A stretch of 64,000 nt of DNA from Alphaproteobacteria bacterium (GCA_963422645.2 CAXXVO010000018.1:104700-168699), one strand, 5' to 3'; positions 1 through 64,000 are shown, numbered from the stretch's first letter. The notes: generated by a model from the sequence alone, not told the origin. Made by a program: numbers and translations.

Positions 1-153
1 ACCCACCCAAGCAGCTGAGTCGCGCCTGCGGGTTGCACGCGCGGCGTACACCCCCCATATGCTGCTGTCGATAATCATGACCCGGCGCCCTGAGGTTCCG
101 ATTGCCGGCGCAGTGCCTCGTGCTATACATGAGGCGGGTCAGTTGGCGAGTCG

Positions 154-1110
154 ATGAACAGCTATCTCAACTTCGAGAAGCCGGTCGCGGAGATCGAAGG
201 CAAGCTCCAGGAGCTTCGCCACCTCAGCGACGACAGCGGCGTCAACATGCTCGATGAGGTTTCGCGCCTTGAGGGCAAGGTCGACCGGCTGCTGCGGCAG
301 ACCTATAGCCGCCTCACCCCTTGGCAAAAGGCGCAAGTCGCCCGCCATCAGCTCAGGCCCCACTGTTCCGACTACATCTCCCGCCTCGTCTCCGATTTCC
401 TGCCGCTGGCAGGCGACAGAGCCTTTGGTGAAGATCGCGCGGTCATCGGCGGTCTTGGGCGTTTCCGCGGCCACACCACCATGGTCATCGGCCAGGAGAA
501 GGGCGCCGACACGGAGGGCCGGGTCGCGCACAACTTCGGCATGGCGAACCCCGAAGGCTACCGCAAGGCGTCGCGCCTTCTGCGGCTGGCGGAGCGCTTT
601 CAGGTGCCCGTGCTGACGCTGATCGACACGCCGGGCGCCTATCCCGGAATCGGCGCCGAGGAGCGCGGGCAAGCCGAGGCCATCGCGCGCTGTATCGAGG
701 CCTGTCTCGATGTCAGGGTGCCGGTGGTTGCGCTCATCATCGGCGAGGGCGGCTCCGGCGGGGCAATTGCGCTGGGCGTCGCCAACCGCGTGCTGATGAT
801 GGAGCACGCGGTATATTCGGTGATCTCGCCCGAAGGCTGCGCGTCGATCCTGTGGCGCGATGCGGCCCTCGCGGAAACGGCGGCGGAAGCGTTGCGGCTC
901 ACTGCGGACGATCTGCACGGGCTCGGGGTGATTGACAACATCGTGCCGGAGCCCGTGGGCGGCGCCCACAGAGACGCGCCGTGCGCGATCGACGAGGCCG
1001 GTGCAGCGCTTGAGACGGCGTTCGCCGACCTGCGTGGCCTCGACGGCTCGGCGCTTCGCAGCTACCGGCGGGAGAAGTACCTGGCACTCGGCAGCATCGC
1101 CGAAGGCTAG
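154..1110 (+). CDS. accA: Acetyl-CoA carboxylase carboxyltransferase subunit alpha
   Basis: 318 aa; YLNFEKP start, FGMANPEGYRKA, TPGAYPGIGAEERGQ, GEGGSGGA, SVISPEGCASILW motifs. Confidence 0.97.
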   Translation: MNSYLNFEKPVAEIEGKLQELRHLSDDSGVNMLDEVSRLEGKVDRLLRQTYSRLTPWQKAQVARHQLRPHCSDYISRLVSDFLPLAGDRAFGEDRAVIGGLGRFRGHTTMVIGQEKGADTEGRVAHNFGMANPEGYRKASRLLRLAERFQVPVLTLIDTPGAYPGIGAEERGQAEAIARCIEACLDVRVPVVALIIGEGGSGGAIALGVANRVLMMEHAVYSVISPEGCASILWRDAALAETAAEALRLTADDLHGLGVIDNIVPEPVGGAHRDAPCAIDEAGAALETAFADLRGLDGSALRSYRREKYLALGSIAEG

Positions 1111-1121
1111 ACTCCCGGCCG

Positions 1122-2885
1122 ATGACGAACGTGGATCCCATCACGCTCCAGGTCATCGGCGGCGCCCTCCACACGATCGCGAAAGAAATGGGGCATGTGC
1201 TCTACCGCATGTCCTACTCGTCGATCATCCGCGAATCCGAGGATCTCGGCGCCGGTCTCTTCGACCGTGACTTCAACACGCTCTGCGAATCGGACTCGAC
1301 GCCGATGCACATCGGTTCCATCCCCGGCTATCTGCGGGGGGTGGAGCGCACCATGTACGGCGATTGGCACCCCGGCGACGTGGTGCTGCACAACCATCCC
1401 TATCACGGCGCAAGCCACGTGCCGGATATCTGCTGTATCGCGCCGGTATTCTTCGAAGGAGAGCTGGTCGGGTTCTCCGCCAACACGGCTCACCACGTGG
1501 ACCTTGGCGCTGCGAGTCCGGGCATCGTCATCGACATCCCCGACGTCTATGCCGAAGGTATGCTGTTCTCTGGCATCAAGCTCTACGAGGAAGGCAAGCT
1601 CAACCGCGCGCTCTGGCAGCATATCCAGACCAACACGCGGGTGCCGCGCGACGTCTCCGGAGATATCGAGGCGCAGGTCGCCTCGGCCGAGCTCGGCGTG
1701 CGCCGCTTTCGCGAGCTCTTTGAGACCTACGGCAAGGCGACCGTCGATGCCGCGACCGCAGAGCTTATGGACTATTCCGAACGGATGCTGCGCCGGCGTA
1801 TTCGCGAGATCCCCGACGGAGACTACATGGCGGAGGGTTTCCTCGACGATGACGGGGTCGACCGGGAGACGCGGTTGCCGGTCAAGGTCACGGTGAGCAT
1901 CAGGGGCGATTCCGCCGTGGTCGATACAACCGGATCGTCGCAACAGGTGCCGACCGCCTACAACGTGCCCTTCGAGGGCTCGACCAAGGTTACGTGCTAT
2001 TTCGCCTTCCGCGCCCTTCTGCTCGATACCTACACCACCAGCGAATACATCCCGCAGAACGAGGGTTCGTTTCGTCCCATCGAGGTGATTTCGCCCGCGG
2101 GCTCGATTTTCAACCCGACCTTCCCGGCCGCCTGCCAGTCGCGCTTCTCCCAGTGTCAGCGGCTGGTGGACCTCATCAGCGCCGCGCTCGCCCCGGTGAT
2201 CCCGGACAAGGTGACCGCAGGCTGCGGCGCGACCCTCTCCGCCTTCGCGTATTCCGGGGTCAGGCCCGGTGGCGATTACTGGATTCTGGTCGAGATCAAC
2301 GAGTCGGCGTACGGCGGTCGTCCGGCCTCCGACGGGCCGGATTCGATCGACGAGCTGATGCGCAACACGCGCAATAATCCGATCGAAGACCTCGGCATGC
2401 ACCTGCCGCTGATTTGCGACCGCTACGAACTTCGCGACGATGTGCCGCCGGGCGCGGGCCGCTACAGGGGCGGCCTCGGCATCGTCAAGGTGCAGCGCTT
2501 CCTGACGCCAGGTTATGTGGTGCACGAGGCCGACCGCCACGAGGACGTGCCTTGGGGCTTCCTCGGCGGTGAGCCGGGCACGGTCGGCAGACTGGAGCAG
2601 TGGAACGTTGCGGCGCCCGAGGAGGTGGTGAACTGGCCCGCCAAGGTACCGGCGACGCCGACCGAAGCCGGCGATTGCATTGCCGTCTACACGCCGGGTG
2701 GCGGCGGATACGGCGACCCGTTGGAGCGTCCGTCCGATCAGGTGCGCGCCGATGTCGCCGACGGCTACTACAGCCAAGCTCACGCCTATGACGCCTACGG
2801 GGTCGTCATGAACGAGGCGCTCTCGGTCGATTTGGCGGCTACCGAGGTGCGACGCGCAGAGCTTCGCGCGGCGGCGGCGGCGTAG
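1122..2885 (+). CDS. Hydantoinase B / oxoprolinase family protein
   Basis: 587 aa; DPITLQVI, YSSIIRES, NHPYHGASHVPD, HHVDLG, GAGRYRGG, TPGGGGYGDP motifs. Confidence 0.92.
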   Translation: MTNVDPITLQVIGGALHTIAKEMGHVLYRMSYSSIIRESEDLGAGLFDRDFNTLCESDSTPMHIGSIPGYLRGVERTMYGDWHPGDVVLHNHPYHGASHVPDICCIAPVFFEGELVGFSANTAHHVDLGAASPGIVIDIPDVYAEGMLFSGIKLYEEGKLNRALWQHIQTNTRVPRDVSGDIEAQVASAELGVRRFRELFETYGKATVDAATAELMDYSERMLRRRIREIPDGDYMAEGFLDDDGVDRETRLPVKVTVSIRGDSAVVDTTGSSQQVPTAYNVPFEGSTKVTCYFAFRALLLDTYTTSEYIPQNEGSFRPIEVISPAGSIFNPTFPAACQSRFSQCQRLVDLISAALAPVIPDKVTAGCGATLSAFAYSGVRPGGDYWILVEINESAYGGRPASDGPDSIDELMRNTRNNPIEDLGMHLPLICDRYELRDDVPPGAGRYRGGLGIVKVQRFLTPGYVVHEADRHEDVPWGFLGGEPGTVGRLEQWNVAAPEEVVNWPAKVPATPTEAGDCIAVYTPGGGGYGDPLERPSDQVRADVADGYYSQAHAYDAYGVVMNEALSVDLAATEVRRAELRAAAAA

Positions 2886-2924
2886 CCCGCGTCGCAGCCC
2901 ACACTCGAACTGCCGACTAAGACT

Positions 2925-3698
2925 TTAGCGAGAGACCTGGGCCAGCCGCAGATTGCGGATGCGCCGGCTCGCGATCTCGGCGCGCACGCGCGGGATCAGC
3001 ACGGTCAGATAGTAGGCCATGAAGCCTACCGCCATCAGCAGCAGCGGCGCGACCATGGAGCTGTCGATCGACGGCGCGTCGATCTTCGAGATCGTCGCCG
3101 GCTGGTGCAGGGTGTTCCACCAGTCGACCGAATACTTGACGATGGGGATGTTGACCACGCCCACCAGCGCCAGGATAGCGGCGACGCGGGCGCCCTTGGC
3201 GGGATCGTCGAAGGCGGCGTGGAGCGCGATGTAGCCGAGATAGAGGAAGAAGAGCACCAGCATCGAGGTGAGCCGCGCGTCCCACACCCACCAGGTGCCC
3301 CACATGGGTTGACCCCAGAGCGACCCGCTCAGGAGTGTGATGAAGGTAAAGGCTGCGCCGACCGGGGCGCTCGACTTCGCCACAAGGTCGGCGAGCGGAT
3401 GCCGCCAGACGAGGCTGGCCGCGCTGCAAAGCGCGATCACGACGTAGACGAAGAGCGACATCCACGCCGCCGGCACGTGGACGAAGATGATCCGGTAGGC
3501 GTCGCCCTGCTGATAGTCGGGCGGCGCCACGTAGAGGCCGAGCACAAGGCCGGCAACGATCAGCCCTGCCGTCGCACCCGCGGCCCATGGATAGACCGCG
3601 CGCGCAACACGGAGGAAGCGTGCCGGGTTGGCGAAAAAGTGGATGCTGGTCCATCCGGTTCTCCCTCGCTTCGTCGCGCCCGTTGCCCGTGTCGCCAT
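2925..3698 (-). CDS. ccmC: Heme exporter protein C
   Basis: HVPAAW, WGQPMWGTWWVWDARLTS (WWD motif), WWNTLHQ; start placed at ATG 3698, uncertain. Confidence 0.95.
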   Translation of the reverse strand: MATRATGATKRGRTGWTSIHFFANPARFLRVARAVYPWAAGATAGLIVAGLVLGLYVAPPDYQQGDAYRIIFVHVPAAWMSLFVYVVIALCSAASLVWRHPLADLVAKSSAPVGAAFTFITLLSGSLWGQPMWGTWWVWDARLTSMLVLFFLYLGYIALHAAFDDPAKGARVAAILALVGVVNIPIVKYSVDWWNTLHQPATISKIDAPSIDSSMVAPLLLMAVGFMAYYLTVLIPRVRAEIASRRIRNLRLAQVSR

Positions 3699-3721
3699 GC
3701 TTGGTCTCGACCTTCCCCGAC

Positions 3722-4390
3722 CTATTCCACCGTCATGCGTAGCGCCGCGGCCGCCGCCAGCGGTCCCAGTACCAGCGCGCCCACCAACCCGCCCGCCAAA
3801 ATCGACAGGTTCGCGTGCACGCCGACGTCTAGCACCGCGCCTTCCACCGCGCCCACGCCAAATATGAGAACAGGAACATAGAGCGGCAAGACCAGAAGCG
3901 CGACCAGCGCGCCGCCGCGGCGCAAGCTCACGGTTAGTGCCGCTCCTACCGCTCCGATCAGGCTGAGGATCGGTGTACCGATCAGGAGCGAGACGATCAG
4001 GATGACGAGGCCATCCGCGCTCATGTTCAGCAGGAGCGCGAGCACCGGCGCGGCGACAGCGAGCGGAAGCCCGGTCGTGAGCCAATGCGCGACCGTCTTG
4101 GCCAGCACGACGAACTCCAGCGGCAGCGTGCCGAGCATCAGTTGCTCGAGGCTTCCATCCTCATGGTCGGCGACGAAGAGGCGGTCCAGCGAAAGCAGCG
4201 CCGCGAGGAGCGCCGCAACCCAGATGGCGCCGGGCGCGATTCGACTGAGCAGGCCGAGCTCCGGCCCGACGCCGAGCGGAAATAGTGTCACCGCGATGAC
4301 GAAGAAGACCACCGTCATCAGGGTGCCGATGCCGCCCCGCACCGCGAGGGTCAACTCACGCCCGATGAGCCGGAGGAAGACCCCTACCAC
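3722..4390 (-). CDS. ccmB: Heme exporter protein B
   Basis: Hydrophobic; LFPLGVGP, DHEDGSLEQL, LPLYVPVLIFG; GTG start at 4390 overlaps the ccmA stop. Confidence 0.93.
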   Translation of the reverse strand: MVGVFLRLIGRELTLAVRGGIGTLMTVVFFVIAVTLFPLGVGPELGLLSRIAPGAIWVAALLAALLSLDRLFVADHEDGSLEQLMLGTLPLEFVVLAKTVAHWLTTGLPLAVAAPVLALLLNMSADGLVILIVSLLIGTPILSLIGAVGAALTVSLRRGGALVALLVLPLYVPVLIFGVGAVEGAVLDVGVHANLSILAGGLVGALVLGPLAAAAALRMTVE

Positions 4391-5175
4391 TCGTCGTCCT
4401 CCGGCCTGGCCTCGCGGTCGGCCAGCAACATGTCGGCGGGGACGGCGTGATCTCCGAGGTCGAGGCGATTGGCGCCGTCGAGCGCGATCTCGCCGTGGGT
4501 GGCCACGATCACCATGCCGCCATCGGCCCGGTGGGCGGCGATCATGGTTGCGACCCGGGCAGCGGACTCTGCGTCGAGCGTGACCGTCGGCTCGTCGAGC
4601 AGCCAGAGCGGCGCAGGCGTCGCCAGAGCCCGCGCGAGCGCGAGCCGCCGCCGCTGACCCGCCGAGAGATAGCGTCCCGGCACGTCGGCCAACCCCTTGA
4701 TGCCGAGCACCTCGAGCGCTCCGGGCGCGGCCCGCGCAGCGCCCCTGAAGCGCGCCCAGTCGTCCAGATTCTCCGCGACCGTGAGCGTCGGCTTCACCGC
4801 ATCGAGATGGCCGACATAGTGGAGTCGGCCGCGATGCGCGGCCCAATCCTCATCGACCGGCGCACCGTCCCAAGTAAGTGTTCCGCCAGCTGGCCGCAGC
4901 AAGCCACAGAGGATGCGGAGCAGGCTCGACTTGCCCGCGCCGTTAGGACCCACGAGGGCAAGCGCGCCGCCCGGCTCGAGGCGGAACGAGACCCCGGAGA
5001 AGACCGGGCGCTCACCACGGATGCAGGCCACGTCGTGCGCCTCGAAACAGTTGGCGCGCGGCGCAGTGCGTGACTCTGGTGAGGTATGCGGGCTAGCCGG
5101 GCCGGGAATCTTGCACCCCTCTCCGGTCGGGCCTAGAAGATCGGGGAAGGCCAAGCCTATCGGTGGTGTGTGCAC
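4384..5175 (-). CDS. ccmA: Heme exporter ATP-binding protein A
   Basis: Walker [17 protein letters not shown] signature, LWLLDEP; upstream of ccmB; true start probably downstream of 5175. Confidence 0.9.
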
Positions 5176-5225
5176 GCGGCAAGAAGCCGTGCGCGGCGCG
5201 CCGTGCCGGAAGAAGGAGCAACTCG

Positions 5226-7922
<2,697 letters not shown>

Positions 7923-7940
7923 GCGATTGGCTGCCAGCCT

Positions 7941-9593
7941 CTATTCGGCGGCCTGGTCGGCCGTCGGATCACTCAGCCTTTCGAGCGCGAGCTTGCGGAG
8001 CTTGTGCTTCTGCACCTTGCCGCTCGCGGTCATGGGGAACGCCTCGACCGACAACACGTGGCGCGGGCTCTTGAAGCTCGCTATTCGGCCCTTGCAGTAG
8101 GCGGCGATCTCCTCGCTGGCGAGGGTCTTGCCGGGCGCCGGGACAGTGAAAGCTACGGCGACCTCGCCCAGCCGCGCGTCGGGATAGCCCACCACCGCCA
8201 CCTGGTCGATCGCCTCATGGGCCATGAGGAAGGCCTCGACCTCCGCCGGCGAGACGTTCTCGCCGCCGACCCTGAGCTGGTCCTTGAAGCGACCGACGAA
8301 GCGGATGTGCCCGTCGGCGCGGAGCACCACCGTGTCGCCGGTGTGCAGCCAGCCATCGCTGTCGATGGCCTCGGCAGTCTCCTCGGGCTTCTCGTAGTAG
8401 CCTTGGGTGATCATGTAGCCGCGAATCAGGAGCTCGCCTTCCTCGCCGACCGAGATCTCCTGGCCGGTCTCTGAATCCACGACCTTGATCTCGAAGCCCG
8501 GCGCCGGATAGCCCGAGGCATCCGAGCGCTGCTCCGGCGTCGAGTTGCCGAAGGACATGGTGGCGAAGGTGAAGGTCTCGGTCATGCCCCAGCCGGTGAA
8601 GGTGGGCAGCATCTCGGTCTGCACCCGCCGCGCAATGCGGGCCGAGCTGGTCATGCCGGAGGGAAAGGTGCCGAAGCGCAGGCTGGAGATGTCCCGCGGG
8701 GTCCGCTCGAGCGAGTCGAGATACTCCTTGTAGTGGGTATCGAAGCCGTGGGTGATCGTTCCGCCCTCGGCTTCCACCAGCCGCATGCACTCGTCGGCGT
8801 CGAAGCGGTCCATCAGCACGTGCTTGCAGCCAGCGATCACTGCGATCAGCCCGGCCTCGCTGAAGCCGTACATGTGGAAGAGCGGCAGCGGGTTGACGAT
8901 CACGTCCTCGAACATGAGGCCGATGCGGTTGGCCCGCTCGCGCATGTTTCGAATCATCAGGTGGGTATGAAGCACGCCCTTGGGATGCCCGGTTGTGCCG
9001 GAGGTGTAGCCGATCATCACGGGCTGGTCGGGATCGACCGTCTCTGCACGGGTGGCGAGCGCCGCATCGCTCACCGCCTCGCCGCCGTCGAGCATTGCCT
9101 GCCAGCCCACCGTGCCGGGCACGTCGCTCTCGCCCACCACGACCAGACGGCGAAGCCGGGGGAAGCCATCGATGGCGGCCGCTCGCGGGTCCTGCTCCGC
9201 AAGCCCTGGCAGCACGTCCGCCAGCATGGCCGCGTAGTCGACCGGGCCGGAACGGTCGACGCTGATCCAGGTTCCGCTGTCGGATTGCCGCACCGTGTAG
9301 GCCACGTCGTCAGTGCGGTAGCGGGTGTTGAGCGGCACCAGCACGGCACCGACCTTGGCGATGGCGAAGGTGAGGAAGAGCCATTCCGGCCGGTTGTTCA
9401 TCCAGAGCGCGACGTGCTCGCCATTCTCGACTCCGAGCGCCATCAACCCCTTGGCGACGCGGTCTACCTCCCGGTCATATTCATTGTAGGTCCAGCGCTC
9501 GCCGTCGCAGACCAGCGCCTCGCGTGCGCCCCAGCGGCGGGCCGCCTCCGCCGGCAGGTCGCCCAGCCGTTCCTTCGGGTACCAGTCGCCCAT
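7941..9593 (-). CDS. AMP-binding acyl-CoA synthetase
   Basis: 550 aa; YTSGTTGHPKG, GWGMTET, GWLHTGD, GGENVSPAEVE, TASGKVQK. Confidence 0.92.
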   Translation of the reverse strand: MGDWYPKERLGDLPAEAARRWGAREALVCDGERWTYNEYDREVDRVAKGLMALGVENGEHVALWMNNRPEWLFLTFAIAKVGAVLVPLNTRYRTDDVAYTVRQSDSGTWISVDRSGPVDYAAMLADVLPGLAEQDPRAAAIDGFPRLRRLVVVGESDVPGTVGWQAMLDGGEAVSDAALATRAETVDPDQPVMIGYTSGTTGHPKGVLHTHLMIRNMRERANRIGLMFEDVIVNPLPLFHMYGFSEAGLIAVIAGCKHVLMDRFDADECMRLVEAEGGTITHGFDTHYKEYLDSLERTPRDISSLRFGTFPSGMTSSARIARRVQTEMLPTFTGWGMTETFTFATMSFGNSTPEQRSDASGYPAPGFEIKVVDSETGQEISVGEEGELLIRGYMITQGYYEKPEETAEAIDSDGWLHTGDTVVLRADGHIRFVGRFKDQLRVGGENVSPAEVEAFLMAHEAIDQVAVVGYPDARLGEVAVAFTVPAPGKTLASEEIAAYCKGRIASFKSPRHVLSVEAFPMTASGKVQKHKLRKLALERLSDPTADQAAE

Positions 9594-9611
9594 GCCGTAC
9601 CTTGCTGCCCC

Positions 9612-12059
9612 CTAGCTCCGCAACCGCTCGCCCGCCGGGTCGTAGAAGGGCGCGAGCGACATCGTCGCCGGCACGCGCTCGCCGGCGATATCGACCTCGT
9701 AGGCGCCCTCGTCGAGGGTCTGCCACCGGCGGGGCTGCTCGCTCAGGAGGTAGCCCATGCCGACCGGCCTGTCGAAGCTGTAGCCGAAGGCTGCCGAGGT
9801 AATGCGGCCCGCGACCCTGTCGTCCAGGTAGATCGTCTCATCGTGGAACATGAAGGGCTCGGCCTTCTCCAGCATCACGTGCACGAGGCGCGCGGTGAGC
9901 CCTTCCTCGCGCTGGCGTTCCAGCGCCGCGCGGCCGATGAAGTCGGCATCCTTCTTGAACGATACGGCGAAGCCGAGACCGGCCTCCAGCGGGGTCTCAG
10001 CCTGGGTGATGTCGTGGCCCCAGTGGCGGTAACCCTTTTCGCTCCTCAGCGAATCCATCGCGTGGATGCCGCAGAGCCCGACGCCGAGATCGGCTCCCGC
10101 CTCCATTAGCCGGTCGAAGACCGGCACGACGTACTCGGTCGCGATGTGCAGCTCCCAGCCTAGCTCGCCCACGTAGGAGGCCCGCATCGCCCTCGCGTGC
10201 GCGTAGCCGATGTCGATCTCGCGGCAGGTGCCGAAGGGGAAGGCCTCGTTGGAGAGATCCGCATCGCTGACCCGCCCGAGCAATGTTCTGGCGTTGGGCC
10301 CCATCACGGCAAGCACCCCGGAGCCCGAGGTCACGTCAGTCACGTAGACTTGTGCGCCGTCGCTCAGGTTTCGCTCGATCCAGGTGAGGTCGCGGGTCTG
10401 CGAGCCGGCCGAAGTCACCACCAGGTAGCGGTCGTCGGCGAGCCGGGTCACGGTAAGGTCCGCTTCGATCCCGCCCCGCCTGTTGAGGAGCTGCGTGTAG
10501 ACAATTTTGCCCGCCGGCACCGCGACATCGTTGGCGCAGAGGCGCTGCAGCTCGCGCTCGGCATCCGGCCCCTGCACCAGGTACTTGGCGAACGAGCTCA
10601 TGTCGAGGATGCCGACAGCCTGGCGCACGGCGCGGTGTTCCTCCCGCACACAATCGAACCAGTTCTGCTTGCCGTAGGCGTATTCATAGGCCGGCTCCAC
10701 GCCTTCGGGTGCGAACCAGTTGGCACGCTCCCACCCTGCCGCCTCGCCGAAGCACGCGTTGTGGGCCGCGAGCCGCGCGTGGAGCGGGCTGAGCCTCACC
10801 GGGCGCGCGGTCTCCACCTGGCGATGGGGCCAGTGCATCTGGAACAACAGGCCCAGGCTCTCCTTCGTGCGGTCGACCAGATAGCGGCGGTTGTTCTGGA
10901 AGCGGGCGAAGCGGGAGATGTCGAGCTCGGCGAGATCCACGGTCGGCTGCCCCTCCACGATCCACTCCGACATCACCTTGCCGGCGCCGGCGGCGCTGAG
11001 GATGCCCTGCGAGTTGAAGCCGGCGGCGACGAAAAAGCGCGCAAGCTCCGGCGCCTCGCCGAGCACGAACTTGTTGTCCGGCGTAAAGCTCTCAGGCCCG
11101 TTCATGAAGCGGCGGATCGGTGCCCGCTCGAGCACCGGCAGGAGCTCGATGGCGTTGGTCATCGGCAGCTCGAAGTGATCCCAGTCCTCCGGCAGCTCCA
11201 CGAACTCGGCGCCCTCGGGCAGCTTCTCGAGCGGCAGCGGCTTGGCCACGGGTTCGAAGCTGCCGACGAGCAGGCGGCCTGCGTCCTCCTTCACGTAGAT
11301 GTAGCCGTCGGTTTCTCGGATGATCGGCGCATCGGGCGAGAGCCCCTCGATCGGCTCGGTGACCACGTACATGTGTTCGGCGGCGTAGAGCGGCACGTTC
11401 ACGCCCGCCATCTGCCCGATCTCGCGCGCCCAGACGCCGCCGCAGTTGACGACGGTCTCGCAGGCGATGGTGCCTTGCGCGGTGCAGACTCCGGAGACCG
11501 CTCCGTTTCTGTGCTCGAAGCCGGTGACGGCTGTCTCCTCGAAGATGCGCGCGCCCCGCGACCGGGCGCCCTTGGCGAGCGCCATCGCGGTATCGACGGG
11601 ATTGGTCTGGCCGTCGCCGGGAATGTAGATCGCGCCCTTGATCCGCGAGACGTCCATCAAGGGGTAGAGCGATGCCACCTCGTTCAGCCCGACCTCGTAG
11701 GTCTCGACGCCGAAGCAATCGCCGAGGGCGGCCATGCGCCTGACCTCGGTGAGCCGTTCTTCGGTGCGGGCAATGGGCAGGCTGCCCTTGCGGCGGAAAC
11801 CGGTGGCCTGGCCGGTTTCGGCCTCCAATGACTCGTAGAGGCCGACGGCATAGCGCGCGAGCTCGGTCAGCGTCGAGGTCGCGCGTAGCTGATTCACGAG
11901 GCCTGCGGCGTGCCACGAGGTGCCGCCGGTGAGATGACCTCGCTCCAGAAGGACCACGTCCCGCCGCCCGAGCTTGGTCAGATGGTAGGCCATGCTGCAG
12001 CCGATGATGCCGCCGCCGACAATCACCACCTCGGCCTGAGTCGGTAACGCTCCGGTCAT
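9612..12059 (-). CDS. GcvT-family FAD-dependent oxidoreductase (sarcosine/dimethylglycine dehydrogenase-like)
   Basis: 815 aa; GGGIIG dinucleotide motif, GTSWHAAG, NGPESFTPD, C-terminal aminomethyltransferase domain (SYVGELGWEL, SLRSEKGY). Confidence 0.92.
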   Translation of the reverse strand: MTGALPTQAEVVIVGGGIIGCSMAYHLTKLGRRDVVLLERGHLTGGTSWHAAGLVNQLRATSTLTELARYAVGLYESLEAETGQATGFRRKGSLPIARTEERLTEVRRMAALGDCFGVETYEVGLNEVASLYPLMDVSRIKGAIYIPGDGQTNPVDTAMALAKGARSRGARIFEETAVTGFEHRNGAVSGVCTAQGTIACETVVNCGGVWAREIGQMAGVNVPLYAAEHMYVVTEPIEGLSPDAPIIRETDGYIYVKEDAGRLLVGSFEPVAKPLPLEKLPEGAEFVELPEDWDHFELPMTNAIELLPVLERAPIRRFMNGPESFTPDNKFVLGEAPELARFFVAAGFNSQGILSAAGAGKVMSEWIVEGQPTVDLAELDISRFARFQNNRRYLVDRTKESLGLLFQMHWPHRQVETARPVRLSPLHARLAAHNACFGEAAGWERANWFAPEGVEPAYEYAYGKQNWFDCVREEHRAVRQAVGILDMSSFAKYLVQGPDAERELQRLCANDVAVPAGKIVYTQLLNRRGGIEADLTVTRLADDRYLVVTSAGSQTRDLTWIERNLSDGAQVYVTDVTSGSGVLAVMGPNARTLLGRVSDADLSNEAFPFGTCREIDIGYAHARAMRASYVGELGWELHIATEYVVPVFDRLMEAGADLGVGLCGIHAMDSLRSEKGYRHWGHDITQAETPLEAGLGFAVSFKKDADFIGRAALERQREEGLTARLVHVMLEKAEPFMFHDETIYLDDRVAGRITSAAFGYSFDRPVGMGYLLSEQPRRWQTLDEGAYEVDIAGERVPATMSLAPFYDPAGERLRS

Positions 12060-12280
12060 CGCTCCCTCGCCCGCATGCGGCCTCCCATAGCGCGACGCAC
12101 CATGCCGCTGCCGGATTCCCTAGCACGGCCGCACGCAGCGGAAAACGGAAGGGACGGAGCCGACGCAAATGCAGCGAACCAGCGCCCCGCGCCAGGTTTG
12201 CATTCATGCGACGCTCTTCGCATAGTGCGCGCCAACCGGGGTCGGCACGGCAACCGAACATCCAAGAGGAGAGGGAATCA

Positions 12281-12766
12281 ATGGCAGTTAGCGCGGGCGA
12301 CAAGATGCCGTCGGTCAACTTCAAGATGTTGACGGCGGACGGGCTCTCGGACGTATCGAGCGACGACTATTTTGGGGGCAAGAAGACTGCGCTCTTCGCC
12401 GTCCCCGGCGCATTCACGCCGACCTGCTCGGCCAAGCATGTACCGAGCTTCCTGGCGCAGGCCGACGCGCTCAAGGCCAAGGGCGTGGACCAGATCGCCT
12501 GCGTGTCGGTCAACGATGCGTTCGTGATGAAGGCCTGGGGCTCGGATACGGGAGCCACCGATGCCATCGACATGCTGGCCGACGGCAACGGCGAGTTCGC
12601 ACGGGCGACGGGGCTGACCCTCGACGGCACCGGCTTCGGCCTCGGCGAGCGGACGACCCGCTTCTCCATGATCGTCGACGACGGCACGATCACCGCCCTC
12701 AACGTGGAAGAGAACCCGGCGGAGATGGACGTGAGCAGCGCGGAGCACATGCTCTCGCAGCTCTGA
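12281..12766 (+). CDS. Peroxiredoxin, Prx5-type (redoxin)
   Basis: VPGAFTPTCSAKHVP, CVSVNDAFVM, LADGNGEF; ATG 12281 after GAGGGA. Confidence 0.93.
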   Translation: MAVSAGDKMPSVNFKMLTADGLSDVSSDDYFGGKKTALFAVPGAFTPTCSAKHVPSFLAQADALKAKGVDQIACVSVNDAFVMKAWGSDTGATDAIDMLADGNGEFARATGLTLDGTGFGLGERTTRFSMIVDDGTITALNVEENPAEMDVSSAEHMLSQL

Positions 12767-12942
12767 TCCCGCCCGTCCCCGCGCAGGCGCCTGCAAAAGG
12801 CGCTTGCGCGGCGGGCTGCGCTCACCACATTGTCGTCTATCGGCGGCCGCCACGGCGCGCGGTGGGCCGCTCGACCCCAGTTTGACAAGACCGCGCCTGC
12901 CCAAGCGCCGGCGCGAGGTCGCTCAGGAGGAGACATCAGGCA

Positions 12943-13602
12943 ATGGCACTGAGGATTGGCGACGAAGCACCCAACTTCACGGCAGACACGACCGAGGGTG
13001 CGATCGACTTTCATGACTGGATCGGCGACGGCTGGGCCATTCTATTTTCCCACCCCAAGGACTTCACGCCGGTCTGCACGACCGAGCTCGGCTACATGGC
13101 CGGGCTCAAATCGGAGTTCGAGAAGCGCAACTGCAAGGTCCTCGGGCTTAGCGTGGACGGCGTGAGCGATCACCACGCCTGGTCGAAGGACATCGAGGAG
13201 ACGCAGGGTCACGCGGTGAACTACCCGCTGATCGGCGATCCGGAGCTCAAGATCGCGACGCTCTACGAGATGCTTCCGGCGGGTTCCGGCAAGACCTCGG
13301 AGGGGCGCACGGCGGTCGACAACCTCACCGTCCGCACCGTCTTCCTCGTCGGGCCTGACAAGAAGGTCAAGCTCTCCCTCACCTACCCGATGAGCACCGG
13401 CCGCAACTTCGACGAGGTGCTGCGCGTGCTCGATTCCTGCCAGCTCACGGCGAAGCACAAGGTGGCGACGCCGGTGAACTGGAAGCAGGGCGAGGACGTA
13501 ATCATCGTGCCAGCGGTCTCCGACGAGGAGGCCAAGAAGACCTACCCCGGTGGCTGGAAGGCCCCAAAACCCTACCTCAGGATCGTGCCGCAGCCCGAGT
13601 AA
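12943..13602 (+). CDS. 1-Cys peroxiredoxin, Prx6-type
   Basis: FSHPKDFTPVCTTE, YPMSTGRNFDE, ATPVNWK. Confidence 0.94.
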   Translation: MALRIGDEAPNFTADTTEGAIDFHDWIGDGWAILFSHPKDFTPVCTTELGYMAGLKSEFEKRNCKVLGLSVDGVSDHHAWSKDIEETQGHAVNYPLIGDPELKIATLYEMLPAGSGKTSEGRTAVDNLTVRTVFLVGPDKKVKLSLTYPMSTGRNFDEVLRVLDSCQLTAKHKVATPVNWKQGEDVIIVPAVSDEEAKKTYPGGWKAPKPYLRIVPQPE

Positions 13603-13624
13603 CGGCTTCTCCTTTTCGACAATT

Positions 13625-13654
13625 CCCTCCGCTCGCGTCCCCGCGGGCGGAGGG
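13625..13654. terminator. GC-rich hairpin between convergent genes
   Basis: CCCTCCGCTCGCG-TCCC-CGCGGGCGGAGGG stem-loop between the prx stop and the amidohydrolase stop. Confidence 0.5.
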
Positions 13655-13655
13655 C

Positions 13656-14489
13656 TCATCCGGCGCCCGCGGGCACCCGGCTCTCGATGGCGAGCGGCGC
13701 CAGCGCCGTCCGCACCTGCTTGAACGCGACGGCGAGAGTCTCGGCCCAGGCCTCAGCGCCTTCCTGCGTGCCGATCAGGTCCTGACGCAGCTCGATCTCG
13801 ATATGGGGCAGGCCGCGCCCCTGGCCATGCACCGGAATCGAATAATCGGACGGGCCTATGATGGCGTAGGGCTCATTGTCGCCGATGGTGAGCCCCGGGC
13901 GCAGCGCGGCCAGCGCCTCCTTCAGCGGCTGCACCAGCCGGTCGTCGTGCTCGTAGAGCAGCCCCACCTCCCACGGACGGGCGAAGCCGTCGAAGACCGG
14001 CGTGAAGCTGTGGACCGCGACCAGGATCGGCACCGCGCCAAACCCGATCGCCCGGTCGAGGCACGCGGCGATGGCGTCGTGATAGGGGCGGAAGAACGCG
14101 TCGGTCCGCGCCGCGGCCTCCTCCGGCGAGATCGACTGGTTGGCCGGCACGACCGTGCCGTCGCTCACCGCGGGCATCGCCGTGGGGCTCCCCGCCGGGC
14201 GGTTGCAATCGACCACCAGGCGCGAATAGCCGGAGAGGTAGGCCGGCGCGTCGAGCAGGGCGCTGAGCGCTCTCGTGACCATCGCCGCACCGATGTCCCA
14301 GCCGATGTGGCGGTCGAGCTCGGCCTGGTCGAGGCCGAGCCGCTCCATGTGGGCCGGGACCGCGTTGCTTGCGTGGTCGCACACCAGCACGAAGTGCGGA
14401 TGGGCGCTGACCGGTCCGATTCGATTGAAGGGCCTGGGGTCGTCGCCGATGAGCCGCGACGGATCGAACCAGGCGGCGGACGCGCTCAC
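13656..14489 (-). CDS. N-formylglutamate amidohydrolase family protein
   Basis: CDHASN, HIGWDIGA, YSRLVVDCNR, HSFTP, DNEPY, EIELRQD. Confidence 0.92.
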   Translation of the reverse strand: MSASAAWFDPSRLIGDDPRPFNRIGPVSAHPHFVLVCDHASNAVPAHMERLGLDQAELDRHIGWDIGAAMVTRALSALLDAPAYLSGYSRLVVDCNRPAGSPTAMPAVSDGTVVPANQSISPEEAAARTDAFFRPYHDAIAACLDRAIGFGAVPILVAVHSFTPVFDGFARPWEVGLLYEHDDRLVQPLKEALAALRPGLTIGDNEPYAIIGPSDYSIPVHGQGRGLPHIEIELRQDLIGTQEGAEAWAETLAVAFKQVRTALAPLAIESRVPAGAG

Positions 14490-15706
14490 CCCTTCTCCAC
14501 CGCAGCCAGCGGCTGAACCGACGTCGCCGCGCTGTCACCAGCGCTGTCGCAGGGGAGCAGACGGAGCGCGCCGTGCTTCACGGAGAGCGCGAGCCGACCG
14601 TGCACTAGATCGAGCGCGGCATCGCCGAAGAGCGACCGCCGCCAGCCCTGCAACGCCGGGATGCCATTGGTCTCGCCGCGCGCGATCCGTTCCAGGTCGT
14701 CGGCACTGGCGATCAGCTTTCGGGCGACGCCCGTCTCCTCGCTCTTGAAGGTGAGAAGCACCTTGAGGAGGTCGGTCAAAGCCGCTGGCGCCGCTGGCCC
14801 TTCGGGCCGGGGCGGCAGCTTCGGACAGTCCTCGTCGGGGAGCGCGAGACCGCGCCCGACCGCGGCCAGCACCGCAGCACCCGTGGCGCTCTCGGCGGTT
14901 CGCTGGCTCACCGAGCGCAGCTTGGCGAGCTCCTTCACCGTGCGCGGGCGCTGCGCTGCGATCTCGGTCAGCGCCGTGTCGCGCATGACCCACGGGCGGG
15001 GCTTGTCGCGCCGGTCGGCCTCGGTCTCGCGCCAGGCCGCGACCTCGCGCAGGATCGCGAAGAAGCGCCGGTCGCCGCCGCGCACCTTGATCCGCCGCCA
15101 CGCCTCCTCAGGCGGCGACTCGTAGGTGGCGGGGCTCGTGAGTGTCGCCAACTCCTCGTCGAGCCACGATCGCCGGCCGGTGCGCTCCAGCTTCGCCGCG
15201 AGCTTCTGGTAGACCACGCGCAGGTGGCTCACGTCTGAGAGGGCGTAGCGCAACTGGCGCTCGGTGAGCGGCCGGCGCGCCCAGTCGGTGAAGCGCTGGG
15301 TCTTGTCGATGCGCCCGTGCGCGAGCTTGGCGACCAGCGTCTCGTAGCCGACCGAATCGCCGAAGCCGCACACCATGGCGGCAATCTGGGTATCGAAGAG
15401 CGGATGCGGCACCCCGCCGGCGAGCGGCAGCAGCACCTCGACATCCTGCCTGGCCGCGTGGAAGACCTTGAGCACCGGCGCCCGCGCCAGCAGATCGTAG
15501 AGCGGCGCGAGATCGATTCCGTTGGCGAGCGGGTCGACGGCGACCGGCTCCCCTTCGGACGGGGCAATCTGCAGCAGGCACAACTTGGCGCGATAGGTGC
15601 TCTCGCGCATGAACTCCGTATCGACCGTGACGAACTCGGCCTCCTGCCACGACGCACAGAGCGCGGCGAGCGGAGCGCTCTCGGTAATCAGCCGGGGCTC
15701 GGTCAC
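14486..15706 (-). CDS. rnd: Ribonuclease D
   Basis: DTEFMRE (ExoI), KVFHAARQD, FDTQIAA, TDWARRPL, YALSDV, HRDC domain. Confidence 0.95.
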   Translation of the reverse strand: MTEPRLITESAPLAALCASWQEAEFVTVDTEFMRESTYRAKLCLLQIAPSEGEPVAVDPLANGIDLAPLYDLLARAPVLKVFHAARQDVEVLLPLAGGVPHPLFDTQIAAMVCGFGDSVGYETLVAKLAHGRIDKTQRFTDWARRPLTERQLRYALSDVSHLRVVYQKLAAKLERTGRRSWLDEELATLTSPATYESPPEEAWRRIKVRGGDRRFFAILREVAAWRETEADRRDKPRPWVMRDTALTEIAAQRPRTVKELAKLRSVSQRTAESATGAAVLAAVGRGLALPDEDCPKLPPRPEGPAAPAALTDLLKVLLTFKSEETGVARKLIASADDLERIARGETNGIPALQGWRRSLFGDAALDLVHGRLALSVKHGALRLLPCDSAGDSAATSVQPLAAVEKG

Positions 15707-15778
15707 GGGCCCTCGCCGCTCGCGAAGGCCGGGGCGCGCAGGGCAAACGCCAGGTCGTTGGGACTCACGGGCGCGGCG

Positions 15779-16951
15779 TCAGGCGGCGGCCATTGCGGCC
15801 AGGTCGGCGCGGTCGTTGCGGCCCGCAGGCACGGCGCTCCGCCCGGTGCCGGTGATCCAGCCGCCGCCGAGCACGCGGTCGCCGTCATAGAGCACGCAGG
15901 CCTGCCCCGGCGCGGTCGCGGGCTCCGGCTCGTCCAGCGTGACCTCGGCGGTGCCATCGGCCTTCGCCACCAGCCGCGCCGGCGCGCCGGGATGGCTGGA
16001 GCGGAGCCGCGCCACCACCGCCCAATCATCGCCGGACGCGGGCGCATCGCCGCCGATCCAGGCAAGCGGGCCGGTGAAGACGCGGTCACGCAACAATGCC
16101 GCCTGCGGGCCGACCACGACCTCGCGGCGCGCGGCATCGACCGCGAGCACGTAGAGCGGCTCGGGTCCTGCGATACCGAGCCCGCGGCGCTGGCCCACGG
16201 TGTAGTGAATGATGCCCTTGTGGCGGCCGAGCACGCGGCCGTCCTGATCCACGATATTGCCTGGTTCCGCAGCGCCGGGGCGGAGCCGCTCGATGACGCC
16301 GGCATAGCGGCCCGAGGGCACGAAGCAAATGTCCTGGCTGTCCGGCTTGTCCGCGACGGCGAGGCCGAAGCGCTCCGCGTGCGCGCGCACACGCTCCTTC
16401 GGGAGGTCGCCCAGGGGGAAGCGCAGGAACTCAAGCTGCTCCTGCGCGGTGGCGAAGAGGAAGTAGCTCTGATCCCTGGCACCATCGACCGCCCGGTGGA
16501 GCTCGGGTCCCTCCGGTCCCGCCACACGCCGCACATAGTGGCCGGTGGCGAGCGCATCCGCGCCGAGGTCGCGGGCGAGCGCCAGCAGGTCGCGGAACTT
16601 CACCCGCTCGTTGCAGCGCACGCAGGGGATCGGCGTCTCGCCGCGCAGGTAGGAGTCGGCGAAGTCGTCGATCACCGCTTCCTTGAAGCGCGCCTCGAAG
16701 TCGAGCACGTAGTGGCGGATACCGAGCCGGTCCGCGACGCGGCGGGCATCGTAGATGTCCTCCCCGGCGCAGCAGGCGCCGGAGCGCGCCCGCGGCCCGC
16801 CCGCCGCATAGAGCTGGAGCGTGATGCCGACCACCTCGTAGCCCGCTTCCGCCAAGAGCGCTGCGGTGACCGACGAATCGACGCCACCGGACATGGCGAC
16901 CACCACGCGCGCGCCACGGCTGAGGCCGAGATCGAGGGTGTCTGCGGGCAT
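15779..16951 (-). CDS. mnmA: tRNA 2-thiouridylase
   Basis: [50 protein letters not shown]. Confidence 0.96.
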
Positions 16952-17362
16952 GGCGCGCACTATAGGCGCGCGCGGGAGCGGCGCAACCACGTGTCCCGCG
17001 GCTCGCGCGGGACGGATGGTAACAAAATTTTGGCGGGATTCGCCGGGATTCGGCGGGACGACTGGGTCAAGAGGGAAGCCTAGGGCCGGACAAGGGCGGC
17101 GAGGCCGCACGCTCATCGCCGGCCCCTTCCCTCGATCGCCGCGAGCATGGCAGCAGCCGCTTCCGCCGCGTCGCTCGCCTCGCGAATCGTGGTGAGCCGC
17201 AGGGCCGAGGAGCGCCCCCTCGCGCCGACCGCCGCGCCCTGTGTGCCCCCCATCGTCGCGACGCTATCCTGACACCGGTGCCGCGCGCCGTGCCCCGCAC
17301 CATGGTTCGGGGTCGCGCGGGCCTGAAGGGTCCCGCGCGCGGGAAACTGACTCGCGCGTCCG

Positions 17363-18046
17363 TCAGGCTCCGGCGGCGTCGAGGCCCGCCTGCCAGAACG
17401 CGGCCTCCAGCCGGGTCGCGGTGCGGAAGGTGGCGGCAAGCCCCGCGAAGCGCGCGCAGCCGCCGCGGCGCGCGCCGAGCGCGTTCAGCGCCTCGACCTC
17501 TGTCCGCATGAACGCCTGATACTCGTCGCCGGCGTACATCTCGATCCAGGAGGCGTAGGGGTTGCCCTCGGTGCGGGTGGCGGGGTCGACCGCGAGCCGG
17601 GCGCCGATCTCACCGTAGCCGATGACGCAGGGCGCGAGCGCCACCCGCAAATCGAGCAGATCGCCCGCGAGCCCGCGTTCCAGCACATAAGCTGTGTAGG
17701 CGAGCGTCGCGCCATCGGCCTCGACCGCTTCGAGCGCGTCCTCCGCGATCCCCCAGTCCGCGCAGTAGGCTCGGTGCAGGTCCATCTCGACCTCGACCAG
17801 GGCCTTGAGGCCGGCAGACGCCTCGCGGATCTCGGCCAGCGTATCCGCCTTGTAGGCGGCGAGCCCGTAGGCGCGGGCGAACTGGATCAGGAAGAGGTAG
17901 TCCTGGATCAGGTAGTGGCGGAACGCGGCCTCCGGCAGGGTGCCGTCACCGAGACCCTGCACGAAGGGATGCTCGACGTACTCCCGCCAGTCGTCCCCGG
18001 CGGCATCGCGCAGCGCCGTGAAAAAACCCGTCTCAGCCTGCGTCAT
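17363..18046 (-). CDS. tenA: TenA / thiaminase II family protein
   Basis: HPFV, YLIQDYLFL, APCVIGY, NPYASWIEMY, LEAAFW. Confidence 0.9.
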   Translation of the reverse strand: MTQAETGFFTALRDAAGDDWREYVEHPFVQGLGDGTLPEAAFRHYLIQDYLFLIQFARAYGLAAYKADTLAEIREASAGLKALVEVEMDLHRAYCADWGIAEDALEAVEADGATLAYTAYVLERGLAGDLLDLRVALAPCVIGYGEIGARLAVDPATRTEGNPYASWIEMYAGDEYQAFMRTEVEALNALGARRGGCARFAGLAATFRTATRLEAAFWQAGLDAAGA

Positions 18047-18101
18047 CGCCGCGCTTTTCGTCTGGCCTGCGTGGGATGAGGCGCCGGGCACCCCTGCCCC
18101 A

Positions 18102-18428
18102 TCACATCAGGCTGCTGGTTTCGGCCGGGAGCGTCACCACCAGCCCGTCGAGCGCCTCCGTGATGACGATCTGGCAGCCCAGGCGCGAGCTGCACGTGAG
18201 GCCGAGCGCGAGGTCGAGCATGTCCTCTTCGTCCTCGCACTTCTCCTCGAGCTTGCCGTACCAGGCGGGGTCAACGATGACGTGGCAGGTCGAGCAGGCC
18301 ATCGCGCCCTCGCACGCGCCCTCGATGTCGATCCCGTGGCGGAACGCGATATCCAGCACGGAGTCGCCGATGGGCGCCTCGACCTCGTGGCGGGCGCCAT
18401 CGGGGTCGATGAAAGTCATGGTGGGCAC
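18102..18428 (-). CDS. fdx: ISC-type 2Fe-2S ferredoxin
   Basis: GACEGAMACSTCH, EEDMLD, SRLGCQ (adrenodoxin family). Confidence 0.94.
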   Translation of the reverse strand: MPTMTFIDPDGARHEVEAPIGDSVLDIAFRHGIDIEGACEGAMACSTCHVIVDPAWYGKLEEKCEDEEDMLDLALGLTCSSRLGCQIVITEALDGLVVTLPAETSSLM

Positions 18429-18442
18429 GGGCGCTTTGCTGC

Positions 18443-19597
18443 CTATCCGGCGGCGGCCGAGACGCCGGCCTTCCAGCGGTTGGTGAGGCCCGCATAGAGC
18501 GCCCGCCAGGTGCCCAGGAAGCGCTCGATCTCGTCCTCGGTCGTCGCCCAGCCCAGGCTGACCCGGATGGCGCAGCCACCGATGGCATCGGGCACACCAA
18601 GCGCGCGCAGCACGTGGCTCGGCTCGACCTTGCCGGAGGAGCAGGCGGAGCCCGCGCTCACCGCGACGCCCGCCAGATCGAGGCCCATGACTTGGGTTTC
18701 GCTCTGCACGCCCGGCATGGTGAGGCAGCTGGTGTTGGGCAGGCGATTGGCCCCTTCGCTGAAGATGACGACATCGGGCTCGGTCTCGCGCAGCCGCGCC
18801 TCCAGCCGGTCGCGCAGGGCCGCGATCTCACCCGCCCGCGCGAGGTCGTCCCGGGCGAGGGCGGCTGCCGCGCCGAAACCGACGATGCCGGCGGCATTCT
18901 CGGTGCCGCCGCGCAAGCCACGCTCCTGCCCGCCGCCGGTGATGAGGGGCGCGATATCCAGCCCTCGGCGCACGACGAGCGCGCCGATGCCCTTCGGCCC
19001 GGCGAACTTGTGCGCCGCGATGCTCATCATGTCGACACCGAGCCCGGCGAAGGAGACCGGAATCCGGCCCGGCGCCTGCACCGCATCGCAATGGACCAGC
19101 GCGCCCGCAGCCTTCGCCCGCGCTGCGATCTCGGCGACCGGCTGGATCACGCCGGTTTCGTTGTTGGCGAGCATCACCGAGACCAGCGCCTCCGGCCCGT
19201 GGCCCCCAAGCGCCTCGTCGAGCGCGCCCAAGTCGAGCACGCCGTCGCCATCCACCGGCAGGACGACCAGGTCGTCCGCCACGGCTTCGGCCGTGCGCAG
19301 GATCGCCGGATGTTCGATGGCGCTGACGATGAGCGCCCGCCGGCCGGCGCCGCGCAGCGCCGTGTTGTTGGCCTCAGTGCCGCCTGCGGTAAAGACCAGC
19401 GCCGCCGGGCTACAGTCGACCAGGGCCGCGATCTGCTCGCGCGCGTCCTCGATGCGCTTGCGCACGTCGCGGCCAAAGCCGTGGACCGACGACGGATTGC
19501 CGGCCAGCATCATCGCCTCGGCCACCGCCTCCACCACATGGGGCTTGATCGGCGCCGTGGCGTTGTAGTCGAGATAGATCGGGCCCGAATCGCTCAT
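18443..19597 (-). CDS. iscS: Cysteine desulfurase (IscS/NifS type)
   Basis: YLDYNAT, GNPSS, ANNETG, HCDAVQ, AHKFAGPKG, SAGSACSSG. Confidence 0.92.
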   Translation of the reverse strand: MSDSGPIYLDYNATAPIKPHVVEAVAEAMMLAGNPSSVHGFGRDVRKRIEDAREQIAALVDCSPAALVFTAGGTEANNTALRGAGRRALIVSAIEHPAILRTAEAVADDLVVLPVDGDGVLDLGALDEALGGHGPEALVSVMLANNETGVIQPVAEIAARAKAAGALVHCDAVQAPGRIPVSFAGLGVDMMSIAAHKFAGPKGIGALVVRRGLDIAPLITGGGQERGLRGGTENAAGIVGFGAAAALARDDLARAGEIAALRDRLEARLRETEPDVVIFSEGANRLPNTSCLTMPGVQSETQVMGLDLAGVAVSAGSACSSGKVEPSHVLRALGVPDAIGGCAIRVSLGWATTEDEIERFLGTWRALYAGLTNRWKAGVSAAAG

Positions 19598-20079
19598 TCC
19601 GCCGCCTGCTCCATCAGGCCGCGTCCGCCGCCCGAGAGCCGGTCGCTCATGCCGAGCACCCGGCGCGCGCAGACGTCTTCTAGCGAGACCGCGCTGAGAA
19701 AGCCGTGGATGTGAATGCCGAGCTCCTCCCACAGATCGTGGGTGACGCAGCGCTTCGCGTCCTTCATGCAGCCCTTGCCAGTGCCCGGCGGACAACGCGT
19801 GGCACGCAGGTTCTCGTCCACCGCGACCACGATGTCGGCGATCATGAGCTCCGCCGCAGGCCGCGCCAGCCGGTAGCCGCCGCCGGGTCCGCGCGCGCTC
19901 CGCACCAGGCCGGCGCGGCGCAGGCGGCCGAAGAGCTGCTCAAGATAAGAGTGTGAAATCTCCTGCCCTGCCGCGATCTCGGCGAGGGTCACGGGCTGCG
20001 CGTCGCCTGCGCCGCCCGTGCGCATGGCGAGCTCCGTCATCGCCATCACCGCGTAACGGCCCCTGGTGCCGAGCTTCAC
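19594..20079 (-). CDS. iscR: Rrf2-family Fe-S cluster regulator
   Basis: GRYAVMAM, SYLEQLF, RGPGGGY, three Cys plus THDLW ligand pattern. Confidence 0.92.
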   Translation of the reverse strand: MKLGTRGRYAVMAMTELAMRTGGAGDAQPVTLAEIAAGQEISHSYLEQLFGRLRRAGLVRSARGPGGGYRLARPAAELMIADIVVAVDENLRATRCPPGTGKGCMKDAKRCVTHDLWEELGIHIHGFLSAVSLEDVCARRVLGMSDRLSGGGRGLMEQAAE

Positions 20080-20088
20080 GGGCCGCTC

Positions 20089-20832
20089 CTAGCCGCCCGC
20101 AGCACGGCGGCCGAGCGGTGGCGCAGCCTCCTCCGCTTCGCCCTCGGACGACGGTGCGTCCTTGGGCTCCGCGGCTGCGGCCTGCTCCAGCTCCTCCACG
20201 CGGTCTCTGAGCACGCGGACCTCGGCCAGCAGCTTCTCGACGGCGCGTGTCGTCGGGTCGGCGATATCGGGCGAGGGTGTGCCGTAGGCGTCGAATGACG
20301 ACGCCTCCCTCTTCGCCTCGGTGGGGCCCGCGGCCCGCGCCGGAATGCCCACCATCGTGGCGCCGGGCGGCACGTCCTTGAGCACCACGGCGTTGGCGCC
20401 GATGCGCGCATCGCGCCCGACCGTGATCGGGCCCAGCACCTGGGCGCCCGCGCCGACCACCACGCCATCGCCCACCGTGGGATGCCGCTTGCCCGGCGAC
20501 CAGGTGACGCCGCCGAGGGTGACCTGATGATAGAGCGTCACATCGTCGCCGATCACCGAGGTCTCGCCGATGACCACGCCCATGCCGTGGTCGATGAAGA
20601 GGCGGCGGCCGATCTGGGCGCCGGGATGAATTTCGATGCCCGTGACCATGCGGCCCACGTGGGACACGAAGCGGCCGAGCAGGCGGAAGCCGCTCTGCCA
20701 GAGGCAGTGCGACAGGTGATAGAAGAGCAGCGCGTGGAACCCCGGATAGCAGAAAAACACCTCGATTCTGGAGCGGACCGCAGGGTCGCGACCGAACACG
20801 CAGCCGATGTCTTCCCAAATTCGCTTGAACAT
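20089..20832 (-). CDS. cysE: Serine O-acetyltransferase
   Basis: [36 protein letters not shown]. Confidence 0.95.
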
Positions 20833-21035
20833 GGCGCTGTCGTCCGTATATCAATGGCCGGCGCGGAGTGCCGCCGCCGGCCGAATACCCGTGTGATGGA
20901 CGGGATATAGAGTTCCCGACTACAGCGGTCAAGTATATGCGCCGCGTTGCGTGGGGAGAGAAAGGCCGCCATGCGTCGCCGGCACCGGTCGCGCCCTGTT
21001 CCTGCTCAGCAGCATTCGGAGCCGATGAGTCGCCC

Positions 21036-21674
21036 ATGCCGGAAGTGATGATCAACGGGCCCGAGGGCCGTCTCCAGGCGCGCTACCAGCAGTCCGAGGA
21101 CCCGCGCGCGCCCATCGCGCTGTTGCTGCACCCGCACCCGCAGCACGGCGGCACGATGAACAACAAGATCGTCCACGCGCTCTACCACACCTTCCTCCGG
21201 CAGTCGTTCTCGGTCATCCGCTTCAACTTTCGCGGCGTCGGCCGCTCCCAGGGGCAGTACGATCACGGGCAGGGCGAGCTGAGCGACGCCGCTTCGGTGC
21301 TCGACTGGCTGCAGATACAGAATGCTGGTGCCGACCGCTGCTGGATCGCCGGCTTCTCCTTCGGCGCCTGGATCGCCATGCAGCTGCTGATGCGCCGGCC
21401 GGAGATCGAAGGCTTCGTCGCCGTCTCACCGCCGGCCAACAAGTTCGACTTCACCTTCCTCGCGCCCTGCCCGTCGTCGGGCCTGATCGTCCACGGCGGC
21501 GCCGACGATCTGGTGCCCGAGCCCGAGGTGGCGGAGCTCGCGAAGAAGCTGCAGAGCCAGCGCCAGATCGAGATCGACTACGACGTGATCGAGCGCGCCG
21601 GCCACTTCTACGAGCGCGAGCTCGGCACCCTGTCGAAGATCGTCGAAAGCTACGTCGCCCGCCGCCTCGACTGA
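21036..21674 (+). CDS. Alpha/beta hydrolase (conserved neighbour of cysE/iscR)
   Basis: NGPEGRL, HPHPQHGGTMNN, FNFRGVG, GFSFG nucleophile elbow. Confidence 0.9.
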   Translation: MPEVMINGPEGRLQARYQQSEDPRAPIALLLHPHPQHGGTMNNKIVHALYHTFLRQSFSVIRFNFRGVGRSQGQYDHGQGELSDAASVLDWLQIQNAGADRCWIAGFSFGAWIAMQLLMRRPEIEGFVAVSPPANKFDFTFLAPCPSSGLIVHGGADDLVPEPEVAELAKKLQSQRQIEIDYDVIERAGHFYERELGTLSKIVESYVARRLD

Positions 21675-22768
21675 CGCGGGTGAAAGGCTCCGCCGCTCAC
21701 CGGGTGGGGGACGCCCGTTGTGCGCGGCAGGCTGAGCGCGAGCCCCCGCCGGCTGCGCACGGCGAGGTAGCCGAAGGCCTGCGCCTCCAGCGCATCGCCC
21801 AGCCAGCCGACGCGCTCCACCGCATCGCAGGGCACACCGAGGCGCTCGCCAAGCGCCGCCATGAGCGCCGGGTTGTGACGCCCGCCGCCGGTCACCAGCC
21901 AGCGCAGAGGCACCGCAGGCATGTGCGCGAGCGCGCGGCGCACGGCCTCCGCCGTGAAGGCCACCAGGGTCGCGGCGCCATCGCCCGCCGATAGTCCGCT
22001 GATGGGCGCTGGGTCGAAGGCGTTGCGATCCAGCGACTTGGGCGCTTCTGCGTCGAAATAGGGGTGCGCCAGCAGGGCCTTGAGCGCGACGGGGTCGACC
22101 GTGCCGGAGCGCGCGAGCTTGCCGTCGCGGTCGAGCGCGGCCCCGCTCCTGCTCAGCACCCAGTCGTCGATCAGCGCACAGCCCGGGCCCGTGTCGAAGG
22201 CCAGCAGGTCCTCATCGGCCGGCCCCCCGATCCAGGTGACGTTGGCGACACCGCCGAGATTGAGCACGGCGAGCGGCGCGGCGAGCCCGCTGCGGCGGGC
22301 CAGCGCCGCATCAAAGAGCGGCACCAGCGGCGCCCCCTGCCCGCCCGCAGCCACATCGTTGCTGCGAAAATCGTTCACCACGTCGATCCCGAGCCGGCGA
22401 ACCAGCGCCGCGCCGTCCCCGATCTGGAGGGTTAGCCCGGCTTCGGGCTCGTGACGGATCGTGTGGCCGTGGAAGCCCGCGACGGCGATCTTCTCCCTTC
22501 GCACGCCGGTCTCTGCCAACAGCGCCTCCGCAACGTCCGCGTGGAACTCGGTCAGCGCGCGCTCCGCCTCCTCGCGCCCGCCCCGCCCCTCGATCACCGC
22601 CCGGAGCCGCTTGCGCAGATCGTCTGAATAAAGGGCGGTGCGCCACGGGCCGAAGCCCGAGACGGTGACGCCATCGGTCTCGATCAGCGCCGCGTCGACT
22701 CCGTCGAGCGACGTGCCGCTCATCAGGCCGAGGGCCCAGACTGGCCCCTCCGGCAGCGCGCCGCTCAT
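21650..22768 (-). CDS. anmK: Anhydro-N-acetylmuramic acid kinase
   Basis: GLMSGTSLDGVD, DFRSNDVAAGGQGAPLVP, NLGGVAN, FDTGPG, GGGRHN. Confidence 0.95.
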   Translation of the reverse strand: MSGALPEGPVWALGLMSGTSLDGVDAALIETDGVTVSGFGPWRTALYSDDLRKRLRAVIEGRGGREEAERALTEFHADVAEALLAETGVRREKIAVAGFHGHTIRHEPEAGLTLQIGDGAALVRRLGIDVVNDFRSNDVAAGGQGAPLVPLFDAALARRSGLAAPLAVLNLGGVANVTWIGGPADEDLLAFDTGPGCALIDDWVLSRSGAALDRDGKLARSGTVDPVALKALLAHPYFDAEAPKSLDRNAFDPAPISGLSAGDGAATLVAFTAEAVRRALAHMPAVPLRWLVTGGGRHNPALMAALGERLGVPCDAVERVGWLGDALEAQAFGYLAVRSRRGLALSLPRTTGVPHPVSGGAFHPRQSRRRAT

Positions 22769-22884
22769 CGGCGCCACATGGAGGGACGGGCGTCGCGTTG
22801 TCCGCGCGCAGGCCCTGTGATACATGACCGCGCGCCCCGGCGCCCTGCGCGGGCCGCCGGGCGGAAGGGCAGCCAGCAGGTCGA

Positions 22885-24138
22885 GTGACGGTGTTCTCCT
22901 CCGATTTCATGCGCGTGCTGTCTGAGCGCGGCTACATCCACCAGTGCACCGACGACACGGCGCTCGATGCACTCGCCGCGCAGGAGCGCGTGAGCGCCTA
23001 CATCGGCTTCGACTGCACCGCCGACAGCCTGCATGTCGGCAGCCTCGTGCAGATCATGATGCTGCGCTGGCTGCAGAAGACAGGTCACCAGCCCATCGTG
23101 CTCCTCGGCGGCGGCACGACGAAGATCGGCGACCCGAGCGGGCGCGACGAATCGCGGACATTGCTCACCGAAGACGCCATCGCCGCCAACAAGAAGGGCA
23201 TCCGGCGCTCGTTCGATCGCTTCCTCTCCTTCGGCGACGGGGCCACCGACGCGCTGCTCGTCGACAATGCCGACTGGCTCGACGCGCTCGGCTACATCCC
23301 GCTGCTCAGGGACATCGGCGCCCACTTCTCGATCAACCGGATGCTCACCTTCGACAGCGTGCGGCTCCGCCTCGACCGTGAGCAGCCGCTGAGCTTCCTG
23401 GAATTCAACTACATGATCCTCCAGGCCTACGACTTCCTGGAGCTTTCGCGCCGCGCCGACTGCCGCCTTCAGATGGGCGGCTCGGACCAGTGGGGCAATA
23501 TCGTGAACGGCGTGGAGCTCGCGCGGCGCATCGACGCGCGCCAAGTTTTCGGGCTGACCACGCCGCTCATCACCCTCGCCTCCGGCGCGAAGATGGGCAA
23601 GACCGCCCAGGGCGCGGTCTGGCTCAACGCCGACCGGCTCTCCGCCTATGACTACTGGCAATACTGGCGCAACACCGACGATGCCGATGTCGGCCGCTTC
23701 ATGCGGCTCTTCACCGAGCTTCCGCTGGACGAGATCGCACGTCACGAGGCGCTCGACGGCGCCGAGTTGAACGAGTCGAAGAAACTGCTGGCGAACCAGG
23801 CGACGGCCCTCTGCCACGGCGCGCAAGCCGCGGCCAACGCCGCCGAGACGGCGCGGCGAACCTTCGAGGAAGGCGCCGCCGGTGCGGACCTTCCGGTCAT
23901 CGACGCCGCGCGGAGCGAGCTCGAGGCCGGAATTCCCGCGATCGTGCTCTTTCAGAAGGCGGGGCTCTGCGAGTCGGGCGGCGCGGCGCGGCGGCTTATC
24001 CGCGGCGGCGGCGGCCGCATAAACGGCAGGGTGATCGAGTCGGAAACGCGCGTCGTCGGTCCCGACGACATCGGCGCCGACGGCCGGATCAAGCTCTCCG
24101 CAGGCAAGAAACGCCACGCCCTGATCCGCCCGGCCTAG
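22885..24138 (+). CDS. tyrS: Tyrosine--tRNA ligase
   Basis: [36 protein letters not shown]-terminal S4 domain. Confidence 0.97.
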
Positions 24139-24184
24139 TTCCGGCACGCCAGACGCCGGCAGGCCCCTCTCAGTGTCCCGGCTC

Positions 24185-24565
24185 TCAGCCCTTGGGCCCC
24201 TCGTCGGGCTGCCAGGGCTCGTAGTCGCCGGTCGCGCGGTCGCGCTGGCCGCGGCCCAGGATGTGACCCGGCGGCCGGTAGGCGGCGGCGGTGCCGGTGA
24301 GATTGGGCAGGTGCGGCTTCTCCCAGGGCTGCGCCCTGAGCGGCGCCTCCGTCGGTGCCTCGTCGGTGCTGTGGTGCAGCCAGCGGTGCCACTCCGGCGG
24401 CACGCGGGACGCTTCCACCTCGCCTTCGTAGACGACCCAGCGCCGCTCGCGCTGGCCAGGCCCCGACCGCCCCCAGCGCTCGCGATAGTAGCGGTTGCCG
24501 GCTTCGTCCTCGCCCACCAGCGTGCCGCAGAGCAGGGTGTAGAGCCGCGTGCCAATCGTCGCCAT
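24185..24565 (-). CDS. NADH:ubiquinone oxidoreductase NDUFA12-family (17.2 kDa) protein
   Basis: VGEDEAGNRYY, RRWVVY, SRVPPEWHRWLH, WEKPHLPNLTGT, YEPWQP. Confidence 0.92.
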   Translation of the reverse strand: MATIGTRLYTLLCGTLVGEDEAGNRYYRERWGRSGPGQRERRWVVYEGEVEASRVPPEWHRWLHHSTDEAPTEAPLRAQPWEKPHLPNLTGTAAAYRPPGHILGRGQRDRATGDYEPWQPDEGPKG

Positions 24566-24659
24566 CGTTCCCGCCGGTGCCCCCGCACCCCTTTCAGCCC
24601 GATGCCGCTTATGCCACGCCCGCCCGCCACCCGTCCAGAGAGCGCGTCCACTGCCCACC

Positions 24660-24674
24660 TTTACAAATCTTTAC
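24660..24674 (-). promoter_or_regulatory. CpxR-like box (GTAAA-N5-GTAAA)
   Basis: + strand TTTAC-AAATC-TTTAC reads GTAAA-GATTT-GTAAA on the - strand; about 80 bp upstream of the Spy/CpxP-like gene. Confidence 0.6.
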
Positions 24675-24752
24675 CTCCCCGAAATCGGCGCGAAACCGGG
24701 GCTTCCCATAATCTCCACTGTCGAACCCATAAACCTGTCGAGAGGGAAAGCC

Positions 24753-25295
24753 GTGAGCGACGAACACCGCACCGACGACGATAACCGCGACGATAACGGC
24801 GACGACAACACCCCCCAAAAGACCACCCGCCGCAGGCCGCGCACCCGCTGGATCCTCATGGGCATCGCCGGCGCCCTCGTCCTGGTGATCGCCGGCACGA
24901 CCTGGAGCACGGTGGGTTTCACCAAACGAGGCGACGGCAAGTTTGGCTGGTTCGTGGAGAAAAAGATCGAACGCATGCTCGACAAGGTCGAGGCCAGCGA
25001 CGATCAGCGCGACAAGGTGCACGCCATCGTGAAGGCTGCCGTCGCCGACCTGCAGGAAGTCCACGATCTCAAGATTGAAATTCGGCAAGACCTGATGGCG
25101 GCGTTCTCCAAGGAGACCGTCGACCGGAACGAGCTCGAACTGCTGCGTCAGCGCAAGATGGAGACGGTCGATCGCATGAGCCAGCGCGCGCTCACCGCGC
25201 TCGCCGACGCGGCCGAGGTGCTGACGCCTGCGCAGCGCCAGGAGCTCGTGACGAAATGGAAGTCACACGGGCGACACCACCACCGGCACGACTAA
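24753..25295 (+). CDS. Spy/CpxP-family periplasmic chaperone-like protein with His-rich tail
   Basis: N-terminal hydrophobic segment, helical body, LTPAQR (LTxxQ) motif, C-terminal HGRHHHRHD. Confidence 0.8.
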   Translation: MSDEHRTDDDNRDDNGDDNTPQKTTRRRPRTRWILMGIAGALVLVIAGTTWSTVGFTKRGDGKFGWFVEKKIERMLDKVEASDDQRDKVHAIVKAAVADLQEVHDLKIEIRQDLMAAFSKETVDRNELELLRQRKMETVDRMSQRALTALADAAEVLTPAQRQELVTKWKSHGRHHHRHD

Positions 25296-25429
25296 GCCTC
25301 CCGCGTGCCGGCACCCGGGCGGGCCGGGGCCCCTTGCGTGCTCCCTGCGTCAGAGGGTTCCGCCCGCCCTTCTCCGTATAGGCGGCAATGGGCGTATAAG
25401 TGAGAGCACGTCGTCGCCTGGAGAACCGC

Positions 25430-27712
25430 ATGGTTTCCTTTCTTTCCCCCCTCGCCGTCTGGCTCGCTCTCGGCACTGCGGCCGTCGCGTTGTCCGCCTG
25501 CGCGCTCTTCACACCGTTGCCGGAGCAGAAGGATGTCACCGAGCGTCTGGCGGCATTCCCCACGCGGGGCCTCCCGCTCGACGGGCCTGTGACGATCCAC
25601 TGGAGCGAGCGGCACATCCCCTTCATCGAAGCGGGGAGCGACGGCGACGCGGCGTTCGCGCTCGGCCTGGTGCACGCTCACCTGCGGCTCGGCCAGATGG
25701 CGACGATGCGGATGATCGCGCGCGGGCGAGTGTCGGAGATGATCGGCCCCCTCGGCGTCGACATCGACCACGGCCTGCGCACCCTGGACTACGGCCGCGC
25801 CGCGCTGGAGATCGAGCGAACCATGGACGCTGACACCCGGCTCTGGGTCCAGCGCTTCGTGGACGGCATCAACCACTACCAGGACAGCGCCGCCGAGCTG
25901 CCGCACGACTTCGATGTTCTCGGCCTGGAGCCCGAGCCCTGGACGGTCGAGGACGTATTCGCCATGGGTCGTCTCGCCGGCACGGACGTCAACTGGCTGG
26001 TCTGGGCCGGCCTTCTCCCTCTGCACGCGCGGGACGGCTGGGACGATCTCTGGGCGCGCCTGATGGAAGGCGGCGCGGTCTCGGTCGCCGGTTCCGGCGG
26101 GGGCGGCCCGACTGCCCAGGCGCAGCAATGGCTCGGCGGGCTCTCCAAGTCCGGCAGCAACAGCCTCGCGGTGGCGGGCCATCGCACCGATACCGGTGGC
26201 GCGCTCATGGCCAACGACCCGCACCTGGGCATTCTCGTTCCCAACGTCTGGCTGATCGCCGGCGTGCGCTCGCCCTCCTATCACGCGGTGGGTCTGATGG
26301 CGCCGGGGCTGCCGATCTTCGCCATCGGCCGCAACCCGCAGATCGCCTGGGGGGGCACGAACATGCGCGCGGCCTCCAGCGATCTCTACGATGTGAGCGG
26401 TGTGCCGGCCTCGGAAATTGTCGAACGAAACGAGAGCATCGGCGTGCGCTGGTGGTTCGACAGCGATGTCACCGTCCGCGAGACGGAGTGGGGGCCGATC
26501 GTGAGCGACGTGCCGCTCCTCGCCGAGTACGACCTGCCGCCGCTCGCGCTGAAATGGACTGGCCACGGGGCGAGCGACGAAATCGGCGCCATGCTCGCGG
26601 TGAGCCGGGCACGCACCTTCGCCGAGTTCCGCGCGGCGTTCGACACCTTCTCCGTGCCGGGCCAGAACATGCTCTACGCGGACGCAAGCGGGAATATCGG
26701 GCAGGTCATGGCGGTCTGGCTTCCGAGCCGCAGCGGCACGCCCGCCGATATCGCCGTCGACACTGCCGCACACGACGCGTCATGGGGCTCATTACGAACC
26801 ACTGCAGATCTGCCCTACAGCTTCAACCCGGACTCGGGCTTTCTGGTCTCCGCCAACAACCGGCCGCCCGCGACCGACATCCCGGTGGGATTCTTCTTCT
26901 CGCGCGAAGATCGCGTGGACCGCATGGCCGCTCTCATCGAGGGCGAAACCGCGGTGGGCGTCGAGACCCTCAAGGCGCTGCAGCAGGACGTCTACATGGC
27001 GTCGTCGGTGACGCTGCGCGATCTCTTCATCGCCAGGCTCGACGCGCTAGGAATGACCGCCGCAGCCGATGCGGAGGGCACGAAGGCGATCGGCCGGCTG
27101 CGTGACTGGGATGGAGAATACCGCTCCGACTCGCGCGGTGCGGTGACCTTCGAGCAGTTCCGCCACGGCTTCACCACCAGCTTCTACGCCCTGCTCCACG
27201 GGGAGGACGACGGCGAGGCGTTCGCCTCGGTGGGCCAGCGCACGGCGCTGCTGGACAAGGACATCGCCGCCGCCAACGAAGAGACGCTGCGCGCCGCGCT
27301 CAAGGCCGGGCTCGACGCGGCCGTCGAAGGCCTGGAGTCGTTTGCAAACTGGGGCGAGATGCACCGACTCAGCCTCGCCCATCCTCTCTCCAACGTCCCG
27401 CTCATCGGCGGGCGCTACGAATTCGCCGAGGCCGGCGTCGGCGGCAGCTCGGACACGCTGATGAAGACCGCACACGAGCCTGCCGCCGAGCGTCACACCG
27501 TGAATTACGGGTCCAACGCGCGGCACATCTCCGACATGACGGACCCGGACGAGAACCATTTCGTCCTGCTCGGCGGGCAGGACGGCCGGTTCAACAGCAC
27601 GACCATCCTCGATCAGTGGGAGCTCTGGCGCCGCGGCGACTACGTTCGCGTGCCACTGACGCTCGACGGGGTCCGCAAGAGCTTTCCGCACGTGCTCTCG
27701 CTGGGGAACTGA
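25430..27712 (+). CDS. Penicillin acylase family Ntn-hydrolase, predicted lipoprotein
   Basis: Lipobox LSAC, GSNSLAV (beta-chain Ser nucleophile), ANDPHL, QNMLYAD, SANNRP. Confidence 0.9.
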   Translation: MVSFLSPLAVWLALGTAAVALSACALFTPLPEQKDVTERLAAFPTRGLPLDGPVTIHWSERHIPFIEAGSDGDAAFALGLVHAHLRLGQMATMRMIARGRVSEMIGPLGVDIDHGLRTLDYGRAALEIERTMDADTRLWVQRFVDGINHYQDSAAELPHDFDVLGLEPEPWTVEDVFAMGRLAGTDVNWLVWAGLLPLHARDGWDDLWARLMEGGAVSVAGSGGGGPTAQAQQWLGGLSKSGSNSLAVAGHRTDTGGALMANDPHLGILVPNVWLIAGVRSPSYHAVGLMAPGLPIFAIGRNPQIAWGGTNMRAASSDLYDVSGVPASEIVERNESIGVRWWFDSDVTVRETEWGPIVSDVPLLAEYDLPPLALKWTGHGASDEIGAMLAVSRARTFAEFRAAFDTFSVPGQNMLYADASGNIGQVMAVWLPSRSGTPADIAVDTAAHDASWGSLRTTADLPYSFNPDSGFLVSANNRPPATDIPVGFFFSREDRVDRMAALIEGETAVGVETLKALQQDVYMASSVTLRDLFIARLDALGMTAAADAEGTKAIGRLRDWDGEYRSDSRGAVTFEQFRHGFTTSFYALLHGEDDGEAFASVGQRTALLDKDIAAANEETLRAALKAGLDAAVEGLESFANWGEMHRLSLAHPLSNVPLIGGRYEFAEAGVGGSSDTLMKTAHEPAAERHTVNYGSNARHISDMTDPDENHFVLLGGQDGRFNSTTILDQWELWRRGDYVRVPLTLDGVRKSFPHVLSLGN

Positions 27713-27744
27713 CTCGGGGTGGCGGAGACGCCCGCAACGGGACC

Positions 27745-29295
27745 ATGTACGACGCGACCTGGATGCTGCGGCTCTATGCCCGGCGACGCCTGCGACAGCT
27801 TGAGGCGATGGAGCCGCAGCAGGCGCAACGCCGCGTGCTCGCGTCCCTCATCCGCCGCGGCCGTCGCACCAGTTTCGGGCGGGATCACGGGTTTTCGACC
27901 GCCTGGTCCCTCGACGATTACCGCGCGCGCGTGCCGCTGCGCGACTACGATGCGTTCTGGGAGGCCTATTGGCAGGCGCCCTTCCCGCGCCTCACCGACT
28001 GCACGTGGCCCGGCCTCATTCCCTGGTTCGCGGTGTCGTCGGGAACGGCGACGGGCACCACGAAATACATTCCCGTGAGCCGGGAGATGCGCCGCTCGAA
28101 CGTGCGCGCGGGCGCCGAGCTCCTGACCCACCATCTCGCCAACCGACCGCAGAGCCGCCTCTTCGCGGGCCGCGTCTTCATGCTCGGCGGCTCGACCGGC
28201 CTGGTGCGCGAGGCGCCGGGGGTCTTCAGCGGCGACCTGAGCGGCATCGCCGCGGCATCGATGCCCGGCTGGGCGCGGCTGCGCTACTTCCCGCCGCGCG
28301 ATCTCGAAGACATCGCCGATTGGCAGGTCAAGATCGGCCGCTTCGCCGAACGCTCCCTGGAGACGGCGATTTCGGCGATTGCCGGCACGCCGAGCTGGTT
28401 GCTGATCTTCTTCGAGCGTCTGGCCGAAGTCGCGCGCGCCCGGCGGGGCGGCGCGGCGTGCCGGATCGCCGACATCTATCCTGAGCTCGAGCTGCTGTCA
28501 CCCGGCGGCGTGGCCTGGGCGCCCTATCGCGACCGTTTCGCCGCCCTGCTCGAAGGCAGCCGCGCGGAGACGCGCGAGGTCTATCCGGCGAGCGAAGGCT
28601 TCTTCGCCGTCGCGGACGGTGACGACGGTGCGGGCATGCGGCTCCTGCTCGATACCGGGATCTTCTACGAGTTCATCCCGGTCGATCAGCTCGATAGCGC
28701 GCACCCCGACTGCCGCTGGATCGGCGACGTCGAGCCGGAGGTCAACTACGCGCTGGCGGTGACCACCTGCGCCGGCCTCTGGCGCTACCTCGTGGGCGAC
28801 ACGGTGACCCTGGTCGAGCGCGACCCGCCGCGCGTTCTCGTTAGCGGACGGACGAGCTACATGCTCTCTGCCTTCGGCGAGCACGTGATCGGCATCGAGG
28901 TCGAGCGCGCCGTGGCGGAGGCGGCACGCGCGATCGACGCGACCCTCAGCGATTTCGCCGCCGGCAGCGTGTTCCCGGACGAGACCGGCACGCGCGGCGG
29001 GCATCTCTACATCGTCGAACTGGGTGCGGAACGCGCTAGCGATGGCCTCGACGGCGCGCTGCAAGCGCGCTTCGCCGCCGAGCTCGACGCAACACTCTGC
29101 CACCTCAACGACGATTATGCCGCCCACCGTGCAGGCGGTTACGGGATGGACGCGGCGCGCGTGCGCTTTCTTCCCGCCGGCGGATTCGCGGCGTGGATGA
29201 AGAGCCGCGGCAAGCTCGGCGGGCAGAACAAGGTACCCCGCATCATCAACGACCGGGCACTCTTCGCCGCATTGCGCCGCTTCGCCGACGGGTAG
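27745..29295 (+). CDS. GH3-family acyl-adenylate-forming enzyme
   Basis: SSGTATGTTKYIP, GDLSGI, YPASEGF, GLWRYLVGDTV, GGQNKVPR. Confidence 0.88.
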   Translation: MYDATWMLRLYARRRLRQLEAMEPQQAQRRVLASLIRRGRRTSFGRDHGFSTAWSLDDYRARVPLRDYDAFWEAYWQAPFPRLTDCTWPGLIPWFAVSSGTATGTTKYIPVSREMRRSNVRAGAELLTHHLANRPQSRLFAGRVFMLGGSTGLVREAPGVFSGDLSGIAAASMPGWARLRYFPPRDLEDIADWQVKIGRFAERSLETAISAIAGTPSWLLIFFERLAEVARARRGGAACRIADIYPELELLSPGGVAWAPYRDRFAALLEGSRAETREVYPASEGFFAVADGDDGAGMRLLLDTGIFYEFIPVDQLDSAHPDCRWIGDVEPEVNYALAVTTCAGLWRYLVGDTVTLVERDPPRVLVSGRTSYMLSAFGEHVIGIEVERAVAEAARAIDATLSDFAAGSVFPDETGTRGGHLYIVELGAERASDGLDGALQARFAAELDATLCHLNDDYAAHRAGGYGMDAARVRFLPAGGFAAWMKSRGKLGGQNKVPRIINDRALFAALRRFADG

Positions 29296-29318
29296 GGCGA
29301 GGCAGGGAAGGGATCGGC

Positions 29319-29876
29319 ATGGCAATGAAGGTCTACGACGCCATCACCGGACGAGGCGACCGCACGGACCGCCCTGCGCCGGTGGCGAGAGCCGGCTATT
29401 CGGGTACACAGATTGCTTTGCACTGGATCATTGCTGCGCTGATCGTTGCGCAGGTTCTGCTGCACGAAGGCATGGAGGTCGCGTACGGCTTCGAGCAGGG
29501 CGGTCCGGCGCCGACGGACTCCGAGCAGCTTCTGGCCACCGTGCATATCGCATGCGGAATCGCCGTGTTCGTGCTGGCCTTGTTGCGGGTCGTCCTGCGC
29601 GTCCGGCGCGGCGCGCCGCCGCCGCCGCAAGAAGAGCATCGAATTCTCAGGCTGGTCGCCAAAGCCACCCACTTCGCTTTCTACGCCGTCATCCTTCTGA
29701 TGCCGCTCACGGGTGTGCTGGCCTGGTTCGGTTCCGTCGAGGAGGCCGCATCCGTACATGCCATCGGCCTGCCGGTGATCCTGGGCCTGGTGTTTCTGCA
29801 CATCGTGGGCGCCGTCTACCACCACTTCGTGCTGAAGACCGATGTCCTGCGTCGAATACTGCGCCCGGAACGGTAG
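29319..29876 (+). CDS. Cytochrome b561 family protein
   Basis: Four TM segments with heme His: LHWIIA, VHIACG, THFAFY...PLTG, LHIVGAVYHH. Confidence 0.88.
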   Translation: MAMKVYDAITGRGDRTDRPAPVARAGYSGTQIALHWIIAALIVAQVLLHEGMEVAYGFEQGGPAPTDSEQLLATVHIACGIAVFVLALLRVVLRVRRGAPPPPQEEHRILRLVAKATHFAFYAVILLMPLTGVLAWFGSVEEAASVHAIGLPVILGLVFLHIVGAVYHHFVLKTDVLRRILRPER

Positions 29877-29921
29877 AAAGGCGCTTCTGTCCGCAGGGCG
29901 CCGGGACTAAGAGGGGCCGCC

Positions 29922-30623
29922 ATGACCCACCTGCTGATGATCGAGGATGACCGCGCGCTCGCCGAGATGGTCGCGACCTATCTCGGCCGCGCCGGCCTGA
30001 CCCTCGAGCATCGGGAGAGCGCCGAGGCAGGTCTCGCGGCCGCCCTTCAAGGCGGCTACGACGCGGTAGTCCTGGACCTCATGCTGCCCGACGGCGACGG
30101 CCTCGAGCTCTGCCGGGCGATCCGCGCCCGCTCCGACGTACCGATCCTGATGCTGACGGCACGCGGCGAGGAGGCCGACCGCATCGTGGGCCTGGAAATC
30201 GGCGCCGACGATTACCTGCCCAAGCCCTTCAACCCGCGCGAGCTGCTGGCCCGCCTGCGTGCCATCCTGCGCCGCCGCGCCCCCGGCAGCCGGGCCGCTG
30301 CTGGCGAGACGCTGAGCTTCGGCCGGCTCGTCATCGACCGCGCGGCGCGGCGGGTCTTGGTCGATGGCGAGGAGCGCTCGCTGACCGGCCACCAGTTCGA
30401 CCTGCTCTGCGCGCTGGCCGAGAGCGCGGGCCGCGTGCTCAGCCGCGAGCAGCTCATGGACCGGGTCCGCGGCGAGTCGCTCGAGGCCTTCGACCGCAGC
30501 ATCGACGTCCATGTCTCTCGCATCAGGGCGGCGATCGAGGACGATCCCAAGCATCCGCGCCGCATCGTCACCTTGCGGGGCGCGGGCTACCTCTTCGTCC
30601 GCAGCCAGGACGACGACTCGTGA
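29922..30623 (+). CDS. OmpR/CpxR-family response regulator
   Basis: IEDD, LDLMLPDGDG, LTARG, GADDYLPKPF, winged helix DRSIDVHVSRIR. Confidence 0.95.
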   Translation: MTHLLMIEDDRALAEMVATYLGRAGLTLEHRESAEAGLAAALQGGYDAVVLDLMLPDGDGLELCRAIRARSDVPILMLTARGEEADRIVGLEIGADDYLPKPFNPRELLARLRAILRRRAPGSRAAAGETLSFGRLVIDRAARRVLVDGEERSLTGHQFDLLCALAESAGRVLSREQLMDRVRGESLEAFDRSIDVHVSRIRAAIEDDPKHPRRIVTLRGAGYLFVRSQDDDS

Positions 30624-31885
30624 GGCGGCGCCTCTTCCTGCAGATCTATCTGACGATGCTCGTCATTGTCGTGCTCTTCGTCGTACTCGTTATCGCCGGC
30701 TGGTGGCTCAGCCGCGACGACAGTTCGGGCTCGGAATTCCGCCAGGGTATCGGCGCGATGGTGGCGGAGGCACTGCCGCCGCCGGGCGCACCGCCGGCCG
30801 AGATCGACGCCGTGCTGGCCCGGCTGGACCCGCATGTGGAAGGCCGCATCAGCGTGTTCGGGCCGGAAGGCGACTTGCTTGCGAGCCTGGGCCCGCCCCT
30901 GCCCTTGCCCGAAAAGAGCGCCGGCGGATGGCGCGGCGGACGCGGGCATGGCTTTGGTATGCCGCTGCCCGACGGGCGCTACGTGCTCTTCCGCGCCGAT
31001 CGCGACCGGTCCGGCACGCGCACCATCGGCTTTCTTGCTGCCCTCGCCCTGCTCGCGCTCGTGGTCGCTGTCGGCGCCTGGCCTCTCTCCCGCCGCCTCG
31101 TGCGCCGGCTGGAGCGGCTGCAGGGCCGAGTCGAGGCGCTCGGTGCGGGCGACCTCGCCGCCCGAGTCGATGTCGAGGGCAAGGACGAGATCGCGGCACT
31201 GGCCCGCAGCTTCAACCGGGCGGCGGAGCGCATCCAGGCGCTGGTCGCGGCCCAGCGCGATACGCTCGCCGCGGCATCCCACGAGCTGCGCTCGCCGCTC
31301 GCCCGCATCCGCATGGCCGTCGAGCTCCTGGCGGAGAGCGGCAATCCGACGCTGCACCAACGGGTCGAGCGCGACATCGAGAACCTGGACGAGCTGATCG
31401 AGGAGATTCTGCTGGCGAGCCGCCTCAGCACCCTGGAGCGGCCCACGCATCTGGAGCGAATCGACCTGCAGGCGCTCTGCGCCGAGGAGGCCGCCCGCGC
31501 AGGTGCCCAGTTCACCGGCGGGCCTGCGACGGTGGCGGGCGAAGACCGGCTGCTCGCACGCCTGATCCGCAACCTGCTCGAGAACGCCGCGCACCACGCC
31601 CCCGGTAGCGCCATCCAGGTCGAGCTGGAGGTACAGAACGACCGGGCCCTGCTCCGCGTGCTCGACCGCGGGCCCGGTGTGCCGGAAGCGGAGCGCGAGC
31701 GAATCTTCGAGCCCTTCTATCGCCGCGAAGGCAGGCGAGAGGATCGGGACGACGACCGCGGAGTCGGGCTCGGGCTCAGCCTGGTGCGCCAGATCGCGCG
31801 CCGTCACGGCGGCGATGCGGTCTGCCTGCCGCGCGAGGGCGGCGGCGCCTGCTTCCAGGTCAGCGTGCCGCTTCGGGGGGACTAG
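30620..31885 (+). CDS. HAMP-containing sensor histidine kinase
   Basis: Two TM segments, HAMP, SHELRSPL H-box, NLLENA, DRGPG, GLGLSLV; GTGA overlap with the regulator. Confidence 0.95.
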   Translation: MRRRLFLQIYLTMLVIVVLFVVLVIAGWWLSRDDSSGSEFRQGIGAMVAEALPPPGAPPAEIDAVLARLDPHVEGRISVFGPEGDLLASLGPPLPLPEKSAGGWRGGRGHGFGMPLPDGRYVLFRADRDRSGTRTIGFLAALALLALVVAVGAWPLSRRLVRRLERLQGRVEALGAGDLAARVDVEGKDEIAALARSFNRAAERIQALVAAQRDTLAAASHELRSPLARIRMAVELLAESGNPTLHQRVERDIENLDELIEEILLASRLSTLERPTHLERIDLQALCAEEAARAGAQFTGGPATVAGEDRLLARLIRNLLENAAHHAPGSAIQVELEVQNDRALLRVLDRGPGVPEAERERIFEPFYRREGRREDRDDDRGVGLGLSLVRQIARRHGGDAVCLPREGGGACFQVSVPLRGD

Positions 31886-31917
31886 GCGGCCGCGTCGCGC
31901 TCTGTGTCACTGTAGGG

Positions 31918-32035
31918 GGACGAAAGTCATTGCGAATCCGGAAGATGCCGGGAAGAAGGCGGAAGATGGCGGACGGTCAAGGGGTTGGCGGCGTTTCCGG
32001 GGTCTGGCGGGCCGGACGAAAGTCTTTGCGAATCC
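31918..32035 (+). repeat. Left-end transposase-binding-like repeats
   Basis: GGACGAAAGTC(A/T)TTGCGAATCC at 31918-31939 and 32014-32035. Confidence 0.8.
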
Positions 32036-32726
32036 GGCCCGGAAAGGGCCGTGAATTGGCTGGAAACGGTGATTTTCGGGGCGTTTCAGGGGTGCTGAAA
32101 GGCCTGTATGTTGTTAAGCGTGGAAAAGTGACCCCCTATTGGGGGTGATCGGCGTCCAAAATTGACCCCCTTGGATTTGTGTCCATGAACACACCTCGTC
32201 GTTTGGACGGACGGGGTGGTGGGGGAGATGCTGGTTGTGGAAACGATCGCGAAGATCCGTCGGGATCATCTGGTGAAGGGCGTTCCGATCAAGAAGCTCG
32301 CCCGGGATTTGAGGGTTTCCAAGAACACGATACGCAAGGTGGTGCGGGGCGATGCGACCTCGCACAGCTACGAGCGCAAGATCCAGCCGATGCCGAAGCT
32401 TGGGCTGTGGGTGGAGGAGCTTGAGCGCCAGCTGAAGGCCAACGAGAAGAAGGCACGCAAGGATCGGCTGTCTCTTCTGCGGATTCATGAAGACCTTGTG
32501 TCGCTGGGCTACAAGGGCGGCTATGACGCGGTTCGCCGCTATGCCAGGGCCTGGCGGCGCCGGTGGCGGCTGTTGTCGCCGGCGCAGGCCTATGTGCCGC
32601 TGATCTTCGATCCCGGCGAGGCCTACCAGTTCGACTGGAGCCACGAGTACGCGCGTCTGTCGGGCGCGACGACCAGGGTGAAGGCGGCGCACATGCGGCT
32701 GTGCCACAGCCGGATGTATCTGGTCC

Positions 32727-34051
32727 CACTAGTGTCCCATTAAAACTACAATAGAATCAGTTGCTTATCTTCGCGGCTCTGGCCCACCGGGAGTGCCTTA
32801 TGCGTAAGTAGCGCATTGAGCGGGATTTTTTCGAACAGGGTGAGGCTCAGGGTCTGTAGAATTGTGTAGAGGCTGGCATCGAGTCTCAACCTCTTCTTGA
32901 TGATGGCAATCAGGACGTAGACGGAGACTGCGATCCAGATTTGGGTCTTTACGGCATTTTCGGAGGTGCCGAAGAAGGCCTTGATGCGGAGGTTTTGCTT
33001 GATCCATTTGAAGAAGAGTTCGACCTGCCAGCGATAGCGGTAGAGCTCTGCGACGGTGAGGGGCGGAACAGCGAAGTTGTTGGTCAGGAAGTTGAAGGTC
33101 TTGTTGGTTTCAGTATCCTTGTAGCCGACCCTGCGGAGCGGCTTTGGGTAGCGGCTTTTGCTCGCCTTTCCGGTCAGGACGATGGTTTGATCGCAACGCA
33201 GTCCGGCGTCTTTGTCGACGGTACGGGAGTATTGGCGCCGGTATTTCGTGTTGGCCTTTGCGCGGATGACGAAGAAGCTTCCCGCCATATCCAGGGCGTT
33301 GAGGCGCTTGAAGTCGAGGTAGGCGCGATCCATGATGTAGAAGGCGCCGGGCTCCGGAATGATGATGTCCAGGACATTCACATCGCCGAGCTTGCCGTCG
33401 GAGATGTGAATGAAGGCCGGGATACTGCCCTGCAAGTCAAGGAGAGTGTGAAGCTTGACGGCCGACTTGGTTGAGCGGAACAGAGCCCAGGGGAAGACCG
33501 ACAGGCACAGATCGATGGTCGACGCGTCGAGAGCGTACACGGTATTGTCGAGTTGAAGACCGAGGTCCTCGCCGGCATAGAGTGGGCGTGCGATGTCGAT
33601 CAGTTCCTGGGCGAACTCGGCATAGATGCGCCAGTCGCGTTGCGCGTTGGCGTTCGCTAAAGTGTTGCGCGAGACCGGTCCCCGAATTCCCATGTGATAA
33701 AGCTTGTTATTCTGGGCACGCAGACAAATCTCGATGTCGCGCAGGCTTTCTCGATAGGACAATTGTGCGAAGGCCATGCAGAAAAACTGGCTCAGGCATG
33801 AGAACGATTTGACGTACCGATTACCATCGTATTGTTCGACGCATTTGCGGAACGAATGCAGGGGCAGATGGTCCATCACCTGCGAGAAGACAAGTTGTCC
33901 CGTGGACATGACCGGGCTCCCTCTGGATCGGAGAACCCAGCCTCGGCACTCGCGCCGGCCACTTCAAGTCGGTAACAGCGCGAAATGGCGCTTAATCGCG
34001 CTTTGTCAATAACTTAACAAGGGTCTCTCCAATTTTCTTGGGACACTAGTG
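32727..34051 (-). mobile_element. IS4-family insertion sequence
   Basis: Inverted repeats CACTAGTGTCCCA; 9-bp TSD ATCTGGTCC (32718-32726 and 34052-34060); lower GC than the host. Confidence 0.95.
32746..33909 (-). CDS. IS4-family transposase (DUF4372-type N-terminus)
   Basis: 387 aa; ALDASTI, MDRAY, YRYRWQVELFFKWIKQ (YREK motif). Confidence 0.95.
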   Translation of the reverse strand: MSTGQLVFSQVMDHLPLHSFRKCVEQYDGNRYVKSFSCLSQFFCMAFAQLSYRESLRDIEICLRAQNNKLYHMGIRGPVSRNTLANANAQRDWRIYAEFAQELIDIARPLYAGEDLGLQLDNTVYALDASTIDLCLSVFPWALFRSTKSAVKLHTLLDLQGSIPAFIHISDGKLGDVNVLDIIIPEPGAFYIMDRAYLDFKRLNALDMAGSFFVIRAKANTKYRRQYSRTVDKDAGLRCDQTIVLTGKASKSRYPKPLRRVGYKDTETNKTFNFLTNNFAVPPLTVAELYRYRWQVELFFKWIKQNLRIKAFFGTSENAVKTQIWIAVSVYVLIAIIKKRLRLDASLYTILQTLSLTLFEKIPLNALLTHKALPVGQSREDKQLILL

Positions 34052-35062
34052 ATCTGGTCCAGATCTTTCCCCGCGAGAGCCAGGAGATGGTCTTCGAGGC
34101 GCACGAGCGTGCCTTCCGCTTCTTCGGCGGGGTCTGCCGGCGGGGCATCTACGACAACATGAAGACGGCGGTGAGCACGATCTTCGTGGGCAAGAAGCGG
34201 GACTACAACCGCCGCTTCCAGGAGCTGTGCTCGCACCATCTGGTGGAGCCTGTGGCGTGCACGCCAGGGGCTGGCTGGGAGAAGGGGCAGGTCGAGAAGC
34301 AGGTGGGTGACCTTCGCGGCCGCCTGTTCGTGCCCATCCCGCGGGGCCGCTCCTACGCCGAGATCAACGAGTGGCTGATGGATCGGTGCATCGAGGACGC
34401 CAAGAAGCATCCGCATCCGACAATCCCGGGCAAGACGGTGTGGCAGGTGTTCGAGGAGGAGCAGCCCTTCCTGATGGCGTATCGCGGCCCCTTCGACGGC
34501 TTCCATGCCAGCGAGGTGTCGGTCTCGAAGACCTGTCTGGTGCGCTTCGACAACAACCAGTACAGCGTCGCGGCCCGCGCCGTCGGCCGGCCGGTGGACG
34601 TGCGGGCCTATGCCGATCGGATCGTCATCCGCCAGGACGGCGAGACCGTTGCCGAGCACCCCCGCAGCTTCGGGCGCGGCCGGTTCGTCTACGATCCGTG
34701 GCATTACGTGCCGATCCTGACGCGGAAGCCCGGCGCGCTACGCAATGGCGCGCCCTTCAAGGACTGGCAGTTGCCCAACGCGCTCGGCCGCCTGCGAACC
34801 CGGCTCGCGGGCCACGACGACGGCGACCGGCAGTTCGTCAAGGTGCTCGCGGCGGTGCTGGAGGACGGACTGGAGGCGGTTGAGGCGGCCTGTGCCGAGA
34901 CGCTCGACTGCGGTGCCTGCAGCGCCGACGTGGTGCTCAACATCCTCGCCCGGCAGCGCCAGCCGGCACCGCCGGCAATCATCCCGACGCCCGAGGGCCT
35001 GCAGCTTCGCCACAAGCCGGTAGCCGACTGTCAGCGCTACGACAGCCTGAGGGAGGCCGGTC

Positions 35063-35791
35063 ATGGAGCGTCATGATGTGCTGGAGATGATGACCCAGCT
35101 GAAGCTCGCAGGTATGCGCGCCGCTTACGACGACATCCTTGCCGACGGGCTCAAGCGCCGCCATCCGGTGCAACAGATCATCGGTACGCTGCTGCAGGTC
35201 GAGATCGCCGACAAGAGGGCCCGCTCGATCAAGTACCAGATGGCCTCCGCCAAGCTGCCGACGGTCAAGGAGCTGGCCGACTTCGACTTCGCCGCCTCGC
35301 CGGTCAACGAGCCCCTGATCCAGGAGCTCGCCGGCGGCGGCTTCCTCGAGGGCAAACGCAACATCGTGCTGGTCGGCGGCACCGGTACCGGCAAGACCCA
35401 TCTCGCCGTCGCCATCGCGCGGTCCTGCATCCGCAAGGGCGCGCGCGGCCGGTGCTACAACGTCGTCGACCTGGTCAACCTCCTCGAGGCCGAGCTTCGC
35501 GCCGGACGCCAGGGCCGCACTGCAGACCAGCTCGTCCGCCGCGACTTCGTCATCCTCGACGAGCTCGGCTACCTGCCCTTCGCCCAGGCCGGTGGGCAGC
35601 TGCTCTTCCATCTGATGAGCCGGCTCTACGAGCGCACCTCGATCGTCATCACCACAAACCTCGCCTTCGGCGAATGGCCATCCGTCTTCGGCGACCCCAA
35701 GATGACCACAGCGCTGCTCGATCGCCTCACCCATCATTGCGAGATCATCGAGACCGGCAACGAGAGCTGGCGCTTCAAGAACCGCTCCTGA
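35063..35791 (+). CDS. istB: IS21 helper ATPase IstB
   Basis: [33 protein letters not shown]. Confidence 0.96.
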
Positions 35792-35995
35792 CCCGCCGCC
35801 GGCCTCCCTTGCGGCCCGGTTGCCCCGGTGGGCCAACAGGGACCCCCCACGCGGCTTCGCTCCGCGTAGCGCAGGGCGCCACACGAAGCCGCGCGGGTCC
35901 CCCCTATTGGCTACCGGGACAACCTCCGCCGTGCCACTCAGGGGGGTCAATTTTGCACGCCGATCGGGGGTCAGTATTGAAAGCCGATTGACAAG

Positions 35996-36577
35996 CCCGG
36001 AGAGGGTTCCACCCCCCCCATTCGCGTCGTCCGCGCAGCCATCGGCCCTCGAGCAATGGCCGAGGTCGAGCGAGCCGTCAACGGGCTCGCGCTCGCGCGC
36101 CGGGGCCCCGGCGCGGACGACTGCTACGAGGCATGGCTGCCCGACGGGATGCTCCCGGCAGACTGCACCGACGCCCTGGACGCCCTCGCCCGCAACTACG
36201 CCCGCGAGGTGCTGAACGCACGCGCGGACACGCCCTCGCCCGCCGTCTGCAACTGTTACTTCGCAGGACAGGCCTGCCTCTGGCACGTCGACCAGTACGC
36301 AGGGCGGGGAGTTCCCGACACCCTCGACCGGACCGTCTCCGCAAGCCTCATCGTCGAACGCGCCGCAGCCGGCGGCGACATGGTCTTCCAGGACCCGGGC
36401 CGGAAACGCCGCCCCGTACGGATCGACCCGCCGCCGGGATCGCTCGTCCTCTTCCCCGCAGACTGGTGGCACAGGGTCGCACCCGCCACCGCCGGCATCC
36501 GCCGCTCGCTCGTGCGATGGTGGGCGCAGTCGAACGGAGAGAGGTTCTCGTCCCTCGCCCGGCCCGACGGAGGATGA
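35996..36577 (+). CDS. 2OG-Fe(II) oxygenase (prolyl-hydroxylase-like), probably 5'-truncated by IS21
   Basis: WHVD (HxD), GGDMVF, GSLVLFP, WHRVAP, RRSLV (RxS); frame is open back to the IS21 end. Confidence 0.72.
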   Translation, partial: PGEGSTPPIRVVRAAIGPRAMAEVERAVNGLALARRGPGADDCYEAWLPDGMLPADCTDALDALARNYAREVLNARADTPSPAVCNCYFAGQACLWHVDQYAGRGVPDTLDRTVSASLIVERAAAGGDMVFQDPGRKRRPVRIDPPPGSLVLFPADWWHRVAPATAGIRRSLVRWWAQSNGERFSSLARPDGG

Positions 36578-36581
36578 CACG

Positions 36582-37102
36582 GTGATCGACATCCAGGACG
36601 CGATCCGCCGGCTCATGCCCACGGCTTCCTGCCGGGCTCCTTCCCCGGCGGCATCGACACGATGTTCGACGAGGCGACATGGAAGGCCTACGGCTGGAAC
36701 CCGATCCCCGGCCTGCCGGACTACGGCCCCGACCCGGACGCCAGCCCCAAGCCGGCATGGGCCATGATCGCCGAAGCGGGCGAGCGCGCCGCCGCCGAAG
36801 ACCTCCGGCAAGAAAGGGCGCAAGGGGTCGACCGGGAGGCAACCCGCCGCATCCGGAAGGCCTACGGGGCGAGGAGCTGGGAGCACGAGGCCAGACGGCG
36901 GCTGCGCGGCGCCGCCACCGAGGAGCAGGACGCCGAACGCGACCGCCTGCGCCGGCTCTGCCGCGCGCTCCGCAAGCGCATCGAAACCATGGACGCGGGC
37001 GCGCTCGAGCGCTTCGACGCAGCCGACGACAGACACTGGCGCCCGCCCGAAGCCGGGCCCGCCCAGCCCCCCGCGCCCGAGGCGGAGGAGAAGGCGGAAT
37101 AG
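36582..37102 (+). pseudogene. Phage tail-assembly-like hypothetical protein, probably frameshifted
   Basis: ORF 36582 (IDIQDAIRRLMP) appears to continue in the 36662 frame (GFLPGSFPGGIDTMF...); ends FDAADDRHW like tail-fibre assembly proteins; resemblance only. Confidence 0.4.
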
Positions 37103-37221
37103 AACCCTTGCAGGGGCCGTGCACACCGAATTCCGCGCCCCTGAACGGCCCGTGCATGGCCGATGCAGAGGCCGTTTTTCCAGCCCGAATCAGCCCCGAA
37201 AATCAGCCTGTTTTCCAGGCC

Positions 37222-37271
37222 ATTCGCAAAGACTTCTGGCCGCGATTCGCAAAGACTTCTGGCCGGCTACA
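37222..37271 (-). repeat. Right-end tandem transposase-binding-like repeats
   Basis: ATTCGCAAAGACTTCTGGCC at 37222-37241 and 37245-37264, inverted relative to the left-end motif, followed by GGCTACA. Confidence 0.82.
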
Positions 37272-37532
37272 GTCACTCGACAGTCTCGACCTTAATTGCT
37301 GCCACCTGACTTAACTGATCACTGATAGAGGGACTCGGTGAGGATGTCATCTTTATGACGATTAAGCGTAACTGCCCAGGTACCCCCTCTCTCTTATGGA
37401 ACAAGCCAGTTCCTTTTGCGTCAACGCCCCCACGCCGCGGGGGTGCCTACTCTCTTGAGCGCGAGAGGATGATGAACGCCGCGTCGCGAACAAGATGAGA
37501 GGACAGCGATACTCAGGATGAGCCGGAGAAGT

Positions 37533-39074
37533 TCAGGAGCGCAGTATAGGGATCAGCTGCATCGGTTCCGGGTGCGCCAGGATTTGCAGGATGTTCCAGC
37601 CTTGCTTTCGAGCGGTGACGATGACGCTGCGCATTCCGGCGAAGTTGCAGGCGCCTTGCAGGGAGCGGAAGCCGCCTGAGATCTTCTCATGCACTTTGTT
37701 CATACGGATGTCACGCTCCGCCTCGTTATTCGTGAACGGCGTGCGCAGGTCGGTGAGGAAGCGCAGGCAGCCCTCCTTATGCTTTTGAAGGCGGCGCGCG
37801 AGGTTGTGGCCGATGCGGCGTTTCTTTCGCCCTCGCTTTGCGATCTGGAGCGGCGGTTGGGCCTCATGGAAGGCGATGGCTTCTTCGAGGATACGGTCCC
37901 ATGCCCTTGAGATGCGGGCCACCAGGGAGGCGGGGACTTGACGGTCTTTCTCACGGGCGAAGCGGGCGGCCCTGCGCGCGCGCTGAAGCAGGCGGTGCAT
38001 GCTCGCCGCCCATTCCTCCTTCTCGATGTCGATCAGGGCCTGGAGTTCGCGCAGGTGATGTGCGTTGCAGGCGCCGTGGCGGACGCCCTTGATGGTGAAG
38101 TAGGGGGCGAAGTCGTCGTGGACGAGGATGCCTTTCAGGTTCTTTTCGACACCGCGCGCGCTCACCTCGCCGATGCGCAGGACGGTGAGCAACGGGGTGC
38201 ACAGCACATGGAGCCAGCGGGTACGGGCGGCGATACGCAGGCCGGTCTCGTCGAGGTGCTTGACCGGCGCCTGCGTGCGGATCAGATCGGCGACATGGTC
38301 GAGGAAGCCCTCGAAGCGCTGCGCTGTGCGCCGGCCCATGGCGGCGATCGTGGCAGTGGAGATGGACACCGCGAAGATGTCGCTCATGAGTTCGGCCAGA
38401 CGCTTCTCGGGCACGAACTGGGCGTACAGCAGGTAACTCACCCAAGCGGTGATGCGAGGGCCGTACTGGACCGGGGCGGTGACGCCCGGCGGGAAGGCGG
38501 CTCGTGTCAGCGTGCCGCATGCGCCGCAGAGGCAGCGATGGGCGCGGTGTTCGGTGACCTCGAGAGGCTGCGGCTCGGGTACGTCGAAGACCTGCCGACA
38601 GGCGGGCGCGCCTTGCCGGTCGGCGTCCGAGAGCTCGACGCCACAGCCGGAACAGGTGGAGGGGTGGTGATCGACGACACGGTCCGGGCTGTCGCTCCGC
38701 GCGAGGGTGGTTCCCTTGTGGCCGGGCTGGCCGCCACTGGGCCCGCCGGACTTTCCGCGCTGGCTTTGGGTGCGCCTCTGGGCTCCGCTTTTCTTCTTGA
38801 GCCCGTCGCTGGCGGGGGGCTTGCTGCTTGTGGTGCTGTTGAGGGCCGCGCTGCGCTCGAGTTCGGCGATGCGCTCGCGCAGGGCCGCGTTCTCCTGCTC
38901 GAGTGCGGCATTTTCCCGGGCGAGCGCGGTGGCTGATCGCAGCAGCCCCTGCCCCCATTCCCGGACGGCAACGACGACAGTGGTTGCGAGGGATGATGGC
39001 TCGAGAAGCTCCTTCAGGCAGCAGAAGGCCTCGTTACGGGCGGCGAGGTCTTCGTGCCAGTGCGACACCGTCAC
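37533..39074 (-). CDS. IS66-family transposase (TnpC-like)
   Basis: Coiled coil, NSTTSSKPPASD, GGQPGHKG, CxxC zinc ribbons, HLDETG, CNAHHLREL, TNNEAERDIR; GTG start overlaps the methylase stop. Confidence 0.93.
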   Translation of the reverse strand: MTVSHWHEDLAARNEAFCCLKELLEPSSLATTVVVAVREWGQGLLRSATALARENAALEQENAALRERIAELERSAALNSTTSSKPPASDGLKKKSGAQRRTQSQRGKSGGPSGGQPGHKGTTLARSDSPDRVVDHHPSTCSGCGVELSDADRQGAPACRQVFDVPEPQPLEVTEHRAHRCLCGACGTLTRAAFPPGVTAPVQYGPRITAWVSYLLYAQFVPEKRLAELMSDIFAVSISTATIAAMGRRTAQRFEGFLDHVADLIRTQAPVKHLDETGLRIAARTRWLHVLCTPLLTVLRIGEVSARGVEKNLKGILVHDDFAPYFTIKGVRHGACNAHHLRELQALIDIEKEEWAASMHRLLQRARRAARFAREKDRQVPASLVARISRAWDRILEEAIAFHEAQPPLQIAKRGRKKRRIGHNLARRLQKHKEGCLRFLTDLRTPFTNNEAERDIRMNKVHEKISGGFRSLQGACNFAGMRSVIVTARKQGWNILQILAHPEPMQLIPILRS

Positions 39075-39736
39075 GTGTCTTCGGCCTCGACGGCCATCAT
39101 GGCGGCGAGCACGGCGAGGCGTTCGCCCGGCGGCAAGGCCTGGTAGCGCCGGCCCCAGTTGGCTGCCTTGCGCTTGATGCGCTGGCGGTCGGTGAAGTTC
39201 CGGCCTGCGTGGCTGGCCCAATGCATCCGGTCGGGGGCGTAGTTGAACCAGACGACCTCGGTTCGCACCAGACCCTGGGTCGTGACCTGCAGCGCCAGCC
39301 GGCGCCATCCCGCCAGCACCTCGTCATAGAGCGCCGACGGATGGCCCGAGATCATGACCTGGCAGGGCAGAGCCTTGAGCAGCGCGAGAAGCGCGACGTG
39401 GCCGGCCTCCTCGTACTCGAAGCGGTAGCGCTGCGCCGAGCGGCGGGTCGCGTGCAGATAGGGCGGATCGCTGTAAACCAGCTCCGGGCCCAGGAACGGG
39501 AACGAGGCCAGGAAGTCATGGGCACAGCCGTGAACCAGATCGACCGGGTAGTCGCAGACGAAGGCCTCGAGCGCCTGCGCATCGCGGTCGATGCCGATCG
39601 AACGCACGGCCGGCGGCTTGCGCTTCATCAGCGCCCCGCCCCCAAGGTGGCTTTCGATGTAGACGGAGTGCGGCGGCATCAGCGCAATCAGCGCTTGGCA
39701 CAGACCTGCTGTCGCCTTCGAGCCGAAATACCCCAT
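39071..39736 (-). CDS. DNA N6-adenine methyltransferase (small Dam-like)
   Basis: YFGSK, YIESHLGGG (motif I), YSDPPY (motif IV), VMISG, TEVVWFNY. Confidence 0.88.
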   Translation of the reverse strand: MGYFGSKATAGLCQALIALMPPHSVYIESHLGGGALMKRKPPAVRSIGIDRDAQALEAFVCDYPVDLVHGCAHDFLASFPFLGPELVYSDPPYLHATRRSAQRYRFEYEEAGHVALLALLKALPCQVMISGHPSALYDEVLAGWRRLALQVTTQGLVRTEVVWFNYAPDRMHWASHAGRNFTDRQRIKRKAANWGRRYQALPPGERLAVLAAMMAVEAEDT

Positions 39737-39909
39737 GGACCGCTCCCGTCACGCGAGAGAGCAGTCCATAGTCCCGCAACTCTATGAGGTCAAGAACCAA
39801 TCGCGGTGGCAGAACCAGGCCGCGGCCGCCGCCATAATCACCGTCCTCAACTCAGGATTGGGGTACCTGGGTAGTTACGATTAAGCTTGCATTCGGTTAA
39901 GGAAACTCC

Positions 39910-39978
39910 TTGACAGAAGATATGGGGCGCACTACCATTTATGGTCCTTAACAGGATAGAGTGCCCCAGATGTCGTCT
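39910..39978 (+). promoter_or_regulatory. nrdJ sigma70 promoter with NrdR-like boxes
   Basis: TTGACA (39910)-17 bp-TACCAT (39933); NrdR-like 16-mers at 39913-39928 (reverse complement GCCCCATATCTTCTGT), 39932-39947 and 39963-39978, the last two 31 bp apart. Confidence 0.65.
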
Positions 39979-40037
39979 ATTGCCTGATTTTTGGGGGCTC
40001 GATTGAACACCGGTTTCGTTCGAGATTTGGAGGCCCC

Positions 40038-43000
40038 ATGCGCATCAAGCGCCACTATACGACGGACGACGGATCGCCCCGCGAGGAGGTGGCGTACCGC
40101 ACGACCGCGTGCGAGATCCGCAATCCCGACGGCTCGGTGGTGTTCGCACAGCAGGACGTCGAGGTTCCGGCTAGCTGGTCGCAGGTGGCCTGCGACGTCC
40201 TCGCCCAGAAATACTTTCGCAAGGCCGGCATCGCGGCCCGGCGCAGGCCGGTGCCGGAGGCCGACGTGCCCGAATGGCTGTGGCGGAGCGAGCCGGACCC
40301 GGAGGCCGGGGACGGCGTGGACCCTGGAGACGGCAAGGCGACCCAGGGCGAGCGCTCGGCCAAGGAGGTATTCCACCGCCTCGCCAGCACCTGGACCTAC
40401 TGGGGCTGGAAGGCCGGCTACTTCGATGCCGAGCAGGACGCCCGTGCCTTCTACGACGAGCTCGTCACCATGCTGGCGCTCCAGGTGGCCGCGCCGAACT
40501 CGCCGCAGTGGTTCAATACCGGCCTGAACTGGGCCTACGGCATCGACGGCCCGGCCCAGGGCCACTACTACGTCGATTACGAGAGCGGCGAATTGGCGGA
40601 GGCCGAGTCGGCCTACGAGCATCCCCAGCCGCACGCCTGCTTCATCCAGAGCATCCGGGATGACCTCGTCAACGAGGGCGGGATCATGGACCTCTGGGTG
40701 CGCGAGGCGCGGCTCTTCAAGTACGGCTCGGGCACCGGCACCAACTTCTCCAACCTGCGCGGCGAGGGCGAGCCGCTCTCCGGCGGGGGCAAGTCCTCCG
40801 GCCTGATGAGTTTCCTCAAGATCGGCGACCGCGCCGCCGGCGCCATCAAGTCGGGTGGCACGACCCGACGCGCCGCCAAGATGGTCATCGTCGACGTCGA
40901 CCACCCCGACATCGAGGACTTTGTCTCCTGGAAGGTGGTGGAGGAGCAGAAGGTCGCGGCGCTGGTGTGCGGATCGCAGCTTCTCCACACCCGCCTCAAC
41001 GCGATCGTCGATGCCTGCCACGAGGGCAGCGGCGCCGCGCGCTTCGAGCCCAGGTCCAACCCGGCGCTCGGCGACGCGGTGCGCGAGGCGCGGAAGGCGC
41101 TGGTGCCGGAGAGCTGCATCCACCGGGCGATCCGCTGGGCCGAGCAGGGCTTTACCGAGATCGACTTCCGCATCTACGACACCGACTGGCAGTCGGAGGC
41201 CTATCTCACGGCCTCGGGCCAGAACTCCAACAACTCGATCCGCGTGACCGATGACTTCCTGCAGCGGGTCGAGACCGGCGGCGACTGGGACCTGATCCGG
41301 CGTACCGACGGCAAGGTGGCGAAGACCGTCGATGCGCGCGGCCTCTGGGATCAGATCGCCGAAGCGGCCTGGGCCTCGGCCGATCCCGGGATCCAGTTCG
41401 ACAGCACCATCAATGCCTGGCACACCTGCCCGGCGGGCGGGCGGATCAACGCGTCCAACCCCTGCTCCGAGTACATGTTCCTGGACGACACGGCGTGCAA
41501 CCTCGCCTCGCTCAACCTGATCACCTTCCGGCGCGAGGACGGCAGCTTCGACATCGAGAGCTTCGAGCACGCGGTCAAGCTGTGGACCATCGTGCTCGAG
41601 ATCGCGGTGGTGATGGCGCAGTTCCCGTCGCGCGAGATCGCGCTTCGCTCCTACCAGTACCGCACCCTCGGGCTGGGCTTCGCCAACCTGGGCGGGCTGC
41701 TCATGTCGCTCGGGCTTTCCTACGACAGCGCCGAGGGCCGCGCCATCTGCGGCGCCATCAGCGCGCTCATGACCGGCACCTCCTACGCGGCCTCGGCGGA
41801 GATGGCCGGCGAGAACGGCGCCTTCCCCGCGTTCGACGACAACCGGGACGCCATGCTGCGAGTGATGCGCAACCACCGCGCCGCCGCACAGGGCGAGAGT
41901 GGTCGCTTCGAGGGCCTCGATATCCGCCCGGTGCCGCTCGATCACGCCAACCTGCCCGATCGTGCCCTCGGCAAGGCCGCGAAGCGCGCCTGGGACCGCG
42001 CGGTGAAGCTCGGCGAGAAGCACGGCTACCGTAACGCCCAGGCGACGGTGATCGCGCCCACCGGCACCATCGGGCTGGTCATGGACTGCGATACCACCGG
42101 CATCGAGCCCGACTTCGCCCTGGTCAAGTTCAAGAAGCTCGCCGGCGGCGGGCACTTCAAGATCATCAACGGCACGGTGCCCAAGGCGCTGAAGACGCTC
42201 GGCTACACCTCGGGGCAAATCCGCAAGATTGTCGCCTACGCGGTCGGCAGCGGCACCCTCAAGGACGCGCCGGCGGTCGACCACGCCGCGCTCGCACGCA
42301 AGGGTTTCACGCCTGCGGTCATCAAGCGCGCCGAAGGCGCTCTCGACGCCGCCTTCGACCTGAACCTCGCGTTCAACAAGTGGACCCTCGGCGTCGAGTT
42401 CTGCACCGGCACGCTCGGCCTCGACGCCCGCGACCTCGATCGCCCGGACTTCGACTTGCTGAGTGCCATCGGCTTCAGCGCGAGCGAGATCGAGGCGGCC
42501 ACTCTCTATTGCTGCGGCGCCATGACGCTGGAAGGCGCGCCGCACCTGAGGACCGAGCACCTGCCGGTCTTCGACTGCGCCAACCCATGCGGGCGCACGG
42601 GCTCCAATCGCTGCCTCTTGACCGAGAGCCACGTGCGCATGATGGCGGCGGCCCAACCCTTCGTCTCGGGCGCCATCTCGAAGACCATCAACCTTCCGAT
42701 GGACGCCACCGTCGAGGATTGCCGCCGGGCCTACGAGCTCTCCTGGCGCCTCGGCCTCAAGGCAAACGCTCTCTACCGCGACGGCTCCAAGCTCTCCCAA
42801 CCGCTGACCGGCATCGCGCTCGGCGACGGGTTCGAGGAGGCGGCGGAAGAAGAGGCAGCCGCCGCGGCGCCAGCCGTGGTAAGCCGGCCCGACCCGCTCG
42901 CCGTCGCCGAGCGGATCGTCAAGCAGGTCATCCGCGAGGGCGAGCGGCGGCGCCTGCCCCACCGGCGGCGCGGCTACACCCAGAAGGCCATCGTCGGCGG

Positions 43001-43748
43001 GCACAAGGTCTATCTCAGGACCGGCGAGTTCAAGGACGGCGCGCTCGGCGAGATCTTCATCGACATGCACAAGGAAGGTGCGTCCTTCCGCAGCCTGATG
43101 AACAACTTCGCGATCTCGATCTCGATCGGCCTGCAATACGGCGTGCCGCTCGACGAGTACGTCGATGCCTTCACCTTCACCCGCTTCGAGCCGGCGGGGA
43201 TGGTGGTCAACAACGACGCCATCAAGATGAGCACGTCCATCCTCGACTACATCTTCCGCGAGCTCGCCATCTCCTATCTCGGGCGCAGCGACCTGTCTCA
43301 TGCCGAAGCCGAGGATCTACTGCCAGACACCATCGGCGGCGGCGAGGAGCAGACCGTGCGTGCGCCGACGCTGCCCGACAGGAGCGGGCACGCCGGCCCC
43401 GGTGCGAGCTCGGACGACCCGGTGAGTGCCGGTTACGTGCGCTCCAACCTGCTGGTGCTCAACGGCGGCGCCGGCAGCGCGGGCAGCGACGAGAGAGGTG
43501 GCCGGGAAAGCGCCCGCCTCCGGCAGGCACCGGAACGCGACGCGCCTGCTGCGGCCCTTTTGCGGCAGACCCAGCGCGCGGATCACGCGGCCGGAGCGCC
43601 CGTGGCCATTGGCCGCGAGCCGCTGCACCAGGCGCGCGTCAAAGGCTACGAAGGCGAGGCCTGCGGCGATTGCGGAAACTTCACGCTGGTCCGTAACGGG
43701 ACCTGCATGAAGTGTGTGACTTGCGGCGCTACCAGTGGTTGTTCCTGA
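40038..43748 (+). CDS. nrdJ: Vitamin B12-dependent (class II) ribonucleotide reductase
   Basis: 1236 aa; [40 protein letters not shown]-terminal TSCPD-like and CxxC-CxxC domains. Confidence 0.96.
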
Positions 43749-43786
43749 CGACCGTCGATCTCCCGCGGTCATGAACCACTGGCACT

Positions 43787-43820
43787 GGGGAGTGCGTACA
43801 ATGCGCACTCCCCTTCTTTC
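43787..43820 (+). terminator. Rho-independent terminator of nrdJ
   Basis: GGGGAGTGCG-TACAATG-CGCACTCCCC followed by TTCTTTC. Confidence 0.7.
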
Positions 43821-43934
43821 CTTCGCCTATTGCAGCGCCCTTTACCGCAGCCGTCAAGCGGCTGTCTGAGGGAGCACGGTATAGCGAAACTGCCATCGGC
43901 AGAGCGCTGAGCGGCCACGAGCAGAGGAAGACCG

Positions 43935-44621
43935 ATGAGCACCACCGCCAAGCTGGGCGCGCTCGGCGCCGCGATCATCGCTCTGGTGATGGGTCTTGCG
44001 GCGTGCCAAACGTCCGGAACGGTGACCTCGATTGCCATCGATACGTCGGAGACCACTCTCACATCCTGGCTCGCCAAGCCCGAAGGCGAAGGCCCTTTCC
44101 CCGCCATCGTGCTGCTGCACGGCTGCAGCGGAACCGAATGGAACACGTCGCATCGAACGGCCCGGCGCGGCTTGAACGGTCACGCCAGGCTCTTGAACGA
44201 CTACGGATACGTCACGCTCATCGTCGACAGCTTCGGGCCGCGCGGCATCAGCGACGGCTGCCAGACCGGCGGCAAGTACAATCCGGTGCAGAACAGCCAT
44301 GCCAATTCCGCTTTCGATCATCTGGCAGCGCTGCCCTTCGTGGACGCAGACCGGATCGGCTCTGTCGGTCTCGCGCTGAGCGGCAGCACCGCCCTGCAGC
44401 TGCCGATGCGGGGGCCGCACTACGCCGAAGGCATGGGCGGCAGGACCCACGCGGTGACTGGCAACTCCACCGCACGGAGGGACTCGCAGAAGCGCATGCT
44501 GGCCTTCTTCGCGAAACACCTTGGGGGACCCTATCCGGCGGCGACTGCCGGATCAGTTGACGCCGCGGGCCATTCGGGCTTTGGGAATTTCTTGCGTGCC
44601 GCCTTCGCGATGAACGATTAG
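43935..44621 (+). pseudogene. Dienelactone-hydrolase-like lipoprotein, degenerate with internal deletion
   Basis: LAAC lipobox, GPFPAIVLLHGCSG, VDSFGPRG, VDADRIG; nucleophile elbow decayed (GLALSG) and central region apparently missing. Confidence 0.55.
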
Positions 44622-44692
44622 TCTCTCGGCCCGACAGGCTGAGGCATGCCCGTCCCGCGCCTCGATTTCACCTATCACGGCAGGATGTAACG

Positions 44693-45388
44693 ATGACGCC
44701 CAGCGCCTTTCGCGCCTTCACCTTCGATTGTTACGGCACCCTGATCGACTGGGAGCAAGGCATGCTCCGGGCGCTTCGCACGCTTCCGGGAATCGACGCC
44801 GATGACGATGCGCTTCTCGCCGCCTTCGCCCGGCACGAGCACGCGATCCAGGAACAGAACCCGGACATGCGCTACCCCGAGGTGTTGAGTCACGCCTGCA
44901 AGGCGATCGCGGCCGATTTCGGCCAAGCCGCGACCGACGAGCAGGCCTCAGCCTTCGGCGCCTCGATCGCCGACTGGCCGCCTTTCCCCGATTCGGTCGA
45001 GGCCCTCGCCTACCTGCGCGAGCATGGCTTGTTGATGGTGCTCTCGAACGTGGACCGTGCGTCTTTTGCCCATAGCGCAAGGCGCCTGGGCGATCCCTTC
45101 CACGCCGTCGTCACCGCCGAGGATGTCGGGAGCTACAAGCCCGCGCCCGCGCATTTCGAGCGCGCGACGGCGCTGTTCGCGAAAGAGGGGATTGCGCCCG
45201 GCGAGGTGCTCCACGTGGCCCAGAGCCTCTTCCACGACGTTGTGCCGGGCCGTAGCGCGGGCTTTTCCACCTGCTGGATCGACCGCCGCGCGGGCCGCCC
45301 CGGCGGCGCGACGCCGCCGGTCGACGTGGAGCCGGACATCACCTTCCACGACCTCGCCTCGCTCGCCGCCTGGCACCGCGCGGGCTGA
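44693..45388 (+). CDS. HAD-superfamily hydrolase (haloacid dehalogenase type II-like)
   Basis: FDCYGTLIDW, LSNVD, GSYKP, HVAQSLFHD. Confidence 0.9.
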   Translation: MTPSAFRAFTFDCYGTLIDWEQGMLRALRTLPGIDADDDALLAAFARHEHAIQEQNPDMRYPEVLSHACKAIAADFGQAATDEQASAFGASIADWPPFPDSVEALAYLREHGLLMVLSNVDRASFAHSARRLGDPFHAVVTAEDVGSYKPAPAHFERATALFAKEGIAPGEVLHVAQSLFHDVVPGRSAGFSTCWIDRRAGRPGGATPPVDVEPDITFHDLASLAAWHRAG

Positions 45389-45417
45389 GCCTACGGCGCC
45401 GGCCGGAGCGGCTGGCG

Positions 45418-45792
45418 CTACTCGTGCAGGTCGAAGCGGAAGGACTTCGAGACGATCTTCCATTCGCCGTCGATCCTGATCAGGCTCAGGAAGTCGGTGA
45501 AGTAGCGCGGATGAATCGCGCACTCGCAGGTCACGACGGCGGTGTTCTCGTCCGACAAGTCGATGGAGAGGATCTTGTCGAAGCGCGCCTGCCCCGTCGA
45601 TACCGGCGGCACGCGGCTCTTCACGATTTCGAACCACTCCTCGCGCGGCCAATCGACAAATTTGCCGTCCATGTTCGCGAACAGGTGGCTGGAGGGGTGA
45701 AAGATCGTGGCGAGCTTCTCCGTGTCGCACTCGTAAAGCCCGTCGAAATAGACCTGCACCACATCGGTGATCTCTTGGTAGCTGTTGCTCAT
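45418..45792 (-). CDS. NTF2-like / putative lumazine-binding protein
   Basis: 124 aa; YFDGLY, IFHP, FTDFLSL, GEWKIVSK. Confidence 0.8.
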   Translation of the reverse strand: MSNSYQEITDVVQVYFDGLYECDTEKLATIFHPSSHLFANMDGKFVDWPREEWFEIVKSRVPPVSTGQARFDKILSIDLSDENTAVVTCECAIHPRYFTDFLSLIRIDGEWKIVSKSFRFDLHE

Positions 45793-45988
45793 TCGTGCTC
45801 CCTCCACGTCCCTTGCGTCCCCACGGCCGGTTCCGCCGGCCACGGACCCCGTATAGGCTTTTGCGCCGGCCGACAAGAGCCCGATGGGAAGCGCCTGCTG
45901 CGCAGGCGCGGTGGGCCGTGCTACCGTTGCAGCTCGCGATGGCGAGAGGCGATCGGATGGCGCGCGGGCGTGCGCGGGAGGGAGCCCG

Positions 45989-47179
45989 ATGAAGACCGTG
46001 ATGCGCGAGAAGCAGTGGGCGGAGAAGTATCCCGACCTCGGGACCGAGCCGGTGCCCACCGAACCCTACGTCTCCGACGAGCATTACGAGCTCGAGCGCG
46101 AGCGCATCTTCCGCCGATGCTGGCTCAACGTCGGCCGTGTCGACGAGATCCCGAACCCGGGCGATTACTTCGTGCGCGACATCGCCATCTGCAAGACCTC
46201 CGTGCTGATCATCCGGGGTTCGGACGGCGTCGTGCGCGGCTTCCACAACGTCTGCTCGCACCGCGGCAACACGCTGGTGCTGGACGGGCGCGGCACCTGC
46301 CCCGGTAGCGTCTACTGCCATTTCCACAACTGGGTCTATAGCGACACGGGCGAGCTGATCCGCGTGCCCGATGAGGAGAATTTCTTCGACTTCGACAAGC
46401 GCGACCACGGGCTCACGCCGGTCAACACGGATTTCTGGGAGGGCTTCGTCTTCGTCCACCTGGGGTCAGAGCCGGCGGAGACGCTGCGCGAGTACCTCGG
46501 CGGCGTGGCGGACCAGCTTGACGGCTGCCCCTTCCACGAGATGCCGCTGATGCAGACCTATCTGGTGGAAGAGCGTGCCAACTGGAAGGTCGGGCTCGAC
46601 GCGCAGAACGAGCTCTATCACCTGCCCTTCCAGCACCGCCGCATCCTGGGCGACTCCTTCCTGATGAACGACAAGGGGCATTGCCGCTTCCAGGACGTCA
46701 ACCTCTACAACTATCACACGGTCTGGTCGTGCGAGTACGACCCCACCCACAAGCTCACCCCGCTGGAGGGCACGCTCTTCGCCGCCGAAAACGGCGCCCC
46801 GGTTGCCCGCATCCCGCAGATGATCGGCGAGTTCGACTTCTTCGTGCTCTTCCCGAACTTCGTGATCCTGCTCTTCGACGTCGGCAACTCGACGAGCTAC
46901 GTCAGCTACCATTTCTGGCCGCTGGCGGTCGACCGCACGATCTGGGAAATCCGCATGCACTTCAGGGAGCCCGCGAACACACGCGAGCGGCTGCAGCAGG
47001 AGTACTTCAAGTGTCTGATCCGGGACACGCTGCAGGAGGACACGGTCGCGCACGAGAACGTGCACGCGGGCCTCGCGTCGCGCGCCAAATCCCATGTAAT
47101 CCTGCAGGACGACGAGACGCCGATCCGCTACTTCCACAAGGTGCTGGAGGATCACGTCGGGTTCTACAGCAACGCGTGA
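45989..47179 (+). CDS. Rieske non-heme iron oxygenase alpha subunit
   Basis: CSHRG...CHFHNW Rieske motif; ANWK...ELYHLPFQH iron ligands; distal EDT. Confidence 0.92.
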   Translation: MKTVMREKQWAEKYPDLGTEPVPTEPYVSDEHYELERERIFRRCWLNVGRVDEIPNPGDYFVRDIAICKTSVLIIRGSDGVVRGFHNVCSHRGNTLVLDGRGTCPGSVYCHFHNWVYSDTGELIRVPDEENFFDFDKRDHGLTPVNTDFWEGFVFVHLGSEPAETLREYLGGVADQLDGCPFHEMPLMQTYLVEERANWKVGLDAQNELYHLPFQHRRILGDSFLMNDKGHCRFQDVNLYNYHTVWSCEYDPTHKLTPLEGTLFAAENGAPVARIPQMIGEFDFFVLFPNFVILLFDVGNSTSYVSYHFWPLAVDRTIWEIRMHFREPANTRERLQQEYFKCLIRDTLQEDTVAHENVHAGLASRAKSHVILQDDETPIRYFHKVLEDHVGFYSNA

Positions 47180-47211
47180 TCGATGGTCGCGAGGCTGAAG
47201 GGGTCCGCACG

Positions 47212-47538
47212 ATGTCTGAGGCAGCACTACCGGAGGCGTTCGAGGACCTTGCGCCATGGCTCGACTGGGCGCTGGAGCCCGAGCGCGCGCGCACGGCGAA
47301 GAGGGTGGCGTCCTCGATGGAGGAGCTTCGCGCCTTCTACGACGCCGTGATGCCGCGCATGGAAGAGATCATCGCCTATCTCGACGATGTCCCGGAGGGT
47401 GAGAGCAGGCCGGCGCCGGCGCACCGCCTCTACCTGCTCACCCTTTCGCTGGTGGAGGTCTCCAACCTGGTGGAGCTCTACAAACGCCGCGAGGTCATCG
47501 AGGCCTGCGACCCCCTCCACTTCAACTCGCAGCACTGA
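47212..47538 (+). CDS. Small hypothetical protein downstream of the Rieske oxygenase
   Basis: 108 aa, host-like codon usage; LPEAFEDL, RVASSMEELRAFYDA. Confidence 0.7.
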   Translation: MSEAALPEAFEDLAPWLDWALEPERARTAKRVASSMEELRAFYDAVMPRMEEIIAYLDDVPEGESRPAPAHRLYLLTLSLVEVSNLVELYKRREVIEACDPLHFNSQH

Positions 47539-47550
47539 GGGGGAACGAGT

Positions 47551-49353
47551 CTACTCATCACCCTCCCTCTTCTCCCGCTTTGGCGGCAGGTCGAGCTTGA
47601 GGCTGAGCTCCTTGAGGTGCTTCGCCGGCACCGGCGCCGGTGCCCCCATCATCAAGTCCTGCGCCGTCTGGTTGAGCGGGAACATGATGACCTCGCGGAT
47701 GTTGGGCTCGTCCGAGAGCAGCATGACGATGCGGTCGATGCCGGGCGCGATGCCGCCGTGGGGCGGCGCGCCGTACTGGAAGGCGTGGTAGAGCGCGCCG
47801 AAGCGGCGCTTCACCTCGTCCTCACCGTAGCCCGCGATCTCGAACGCCTTGACCATCAGGTCGGGCTGGTGATTGCGGATCGCGCCGCTGGAAAGCTCCA
47901 CGCCGTTGCAGACGATGTCGTACTGGTAGGCGAGCACGCTGAGCGGATCGTCGCTCTCCAGCGCCTCCATCCCGCCTTGCGGCATGGAGAAGGGGTTGTG
48001 GCTGAAGCCGACGGCGCCGGTCTCCTCGTCGCGCTCGAACATCGGGTAGTCGATGATCCAGCAGAAGGCGAACCTGTCCTCGTCGATCAGCTCGAGCCGC
48101 TTGCCGAGCTCGAGCCGCACGGCGCCGGCGTAGCGGGCGGCGGCGTCGGGCTTGTCGCAGCTCAGGAACACCGCGTCGCCATCCTCGAGGCCCGCAATCG
48201 TGCGAATCTCCTCCTGCACCGCGTCCGGCACGAACTTCGCAATCGGCCCCTTGCCGGCACCGTCCGCAAAGATGATGTAGCCGAGGCCGGGCGCACCCAG
48301 GCTCTGGGCGAACCCGATCATCCGGTCGAAGAAGCTGCGCGGCCGGTCGGCGATCCCCTTCACTGGAATGCCGCGTACCACGCCCCCCTTGGCAATCGCG
48401 CCCTTGAAGGCCTTGAAGGTCACCGCGTCGTTGCCGAACTGCTCCGTCAGGTCGACGATCTCGATGGGGATGCGCAGGTCCGGCTTGTCGGTGCCGAAGC
48501 GCAGCATCGCGTCCTTGTAGGCGAAGCGCGGGAAGGGCGGCGGGGTGACGTCGCGCTCGGTGAACTCCGTGAAGACGCCGTGCATCACCGGCTCCAGCGC
48601 TTCGAACACGTCCTCCTGCTCGACGAACGCCATCTCGACATCGAGCTGGTAGAACTCGCCGGGGGAGCGGTCGGCGCGCGCGTCCTCATCGCGGAAGCAG
48701 GGCGCGATCTGAAAGTAGCGGTCGAAGCCTGAGGCCATCACCAGCTGCTTGAACTGCTGCGGTGCCTGCGGCAGGGCGTAGAAGGTCCCCGGATGCAGCC
48801 GGCTCGGCACCAGGAAGTCGCGCGCGCCCTCGGGCGAGCTTGCCGTCAGAATCGGCGTGTGACACTCCATGAAGCCCAGCTCGACCATGTGCCGGCGAAT
48901 GCTGGCGACGATGGCGCTGCGACGCACCATGTTCTGGTGCATGCGCTCGCGCCTGAGGTCGAGGAAGCGATAGCGGAGCCGTACCTCCTCGCCGTAATCG
49001 TGCTCGCCGTGAACCGGCAGCGGCAGGGTCTCGGCGGCGTTTTGCACCTCAAGCTCGGCGATCCGCACCTCGACCGCGCCGGTGGGAATTTTGGGATTCA
49101 CGGTCTCAGCGTCGCGCGTGACCACCGGGCCGGTCAGCGTCACCACCGTCTCCGGCTTGAGCGCCGTCACCGCGTCGAAGAGCGGCTCGCCGCTCTCGGC
49201 AACGCACTGGGTGATGCCGTAGTGGTCGCGCAGGTCCACGAAGACGAGGTGGCCGTGATCGCGTGCCCGATGGACCCAGCCGGAGAGGCGCGCGGTCGAG
49301 CCGACATCGGAGGGCCTGAGCGCGCCGCAGGTATGCGTTCGGAATCGATGCAT
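47551..49353 (-). CDS. aspS: Aspartate--tRNA ligase
   Basis: [41 protein letters not shown]. Confidence 0.97.
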
Positions 49354-49598
49354 GGCGGGAGGCCCTGTGGAGCGTGGAGCGGAGTGGAGCGTGGTGCCCG
49401 GACCGGGCCGAGCCGCGCGGAAAAGCGCACGGAACCGGCCGGCTTGTCAAGCGCGGCCCCGGTCCGGCGGCACGGCGCCGACCGGCGCGCGTCCGTCTTT
49501 GATGGGCGCGCGACAGGCCGCGACCGCGGCCCGCCGCTCCTGCGGCGCCCTCGCGGAGGTGCCGGCCGAAGGCCGGCTGCCGTGAGCGACAAATTGTA

Positions 49599-49629
49599 AG
49601 AGCGTTTCCGTGCCGAACGGAAACGCTCT
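49599..49629. repeat. Perfect 13-bp palindromic hairpin
   Basis: AGAGCGTTTCCGT-GCCGA-ACGGAAACGCTCT just after the ABC gene stop; terminator or short dispersed repeat. Confidence 0.55.
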
Positions 49630-49637
49630 CACTCACC

Positions 49638-50204
49638 TCAATGCAGCGTCGCGATGTCCTCGGCGGTCTCTTCGCCGGGCTTCTTGCCGAGGATGATCAT
49701 GCTCAGCACCTGGTCCTTGGTGACCTCGGCGGTGCGGTGGGTGCCGATCTGGCGGCCGTTCGCCATCACCGTAATGCGGTCCGAGAGGTCGAACACGTCG
49801 TGGATGTCGTGGGAGATCAAGACCATGCCGATCCCCTCCGACTTGAGCTGGACCACCAGGTCCTTGAAGACCGCGGTCTCGCGGAGCCCGAGCGCGGCGG
49901 TCGGCTCGTCCATGATCAGGACCTTGGTGTCGAAATAGAGTGCGCGGGCGATGGCCACTGACTGGCGCTGGCCGCCGGAAAGCCGCTGCACCGGCTCTCG
50001 CAGGTTCACGAAGTTGGGGTTGATGCGGGCGATGACCTCGCGGGTGGCGCGCTCCATGGCGTTGCCGTCGAGGGTCGCCCAGCGGGTCATGATCTCGCGC
50101 CCGAGAAACAGGTTGGCCACCGCGTCGAGATGGTCGGCCAGCGCCAGATCCTGATAGAGGATCTCAATGCCGAGGTTCCTGGCATCGCGGGGATTGTTGA
50201 TGGT
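49638..50204 (-). pseudogene. Sugar ABC transporter ATP-binding protein, 5' part lost
   Basis: YQDLALAD, LSGGQRQ, VLIMDEPT, ISHD present but no Walker A; breaks exactly at the TGTAG end at 50205. Confidence 0.9.
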
Positions 50205-51361
50205 TGTAGACGGACGAAAGTCGTTGTGAATCGGGTCAAGGGGTGGAATCAGGCGGAATCGGGCGGAAGGTGGCGGAATCTCAAGGGGATGCGCGGCGGC
50301 ACGGTGGCGGTGCGGCGGCTGGCGTGCGGACGGAAGTCTTTGCGAATCGGGCCGTGCAGAGGCCGTGAATTGGCTGGAAACGGCAATTTTCGGGGCGTTT
50401 CAGGGGTCTTGCGACGGCGGCAAATCGGGTCGGTTTCGGGGTATCGGATTCGGCTGGAAAATCCGGTGCGTGGCGCCCGTCCCGCGAGGCTGGCGGCGGC
50501 CCGCGCCGGGGCGCTGAATCGGCTTGAGATGGCGTGCGGCGGCGCGTAGGGTGAGCGTGGCGTCGGAAGCAGCAGTCCTCTCATGCCTTCGGGCGAGCGC
50601 GGGGTTTGCGACCCGCCCGGCGCCTCACTTCCCATCCCTCCTGATCGGCCCGAAGCGTCGCCTTGTGACATCGAGGTCAGCGGCCTTCGACCTGTGCAGG
50701 CTCACGATGTAGGCCTCGTCGCCACCTGCGGCCGACTTGACGACGGCCTTCCACAGGCACCCGTCCTCTTCGAGGAAGCCCTGCGCGAAACGGCCGTTGT
50801 CCTCCACGAACATCTCCCCTTGATCGAGGATGCGCTGGAGGCGGGCGTAGTCTGCGGGTTCGAGATCGGGGTGTCGCCTGGCCTGCTTTGCGGCGGTTTC
50901 TGCGGAGAGGCGGGCGGTTCGGGAGCGTGCGCCGATGGCGGCCATGACCGGGCCTCCGAGCACGGCCGCGGGCCAGTCGGCGTCGGACCGGCCTTCGAGG
51001 TGGCGGCGGAAGAGCGCGCCGTTCCAGGGTTGGCCTATGGCGGCGCGTGCGAGGTCGGGGGGCGCGTCGTCGATCTTCTCGATCAGGCGGTTTGCGCTGT
51101 CGCGGCCCGGCCGGGCGCGGCCGGCGTTGTGCTGGAAGCCGGGATCGATGCCGGCGGGGACCTGGTGGATGCGGCCGGTGCGGCGGTTCTTCCAGGGCCT
51201 GGTGCGCCCGGAGCCGGGCGGCGGACCCTCGGACACCTTGTATCCGTAGCGTTCGAGGTCGTCGTCTCCGAGCTGCTGGACGATGCAGCGGCACTTCCAT
51301 CCGTTGGGCGGGTAGTGGGTCTTCCAGAAGGGGTGATCGACGGGGAGCACGGTGCCGTGCC
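50205..51361. mobile_element. Second Mu-like prophage relic, left end only
   Basis: Starts TGTAG; motif copies at 50212-50232 and 50328-50348; homologous to 31911-32093; carries a MuF fragment. Confidence 0.8.
50625..51361 (-). pseudogene. Phage Mu gpF-like head protein 3' fragment with a putative BECR-type nuclease extension
   Basis: HGTVLPVDHPFWKTHYPPNGWKCRC and GIDPGF are typical of MuF; extra C-terminal domain of about 115 aa; N-terminus missing. Confidence 0.8.
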
Positions 51362-51527
51362 TGGTGGACGCGGCCGGTGAGCGCGCGCGGTCTTTCAGCG
51401 GGGATCGGGGCCTGATCCGCTCGGATTTGTTGAGGTTTTGGGGCGGGTGCCCCTCGGCGAACTTGCAAGAAGTTCGCCGGGGGGCTTTGTCTCGTGGTGA
51501 CGGTCACAATCGCCAGAGACGGCCCCA

Positions 51528-52145
51528 ATGTCGCACAACATTTTCCGCCACTCCATGCTTTGCAACGCCCTGGTCTGGGCCTGGCTGCGCGAGGTCGATG
51601 AGGCCGAGGCGGCGCGCTGCCGCGAGGCGGGCTGCCGACACTGCCCCGGCAAGCTGCACAGCGCGACGTATCCGCGCAAGCCGTACGGTCTGGCAGCCGA
51701 GTTGAGGGAAGAGGGCACGCGGCGGTTCAGCTTCTGCTGCGCGGATTGCCGCCTGCGAGCGACCCCACCATCGGTACGATTCTTCGGGCGCCGCTTTTAT
51801 CTGGGCGCCCTGTTCGTTCTGTTGAGTGCACTGGTTCTGAGAGGCGGGGTGCGGTTGCAGACGATCAAGCGGAAGTGGGGGGTCTCGGTCGCCACACTGC
51901 GCCGCTGGCGGAAGTGGTGGCTGGAGGCGTTCCCGGCGACGGAGCCCTGGGGAGCGAAGCGTGGCGAACTGGTGATGCCACCCGAGGAGGTGCCGCTGCT
52001 CTTCGTGCTGCGGCAGATGCGGGGCGGACGCTTCGGTGAGCGTCTGTTCCTGAGCCTGATCTGGTTCAAGCCGTGGACGGGCTATTGCGGGCTCGGCGAT
52101 GGCTCGGCGCCGCCCGCAGAAAGTGTTCCTGTCACGCCCGGATAG
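51528..52145 (+). CDS. Transposon accessory protein (Cys-rich Zn-binding plus HTH-like)
   Basis: CRHC...CCADC, TPPSVRF, GVSVATLRRW; directly upstream of the transposase. Confidence 0.7.
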   Translation: MSHNIFRHSMLCNALVWAWLREVDEAEAARCREAGCRHCPGKLHSATYPRKPYGLAAELREEGTRRFSFCCADCRLRATPPSVRFFGRRFYLGALFVLLSALVLRGGVRLQTIKRKWGVSVATLRRWRKWWLEAFPATEPWGAKRGELVMPPEEVPLLFVLRQMRGGRFGERLFLSLIWFKPWTGYCGLGDGSAPPAESVPVTPG

Positions 52146-52194
52146 GGCGTTCTACATGGGCATCTCTCCGATGCGGCGAGGGAGGGATGCCGGA

Positions 52195-53670
52195 ATGGAC
52201 AAGGACGACGCGGGCGCCAGGCGCGAGAAGTGGGCCCGGCTGCGCTTTGCGGTGGTGGGGCCGCTTCTGGCTTCACCGCCGCCTGCAGGCCAGCTGGGGG
52301 CCGAGTTCGAGCGTCTGTCGCAGCGCGACTGGGAGCACCCGTCGGGCAAGGGGCCGGTGCGCTTTGCGGCCTCGACGATCGAGCGCTGGTACTACCGGGC
52401 GCGGGCAGAGGAGCAGGACCCGGTCAAGGCGCTGCGCCGGAAGCCTCGGACCGACGTCGGCCGCGAGCGGTCCATGTCGGCGGGGCTGATCGCGGCGCTG
52501 CGCGAGCAGTACCGGGTCCATCCCTCGTGGGCGGCGCAGCTCCACTACGAGACCCTCAAGGCTCATGTTGCGACCCATCCCGAGCTCGGCCCGATGCCGT
52601 CCTACGCGACGCTGACGCGGGCGATGCGCAATCGCGGCCTGGTGCGCGAGCGCCCCAGGAAGTGGCACGAGGGTGAGGACAAGCCGGCGGTCGAAGCCCG
52701 CGAGGTCCTTAGCTACGAGGTGTCTCGCAGTCACGCGCTGTGGCACGGGGACTTCCACCACGGCAAGCGCCGCGTGCTGACGGCGTCGGGCGAATGGCAG
52801 ACGCCCATCCTGCTCGGCTTCCTCGACGACCACTCCAGGCTTGGCTGCCACCTGCAGTGGTACCTGGAGGAGACCGCCGAGGTCTTCGTCCACGGGCTCT
52901 GTCAGGCCTTCATGAAGAGGGACTTGCCCAGGTCCCTGCTGACCGACAACGGCGGGCCGATGACGGCGGGCGAGGTCGAGGAGGGCTTGCACCGCCTCGG
53001 CATCGTGGGGGCCACGACACTCGCTTACAGCCCCCATCAAAATGGAAAAATCGAGTCGTTCTGGGGCACGGTCGAGGGCCGCCTGATGGCTCAGCTCGAA
53101 GGCGTCGACGCGCTCACCCTGAAGATGCTCAACGACGCCACCATAGCCTGGCTGGAGCAGGACTACCATCGGCGGGTGCACCGCGAGCTCGGCATGACGC
53201 CGCATGAACGCCTCGCCGGGAGCGTCAAGGCATCGAGGCCCTGCCCCGCCTCGGACGAGCTCAAGGCGGCCTTCCGCATCGCCAGGAAGCGCACGCTCAG
53301 GCGCTCGGACGGCACCGTCTCGGTCGAGGGCATCCGCTACCAGGTGCCACAGCCGTGGCGCCACCTGAGGACGCTCTGGGTCCGCTATGCGCGCTGGGAC
53401 CTCAGCGGCGTCGATCTGGTGGAAGGCCGAAGCGGCGAGCGGCTGTGCACGCTGTACCCCCTCGACAAGCGCGGCAACGCCGATGGCGTCCGCCGTCCTG
53501 CGAGACCCGGCAGCGACCATGGCGGCGCCAGCGCGGGCGTCGGCGAACTTCCGCCGCTGCTCAAGGGCGTGCTCGACGCCCAGGCCGCAACAGGCCTGCC
53601 GCCGGCCTGGGTACCCCATAACAAGACGCCCGGTCCGGGCGAGGACGACGATCAGGGAGATCCGTCATGA
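52195..53670 (+). CDS. DDE integrase-core (Mu/rve-type) transposase
   Basis: HTH (STIERWYY), WHGDFH, DDHSR, TDNGG, NGKIESFW; Mu-like C-terminal DGTVSVEGIRY. Confidence 0.9.
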   Translation: MDKDDAGARREKWARLRFAVVGPLLASPPPAGQLGAEFERLSQRDWEHPSGKGPVRFAASTIERWYYRARAEEQDPVKALRRKPRTDVGRERSMSAGLIAALREQYRVHPSWAAQLHYETLKAHVATHPELGPMPSYATLTRAMRNRGLVRERPRKWHEGEDKPAVEAREVLSYEVSRSHALWHGDFHHGKRRVLTASGEWQTPILLGFLDDHSRLGCHLQWYLEETAEVFVHGLCQAFMKRDLPRSLLTDNGGPMTAGEVEEGLHRLGIVGATTLAYSPHQNGKIESFWGTVEGRLMAQLEGVDALTLKMLNDATIAWLEQDYHRRVHRELGMTPHERLAGSVKASRPCPASDELKAAFRIARKRTLRRSDGTVSVEGIRYQVPQPWRHLRTLWVRYARWDLSGVDLVEGRSGERLCTLYPLDKRGNADGVRRPARPGSDHGGASAGVGELPPLLKGVLDAQAATGLPPAWVPHNKTPGPGEDDDQGDPS

Positions 53671-54500
53671 ACCGCGAGCTGCTCACCTTCTACGGGCTCA
53701 AATGGAACCCCTTCGCCACCGACCTTCCGGTCGACAGCCTCATGGTGAGCCCCGCCGTCGACAGCTTCTGCCTCAGAATCGAGCATCATCTTGTGCGCCA
53801 GGGCGGCTTCGCGTTGATCGCCGGCGAGCCCGGCACCGGAAAGAGCGTGGCGTTGCGCGTGCTCGCCGACCGCCTCGGCCGCTCGGACGGGCTCAGGGTC
53901 TGTGCCATCACCCACCCCTCTTCCAGGCTGTCCGACTTCTACCGCGAGATCGGCGGGATGTTCGGCGTCGACCTGATGTACAACAACCGCTGGGCCAGCT
54001 TCAAAAACCTGCGCGAGCGATGGCTCACCCATGTCGACGACACCCGCATGCGGCCCGTGGTGCTCATCGACGAGGCCCAGGAGCTGCTGCCCTCGGTGAT
54101 CTCCGAGATCCGCCTGCTGGCGTCCACCGACTTCGACTCGCGCGCCATCCTCTCGGTCGTCTTCGCCGGCGACAGCCGCCTGATCGACAGGCTCCGCCAG
54201 CCCGACTTGCAGCCCATCGCCTCGCGCCTGCGCCAGCGCCTGGTCATGACCCAGGCAGACGCCGGCGACCTCGCGGCCCTGCTCGACCATCTGGTCGAGC
54301 AGGCCGGCAATCCGGGCCTCATGAGCGCAGAGCTCAAGGACACCCTGGTCACCCACGCCGGCGGCAACCCCAGGGCGCTTACCGTCATGGGCGACATGCT
54401 GCTCGCCGCCGGCGCCGAGAAGAACCGCGAGGTTCTCGACGAGAAGCTCTTCATGGAGATCCTGGGCGAGCCCGCCAAGCCGAAGAGGGCACGGCGGTGA
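53667..54500 (+). CDS. ExeA-like AAA+ ATPase (transposition helper)
   Basis: FYGLKWNPF, GEPGTGKS, LIDEAQ, SRL, GNPR; ATGA overlap with the transposase. Confidence 0.9.
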   Translation: MNRELLTFYGLKWNPFATDLPVDSLMVSPAVDSFCLRIEHHLVRQGGFALIAGEPGTGKSVALRVLADRLGRSDGLRVCAITHPSSRLSDFYREIGGMFGVDLMYNNRWASFKNLRERWLTHVDDTRMRPVVLIDEAQELLPSVISEIRLLASTDFDSRAILSVVFAGDSRLIDRLRQPDLQPIASRLRQRLVMTQADAGDLAALLDHLVEQAGNPGLMSAELKDTLVTHAGGNPRALTVMGDMLLAAGAEKNREVLDEKLFMEILGEPAKPKRARR

Positions 54501-55495
54501 AGGGCTTCCCGACACGGGCGCCGATGCAGCTCGAGGATCGCCCCCGGGCGCAACAGTGGATGGTGGACACGCTGTGGGCCGAGCAGGCCGTGGGCATCGT
54601 CGGCGGCGAGCCCAAGTGCGGCAAATCCCTGCTCGCGCTCGATCTCGCCGTCGCCGTGGCCACCGGCGTCCCATGCCTGCGCCACTACCGCCCCAGCGCA
54701 AGCGGCACCGTGCTGCTCTTCGCCGCCGAGGACGCCGGCCACAGGGTGCGCAAGCGTCTGCAGGGGATCGCCCGCGCCGCCGCCACCCCCTTCGACGAAC
54801 TCGACATCGCCGTCATCGACGTGCCCACCCTGCGTCTCGACCAGCGCATCGACCGTCAGCGCCTGCAGGAGACCGTGGAGCGCATCGAACCGCGCCTCCT
54901 GATCCTCGATCCCCTGGTCCGCCTGCACAGCGTCGACGAGAACGCCGTCGCAGAGATCGCCCCCATCCTCGGCTTCCTGCGCGAACTGCAGCGCCGCTTC
55001 GAAACCGCCGTCCTCCTCGTCCACCACGCCCGCAAGAGCGGCGGCACCCGGCCGGGGCAGGCCCTGCGCGGGAGCAGCGAGCTGCACGCTTGGGGTGACT
55101 CAAATCTGTACCTGCGCCGGCGCGACAAGAAGATCGTCATGACGGTCGAGCAGCGCGACGCCCGGGGCCTCAACGACATCGAGCTGGAACTCGTCGACGG
55201 CGGACATGGGCCGGCCTTCCGTCTGCACCAGGACGCGGCAGATGAAGACAGGCACGAGCCCGCCACCGTCGAGCAGCGCGTCTTCAAGGCGATCGAGCAG
55301 GCCGAAAAGCCGCTCTCGAAAGCCCAGATCCGCTCACGCGCCGCTGCCCGCAACGCCACCGTCGTTGCCGCCATCGAGAGCCTCACCAGGGAGGGGCGCA
55401 TCGAACGGGCGCCCAGGGGTGGCTATCGCCTCGCAGCCGCCGAGGCGCACCGGGAGCCGCAATCCCCTGCCGCCATCAACGGAAGTGCGGGATGA
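54497..55495 (+). CDS. AAA_25 / RepA-like RecA-fold helicase with C-terminal winged HTH
   Basis: GEPKCGKS, FAAED, LLILDPL, VHHARK, LRGSS; GTGA overlap with the ExeA-like gene. Confidence 0.82.
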   Translation: MKGFPTRAPMQLEDRPRAQQWMVDTLWAEQAVGIVGGEPKCGKSLLALDLAVAVATGVPCLRHYRPSASGTVLLFAAEDAGHRVRKRLQGIARAAATPFDELDIAVIDVPTLRLDQRIDRQRLQETVERIEPRLLILDPLVRLHSVDENAVAEIAPILGFLRELQRRFETAVLLVHHARKSGGTRPGQALRGSSELHAWGDSNLYLRRRDKKIVMTVEQRDARGLNDIELELVDGGHGPAFRLHQDAADEDRHEPATVEQRVFKAIEQAEKPLSKAQIRSRAAARNATVVAAIESLTREGRIERAPRGGYRLAAAEAHREPQSPAAINGSAG

Positions 55496-55556
55496 GGCGT
55501 TCCCGTTCCCGTTCCCGGAACTCTTAAGCGTTGAAGGGTACAGGAACGGGAACGCC
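55496..55556. repeat. Inverted repeat with GTTCCC iterons (candidate origin)
   Basis: GGCGTTCCCGTTCC (55496-55509) and GGAACGGGAACGCC (55543-55556) form a perfect 14-bp IR; three tandem GTTCCC; AT-richer spacer. Confidence 0.6.
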
Positions 55557-55597
55557 GTCAGCCTCCCTTCCAAGCAGACCTTCGCCGGGACCCGGCA

Positions 55598-56467
55598 ATG
55601 AGCGGCGGCGATCCCCTGGCCACCTGCCGCAACATCCCCCTCGACCGGGTCGCCGCCGCCCTCGGCTACCGCAGAGACCCGACCGACCGGGCGCGCTTCA
55701 AGCGCGGGGGCTCGGTCATCAGCATCAACGGCGAGAAGTTCTTCGATCACCTGCGCGGCACGGGAGGGGGTGGCGCCATCGACCTCGTCATCCATGCGAC
55801 GGGATGCCGCTTCCCGGAAGCCCTCCGCTTCCTCGGAAGCCATGAGGGGCGGAGGGAGATCACCACCATCCCAGCCGCCCCGCGACGCCTGCGGCTGCCA
55901 AGGCCCAGTCCCCGCGCCTGGCCCAGGGTCCGGGACGCCCTCATCCGCCAACGCGCTATCGGCACCGACGTGCTCGAAGCCTGCCACGGCCGAGGCCTCC
56001 TCTACGCCGATGACAGGATCAACGCCGTCTTCATCTGCCGAAACGCCAGCGGGCACACGACCGGCGCCGAGATCCTCGGCACCGCGCCGCAGCCCGGAAC
56101 AAAACGCTTCAGGGGCATGGCCCCGGGATCGCGCAAGGCGCGTGGCGGCTTCTGGCTCCACTGCGACCGAAACCAGCCCGCCCTCGTCATCCTCACCGAG
56201 AGCGCCGTCGACGCCATCTCTGCACGAAGCCTGCGCGTCGAGGGGACGCGCGAGAACGGCGCCGTCGTCGCCTCAACCGCCGGCATCGCCAGCTCGGTCC
56301 CGCCCTGGATCAAGGAGTGGAAGCCACGTCGCATCGTCTGTGCCTACGACGCAGACAGCGCCGGCGACACTGCCGCCGAGCATCTCGTGCTCAACGATCC
56401 AAGGGTGAAAAGGTTGCGCCCACGACACGCCAAGGACTGGAACGAGATGCTCCTGCGGTCTCGATGA
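55598..56467 (+). CDS. TOPRIM-domain primase-like protein (DUF3991-type)
   Basis: GGGAIDLV N-domain, TESAVDAIS (Toprim Glu), AYDADSAG (DxD), KDWNE. Confidence 0.85.
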   Translation: MSGGDPLATCRNIPLDRVAAALGYRRDPTDRARFKRGGSVISINGEKFFDHLRGTGGGGAIDLVIHATGCRFPEALRFLGSHEGRREITTIPAAPRRLRLPRPSPRAWPRVRDALIRQRAIGTDVLEACHGRGLLYADDRINAVFICRNASGHTTGAEILGTAPQPGTKRFRGMAPGSRKARGGFWLHCDRNQPALVILTESAVDAISARSLRVEGTRENGAVVASTAGIASSVPPWIKEWKPRRIVCAYDADSAGDTAAEHLVLNDPRVKRLRPRHAKDWNEMLLRSR

Positions 56468-56563
56468 AAGCCAGGCCACTCACCGCTCTCGCAGATCAAC
56501 CAAGCGCCGCATCACGAACATCAAATAATCCGAAAACCGCACCATCAAATGCTGGGCGCACGC

Positions 56564-57526
56564 TCAGCGCTACGACAGCCTGAGGGAGGCCGGTCATGGA
56601 GCGTCATGATGTGCTGGAGATGATGACCCAGCTGAAGCTCGCAGGTATGCGCGCCGCTTACGACGACATCCTTGCCGACGGGCTCAAGCGCCGCCATCCG
56701 GTGCAACAGATCATCGGTACGCTGCTGCAGGTCGAGATCGCCGACAAGAGGGCCCGCTCGATCAAGTACCAGATGGCCTCCGCCAAGCTGCCGACGGTCA
56801 AGGAGCTGGCCGACTTCGACTTCGCCGCCTCGCCGGTCAACGAGCCCCTGATCCAGGAGCTCGCCGGCGGCGGCTTCCTCGAGGGCAAACGCAACATCGT
56901 GCTGGTCGGCGGCACCGGTACCGGCAAGACCCATCTCGCCGTCGCCATCGCGCGGTCCTGCATCCGCAAGGGCGCGCGCGGCCGGTGCTACAACGTCGTC
57001 GACCTGGTCAACCTCCTCGAGGCCGAGCTTCGCGCCGGACGCCAGGGCCGCACTGCAGACCAGCTCGTCCGCCGCGACTTCGTCATCCTCGACGAGCTCG
57101 GCTACCTGCCCTTCGCCCAGGCCGGTGGGCAGCTGCTCTTCCATCTGATGAGCCGGCTCTACGAGCGCACCTCGATCGTCATCACCACAAACCTCGCCTT
57201 CGGCGAATGGCCATCCGTCTTCGGCGACCCCAAGATGACCACAGCGCTGCTCGATCGCCTCACCCATCATTGCGAGATCATCGAGACCGGCAACGAGAGC
57301 TGGCGCTTCAAGAACCGCTCCTGACCCGCCGCCGGCCTCCCTTGCGGCCCGGTTGCCCCGGTGGGCCAACAGGGACCCCCCACGCGGCTTCGCTCCGCGT
57401 AGCGCAGGGCGCCACACGAAGCCGCGCGGGTCCCCCCTATTGGCTACCGGGACAACCTCCGCCGTGCCACTCAGGGGGGTCAATTTTGCACGCCGATCGG
57501 GGGTCAGTATTGAAAGCCGATTGACA
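56564..57526 (+). mobile_element. Truncated IS21 copy (istA tail, istB, right end)
   Basis: 963 bp matching 35031-35993 by inspection; ends TTGACA. Confidence 0.93.
56596..57324 (+). CDS. istB: IS21 helper ATPase IstB (second copy)
   Basis: Translation identical to 35063-35791. Confidence 0.96.
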
Positions 57527-58249
57527 CCCATCCGCCTCCGTGTTGCCGATCAGTCCCTGACGGCGCCACTTGTTGACCGATGGCGCTGACACGCCGAGAA
57601 CCCGGGCCGCCGCAGAGCCGCTCAGGCCCGATGCCAGCAACGCCGTCGCCTTCTCCGCCAACTCCGGAGTGAACACCGACGGCCCGCGACCGCGCCGGGG
57701 CTTCATGAACCCCGCTTCGCCCTCGGCCAGGTAGCGCCGTCGTGCGCGCTGCACCGTCGCGCGCGAGACAGCGAAAGCGTCAGCCAGTTCCTGCGGCGAG
57801 ACCGCGCTGATCGCCGCGAGGCGGCCGATCCGCAAGAGCATGGCCGTGCGGTCATCGGCGGCGTGGCTGTCAAAGGGAATGAGGTTGGAAAAGTAGGTGA
57901 AGGTGTCGTCCGAGATCAGGACGGCGAAGCAGCTGTTGCCGATCGAGACCGCCTCTGGAGGGCACATTGGGAGGGTACTGGGCATGGTTGAGACCGTGCA
58001 ATTGGTATCAAATTATAATATCAGACCTCGGGCGCGACACCCAGCGAAAAACCGCCTGAAACAACCGAAATGTATCAGAATTCAAGGAGTTCCCGGCACG
58101 CTGCCCAGAACAGCCAGCATCACGAGGTCAGGAAGTCTGAATCTATACAGTCAAGCGGGGATCAACGACGCGCCGACGGCGAAACGGCACCGACGGCAAG
58201 CAACATCAGCACGCACTCAGAACTGGCGGCGGGGTACCTGGGTAGTTAC
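57527..58249 (-). mobile_element. Left-end stub of an IS with an HTH-rich transposase, truncated by IS21
   Basis: End GTAACTACCCAGGTACCCC at 58231-58249 (- strand); ORF from 57985 with two HTH-like segments (AVSRATVQRARRRY, GVSAPSVNKW) runs into the IS21 end. Confidence 0.7.
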
Positions 58250-58278
58250 GATTATAGTACGGCATTATCGACACTCTC

Positions 58279-59492
58279 CTAGGTTGACTGCGGCGTGATC
58301 GGTGCATGTTCAGCACCAAACTCCCCCCTTATCGCCTCGCTCTGCTCGCCCAGCGCGGGGACGGGGCGGAGGGGGCGGGGGGCGTCGGCGTGGCGGGCGG
58401 GGGGTGCGACGATCTCCACCGTGCCGGCGGGCGTCGCCACCCGCGCACGGCGGAGCTGCGGGTGCGCGGAAAGCCCCGCGACCTCGTTGAGCCGGCCGAA
58501 GGCGATCCCCGCCTCGCGCAAGGCGCCCGCGAGCGAGTCCATGGTGTGCCCGGCGAAGGCTGCGACGATCAACGCGTCCATCTCGGGCCGGTTCGCCCGG
58601 CGAAGGCTGCGCCGATCAACGCGTCCATCTCGGGCCGGTTCGCGAGCCGGGCCGGGTGGCCCGCGAAGCGCGCGTCGGTGGTGAGCGCCGCATCGCCCAG
58701 GATGTGCTCGCAGAAGCGCGCCCATTCGCGCTCGTTCTGGATCGCGATCACCATCCGGCCGCCGTCGCCCACCGGATAGGCGCCGTAGGGCGCGATCATG
58801 GCGTGGCTGAGCCCGGTGCGCGGCGGCGCCTTGCCGCCGTGCTCCAGGTGCAGCAATGGCACGGTCATCCAGTCCGCCATGCCGTCGAAGAGCGAGACCC
58901 TGATGCCGCTGCCGCGGCCCGTGCGCTGGCGCCCGATCACCGCCTCCAGGATCGCGCCGTAGGCGTTGAGCCCGGCCCCGATGTCGCAGACCGAGACCCC
59001 GACCCGGCTCGCGGACTCCGGCATGCCGGTCACCGACGCGATCCCCGATTCGCACTGGATCAGGAAGTCGTAGGCCTTCATCGCGGCATAGGGGCCGCTC
59101 TCGCCGTAGCCGCTGATGTCGCAGGTGATGAGGCGCGGATGCCGGCGCCGCAGCTCGTCCGAATCGAAGCCCGCCCGCGCCGCCGCGCCCGGCGCGAGGT
59201 TCTGCACGAACACGTCCGCGCGCGCGACGATGCGGTGCAGGAGCGCGTTGTCGCCCGCGTCCTTGATGTCGAGGACGACGGATTCCTTGCCCCGGTTGAG
59301 CCAGACGAACCAGGCGCATTCGCCGCCCACGTGGCGGTCGTAGTAGCGGGCGAAGTCGCCTTCCGGCCGCTCCACCTTGATCACGCGGGCGCCCGCGTCG
59401 GCGAGCCGGCAGGTCACGAAGGGCGCGGCCACGGCCTGCTCGACCGAGACCACCAGAATGCCCGCAAGCGGCCCGTCGGCGGCTTCGTTCAT
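58279..59492 (-). pseudogene. CaiB/BaiF family III CoA-transferase, frameshifted
   Basis: EQAVAAP, GARVIKVE, LNRGKES, ADVFVQN, KAYD; 47-bp tandem duplication at 58548-58641 shifts the frame; C-terminus VPALGEQS is in another frame. Confidence 0.85.
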
Positions 59493-59513
59493 CGCCGCGC
59501 GGCCTCTGCGAGG

Positions 59514-60695
59514 CTAATACGAGCGCGGCATGCCGAGCACATGCTGGCCGAGGTAGGCGAGGACGAGGTTGGTCGAGATCGGCGCGACGCGGTAGAGCCG
59601 GGCCTCGCGGAACTTGCGCTCCACGTCGTATTCCTCGGCGAAGCCGAAGCCGCCGTGGGTCTGCAGGCAGGTGTCGGCGGACTTCCACGAGGCCTCCGCC
59701 GCGAGCAGCTTCGCCATGTTGGCCTCGGGCCCGCAGGCGCGGCCCGCGTCGAAGAGCGCTGCGGCCTTCTGCACCATCAGCCGCGCGGCCTCCATCTGCG
59801 CATAGGCCTCGGCGATGGGGAACTGCACGCCCTGGTTGGCCCCGATGGGTCGGCCGAAGACCTGGCGCTCGGTGGCGTAGGCACTCGCCTTCTCGATGAA
59901 CCAGCGGCAGTCGCCGATGCACTCGGCCGCGATCAGGATGCGTTCGGCGTTCATGCCGTCCAGGATGTAGCGAAAGCCCCGGCCTTCCTCGCCGATCAGG
60001 CTCGCGGCGGGGATCACCAGATCGTCGAAGAAGAGCTCCGTGGTCGCGTGGTTGATCATGGTACGGATCGGCCTGATTTCGAGCCCCTTGCCGACCGCAT
60101 GCTCCAGCTCGACCAGGAAGACGGACAAGCCCTCGGTGCGCTTCTTGGTCTGCGCCGCCGGCGTGGTGCGGGCGAGGAGGAGGAGCAGGTCGGAGTGCTC
60201 GGCCCGCGAGATCCAGACCTTCTGGCCGTTCACGGTGTAATCGCCGTCCGCGCGCCGCTCGGCGGTGGTCCGCAGCTGGGTGGTGTCCGAGCCCGTGGTG
60301 GGCTCGGTGACGCCGAAGGCCTGCAGCCGGCGCGCCCCGCTCGCGATCTGCGGCAGGTAGGTCTCCTTCTGCTTGTCGGAGCCATGCCTGAGCACCGTGC
60401 CCATGGTGTACATCTGGGCGTGGCAGGCGCCGCCGTTGCAGCCCGACGCATGGATTTCCTCCAGGATCGCCGCACCCGCGCCGACGCCGAGGCCGCTCCC
60501 GCCGTATCGTTCGGGGATCAGCGCGGCCAAGAAACCCGCGTCGGTCAGCGCCTGCACGAACTCGCCTGGGTAGGCGCGCTCGCGGTCCTTCTCCCGCCAG
60601 TACTCGCCGGGGTAGCGCGCGCACAGCGCCCGGACCGGCTCGCGCAGCTCGCGGTGGTCGTCGTCGAGGTCGATGAAGGCGGGGCGCTCGCTCAT
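59514..60695 (-). CDS. Acyl-CoA dehydrogenase
   Basis: IPERYGG, FGVTEPTTGSD, NGQKVWIS, RQVFGRPIG, QTHGGFGF. Confidence 0.94.
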   Translation of the reverse strand: MSERPAFIDLDDDHRELREPVRALCARYPGEYWREKDRERAYPGEFVQALTDAGFLAALIPERYGGSGLGVGAGAAILEEIHASGCNGGACHAQMYTMGTVLRHGSDKQKETYLPQIASGARRLQAFGVTEPTTGSDTTQLRTTAERRADGDYTVNGQKVWISRAEHSDLLLLLARTTPAAQTKKRTEGLSVFLVELEHAVGKGLEIRPIRTMINHATTELFFDDLVIPAASLIGEEGRGFRYILDGMNAERILIAAECIGDCRWFIEKASAYATERQVFGRPIGANQGVQFPIAEAYAQMEAARLMVQKAAALFDAGRACGPEANMAKLLAAEASWKSADTCLQTHGGFGFAEEYDVERKFREARLYRVAPISTNLVLAYLGQHVLGMPRSY

Positions 60696-62515
60696 TCCAC
60701 GGTTACCGATTTCGCCAGGTTGCGGGGCTGATCCACGTCGGTCCCCTTGAGCACCGCCACATGGTAGGCGATGAGCTGGACCGGGATCGCGTAGAGGATG
60801 GGGGCGACGAAGGGGTCGAGCGCGGGCAGCGCGACGGTGTCCGCCGCGAGCGGCGCCAGCGCCTCGCAGCCCTCAGCATCGCTGATGACCACGACGTGGG
60901 CGCCGCGCGCCGCCGCCTCCCGCAGGTTCGACGCCGTCTTGTCGAAGAGCGGGCCGGGCGGCGCCACCACGATCACCGGCACACCGCGGTCGACCAGCGC
61001 GATCGGGCCGTGCTTGAGCTCGCCGGCCGCAAACCCCTCGGCATGAATGTAAGAGAGCTCCTTGAGCTTGAGCGCCCCTTCCATGGCGATGGGGTAGCCG
61101 GTGCCGCGCCCGATGTAGAGCACCGTCTCGGCCTGGCGCAGGGTCTCGGCCAGCGCGAGGATGCGCTCGTCGTAGCCCAGCGCGTCTGCCGCATGGGCCG
61201 GCACGTGGGCGAGCGCCGCGGTGAGCCGGGCTTCCTCCGCCTCGTCGATGGCGCCGCGTGCGCGGGCCAGCGCGATGGCGAAGCAGGCAAGCGTCACGAG
61301 CTGGGTGGTGAACGCCTTGGTCGACGCCACCCCGATCTCGACCCCGGCATGGGTGGGGAGCAGCGCGTCCGCCTCGCGCGCCATGGTGCTCTCGCGCACG
61401 TTCACCACCGCCGCGGTCGGCGCGCCGGCCTCCTTGGCGAAGCGGAGCGCCGCCAGCGTGTCGGCGGTCTCGCCGGACTGCGAGATGAAGAGCGCCACGC
61501 TGCCCTCCGCCAGCGGCGGCGCGCGGTAGCGGAACTCGGACGCGATGTCGATCTCGACCGGCACCCGCGCGCTCTGCTCGATCCAGTAGCGGGCGGCGAG
61601 GCCGGCGTAGTAGGAGGTGCCGCAGGCGACGATGGTCACCCGCTCCACGCGCTCCAGCGCGAAGGGGAGGGCGGGGAGCGCCACCCTCTGCGCCCCCGGG
61701 TTGTAGTAGGCCCCCAGCGTGTCGCCGATGGCGCTCGGCTGCTCGAAGATCTCCTTCAGCATGTAGTGGCGGTAGTTGCCCTTGCCGATCATGGCGCCGT
61801 CGTGGGCGGTGATACTCTCTGGCCGCGTGACCGGCCGGCCGCTCGCCTCGCGCACCGTCGCCGCACCGGGCCGCAGCACCGCCCAGTCGCCCTCGTCGAG
61901 GTAGCTGATTCGCCGCGTGAAGGGCGCGAGCGCCAGCGCGTCGGATGCGAGATAGGTGGCGTCGTCGCCGTGGCCGATGGCGAGCGGCGAGCCCTGCCGG
62001 GCGCCGATCAGGAGCCCCGCGTGCCCGGCGAAGATGATGGCGAGCGCGAAGGCGCCTTCGAGCTGCGCGAGCGCCTCAGCCGTGGCGGCCTCCGGATCGA
62101 GGCCGCGTTCCATGTGGAGGTCGATGAGGTGCGGGACCACCTCCGTATCGGTGTCGGAGCTGAGCTCCCGCCCCTCCGCCTCCAGCGCGGCCCGCAGCTC
62201 GCGGTAGTTCTCGATGATGCCGTTGTGGACCACCGCGACGCGGCCGGCGGCATGGGGGTGGGCGTTGGTCTCGCTGGGCTCGCCATGGGTCGCCCAGCGG
62301 GTGTGGCCGATCCCCACGGTACCGCTGACCGGGCGCTCAGCCACCAGACGCTCAAGCTCGCTGAGCTTGCCCTCGGCGCGGCGCAGCTCGATGGAGCCGT
62401 TGACGAGCGTGGCGAGCCCCGCCGAATCGTAGCCCCGGTATTCGAGCCGCCTCAGCCCGTCGAGGATGTGCGGCGCCGCCTGATCCGGTCCGGTAACGCC
62501 GATGATTCCGCACAC
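60692..62515 (-). CDS. glmS: Glutamine--fructose-6-phosphate aminotransferase
   Basis: CGIIG, EYRGYDSAG, GHTRWATHG, SQSGET, ELKHGP, DQPRNLAKSVTVE. Confidence 0.97.
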   Translation of the reverse strand: MCGIIGVTGPDQAAPHILDGLRRLEYRGYDSAGLATLVNGSIELRRAEGKLSELERLVAERPVSGTVGIGHTRWATHGEPSETNAHPHAAGRVAVVHNGIIENYRELRAALEAEGRELSSDTDTEVVPHLIDLHMERGLDPEAATAEALAQLEGAFALAIIFAGHAGLLIGARQGSPLAIGHGDDATYLASDALALAPFTRRISYLDEGDWAVLRPGAATVREASGRPVTRPESITAHDGAMIGKGNYRHYMLKEIFEQPSAIGDTLGAYYNPGAQRVALPALPFALERVERVTIVACGTSYYAGLAARYWIEQSARVPVEIDIASEFRYRAPPLAEGSVALFISQSGETADTLAALRFAKEAGAPTAAVVNVRESTMAREADALLPTHAGVEIGVASTKAFTTQLVTLACFAIALARARGAIDEAEEARLTAALAHVPAHAADALGYDERILALAETLRQAETVLYIGRGTGYPIAMEGALKLKELSYIHAEGFAAGELKHGPIALVDRGVPVIVVAPPGPLFDKTASNLREAAARGAHVVVISDAEGCEALAPLAADTVALPALDPFVAPILYAIPVQLIAYHVAVLKGTDVDQPRNLAKSVTVE

Positions 62516-62543
62516 AGCTCCGGCTCTCCCCTCGCGCTCGCCG

Positions 62544-63908
62544 CTACTTCTTTGGCGGGATGGGCTCGCGCCGCTCGCGCCGCTCGCGCCGCCGCGCCGC
62601 CGCGCCCTCGCGCTGGCGCTGCTCGCCCCTGGCGACGGCGATGGCGTCCGCCTCCACGTCCTCGGTGATGACGCTGCCGGCGCCCACCACCGCGCCGGGG
62701 CCGACCGTCACCGGCGCCACCAGCGCCGTGTTGGAGCCGATGAAGGCGCCTGCGCCGATCTCGGTGCGGGACTTCTTGTAGCCGTCGTAGTTGCAGGTGA
62801 TCGTGCCCGCGCCGATGTTGGCGCCAGCGCCGACGCCGGCGTCGCCGACGTAGCTCAGGTGGTTGATCTTGGCGCCCCGCGCGACCGTGCTGTTCTTCAC
62901 CTCGACGAAGTTGCCGACGCGGGCGCCTTCGCCGATGTCGCTGCCCGGCCGGAGCCGCGCGAAGGGGCCGATCGTGGCGCCCTTCCGCACGCAGACCCCC
63001 TCCAGGTGGCTGAAGGGCCTAATCTCGACCTCGTCCTCGATGACGACACCGGGGCCGATGACGACGTTGGGCCCGACGGTCACATCGGCGCCTAAGCGCG
63101 TGTCGCAACTCAGCCAGACTGTGGCCGGGTCGACGAGCGTCGCGCCCCCCTCCACCGCGGCCCGGCGCAGCCGGTCCTGAATGACCCGCTCGGCCTCGGC
63201 AAGCTGGACCCGGTCGTTGATGCCCATGACCTCCTCGGCAGGCGCCTCGGCGACCGCGCAACGGCCGCCCTCGGCGGCGACGATGGCGGGAAGGTCGGTG
63301 AGGTAATATTCGCCCTTGGCGTTGTCGTTGCCGATGGCGTCGAGCAGGGGGAAGAGCCGGCGCCCGTCGATCGCCATCATGCCGGCGTTGCAAAGCGTGA
63401 CCGCGCGCTCCTCTTCGCTCGCCTCGGCGTACTCCACGATGCGCGCGAGCGTGCCGTCCGACGCCAGAATCAGGCGGCCGTATTCCGCGGGGTCATCCGG
63501 GCGAAAACCCAGCACCGCGGCGACGACGCCCTCGCCATCGCGCCGCGCCTCGATGAGCCTCGCCAGGGTTTCGGCGCAGACCAGGGGCGTGTCCGCGTAG
63601 AGCACGAGCACGTCGCCCCCAAAATCCTCCAGAAGCGGGCGGGTCTCGGCCACCGCGTGCGCGGTGCCGAGCGGCTCCTCCTGCATCACGCAGGCGACCG
63701 CCTCTCCCACGCCTTCCAAACCGGCGGCCGCGCCCTCCAACTCGGGTCCGATCACCAGCACCGTGCGATCGGGCGCAAGCGCACGGGCGATGGCCAGCGC
63801 GTGCTCCACCATCGGCCGCCCGGCCAGGGGGTGGAGGACCTTCGGCTGGGCCGAGCGCATGCGCGTGCCCTTGCCCGCCGCCAGCACGACGCAAGCAAGC
63901 CCGCTCAC
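62544..63908 (-). CDS. glmU: Bifunctional UDP-GlcNAc pyrophosphorylase / glucosamine-1-phosphate acetyltransferase
   Basis: LAAGKGTRM, NAKGEYYLTD, GPFARLRP, GNFVEVK, HLSYVGD, TCNYDG. Confidence 0.97.
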   Translation of the reverse strand: MSGLACVVLAAGKGTRMRSAQPKVLHPLAGRPMVEHALAIARALAPDRTVLVIGPELEGAAAGLEGVGEAVACVMQEEPLGTAHAVAETRPLLEDFGGDVLVLYADTPLVCAETLARLIEARRDGEGVVAAVLGFRPDDPAEYGRLILASDGTLARIVEYAEASEEERAVTLCNAGMMAIDGRRLFPLLDAIGNDNAKGEYYLTDLPAIVAAEGGRCAVAEAPAEEVMGINDRVQLAEAERVIQDRLRRAAVEGGATLVDPATVWLSCDTRLGADVTVGPNVVIGPGVVIEDEVEIRPFSHLEGVCVRKGATIGPFARLRPGSDIGEGARVGNFVEVKNSTVARGAKINHLSYVGDAGVGAGANIGAGTITCNYDGYKKSRTEIGAGAFIGSNTALVAPVTVGPGAVVGAGSVITEDVEADAIAVARGEQRQREGAAARRRERRERREPIPPKK

Positions 63909-64000
63909 CCGCGCCTCCACGGCGGCGTGGGAGAGAGAGGGCACGAATCGACACTCTCTGCGCCGTCATCTCGCGCCCGGCAGGAAGGGGCGCGGTGGGA

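What the first reader, a model, noticed from the sequence alone, without database searches (positions are those of the whole stretch)
51378..56566. Transposon with its own helicase-origin-primase module: candidate self-replicating DDE element
Seen: five co-oriented ORFs bounded by inverted ends (TGAGCGCGCGC at 51378, reverse complement TGAGCGTGCGC at 56566, plus a 14/17 internal inverted motif at 51421 and 56517). The ORFs are a Cys-rich/HTH protein, a DDE transposase, an ExeA-like ATPase, an AAA_25 helicase-like protein and a TOPRIM protein. Transposase, ATPase and helicase are coupled by ATGA/GTGA overlaps. Known: accessory-DDE-AAA+ triads are a transposition module analogous to MuA/MuB, IstA/IstB and TnsB/TnsC; RepA-like helicase plus TOPRIM primase are replication initiators of plasmids and phage satellites. 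Inference: the replication genes belong to the transposition operon, so this may be a 5.2-kb element that replicates an excised circle or primes its own replicative transposition. It sits inside a Mu-like prophage relic, so a satellite lifestyle is possible. I do not recognise this architecture as a named family.
Basis: partly seen in the sequence, partly recalled or inferred. Interest (0 to 1): 0.85.

Follow-up and report, generated by a model that had tools for sequence, protein, structure and literature searches.

The report
Transposon carrying its own helicase and primase
This is a real, recently active 5.2-kb jumping gene of the little-studied Tn6049 family that carries, beside its transposase and ATPase, its own replicative-type helicase, a conserved hairpin site and a primase, which suggests that some bacterial transposons bring their own tools for starting DNA synthesis.

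Summary
Window 51378-56566 (5189 bp) is delimited to the base as a repeat in its own genome: 8 intact copies, 24 left and 26 right ends at over 95% identity, and 4-5 bp target duplications in 5 of 13 linked end pairs. The five ORFs are as described.

The core (Cys/HTH protein, IS481-like DDE transposase, ExeA/GspA-like AAA_22 ATPase) is not unnamed. It is the Tn6049 family of Cupriavidus metallidurans (41-50% identity). What is not in the literature I could search is the larger forms.

Multicopy comparisons in other genomes show 3-gene (3.3-3.4 kb), 4-gene (+AAA_25, 4.4 kb) and 5-gene (+Toprim, 5.2 kb) units. The AAA_25 gene co-diverges with the transposase (Mantel r 0.87). It folds like the RSF1010 RepA helicase. 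It is always followed by a covarying inverted repeat of tandem hexamers, which is absent from the 3-gene forms. The Toprim protein folds like DnaG/T7 primases. Its homologues also end an unrelated IS21-like five-gene element.

Best reading: a transposon-borne helicase, loading site and primase module serves the replication step of transposition. This is inferred, not shown. Circles or episomal replication could not be tested. No Mu-like prophage was found around the element.

The parts
51378..51450 (+). Left end: 11-nt terminal inverted repeat TGAGCGCGCGC plus two subterminal repeats (TTTCAGCGG about +19, TTGTTGAGG about +51), presumed transposase binding sites
   Evidence: 24 left ends in the genome start at this base. 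The same layout is seen in relatives from five other genomes. Binding is inferred.
51528..52145 (+). Small Cys-rich protein with an HTH (205 aa, P0001); conserved first gene of the family, function unknown (candidate regulator or target/end-binding factor)
   Evidence: HTH_23 E 0.0018, below cut-off. tblastn hits precede the DDE gene in most of the 80 loci. 41% identical to the first ORF of Tn6049, annotated 'transposase'. ESM Atlas neighbours partly carry DUF6431+HTH (a lead only).
52195..53670 (+). DDE (rve) transposase, IS481-like and Mu-A-like; the ORF is open from 52099, probable start M33 at 52195
   Evidence: rve, rve_3 and HTH_32. NF033577 IS481 at 117 bits, below the 224 cut-off. phrog_310 transposase 6e-35. 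Homologues are about 491 aa. The first invariant alignment column is M33.
53667..54500 (+). ExeA/GspA-like AAA_22 ATPase, the presumed MuB/TnsC/IstB-type transposition regulator
   Evidence: AAA_22 6e-19. phrog_296 'DNA transposition protein' 6e-19. 50% identical to the Tn6049 ATPase. ATGA overlap with the transposase stop.
54497..55495 (+). RepA-like RecA-fold helicase candidate (AAA_25) with a C-terminal winged-helix domain
   Evidence: AAA_25 3e-36. RSF1010 RepA by sequence 8e-9 and by fold, ranks 1-4, E 3e-11, TM (target) 0.67-0.71. Walker A, Walker B, HHxxK and RGSS are invariant in 29 sequences. GTGA overlap with the ATPase stop.
55496..55556 (.). Conserved inverted repeat: (GTTCCC)x3, a loop containing CTTAAG, then (GGAAC/GGGAAC) repeats. 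Candidate helicase loading site, single-strand initiation site or origin
   Evidence: DNA hairpin -22.1 kcal/mol, z -5.24. Present after the AAA_25 stop in 27 of 27 AAA_25-bearing sources that include this region, absent from 31 sources without AAA_25. 49 cells changed on both sides against 16.3 in shuffles, 0 of 500 shuffles as high. 24 of the 26 regex hits in the 5.9-Mb genome are copies of the element.
55598..56467 (+). DnaG-type primase candidate: degenerate zinc-binding-like N-terminus, DUF3991, Toprim
   Evidence: DUF3991 1.7e-10 and Toprim_2 3.3e-9. AF2 pLDDT 89.8. The listed Foldseek matches with E up to 0.001 are DnaG, T7 gp4, T4 gp61 or Twinkle primases. Toprim E201 and D251/D253 are conserved in 48 sequences.
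56497..56566 (-). Right end: terminal repeat (reverse complement TGAGCGTGCGC) plus two TTTGATG subterminal repeats
   Evidence: 26 near-identical right ends stop at this base. Layout shared with relatives.

Best explanation
The element is an active member of the Tn6049 family of heteromeric DDE transposons. It has an IS481-like transposase, a dedicated ExeA-like AAA+ ATPase and a small Cys/HTH protein, with TG...CA ends that carry several subterminal transposase sites and make 4-5 bp target duplications.

It belongs to an enlarged lineage. That lineage long ago took in a RepA-like hexameric-helicase gene together with a cognate inverted repeat of tandem hexamers. A sub-lineage, including this copy, also took in a DnaG-type primase gene.

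Shown:
- the five genes and the repeat move as one unit;
- the helicase gene and the repeat are strictly linked;
- the helicase gene co-diverges with the transposase;
- the catalytic motifs are conserved.

Inferred mechanism: after the transposase and ATPase make the strand-transfer (or copy-out) intermediate, the element's helicase is loaded at or near the repeat through its winged-helix tail. It unwinds the element, and the primase lays primers. The host polymerase can then copy the element without the host's own restart primosome.

The module would therefore raise the efficiency or the host range of replicative transposition. It would not be needed for the cutting and joining chemistry, which the 3-gene relatives perform without it.
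For: Unit and activity:
- Exact multicopy boundaries at 99.3-100% identity.
- TSDs in 5 of 13 linked end pairs, against 3.1% of 610 unlinked combinations.

Family:
- 41, 48 and 50% identity of the three core proteins to Tn6049 on pMOL28, same gene order. Tn6049 measures 3517 bp between its published inverted repeats.
- From passages of PMC2864759: 3.5 kb, 12 copies, a gspA-like ATPase.
- From passages of PMC4739549: 12-bp imperfect inverted repeats and 4-bp direct repeats.

Module is integral:
- Multicopy-delimited units of 4355-4384 bp (with AAA_25) and 5161 bp (with AAA_25 and Toprim) in other genomes.
- AAA_25 follows the ATPase in 39 of 80 genome loci spread over several phyla.
- AAA_25 and transposase pairwise identities correlate: Mantel r 0.87, 0 of 2000 permutations as high. 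The two trees share their major clades.
- All 42 AAA_25 ORFs examined are uninterrupted.
- The next-best AAA_25 relatives in 400 genomes of the class are 36% identical or less.

Helicase nature: the RSF1010 RepA helicase is the top match by sequence and by fold, and the motifs are invariant.

Cognate site:
- The covariance model hits 27 of 27 AAA_25-bearing sources that include the region. 24 of these were training rows; L025, L039 and L048 were not. L099 was hit in a second search.
- It hits 0 of 31 sources without AAA_25 and nowhere else in 682 kb.
- The hexamer unit changes by lineage (GTTCCC, GTTACC, GTTTCC, GCTTCC) in all copies of both arms together. This fits recognition by a co-evolving protein.

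Primase nature: the fold matches are DnaG, T7 gp4 and Twinkle primases, and the Toprim acidic residues are conserved.

Recurrent pairing with primases:
- One 4-gene relative (L035) carries instead a CHC2-zinc-ribbon + Toprim protein after the repeat.
- Homologues of this Toprim protein (37-41% identity) sit directly after IstB in 53 of 80 metagenome loci. These belong to a separate IS21-like five-gene element.
Against: - Three-gene relatives multiply without helicase or primase (Tn6049, 12 copies; 3.3-3.4 kb multicopy units). The module is dispensable for transposition as such.
- Most helicase-bearing relatives among the genome loci lack any primase (34 of 39 loci).
- Co-divergence shows long residence in the element, not a role in transposition.
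- Whether this family transposes replicatively is unknown. 8 of 13 linked pairs lack a TSD. That could reflect intramolecular replicative events, or simply recombination among about 25 copies; pairing of the flanks was ambiguous.
- The primase candidate lacks the zinc ligands and the C-terminal helicase-binding domain of DnaG.
- The arms of the repeat would covary equally if it were only an RNA or DNA hairpin such as a terminator.
- No expression, biochemical or replication data exist.
Confidence: 0.5

Rival explanations
1. Self-replicating episome. The element excises as a circle, and the helicase, the repeat (as origin) and the primase maintain it as a small plasmid-like or satellite replicon between integrations.
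For: - The RepA-like helicase and the primase are the two dedicated enzymes of RSF1010-type replicons (recalled knowledge; fold matches).
- A conserved iteron-like inverted repeat lies between the two genes.
- Families related to IS481 and IS21 are listed among those with circular intermediates in the passages read from bioRxiv 10.1101/2023.06.07.543989.
Against: - No RepC-like initiator and no polymerase are among the five ORFs.
- The helicase-only 4-gene forms are the commoner type among genome loci.
- No circle junction was seen, but the data could not have shown one.
- All copies found in this assembly are integrated.
Confidence: 0.15
2. Passenger genes. The helicase-like and Toprim genes are cargo that benefits the host or harms competitors, for example by interfering with phage or plasmid replication. 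They have no role in the element's own movement.
For: - Transposons often carry passenger genes, and 3-gene forms move without these two.
- Toprim and ATPase pairs occur in defence systems. There is a weak PADLOC hit of the Toprim part to a DnaG-like retron/DRT component, 3e-9.
Against: - Retention and co-divergence with the transposase across phyla, with every ORF intact.
- A cis-acting repeat is inherited with the helicase gene.
- Translational coupling to the transposition operon (GTGA overlap).
- The same Toprim clade is attached to a second, unrelated transposon family.
- The AAA_25 protein has no PADLOC hit.
Confidence: 0.15
3. Non-replicative accessory roles. The RecA-fold ATPase acts in target choice, immunity or transpososome remodelling. 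The Toprim protein acts as a nuclease that cuts the second strand (a TnsA-like role), or otherwise processes the ends.
For: - Heteromeric transposons use several accessory ATPases and, in Tn7, a second nuclease (recalled knowledge).
- The Toprim fold also serves nucleases, but JetD and RecR appear only at E of 0.01 or worse.
- In IS21-like relatives and in L100 the Toprim gene follows the transposition ATPase with no helicase gene between.
Against: - The Toprim protein matches primases over the whole RNA-polymerase domain, not only the Toprim core.
- The nearest structure to the ATPase is a replicative helicase.
- L035 carries a canonical zinc-ribbon primase in the same position.
Confidence: 0.12

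Closest known systems
Tn6049 of Cupriavidus metallidurans CH34 (also on Pseudomonas aeruginosa plasmid pHS87a)
   Same: - Same three-gene core in the same order: small Cys/HTH ORF, IS481-like DDE transposase, GspA/ExeA-like ATPase, at 41, 48 and 50% identity.
- Short imperfect terminal repeats starting with TG.
- 4-bp direct repeats.
- Many copies per genome.
   Different: - Tn6049 is 3.5 kb and ends after the ATPase. It has no AAA_25 gene, no hexamer inverted repeat (no model hit in L091) and no Toprim gene.
- Its terminal sequence is TGTGCATAAGCA, against TGAGCGCGCGC here.
Phage Mu A/B, Tn7 TnsB/TnsC, Tn552, Tn5053 and IS21 IstA/IstB (transposase plus dedicated AAA+ ATPase)
   Same: - An rve-type DDE transposase with an adjacent regulatory ATPase: phrog_310 and phrog_296 hits.
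- TG...CA ends with several subterminal sites.
- 4-5 bp duplications.
   Different: To my knowledge (recalled) none of these encodes its own replicative helicase or primase; Mu relies on the host restart primosome. The ATPase here is of the ExeA/AAA_22 type, not IstB or TniB.
RSF1010/IncQ replication module (RepA helicase, RepB' primase, RepC, oriV with iterons and ssi hairpins)
   Same: - RepA is the best sequence and fold match of the AAA_25 protein.
- A dedicated primase gene lies next to the helicase gene.
- An iteron-like repeat that can form a hairpin lies between the two genes.
   Different: - There is no RepC-like initiator.
- The primase is DnaG/Toprim-type. RepB' is of a different type (recalled).
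- The helicase carries a C-terminal winged-helix domain.
- The module sits inside a DDE transposon.
Self-synthesizing transposons (casposons, Polintons) and IEE, the PrimPol-helicase that enhances IS excision
   Same: These are mobile elements, or their helpers, that supply replication-type enzymes for the transposition cycle. I saw only the search listing for the casposon papers, and passages of bioRxiv 10.1101/2023.06.07.543989 for IEE.
   Different: - Casposons and Polintons encode a family B polymerase and use Cas1 or retroviral-type integrases.
- IEE is an AEP PrimPol fused to a UvsW-like helicase, and it is not part of the IS.
- Here there is no polymerase. The enzymes are RepA-like and DnaG-like and are encoded within the transposon.

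Membership tests
Tn6049 family | Core synteny: small Cys/HTH ORF, IS481-like DDE transposase, GspA/ExeA-like ATPase | tested here: met
   tblastn of the window's proteins on pMOL28 Tn6049 (L091) gives 41, 48 and 50% identity in the same order. The same order is seen in most of the 80 genome loci.
Tn6049 family | Short imperfect terminal inverted repeats beginning TG, and 4-bp direct repeats | tested here: met
   11-nt inverted repeat, 10 of 11. 4-5 bp TSD in 5 of 13 linked end pairs. The published values are 12 bp and 4 bp.
Tn6049 family | About 3.5 kb with three genes only | tested here: not met
   5189 bp with five genes. Tn6049 in L091 measures 3517 bp.
IS481 family (NCBIfam NF033577) | Transposase reaches the curated family score | tested here: not met
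   117.3 bits against a cut-off of 224. It is still the best-scoring IS family.
IS481 family (NCBIfam NF033577) | Single-gene insertion sequence | tested here: not met
   Five co-oriented genes lie within the ends.
Heteromeric DDE transposons with an AAA+ regulator (Mu, Tn7, Tn552, IS21 type) | rve transposase plus an adjacent dedicated ATPase, and TG...CA ends with several subterminal repeats | tested here: met
   Pfam and PHROG hits. End layout. The function of the sites was not tested.
RepA-type (RSF1010) hexameric helicase, Pfam AAA_25 | RecA-fold core with conserved Walker A, Walker B and arginine-finger motifs, and fold similarity to RepA | tested here: met
   AAA_25 3e-36. Invariant motifs. 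1nlf, 1g8y and 1olo at ranks 1-4.
RepA-type (RSF1010) hexameric helicase, Pfam AAA_25 | Hexamer formation and DNA unwinding | not testable with these tools
   Needs the purified protein.
DnaG-type primase | Toprim Glu and DxD residues, and an RNA-polymerase-domain fold | tested here: met
   E201, D251 and D253 are conserved. The listed Foldseek matches with E up to 0.001 are DnaG, T7 gp4, T4 gp61 or Twinkle.
DnaG-type primase | CHC2 zinc ribbon and a C-terminal helicase-binding domain | tested here: not met
   No Zn_ribbon_DnaG hit, and the protein ends about 3 residues after the Toprim domain. The N-terminal 85 residues fold like a zinc-binding domain (weak 1d0q match), but the alignment shows no conserved Cys/His set. 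The L035 analogue does have the CHC2 ribbon.
Self-synthesizing transposons (casposons, Polintons) | Element-encoded DNA polymerase | tested here: not met
   None of the five ORFs has a polymerase domain.
Plasmid or satellite replicon | Extrachromosomal circular form or raised copy number | tested here: inconclusive
   The raw-read run laid 0 reads, and contigs of three runs showed no joints but cannot show rare forms.

The most novel reading that the evidence does not exclude
Bacterial DDE transposons that work with a dedicated AAA+ ATPase have repeatedly acquired their own priming machinery. In the enlarged Tn6049 lineage this is a RepA-like helicase, a co-evolving hexamer-repeat loading site and a DnaG-like primase. 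In a separate IS21-like lineage it is a homologous primase next to IstB, with a ParB-like protein. These would form a transposon-encoded primosome that starts DNA synthesis on the transposition intermediate independently of the host restart pathway. That would be a new functional class between plain transposons and self-synthesizing elements.
Probability: 0.35. Interest if true: 0.85.

Novelty: new variant of a known kind. Interest (0 to 1): 0.72.

Why it matters
How replicative and copy-out transposons recruit a replisome to their strand-transfer intermediate is understood in detail only for phage Mu, where it depends on host restart proteins (recalled knowledge). A widespread, compact transposon that carries its own helicase, a recognisable cis site and sometimes a primase would give a simple genetic system for asking what is needed to start DNA synthesis on a transposition intermediate. 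Each part can be mutated, or swapped between lineages that have different hexamer units.

It could also explain the very broad host range of the family: relatives turned up in Pseudomonadota, Acidobacteriota, Myxococcota, Planctomycetota, Verrucomicrobiota and Gemmatimonadota MAGs.

The parallel finding of the same primase clade in IS21-like elements suggests the phenomenon is general. For annotation, these helicase and primase genes should not be read as plasmid or phage remnants.

Tried and rejected
- Circle junctions and coverage. Of the 24 runs listed I laid four. The only raw-read run (X21, a Hi-C library, about 1 in 100 reads read) laid 0 reads, so it is no test. Logan contigs of X1, X2 and X5 showed no joints and cannot show rare forms. 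Contig word depths were inconsistent between runs and between flanks that are themselves repeats, so I draw no copy-number conclusion. No RNA holder is listed. One unlaid run, labelled as a metagenome, held half of the words; I draw nothing from it.
- Complex prediction of the AAA_25 protein with the Toprim protein: no answer (score 0.00, under the mark). It is evidence neither way.
- Pairing the flanks of copies without a TSD, to tell recombination from intramolecular transposition: many 4-nt matches in GC-rich flanks, so the result is ambiguous.
- A first strict regular expression for the hexamer repeat missed most cases, including the window. A looser one and then a covariance model replaced it. 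The model missed the shorter 2+2-hexamer repeats of L137 and L139, which I saw only by eye.
- Looking for the Toprim gene in 400 sampled genomes of the phylum found only one distant match. The 5-gene form is rare in that sample, although the protein database holds more than 60 clusters at 70% identity or more.
- Literature. No paper in the library describes a helicase or primase in Tn6049, IS481-like or IS21-like elements. I read passages only. I did not read the original Tn6049 description (reference 59 of PMC2864759). ISfinder and TnCentral cannot be searched here.
- The Mu-like prophage context: Pfam scans of 20 large ORFs between 20 and 64 kb found none. The first 20 kb were not examined.

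Full report
**What is there**

The region is GC-rich (0.61-0.73 across the region profiled). It holds five co-oriented ORFs:
- a 205-aa Cys-rich protein with a weak HTH hit;
- an rve-type DDE transposase whose best IS family is IS481, at 117 bits against a cut-off of 224;
- a 277-aa AAA_22 ATPase of the ExeA/GspA kind;
- a 332-aa AAA_25 protein;
- a 289-aa DUF3991 + Toprim protein.

Homologues of the transposase are about 491 aa, and the first invariant alignment column is M33. The gene therefore probably starts at 52195 and does not overlap the first ORF.

**Is it a unit?**

Yes, and the given coordinates are exact. Searching the window's own genome (5.9 Mb, 23 contigs) with 50800-57400 shows that the repeated part runs from 51378 to 56566.
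- There are 8 uninterrupted copies of 5189-5192 bp at 99.8-100% identity.
- Several copies are split by other insertion sequences (inserts of 2159 and 1764 bp) or by contig ends.
- In all there are 24 left ends and 27 right ends, one of them an 89% relic.
- Of 13 left/right pairs that are physically linked, 5 carry a 4-5 bp direct repeat, against 3.1% of 610 unlinked combinations.
- The other 8, the window's copy among them, have none. With about 25 near-identical copies this may come from recombination between copies or from intramolecular events. I could not tell which.

**The surroundings**

The flanks here are not one interrupted sequence.
- The right flank, from 56567, is an IstB gene fragment (IstB_IS21, 3e-75). 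It is itself a repeat in the genome whose other copies align from exactly that point.
- The left flank (50800-51361) is another repeat.
- Pfam scans of 20 large ORFs between 20 and 64 kb found housekeeping and metabolic genes (AspRS, class II ribonucleotide reductase, a Rieske oxygenase, penicillin amidase, a histidine kinase) and IS transposases. They found no Mu-like phage genes.

**What family?**

A tblastn search of plasmids found the transposase at 48% identity on Cupriavidus metallidurans megaplasmids and on P. aeruginosa pHS87a. These loci are Tn6049.
- Passages of PMC2864759 describe it as 3.5 kb, with 12 copies in strain CH34, all carrying a gspA-like ATPase gene.
- Passages of PMC4739549 give 12-bp imperfect terminal repeats and 4-bp direct repeats.
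- On pMOL28 the element is 3517 bp between those repeats. Its three genes match the window's first three at 41, 48 and 50% identity.

So the core is a named, though barely characterised, family. The transposase and ATPase also hit the PHROG families of Mu-type transposase and 'DNA transposition protein'. This places the family among the DDE transposons that work with a dedicated ATPase.

**Relatives and size classes**

A scan of one genome per species with a transposase alignment returned 80 loci from many phyla. tblastn with the five proteins gave:
- 40 loci: core only. 20 of these have at least 1.1 kb of sequence after the ATPase gene, and 20 have less.
- 34 loci: core plus AAA_25 directly after the ATPase. 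26 of these have enough downstream sequence to exclude the Toprim gene.
- 5 loci from 3 genomes: all five genes. One copy is interrupted.
- 1 locus: no ATPase hit.

Where a genome holds several copies, the shared block gives the true ends:
- 3268-3397 bp for 3-gene forms;
- 4355-4384 bp for 4-gene forms;
- 5161 bp for a 5-gene form whose proteins are only 47-64% identical to the window's.

The ends share TGAGCG-type termini and two subterminal TTGATGG-like repeats on each side.

The protein database holds more than 60 clusters of the Toprim protein at 70% identity or more. Nearly all are 285-290 aa, and several lie on contigs of 5.18-5.3 kb, about the length of one element. In 400 sampled genomes of the phylum, however, only one distant match turned up.

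**Is the helicase gene a passenger?**

- On the transposase tree the window's element lies in a fully supported clade of 11 rows, all of which carry AAA_25. Toprim is patchy within that clade.
- Across 25 elements, pairwise identities of AAA_25 and transposase correlate (Mantel r 0.87; 0 of 2000 permutations as high). The ATPase, for comparison, gives 0.94.
- The AAA_25 tree repeats the major transposase clades.
- All 42 AAA_25 ORFs examined are uninterrupted.
- The nearest AAA_25 proteins in 400 other genomes of the class are 36% identical or less, apart from one truncated transposon-type copy at 45%.

The gene has therefore travelled with the transposon for a long time. That shows residence, not function. 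But a selfish element keeping a gene intact across many host phyla points to a benefit for the element itself.

**What the two extra proteins are**

The AAA_25 protein:
- By sequence, its only clear solved relative is the RSF1010 RepA hexameric helicase (8e-9).
- The AlphaFold model (pLDDT 80) also finds RepA first (E 3e-11, TM 0.67-0.71 on the target). RadA, DnaB, Rad51 and KaiC follow.
- Walker A (GGEPKCGKS), Walker B, an HHxxK motif and RGSS are invariant in 29 sequences.
- A C-terminal winged-helix domain is conserved.

The Toprim protein:
- The model (pLDDT 89.8) matches DnaG-type primases in all listed hits with E up to 0.001: Aquifex DnaG, T7 gp4, T4 gp61, Twinkle and DnaG catalytic cores.
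- Nucleases such as JetD appear only at E of 0.01 or worse.
- The Toprim glutamate and the DxD motif are conserved in 48 sequences.
- It lacks the CHC2 zinc ligands and any C-terminal helicase-binding domain.

**A conserved cis element**

Right after the AAA_25 stop codon lies an inverted repeat (window 55496-55556). It has three tandem hexamers (GTTCCC), a loop with a small palindrome (CTTAAG), then the complementary hexamers. As single-stranded DNA it folds at -22.1 kcal/mol (z -5.24).
- The same structure follows the AAA_25 gene in every relative I looked at.
- The hexamer differs by lineage (GTTCCC, GTTACC, GTTTCC, GCTTCC, ATTTCC), and it differs in all copies of both arms together.
- On a 24-sequence alignment, 8 of 13 pairs show changes on both sides. 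49 cells do so, against 16.3 in shuffles (0 of 500 as high), and slid controls are far lower.
- A covariance model built from that alignment hit 27 of 27 AAA_25-bearing sources that include the region. 24 of these were its own training rows. L025, L039 and L048 were not, and the last two are close kin of training rows.
- The model hit none of 31 sources without AAA_25, Tn6049 included, and nothing else in 682 kb.
- In a second search it hit L099 but missed two distant 5-gene relatives. Their repeat has only two hexamers per arm.
- In the window's 5.9-Mb genome a simple pattern for the repeat occurs 26 times, and 24 of those are copies of the element.

Complementarity alone would fit a plain hairpin. 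The concerted change of the tandem units within an arm fits recognition of each unit by a co-evolving protein. The obvious candidate is the helicase's winged-helix tail. In all the 5-gene forms I looked at, the repeat lies between the helicase and primase genes. In some 4-gene forms it abuts the innermost transposase site of the right end.

**Primases recur**

- One 4-gene relative (L035) has, after the repeat, a different fifth gene with a CHC2 zinc ribbon and a Toprim domain. That is a canonical DnaG-like primase.
- A metagenome scan with a Toprim-protein alignment gave 80 loci. Only 3 have the Tn6049-like neighbours, and one has an AAA_22 ATPase directly followed by the Toprim gene.
- In 53 of those 80 loci the Toprim homologue (37-41% identical to the window's) directly follows an IstB gene.
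- 27 of them show a full set on contigs of about 5-6 kb: a 190-aa ORF, a ParB/KorB-HTH protein, an IstA-like protein, IstB and the Toprim protein.

So this primase clade is mostly transposon-borne, and it has joined two unrelated transposase-plus-ATPase families.

**How it most likely works**

The helicase, repeat and primase most likely form a priming module for the DNA synthesis that follows strand transfer or copy-out. This would make the element less dependent on host restart proteins. The 3-gene forms show the module is not needed for the chemistry of transposition.

This reading is an inference from anatomy, conservation and fold. No tool result bears on replication itself.

The rivals remain open:
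- episomal replication of an excised circle;
- cargo unrelated to transposition;
- non-replicative accessory roles.

The read data could not test for circles. The complex prediction gave no answer.

**Novelty**

The Tn6049 core is known. I found no description of the helicase-bearing and primase-bearing forms, of the linked hexamer repeat, or of the IS21-like counterpart. This rests on seven full-text searches and on the passages read. ISfinder, TnCentral, supplementary files and the original Tn6049 paper could not be consulted.

I rate the finding a new variant of a known kind and of fairly high interest.

Noticed in passing
L113:110-4692 (also L103, L104, L112, L123, L125 and others): A separate five-gene element of about 5 kb in metagenomes. 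Gene order: a 190-aa ORF, a ParB/KorB-HTH protein (311 aa), an IstA-like HTH protein (506 aa), IstB (PF01695) and a DUF3991-Toprim protein 37-41% identical to the window's. IstB lies directly upstream of the Toprim gene in 53 of 80 loci, and the full set is present in 27. Its ends and copy number were not examined.
   Followed up: partly
L035:4061-5029: A 4-gene Tn6049-like relative carries a different fifth gene after the hexamer repeat: a 322-aa protein with a CHC2 DnaG zinc ribbon and Toprim_2. This is an apparently independent acquisition of a primase.
   Followed up: partly
L100:267-1933: An AAA_22 ATPase (29% identical to the window's ExeA-like protein) is directly followed by a Toprim homologue (46%), with no AAA_25 gene between. 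The contig starts inside the locus, so the upstream genes are unknown.
   Followed up: no
window 56567-57400: The right flank is an IstB (IS21-type) gene with no IstA before it. The same sequence occurs at 100% identity at about ten other places in the genome, and each alignment starts at window position 56564-56567. Either the element sits in an IS21-family copy, or that repeat has a boundary exactly here.
   Followed up: no
window 50800-51361; genome C14:57102-57663: The left flank is itself a repeat (100, 94 and 86% copies plus a 99% partial one). On contig C14 the same sequence lies 3 bp from the right end of another copy of the element, in the opposite arrangement. This could be a preferred target or the trace of a rearrangement. 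No Pfam family hits its ORFs.
   Followed up: no
genome C8:591889-594047, C19:10810-12968, C18:66194-67957, C11:81206-82969: Four copies of the element are interrupted by two other insertion sequences of 2159 and 1764 bp, each with a 4-nt overlap of element coordinates at the break. The 2159-bp insert has CCCAGGTTGGCA-type inverted ends.
   Followed up: no
genome C3:164349/164350 and C6:432375: Copies of the element abut internal positions of other copies. A right end is followed directly by position 3358 of another copy, and a left end is joined to position 3608 of a copy in opposite orientation. These are nested or self-insertions, which argues against strong target immunity.
   Followed up: no
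window 55568-55580; L017, L018, L137, L139 upstream of the Toprim start: A short motif, TTCCAAGCAG or TTCCAAGTAG, is conserved about 20-50 nt before the Toprim start codon in 5-gene relatives as distant as 38% protein identity. It may be a promoter or a regulatory site.
   Followed up: no
window 32746-33909 and 37533-39308: Further transposase genes lie in the window: DDE_Tnp_1 with DUF4372, and an IS66-family transposase. The genome is heavily loaded with insertion sequences. Its quality figures are 99.6% completeness and 8.5% contamination.
   Followed up: no
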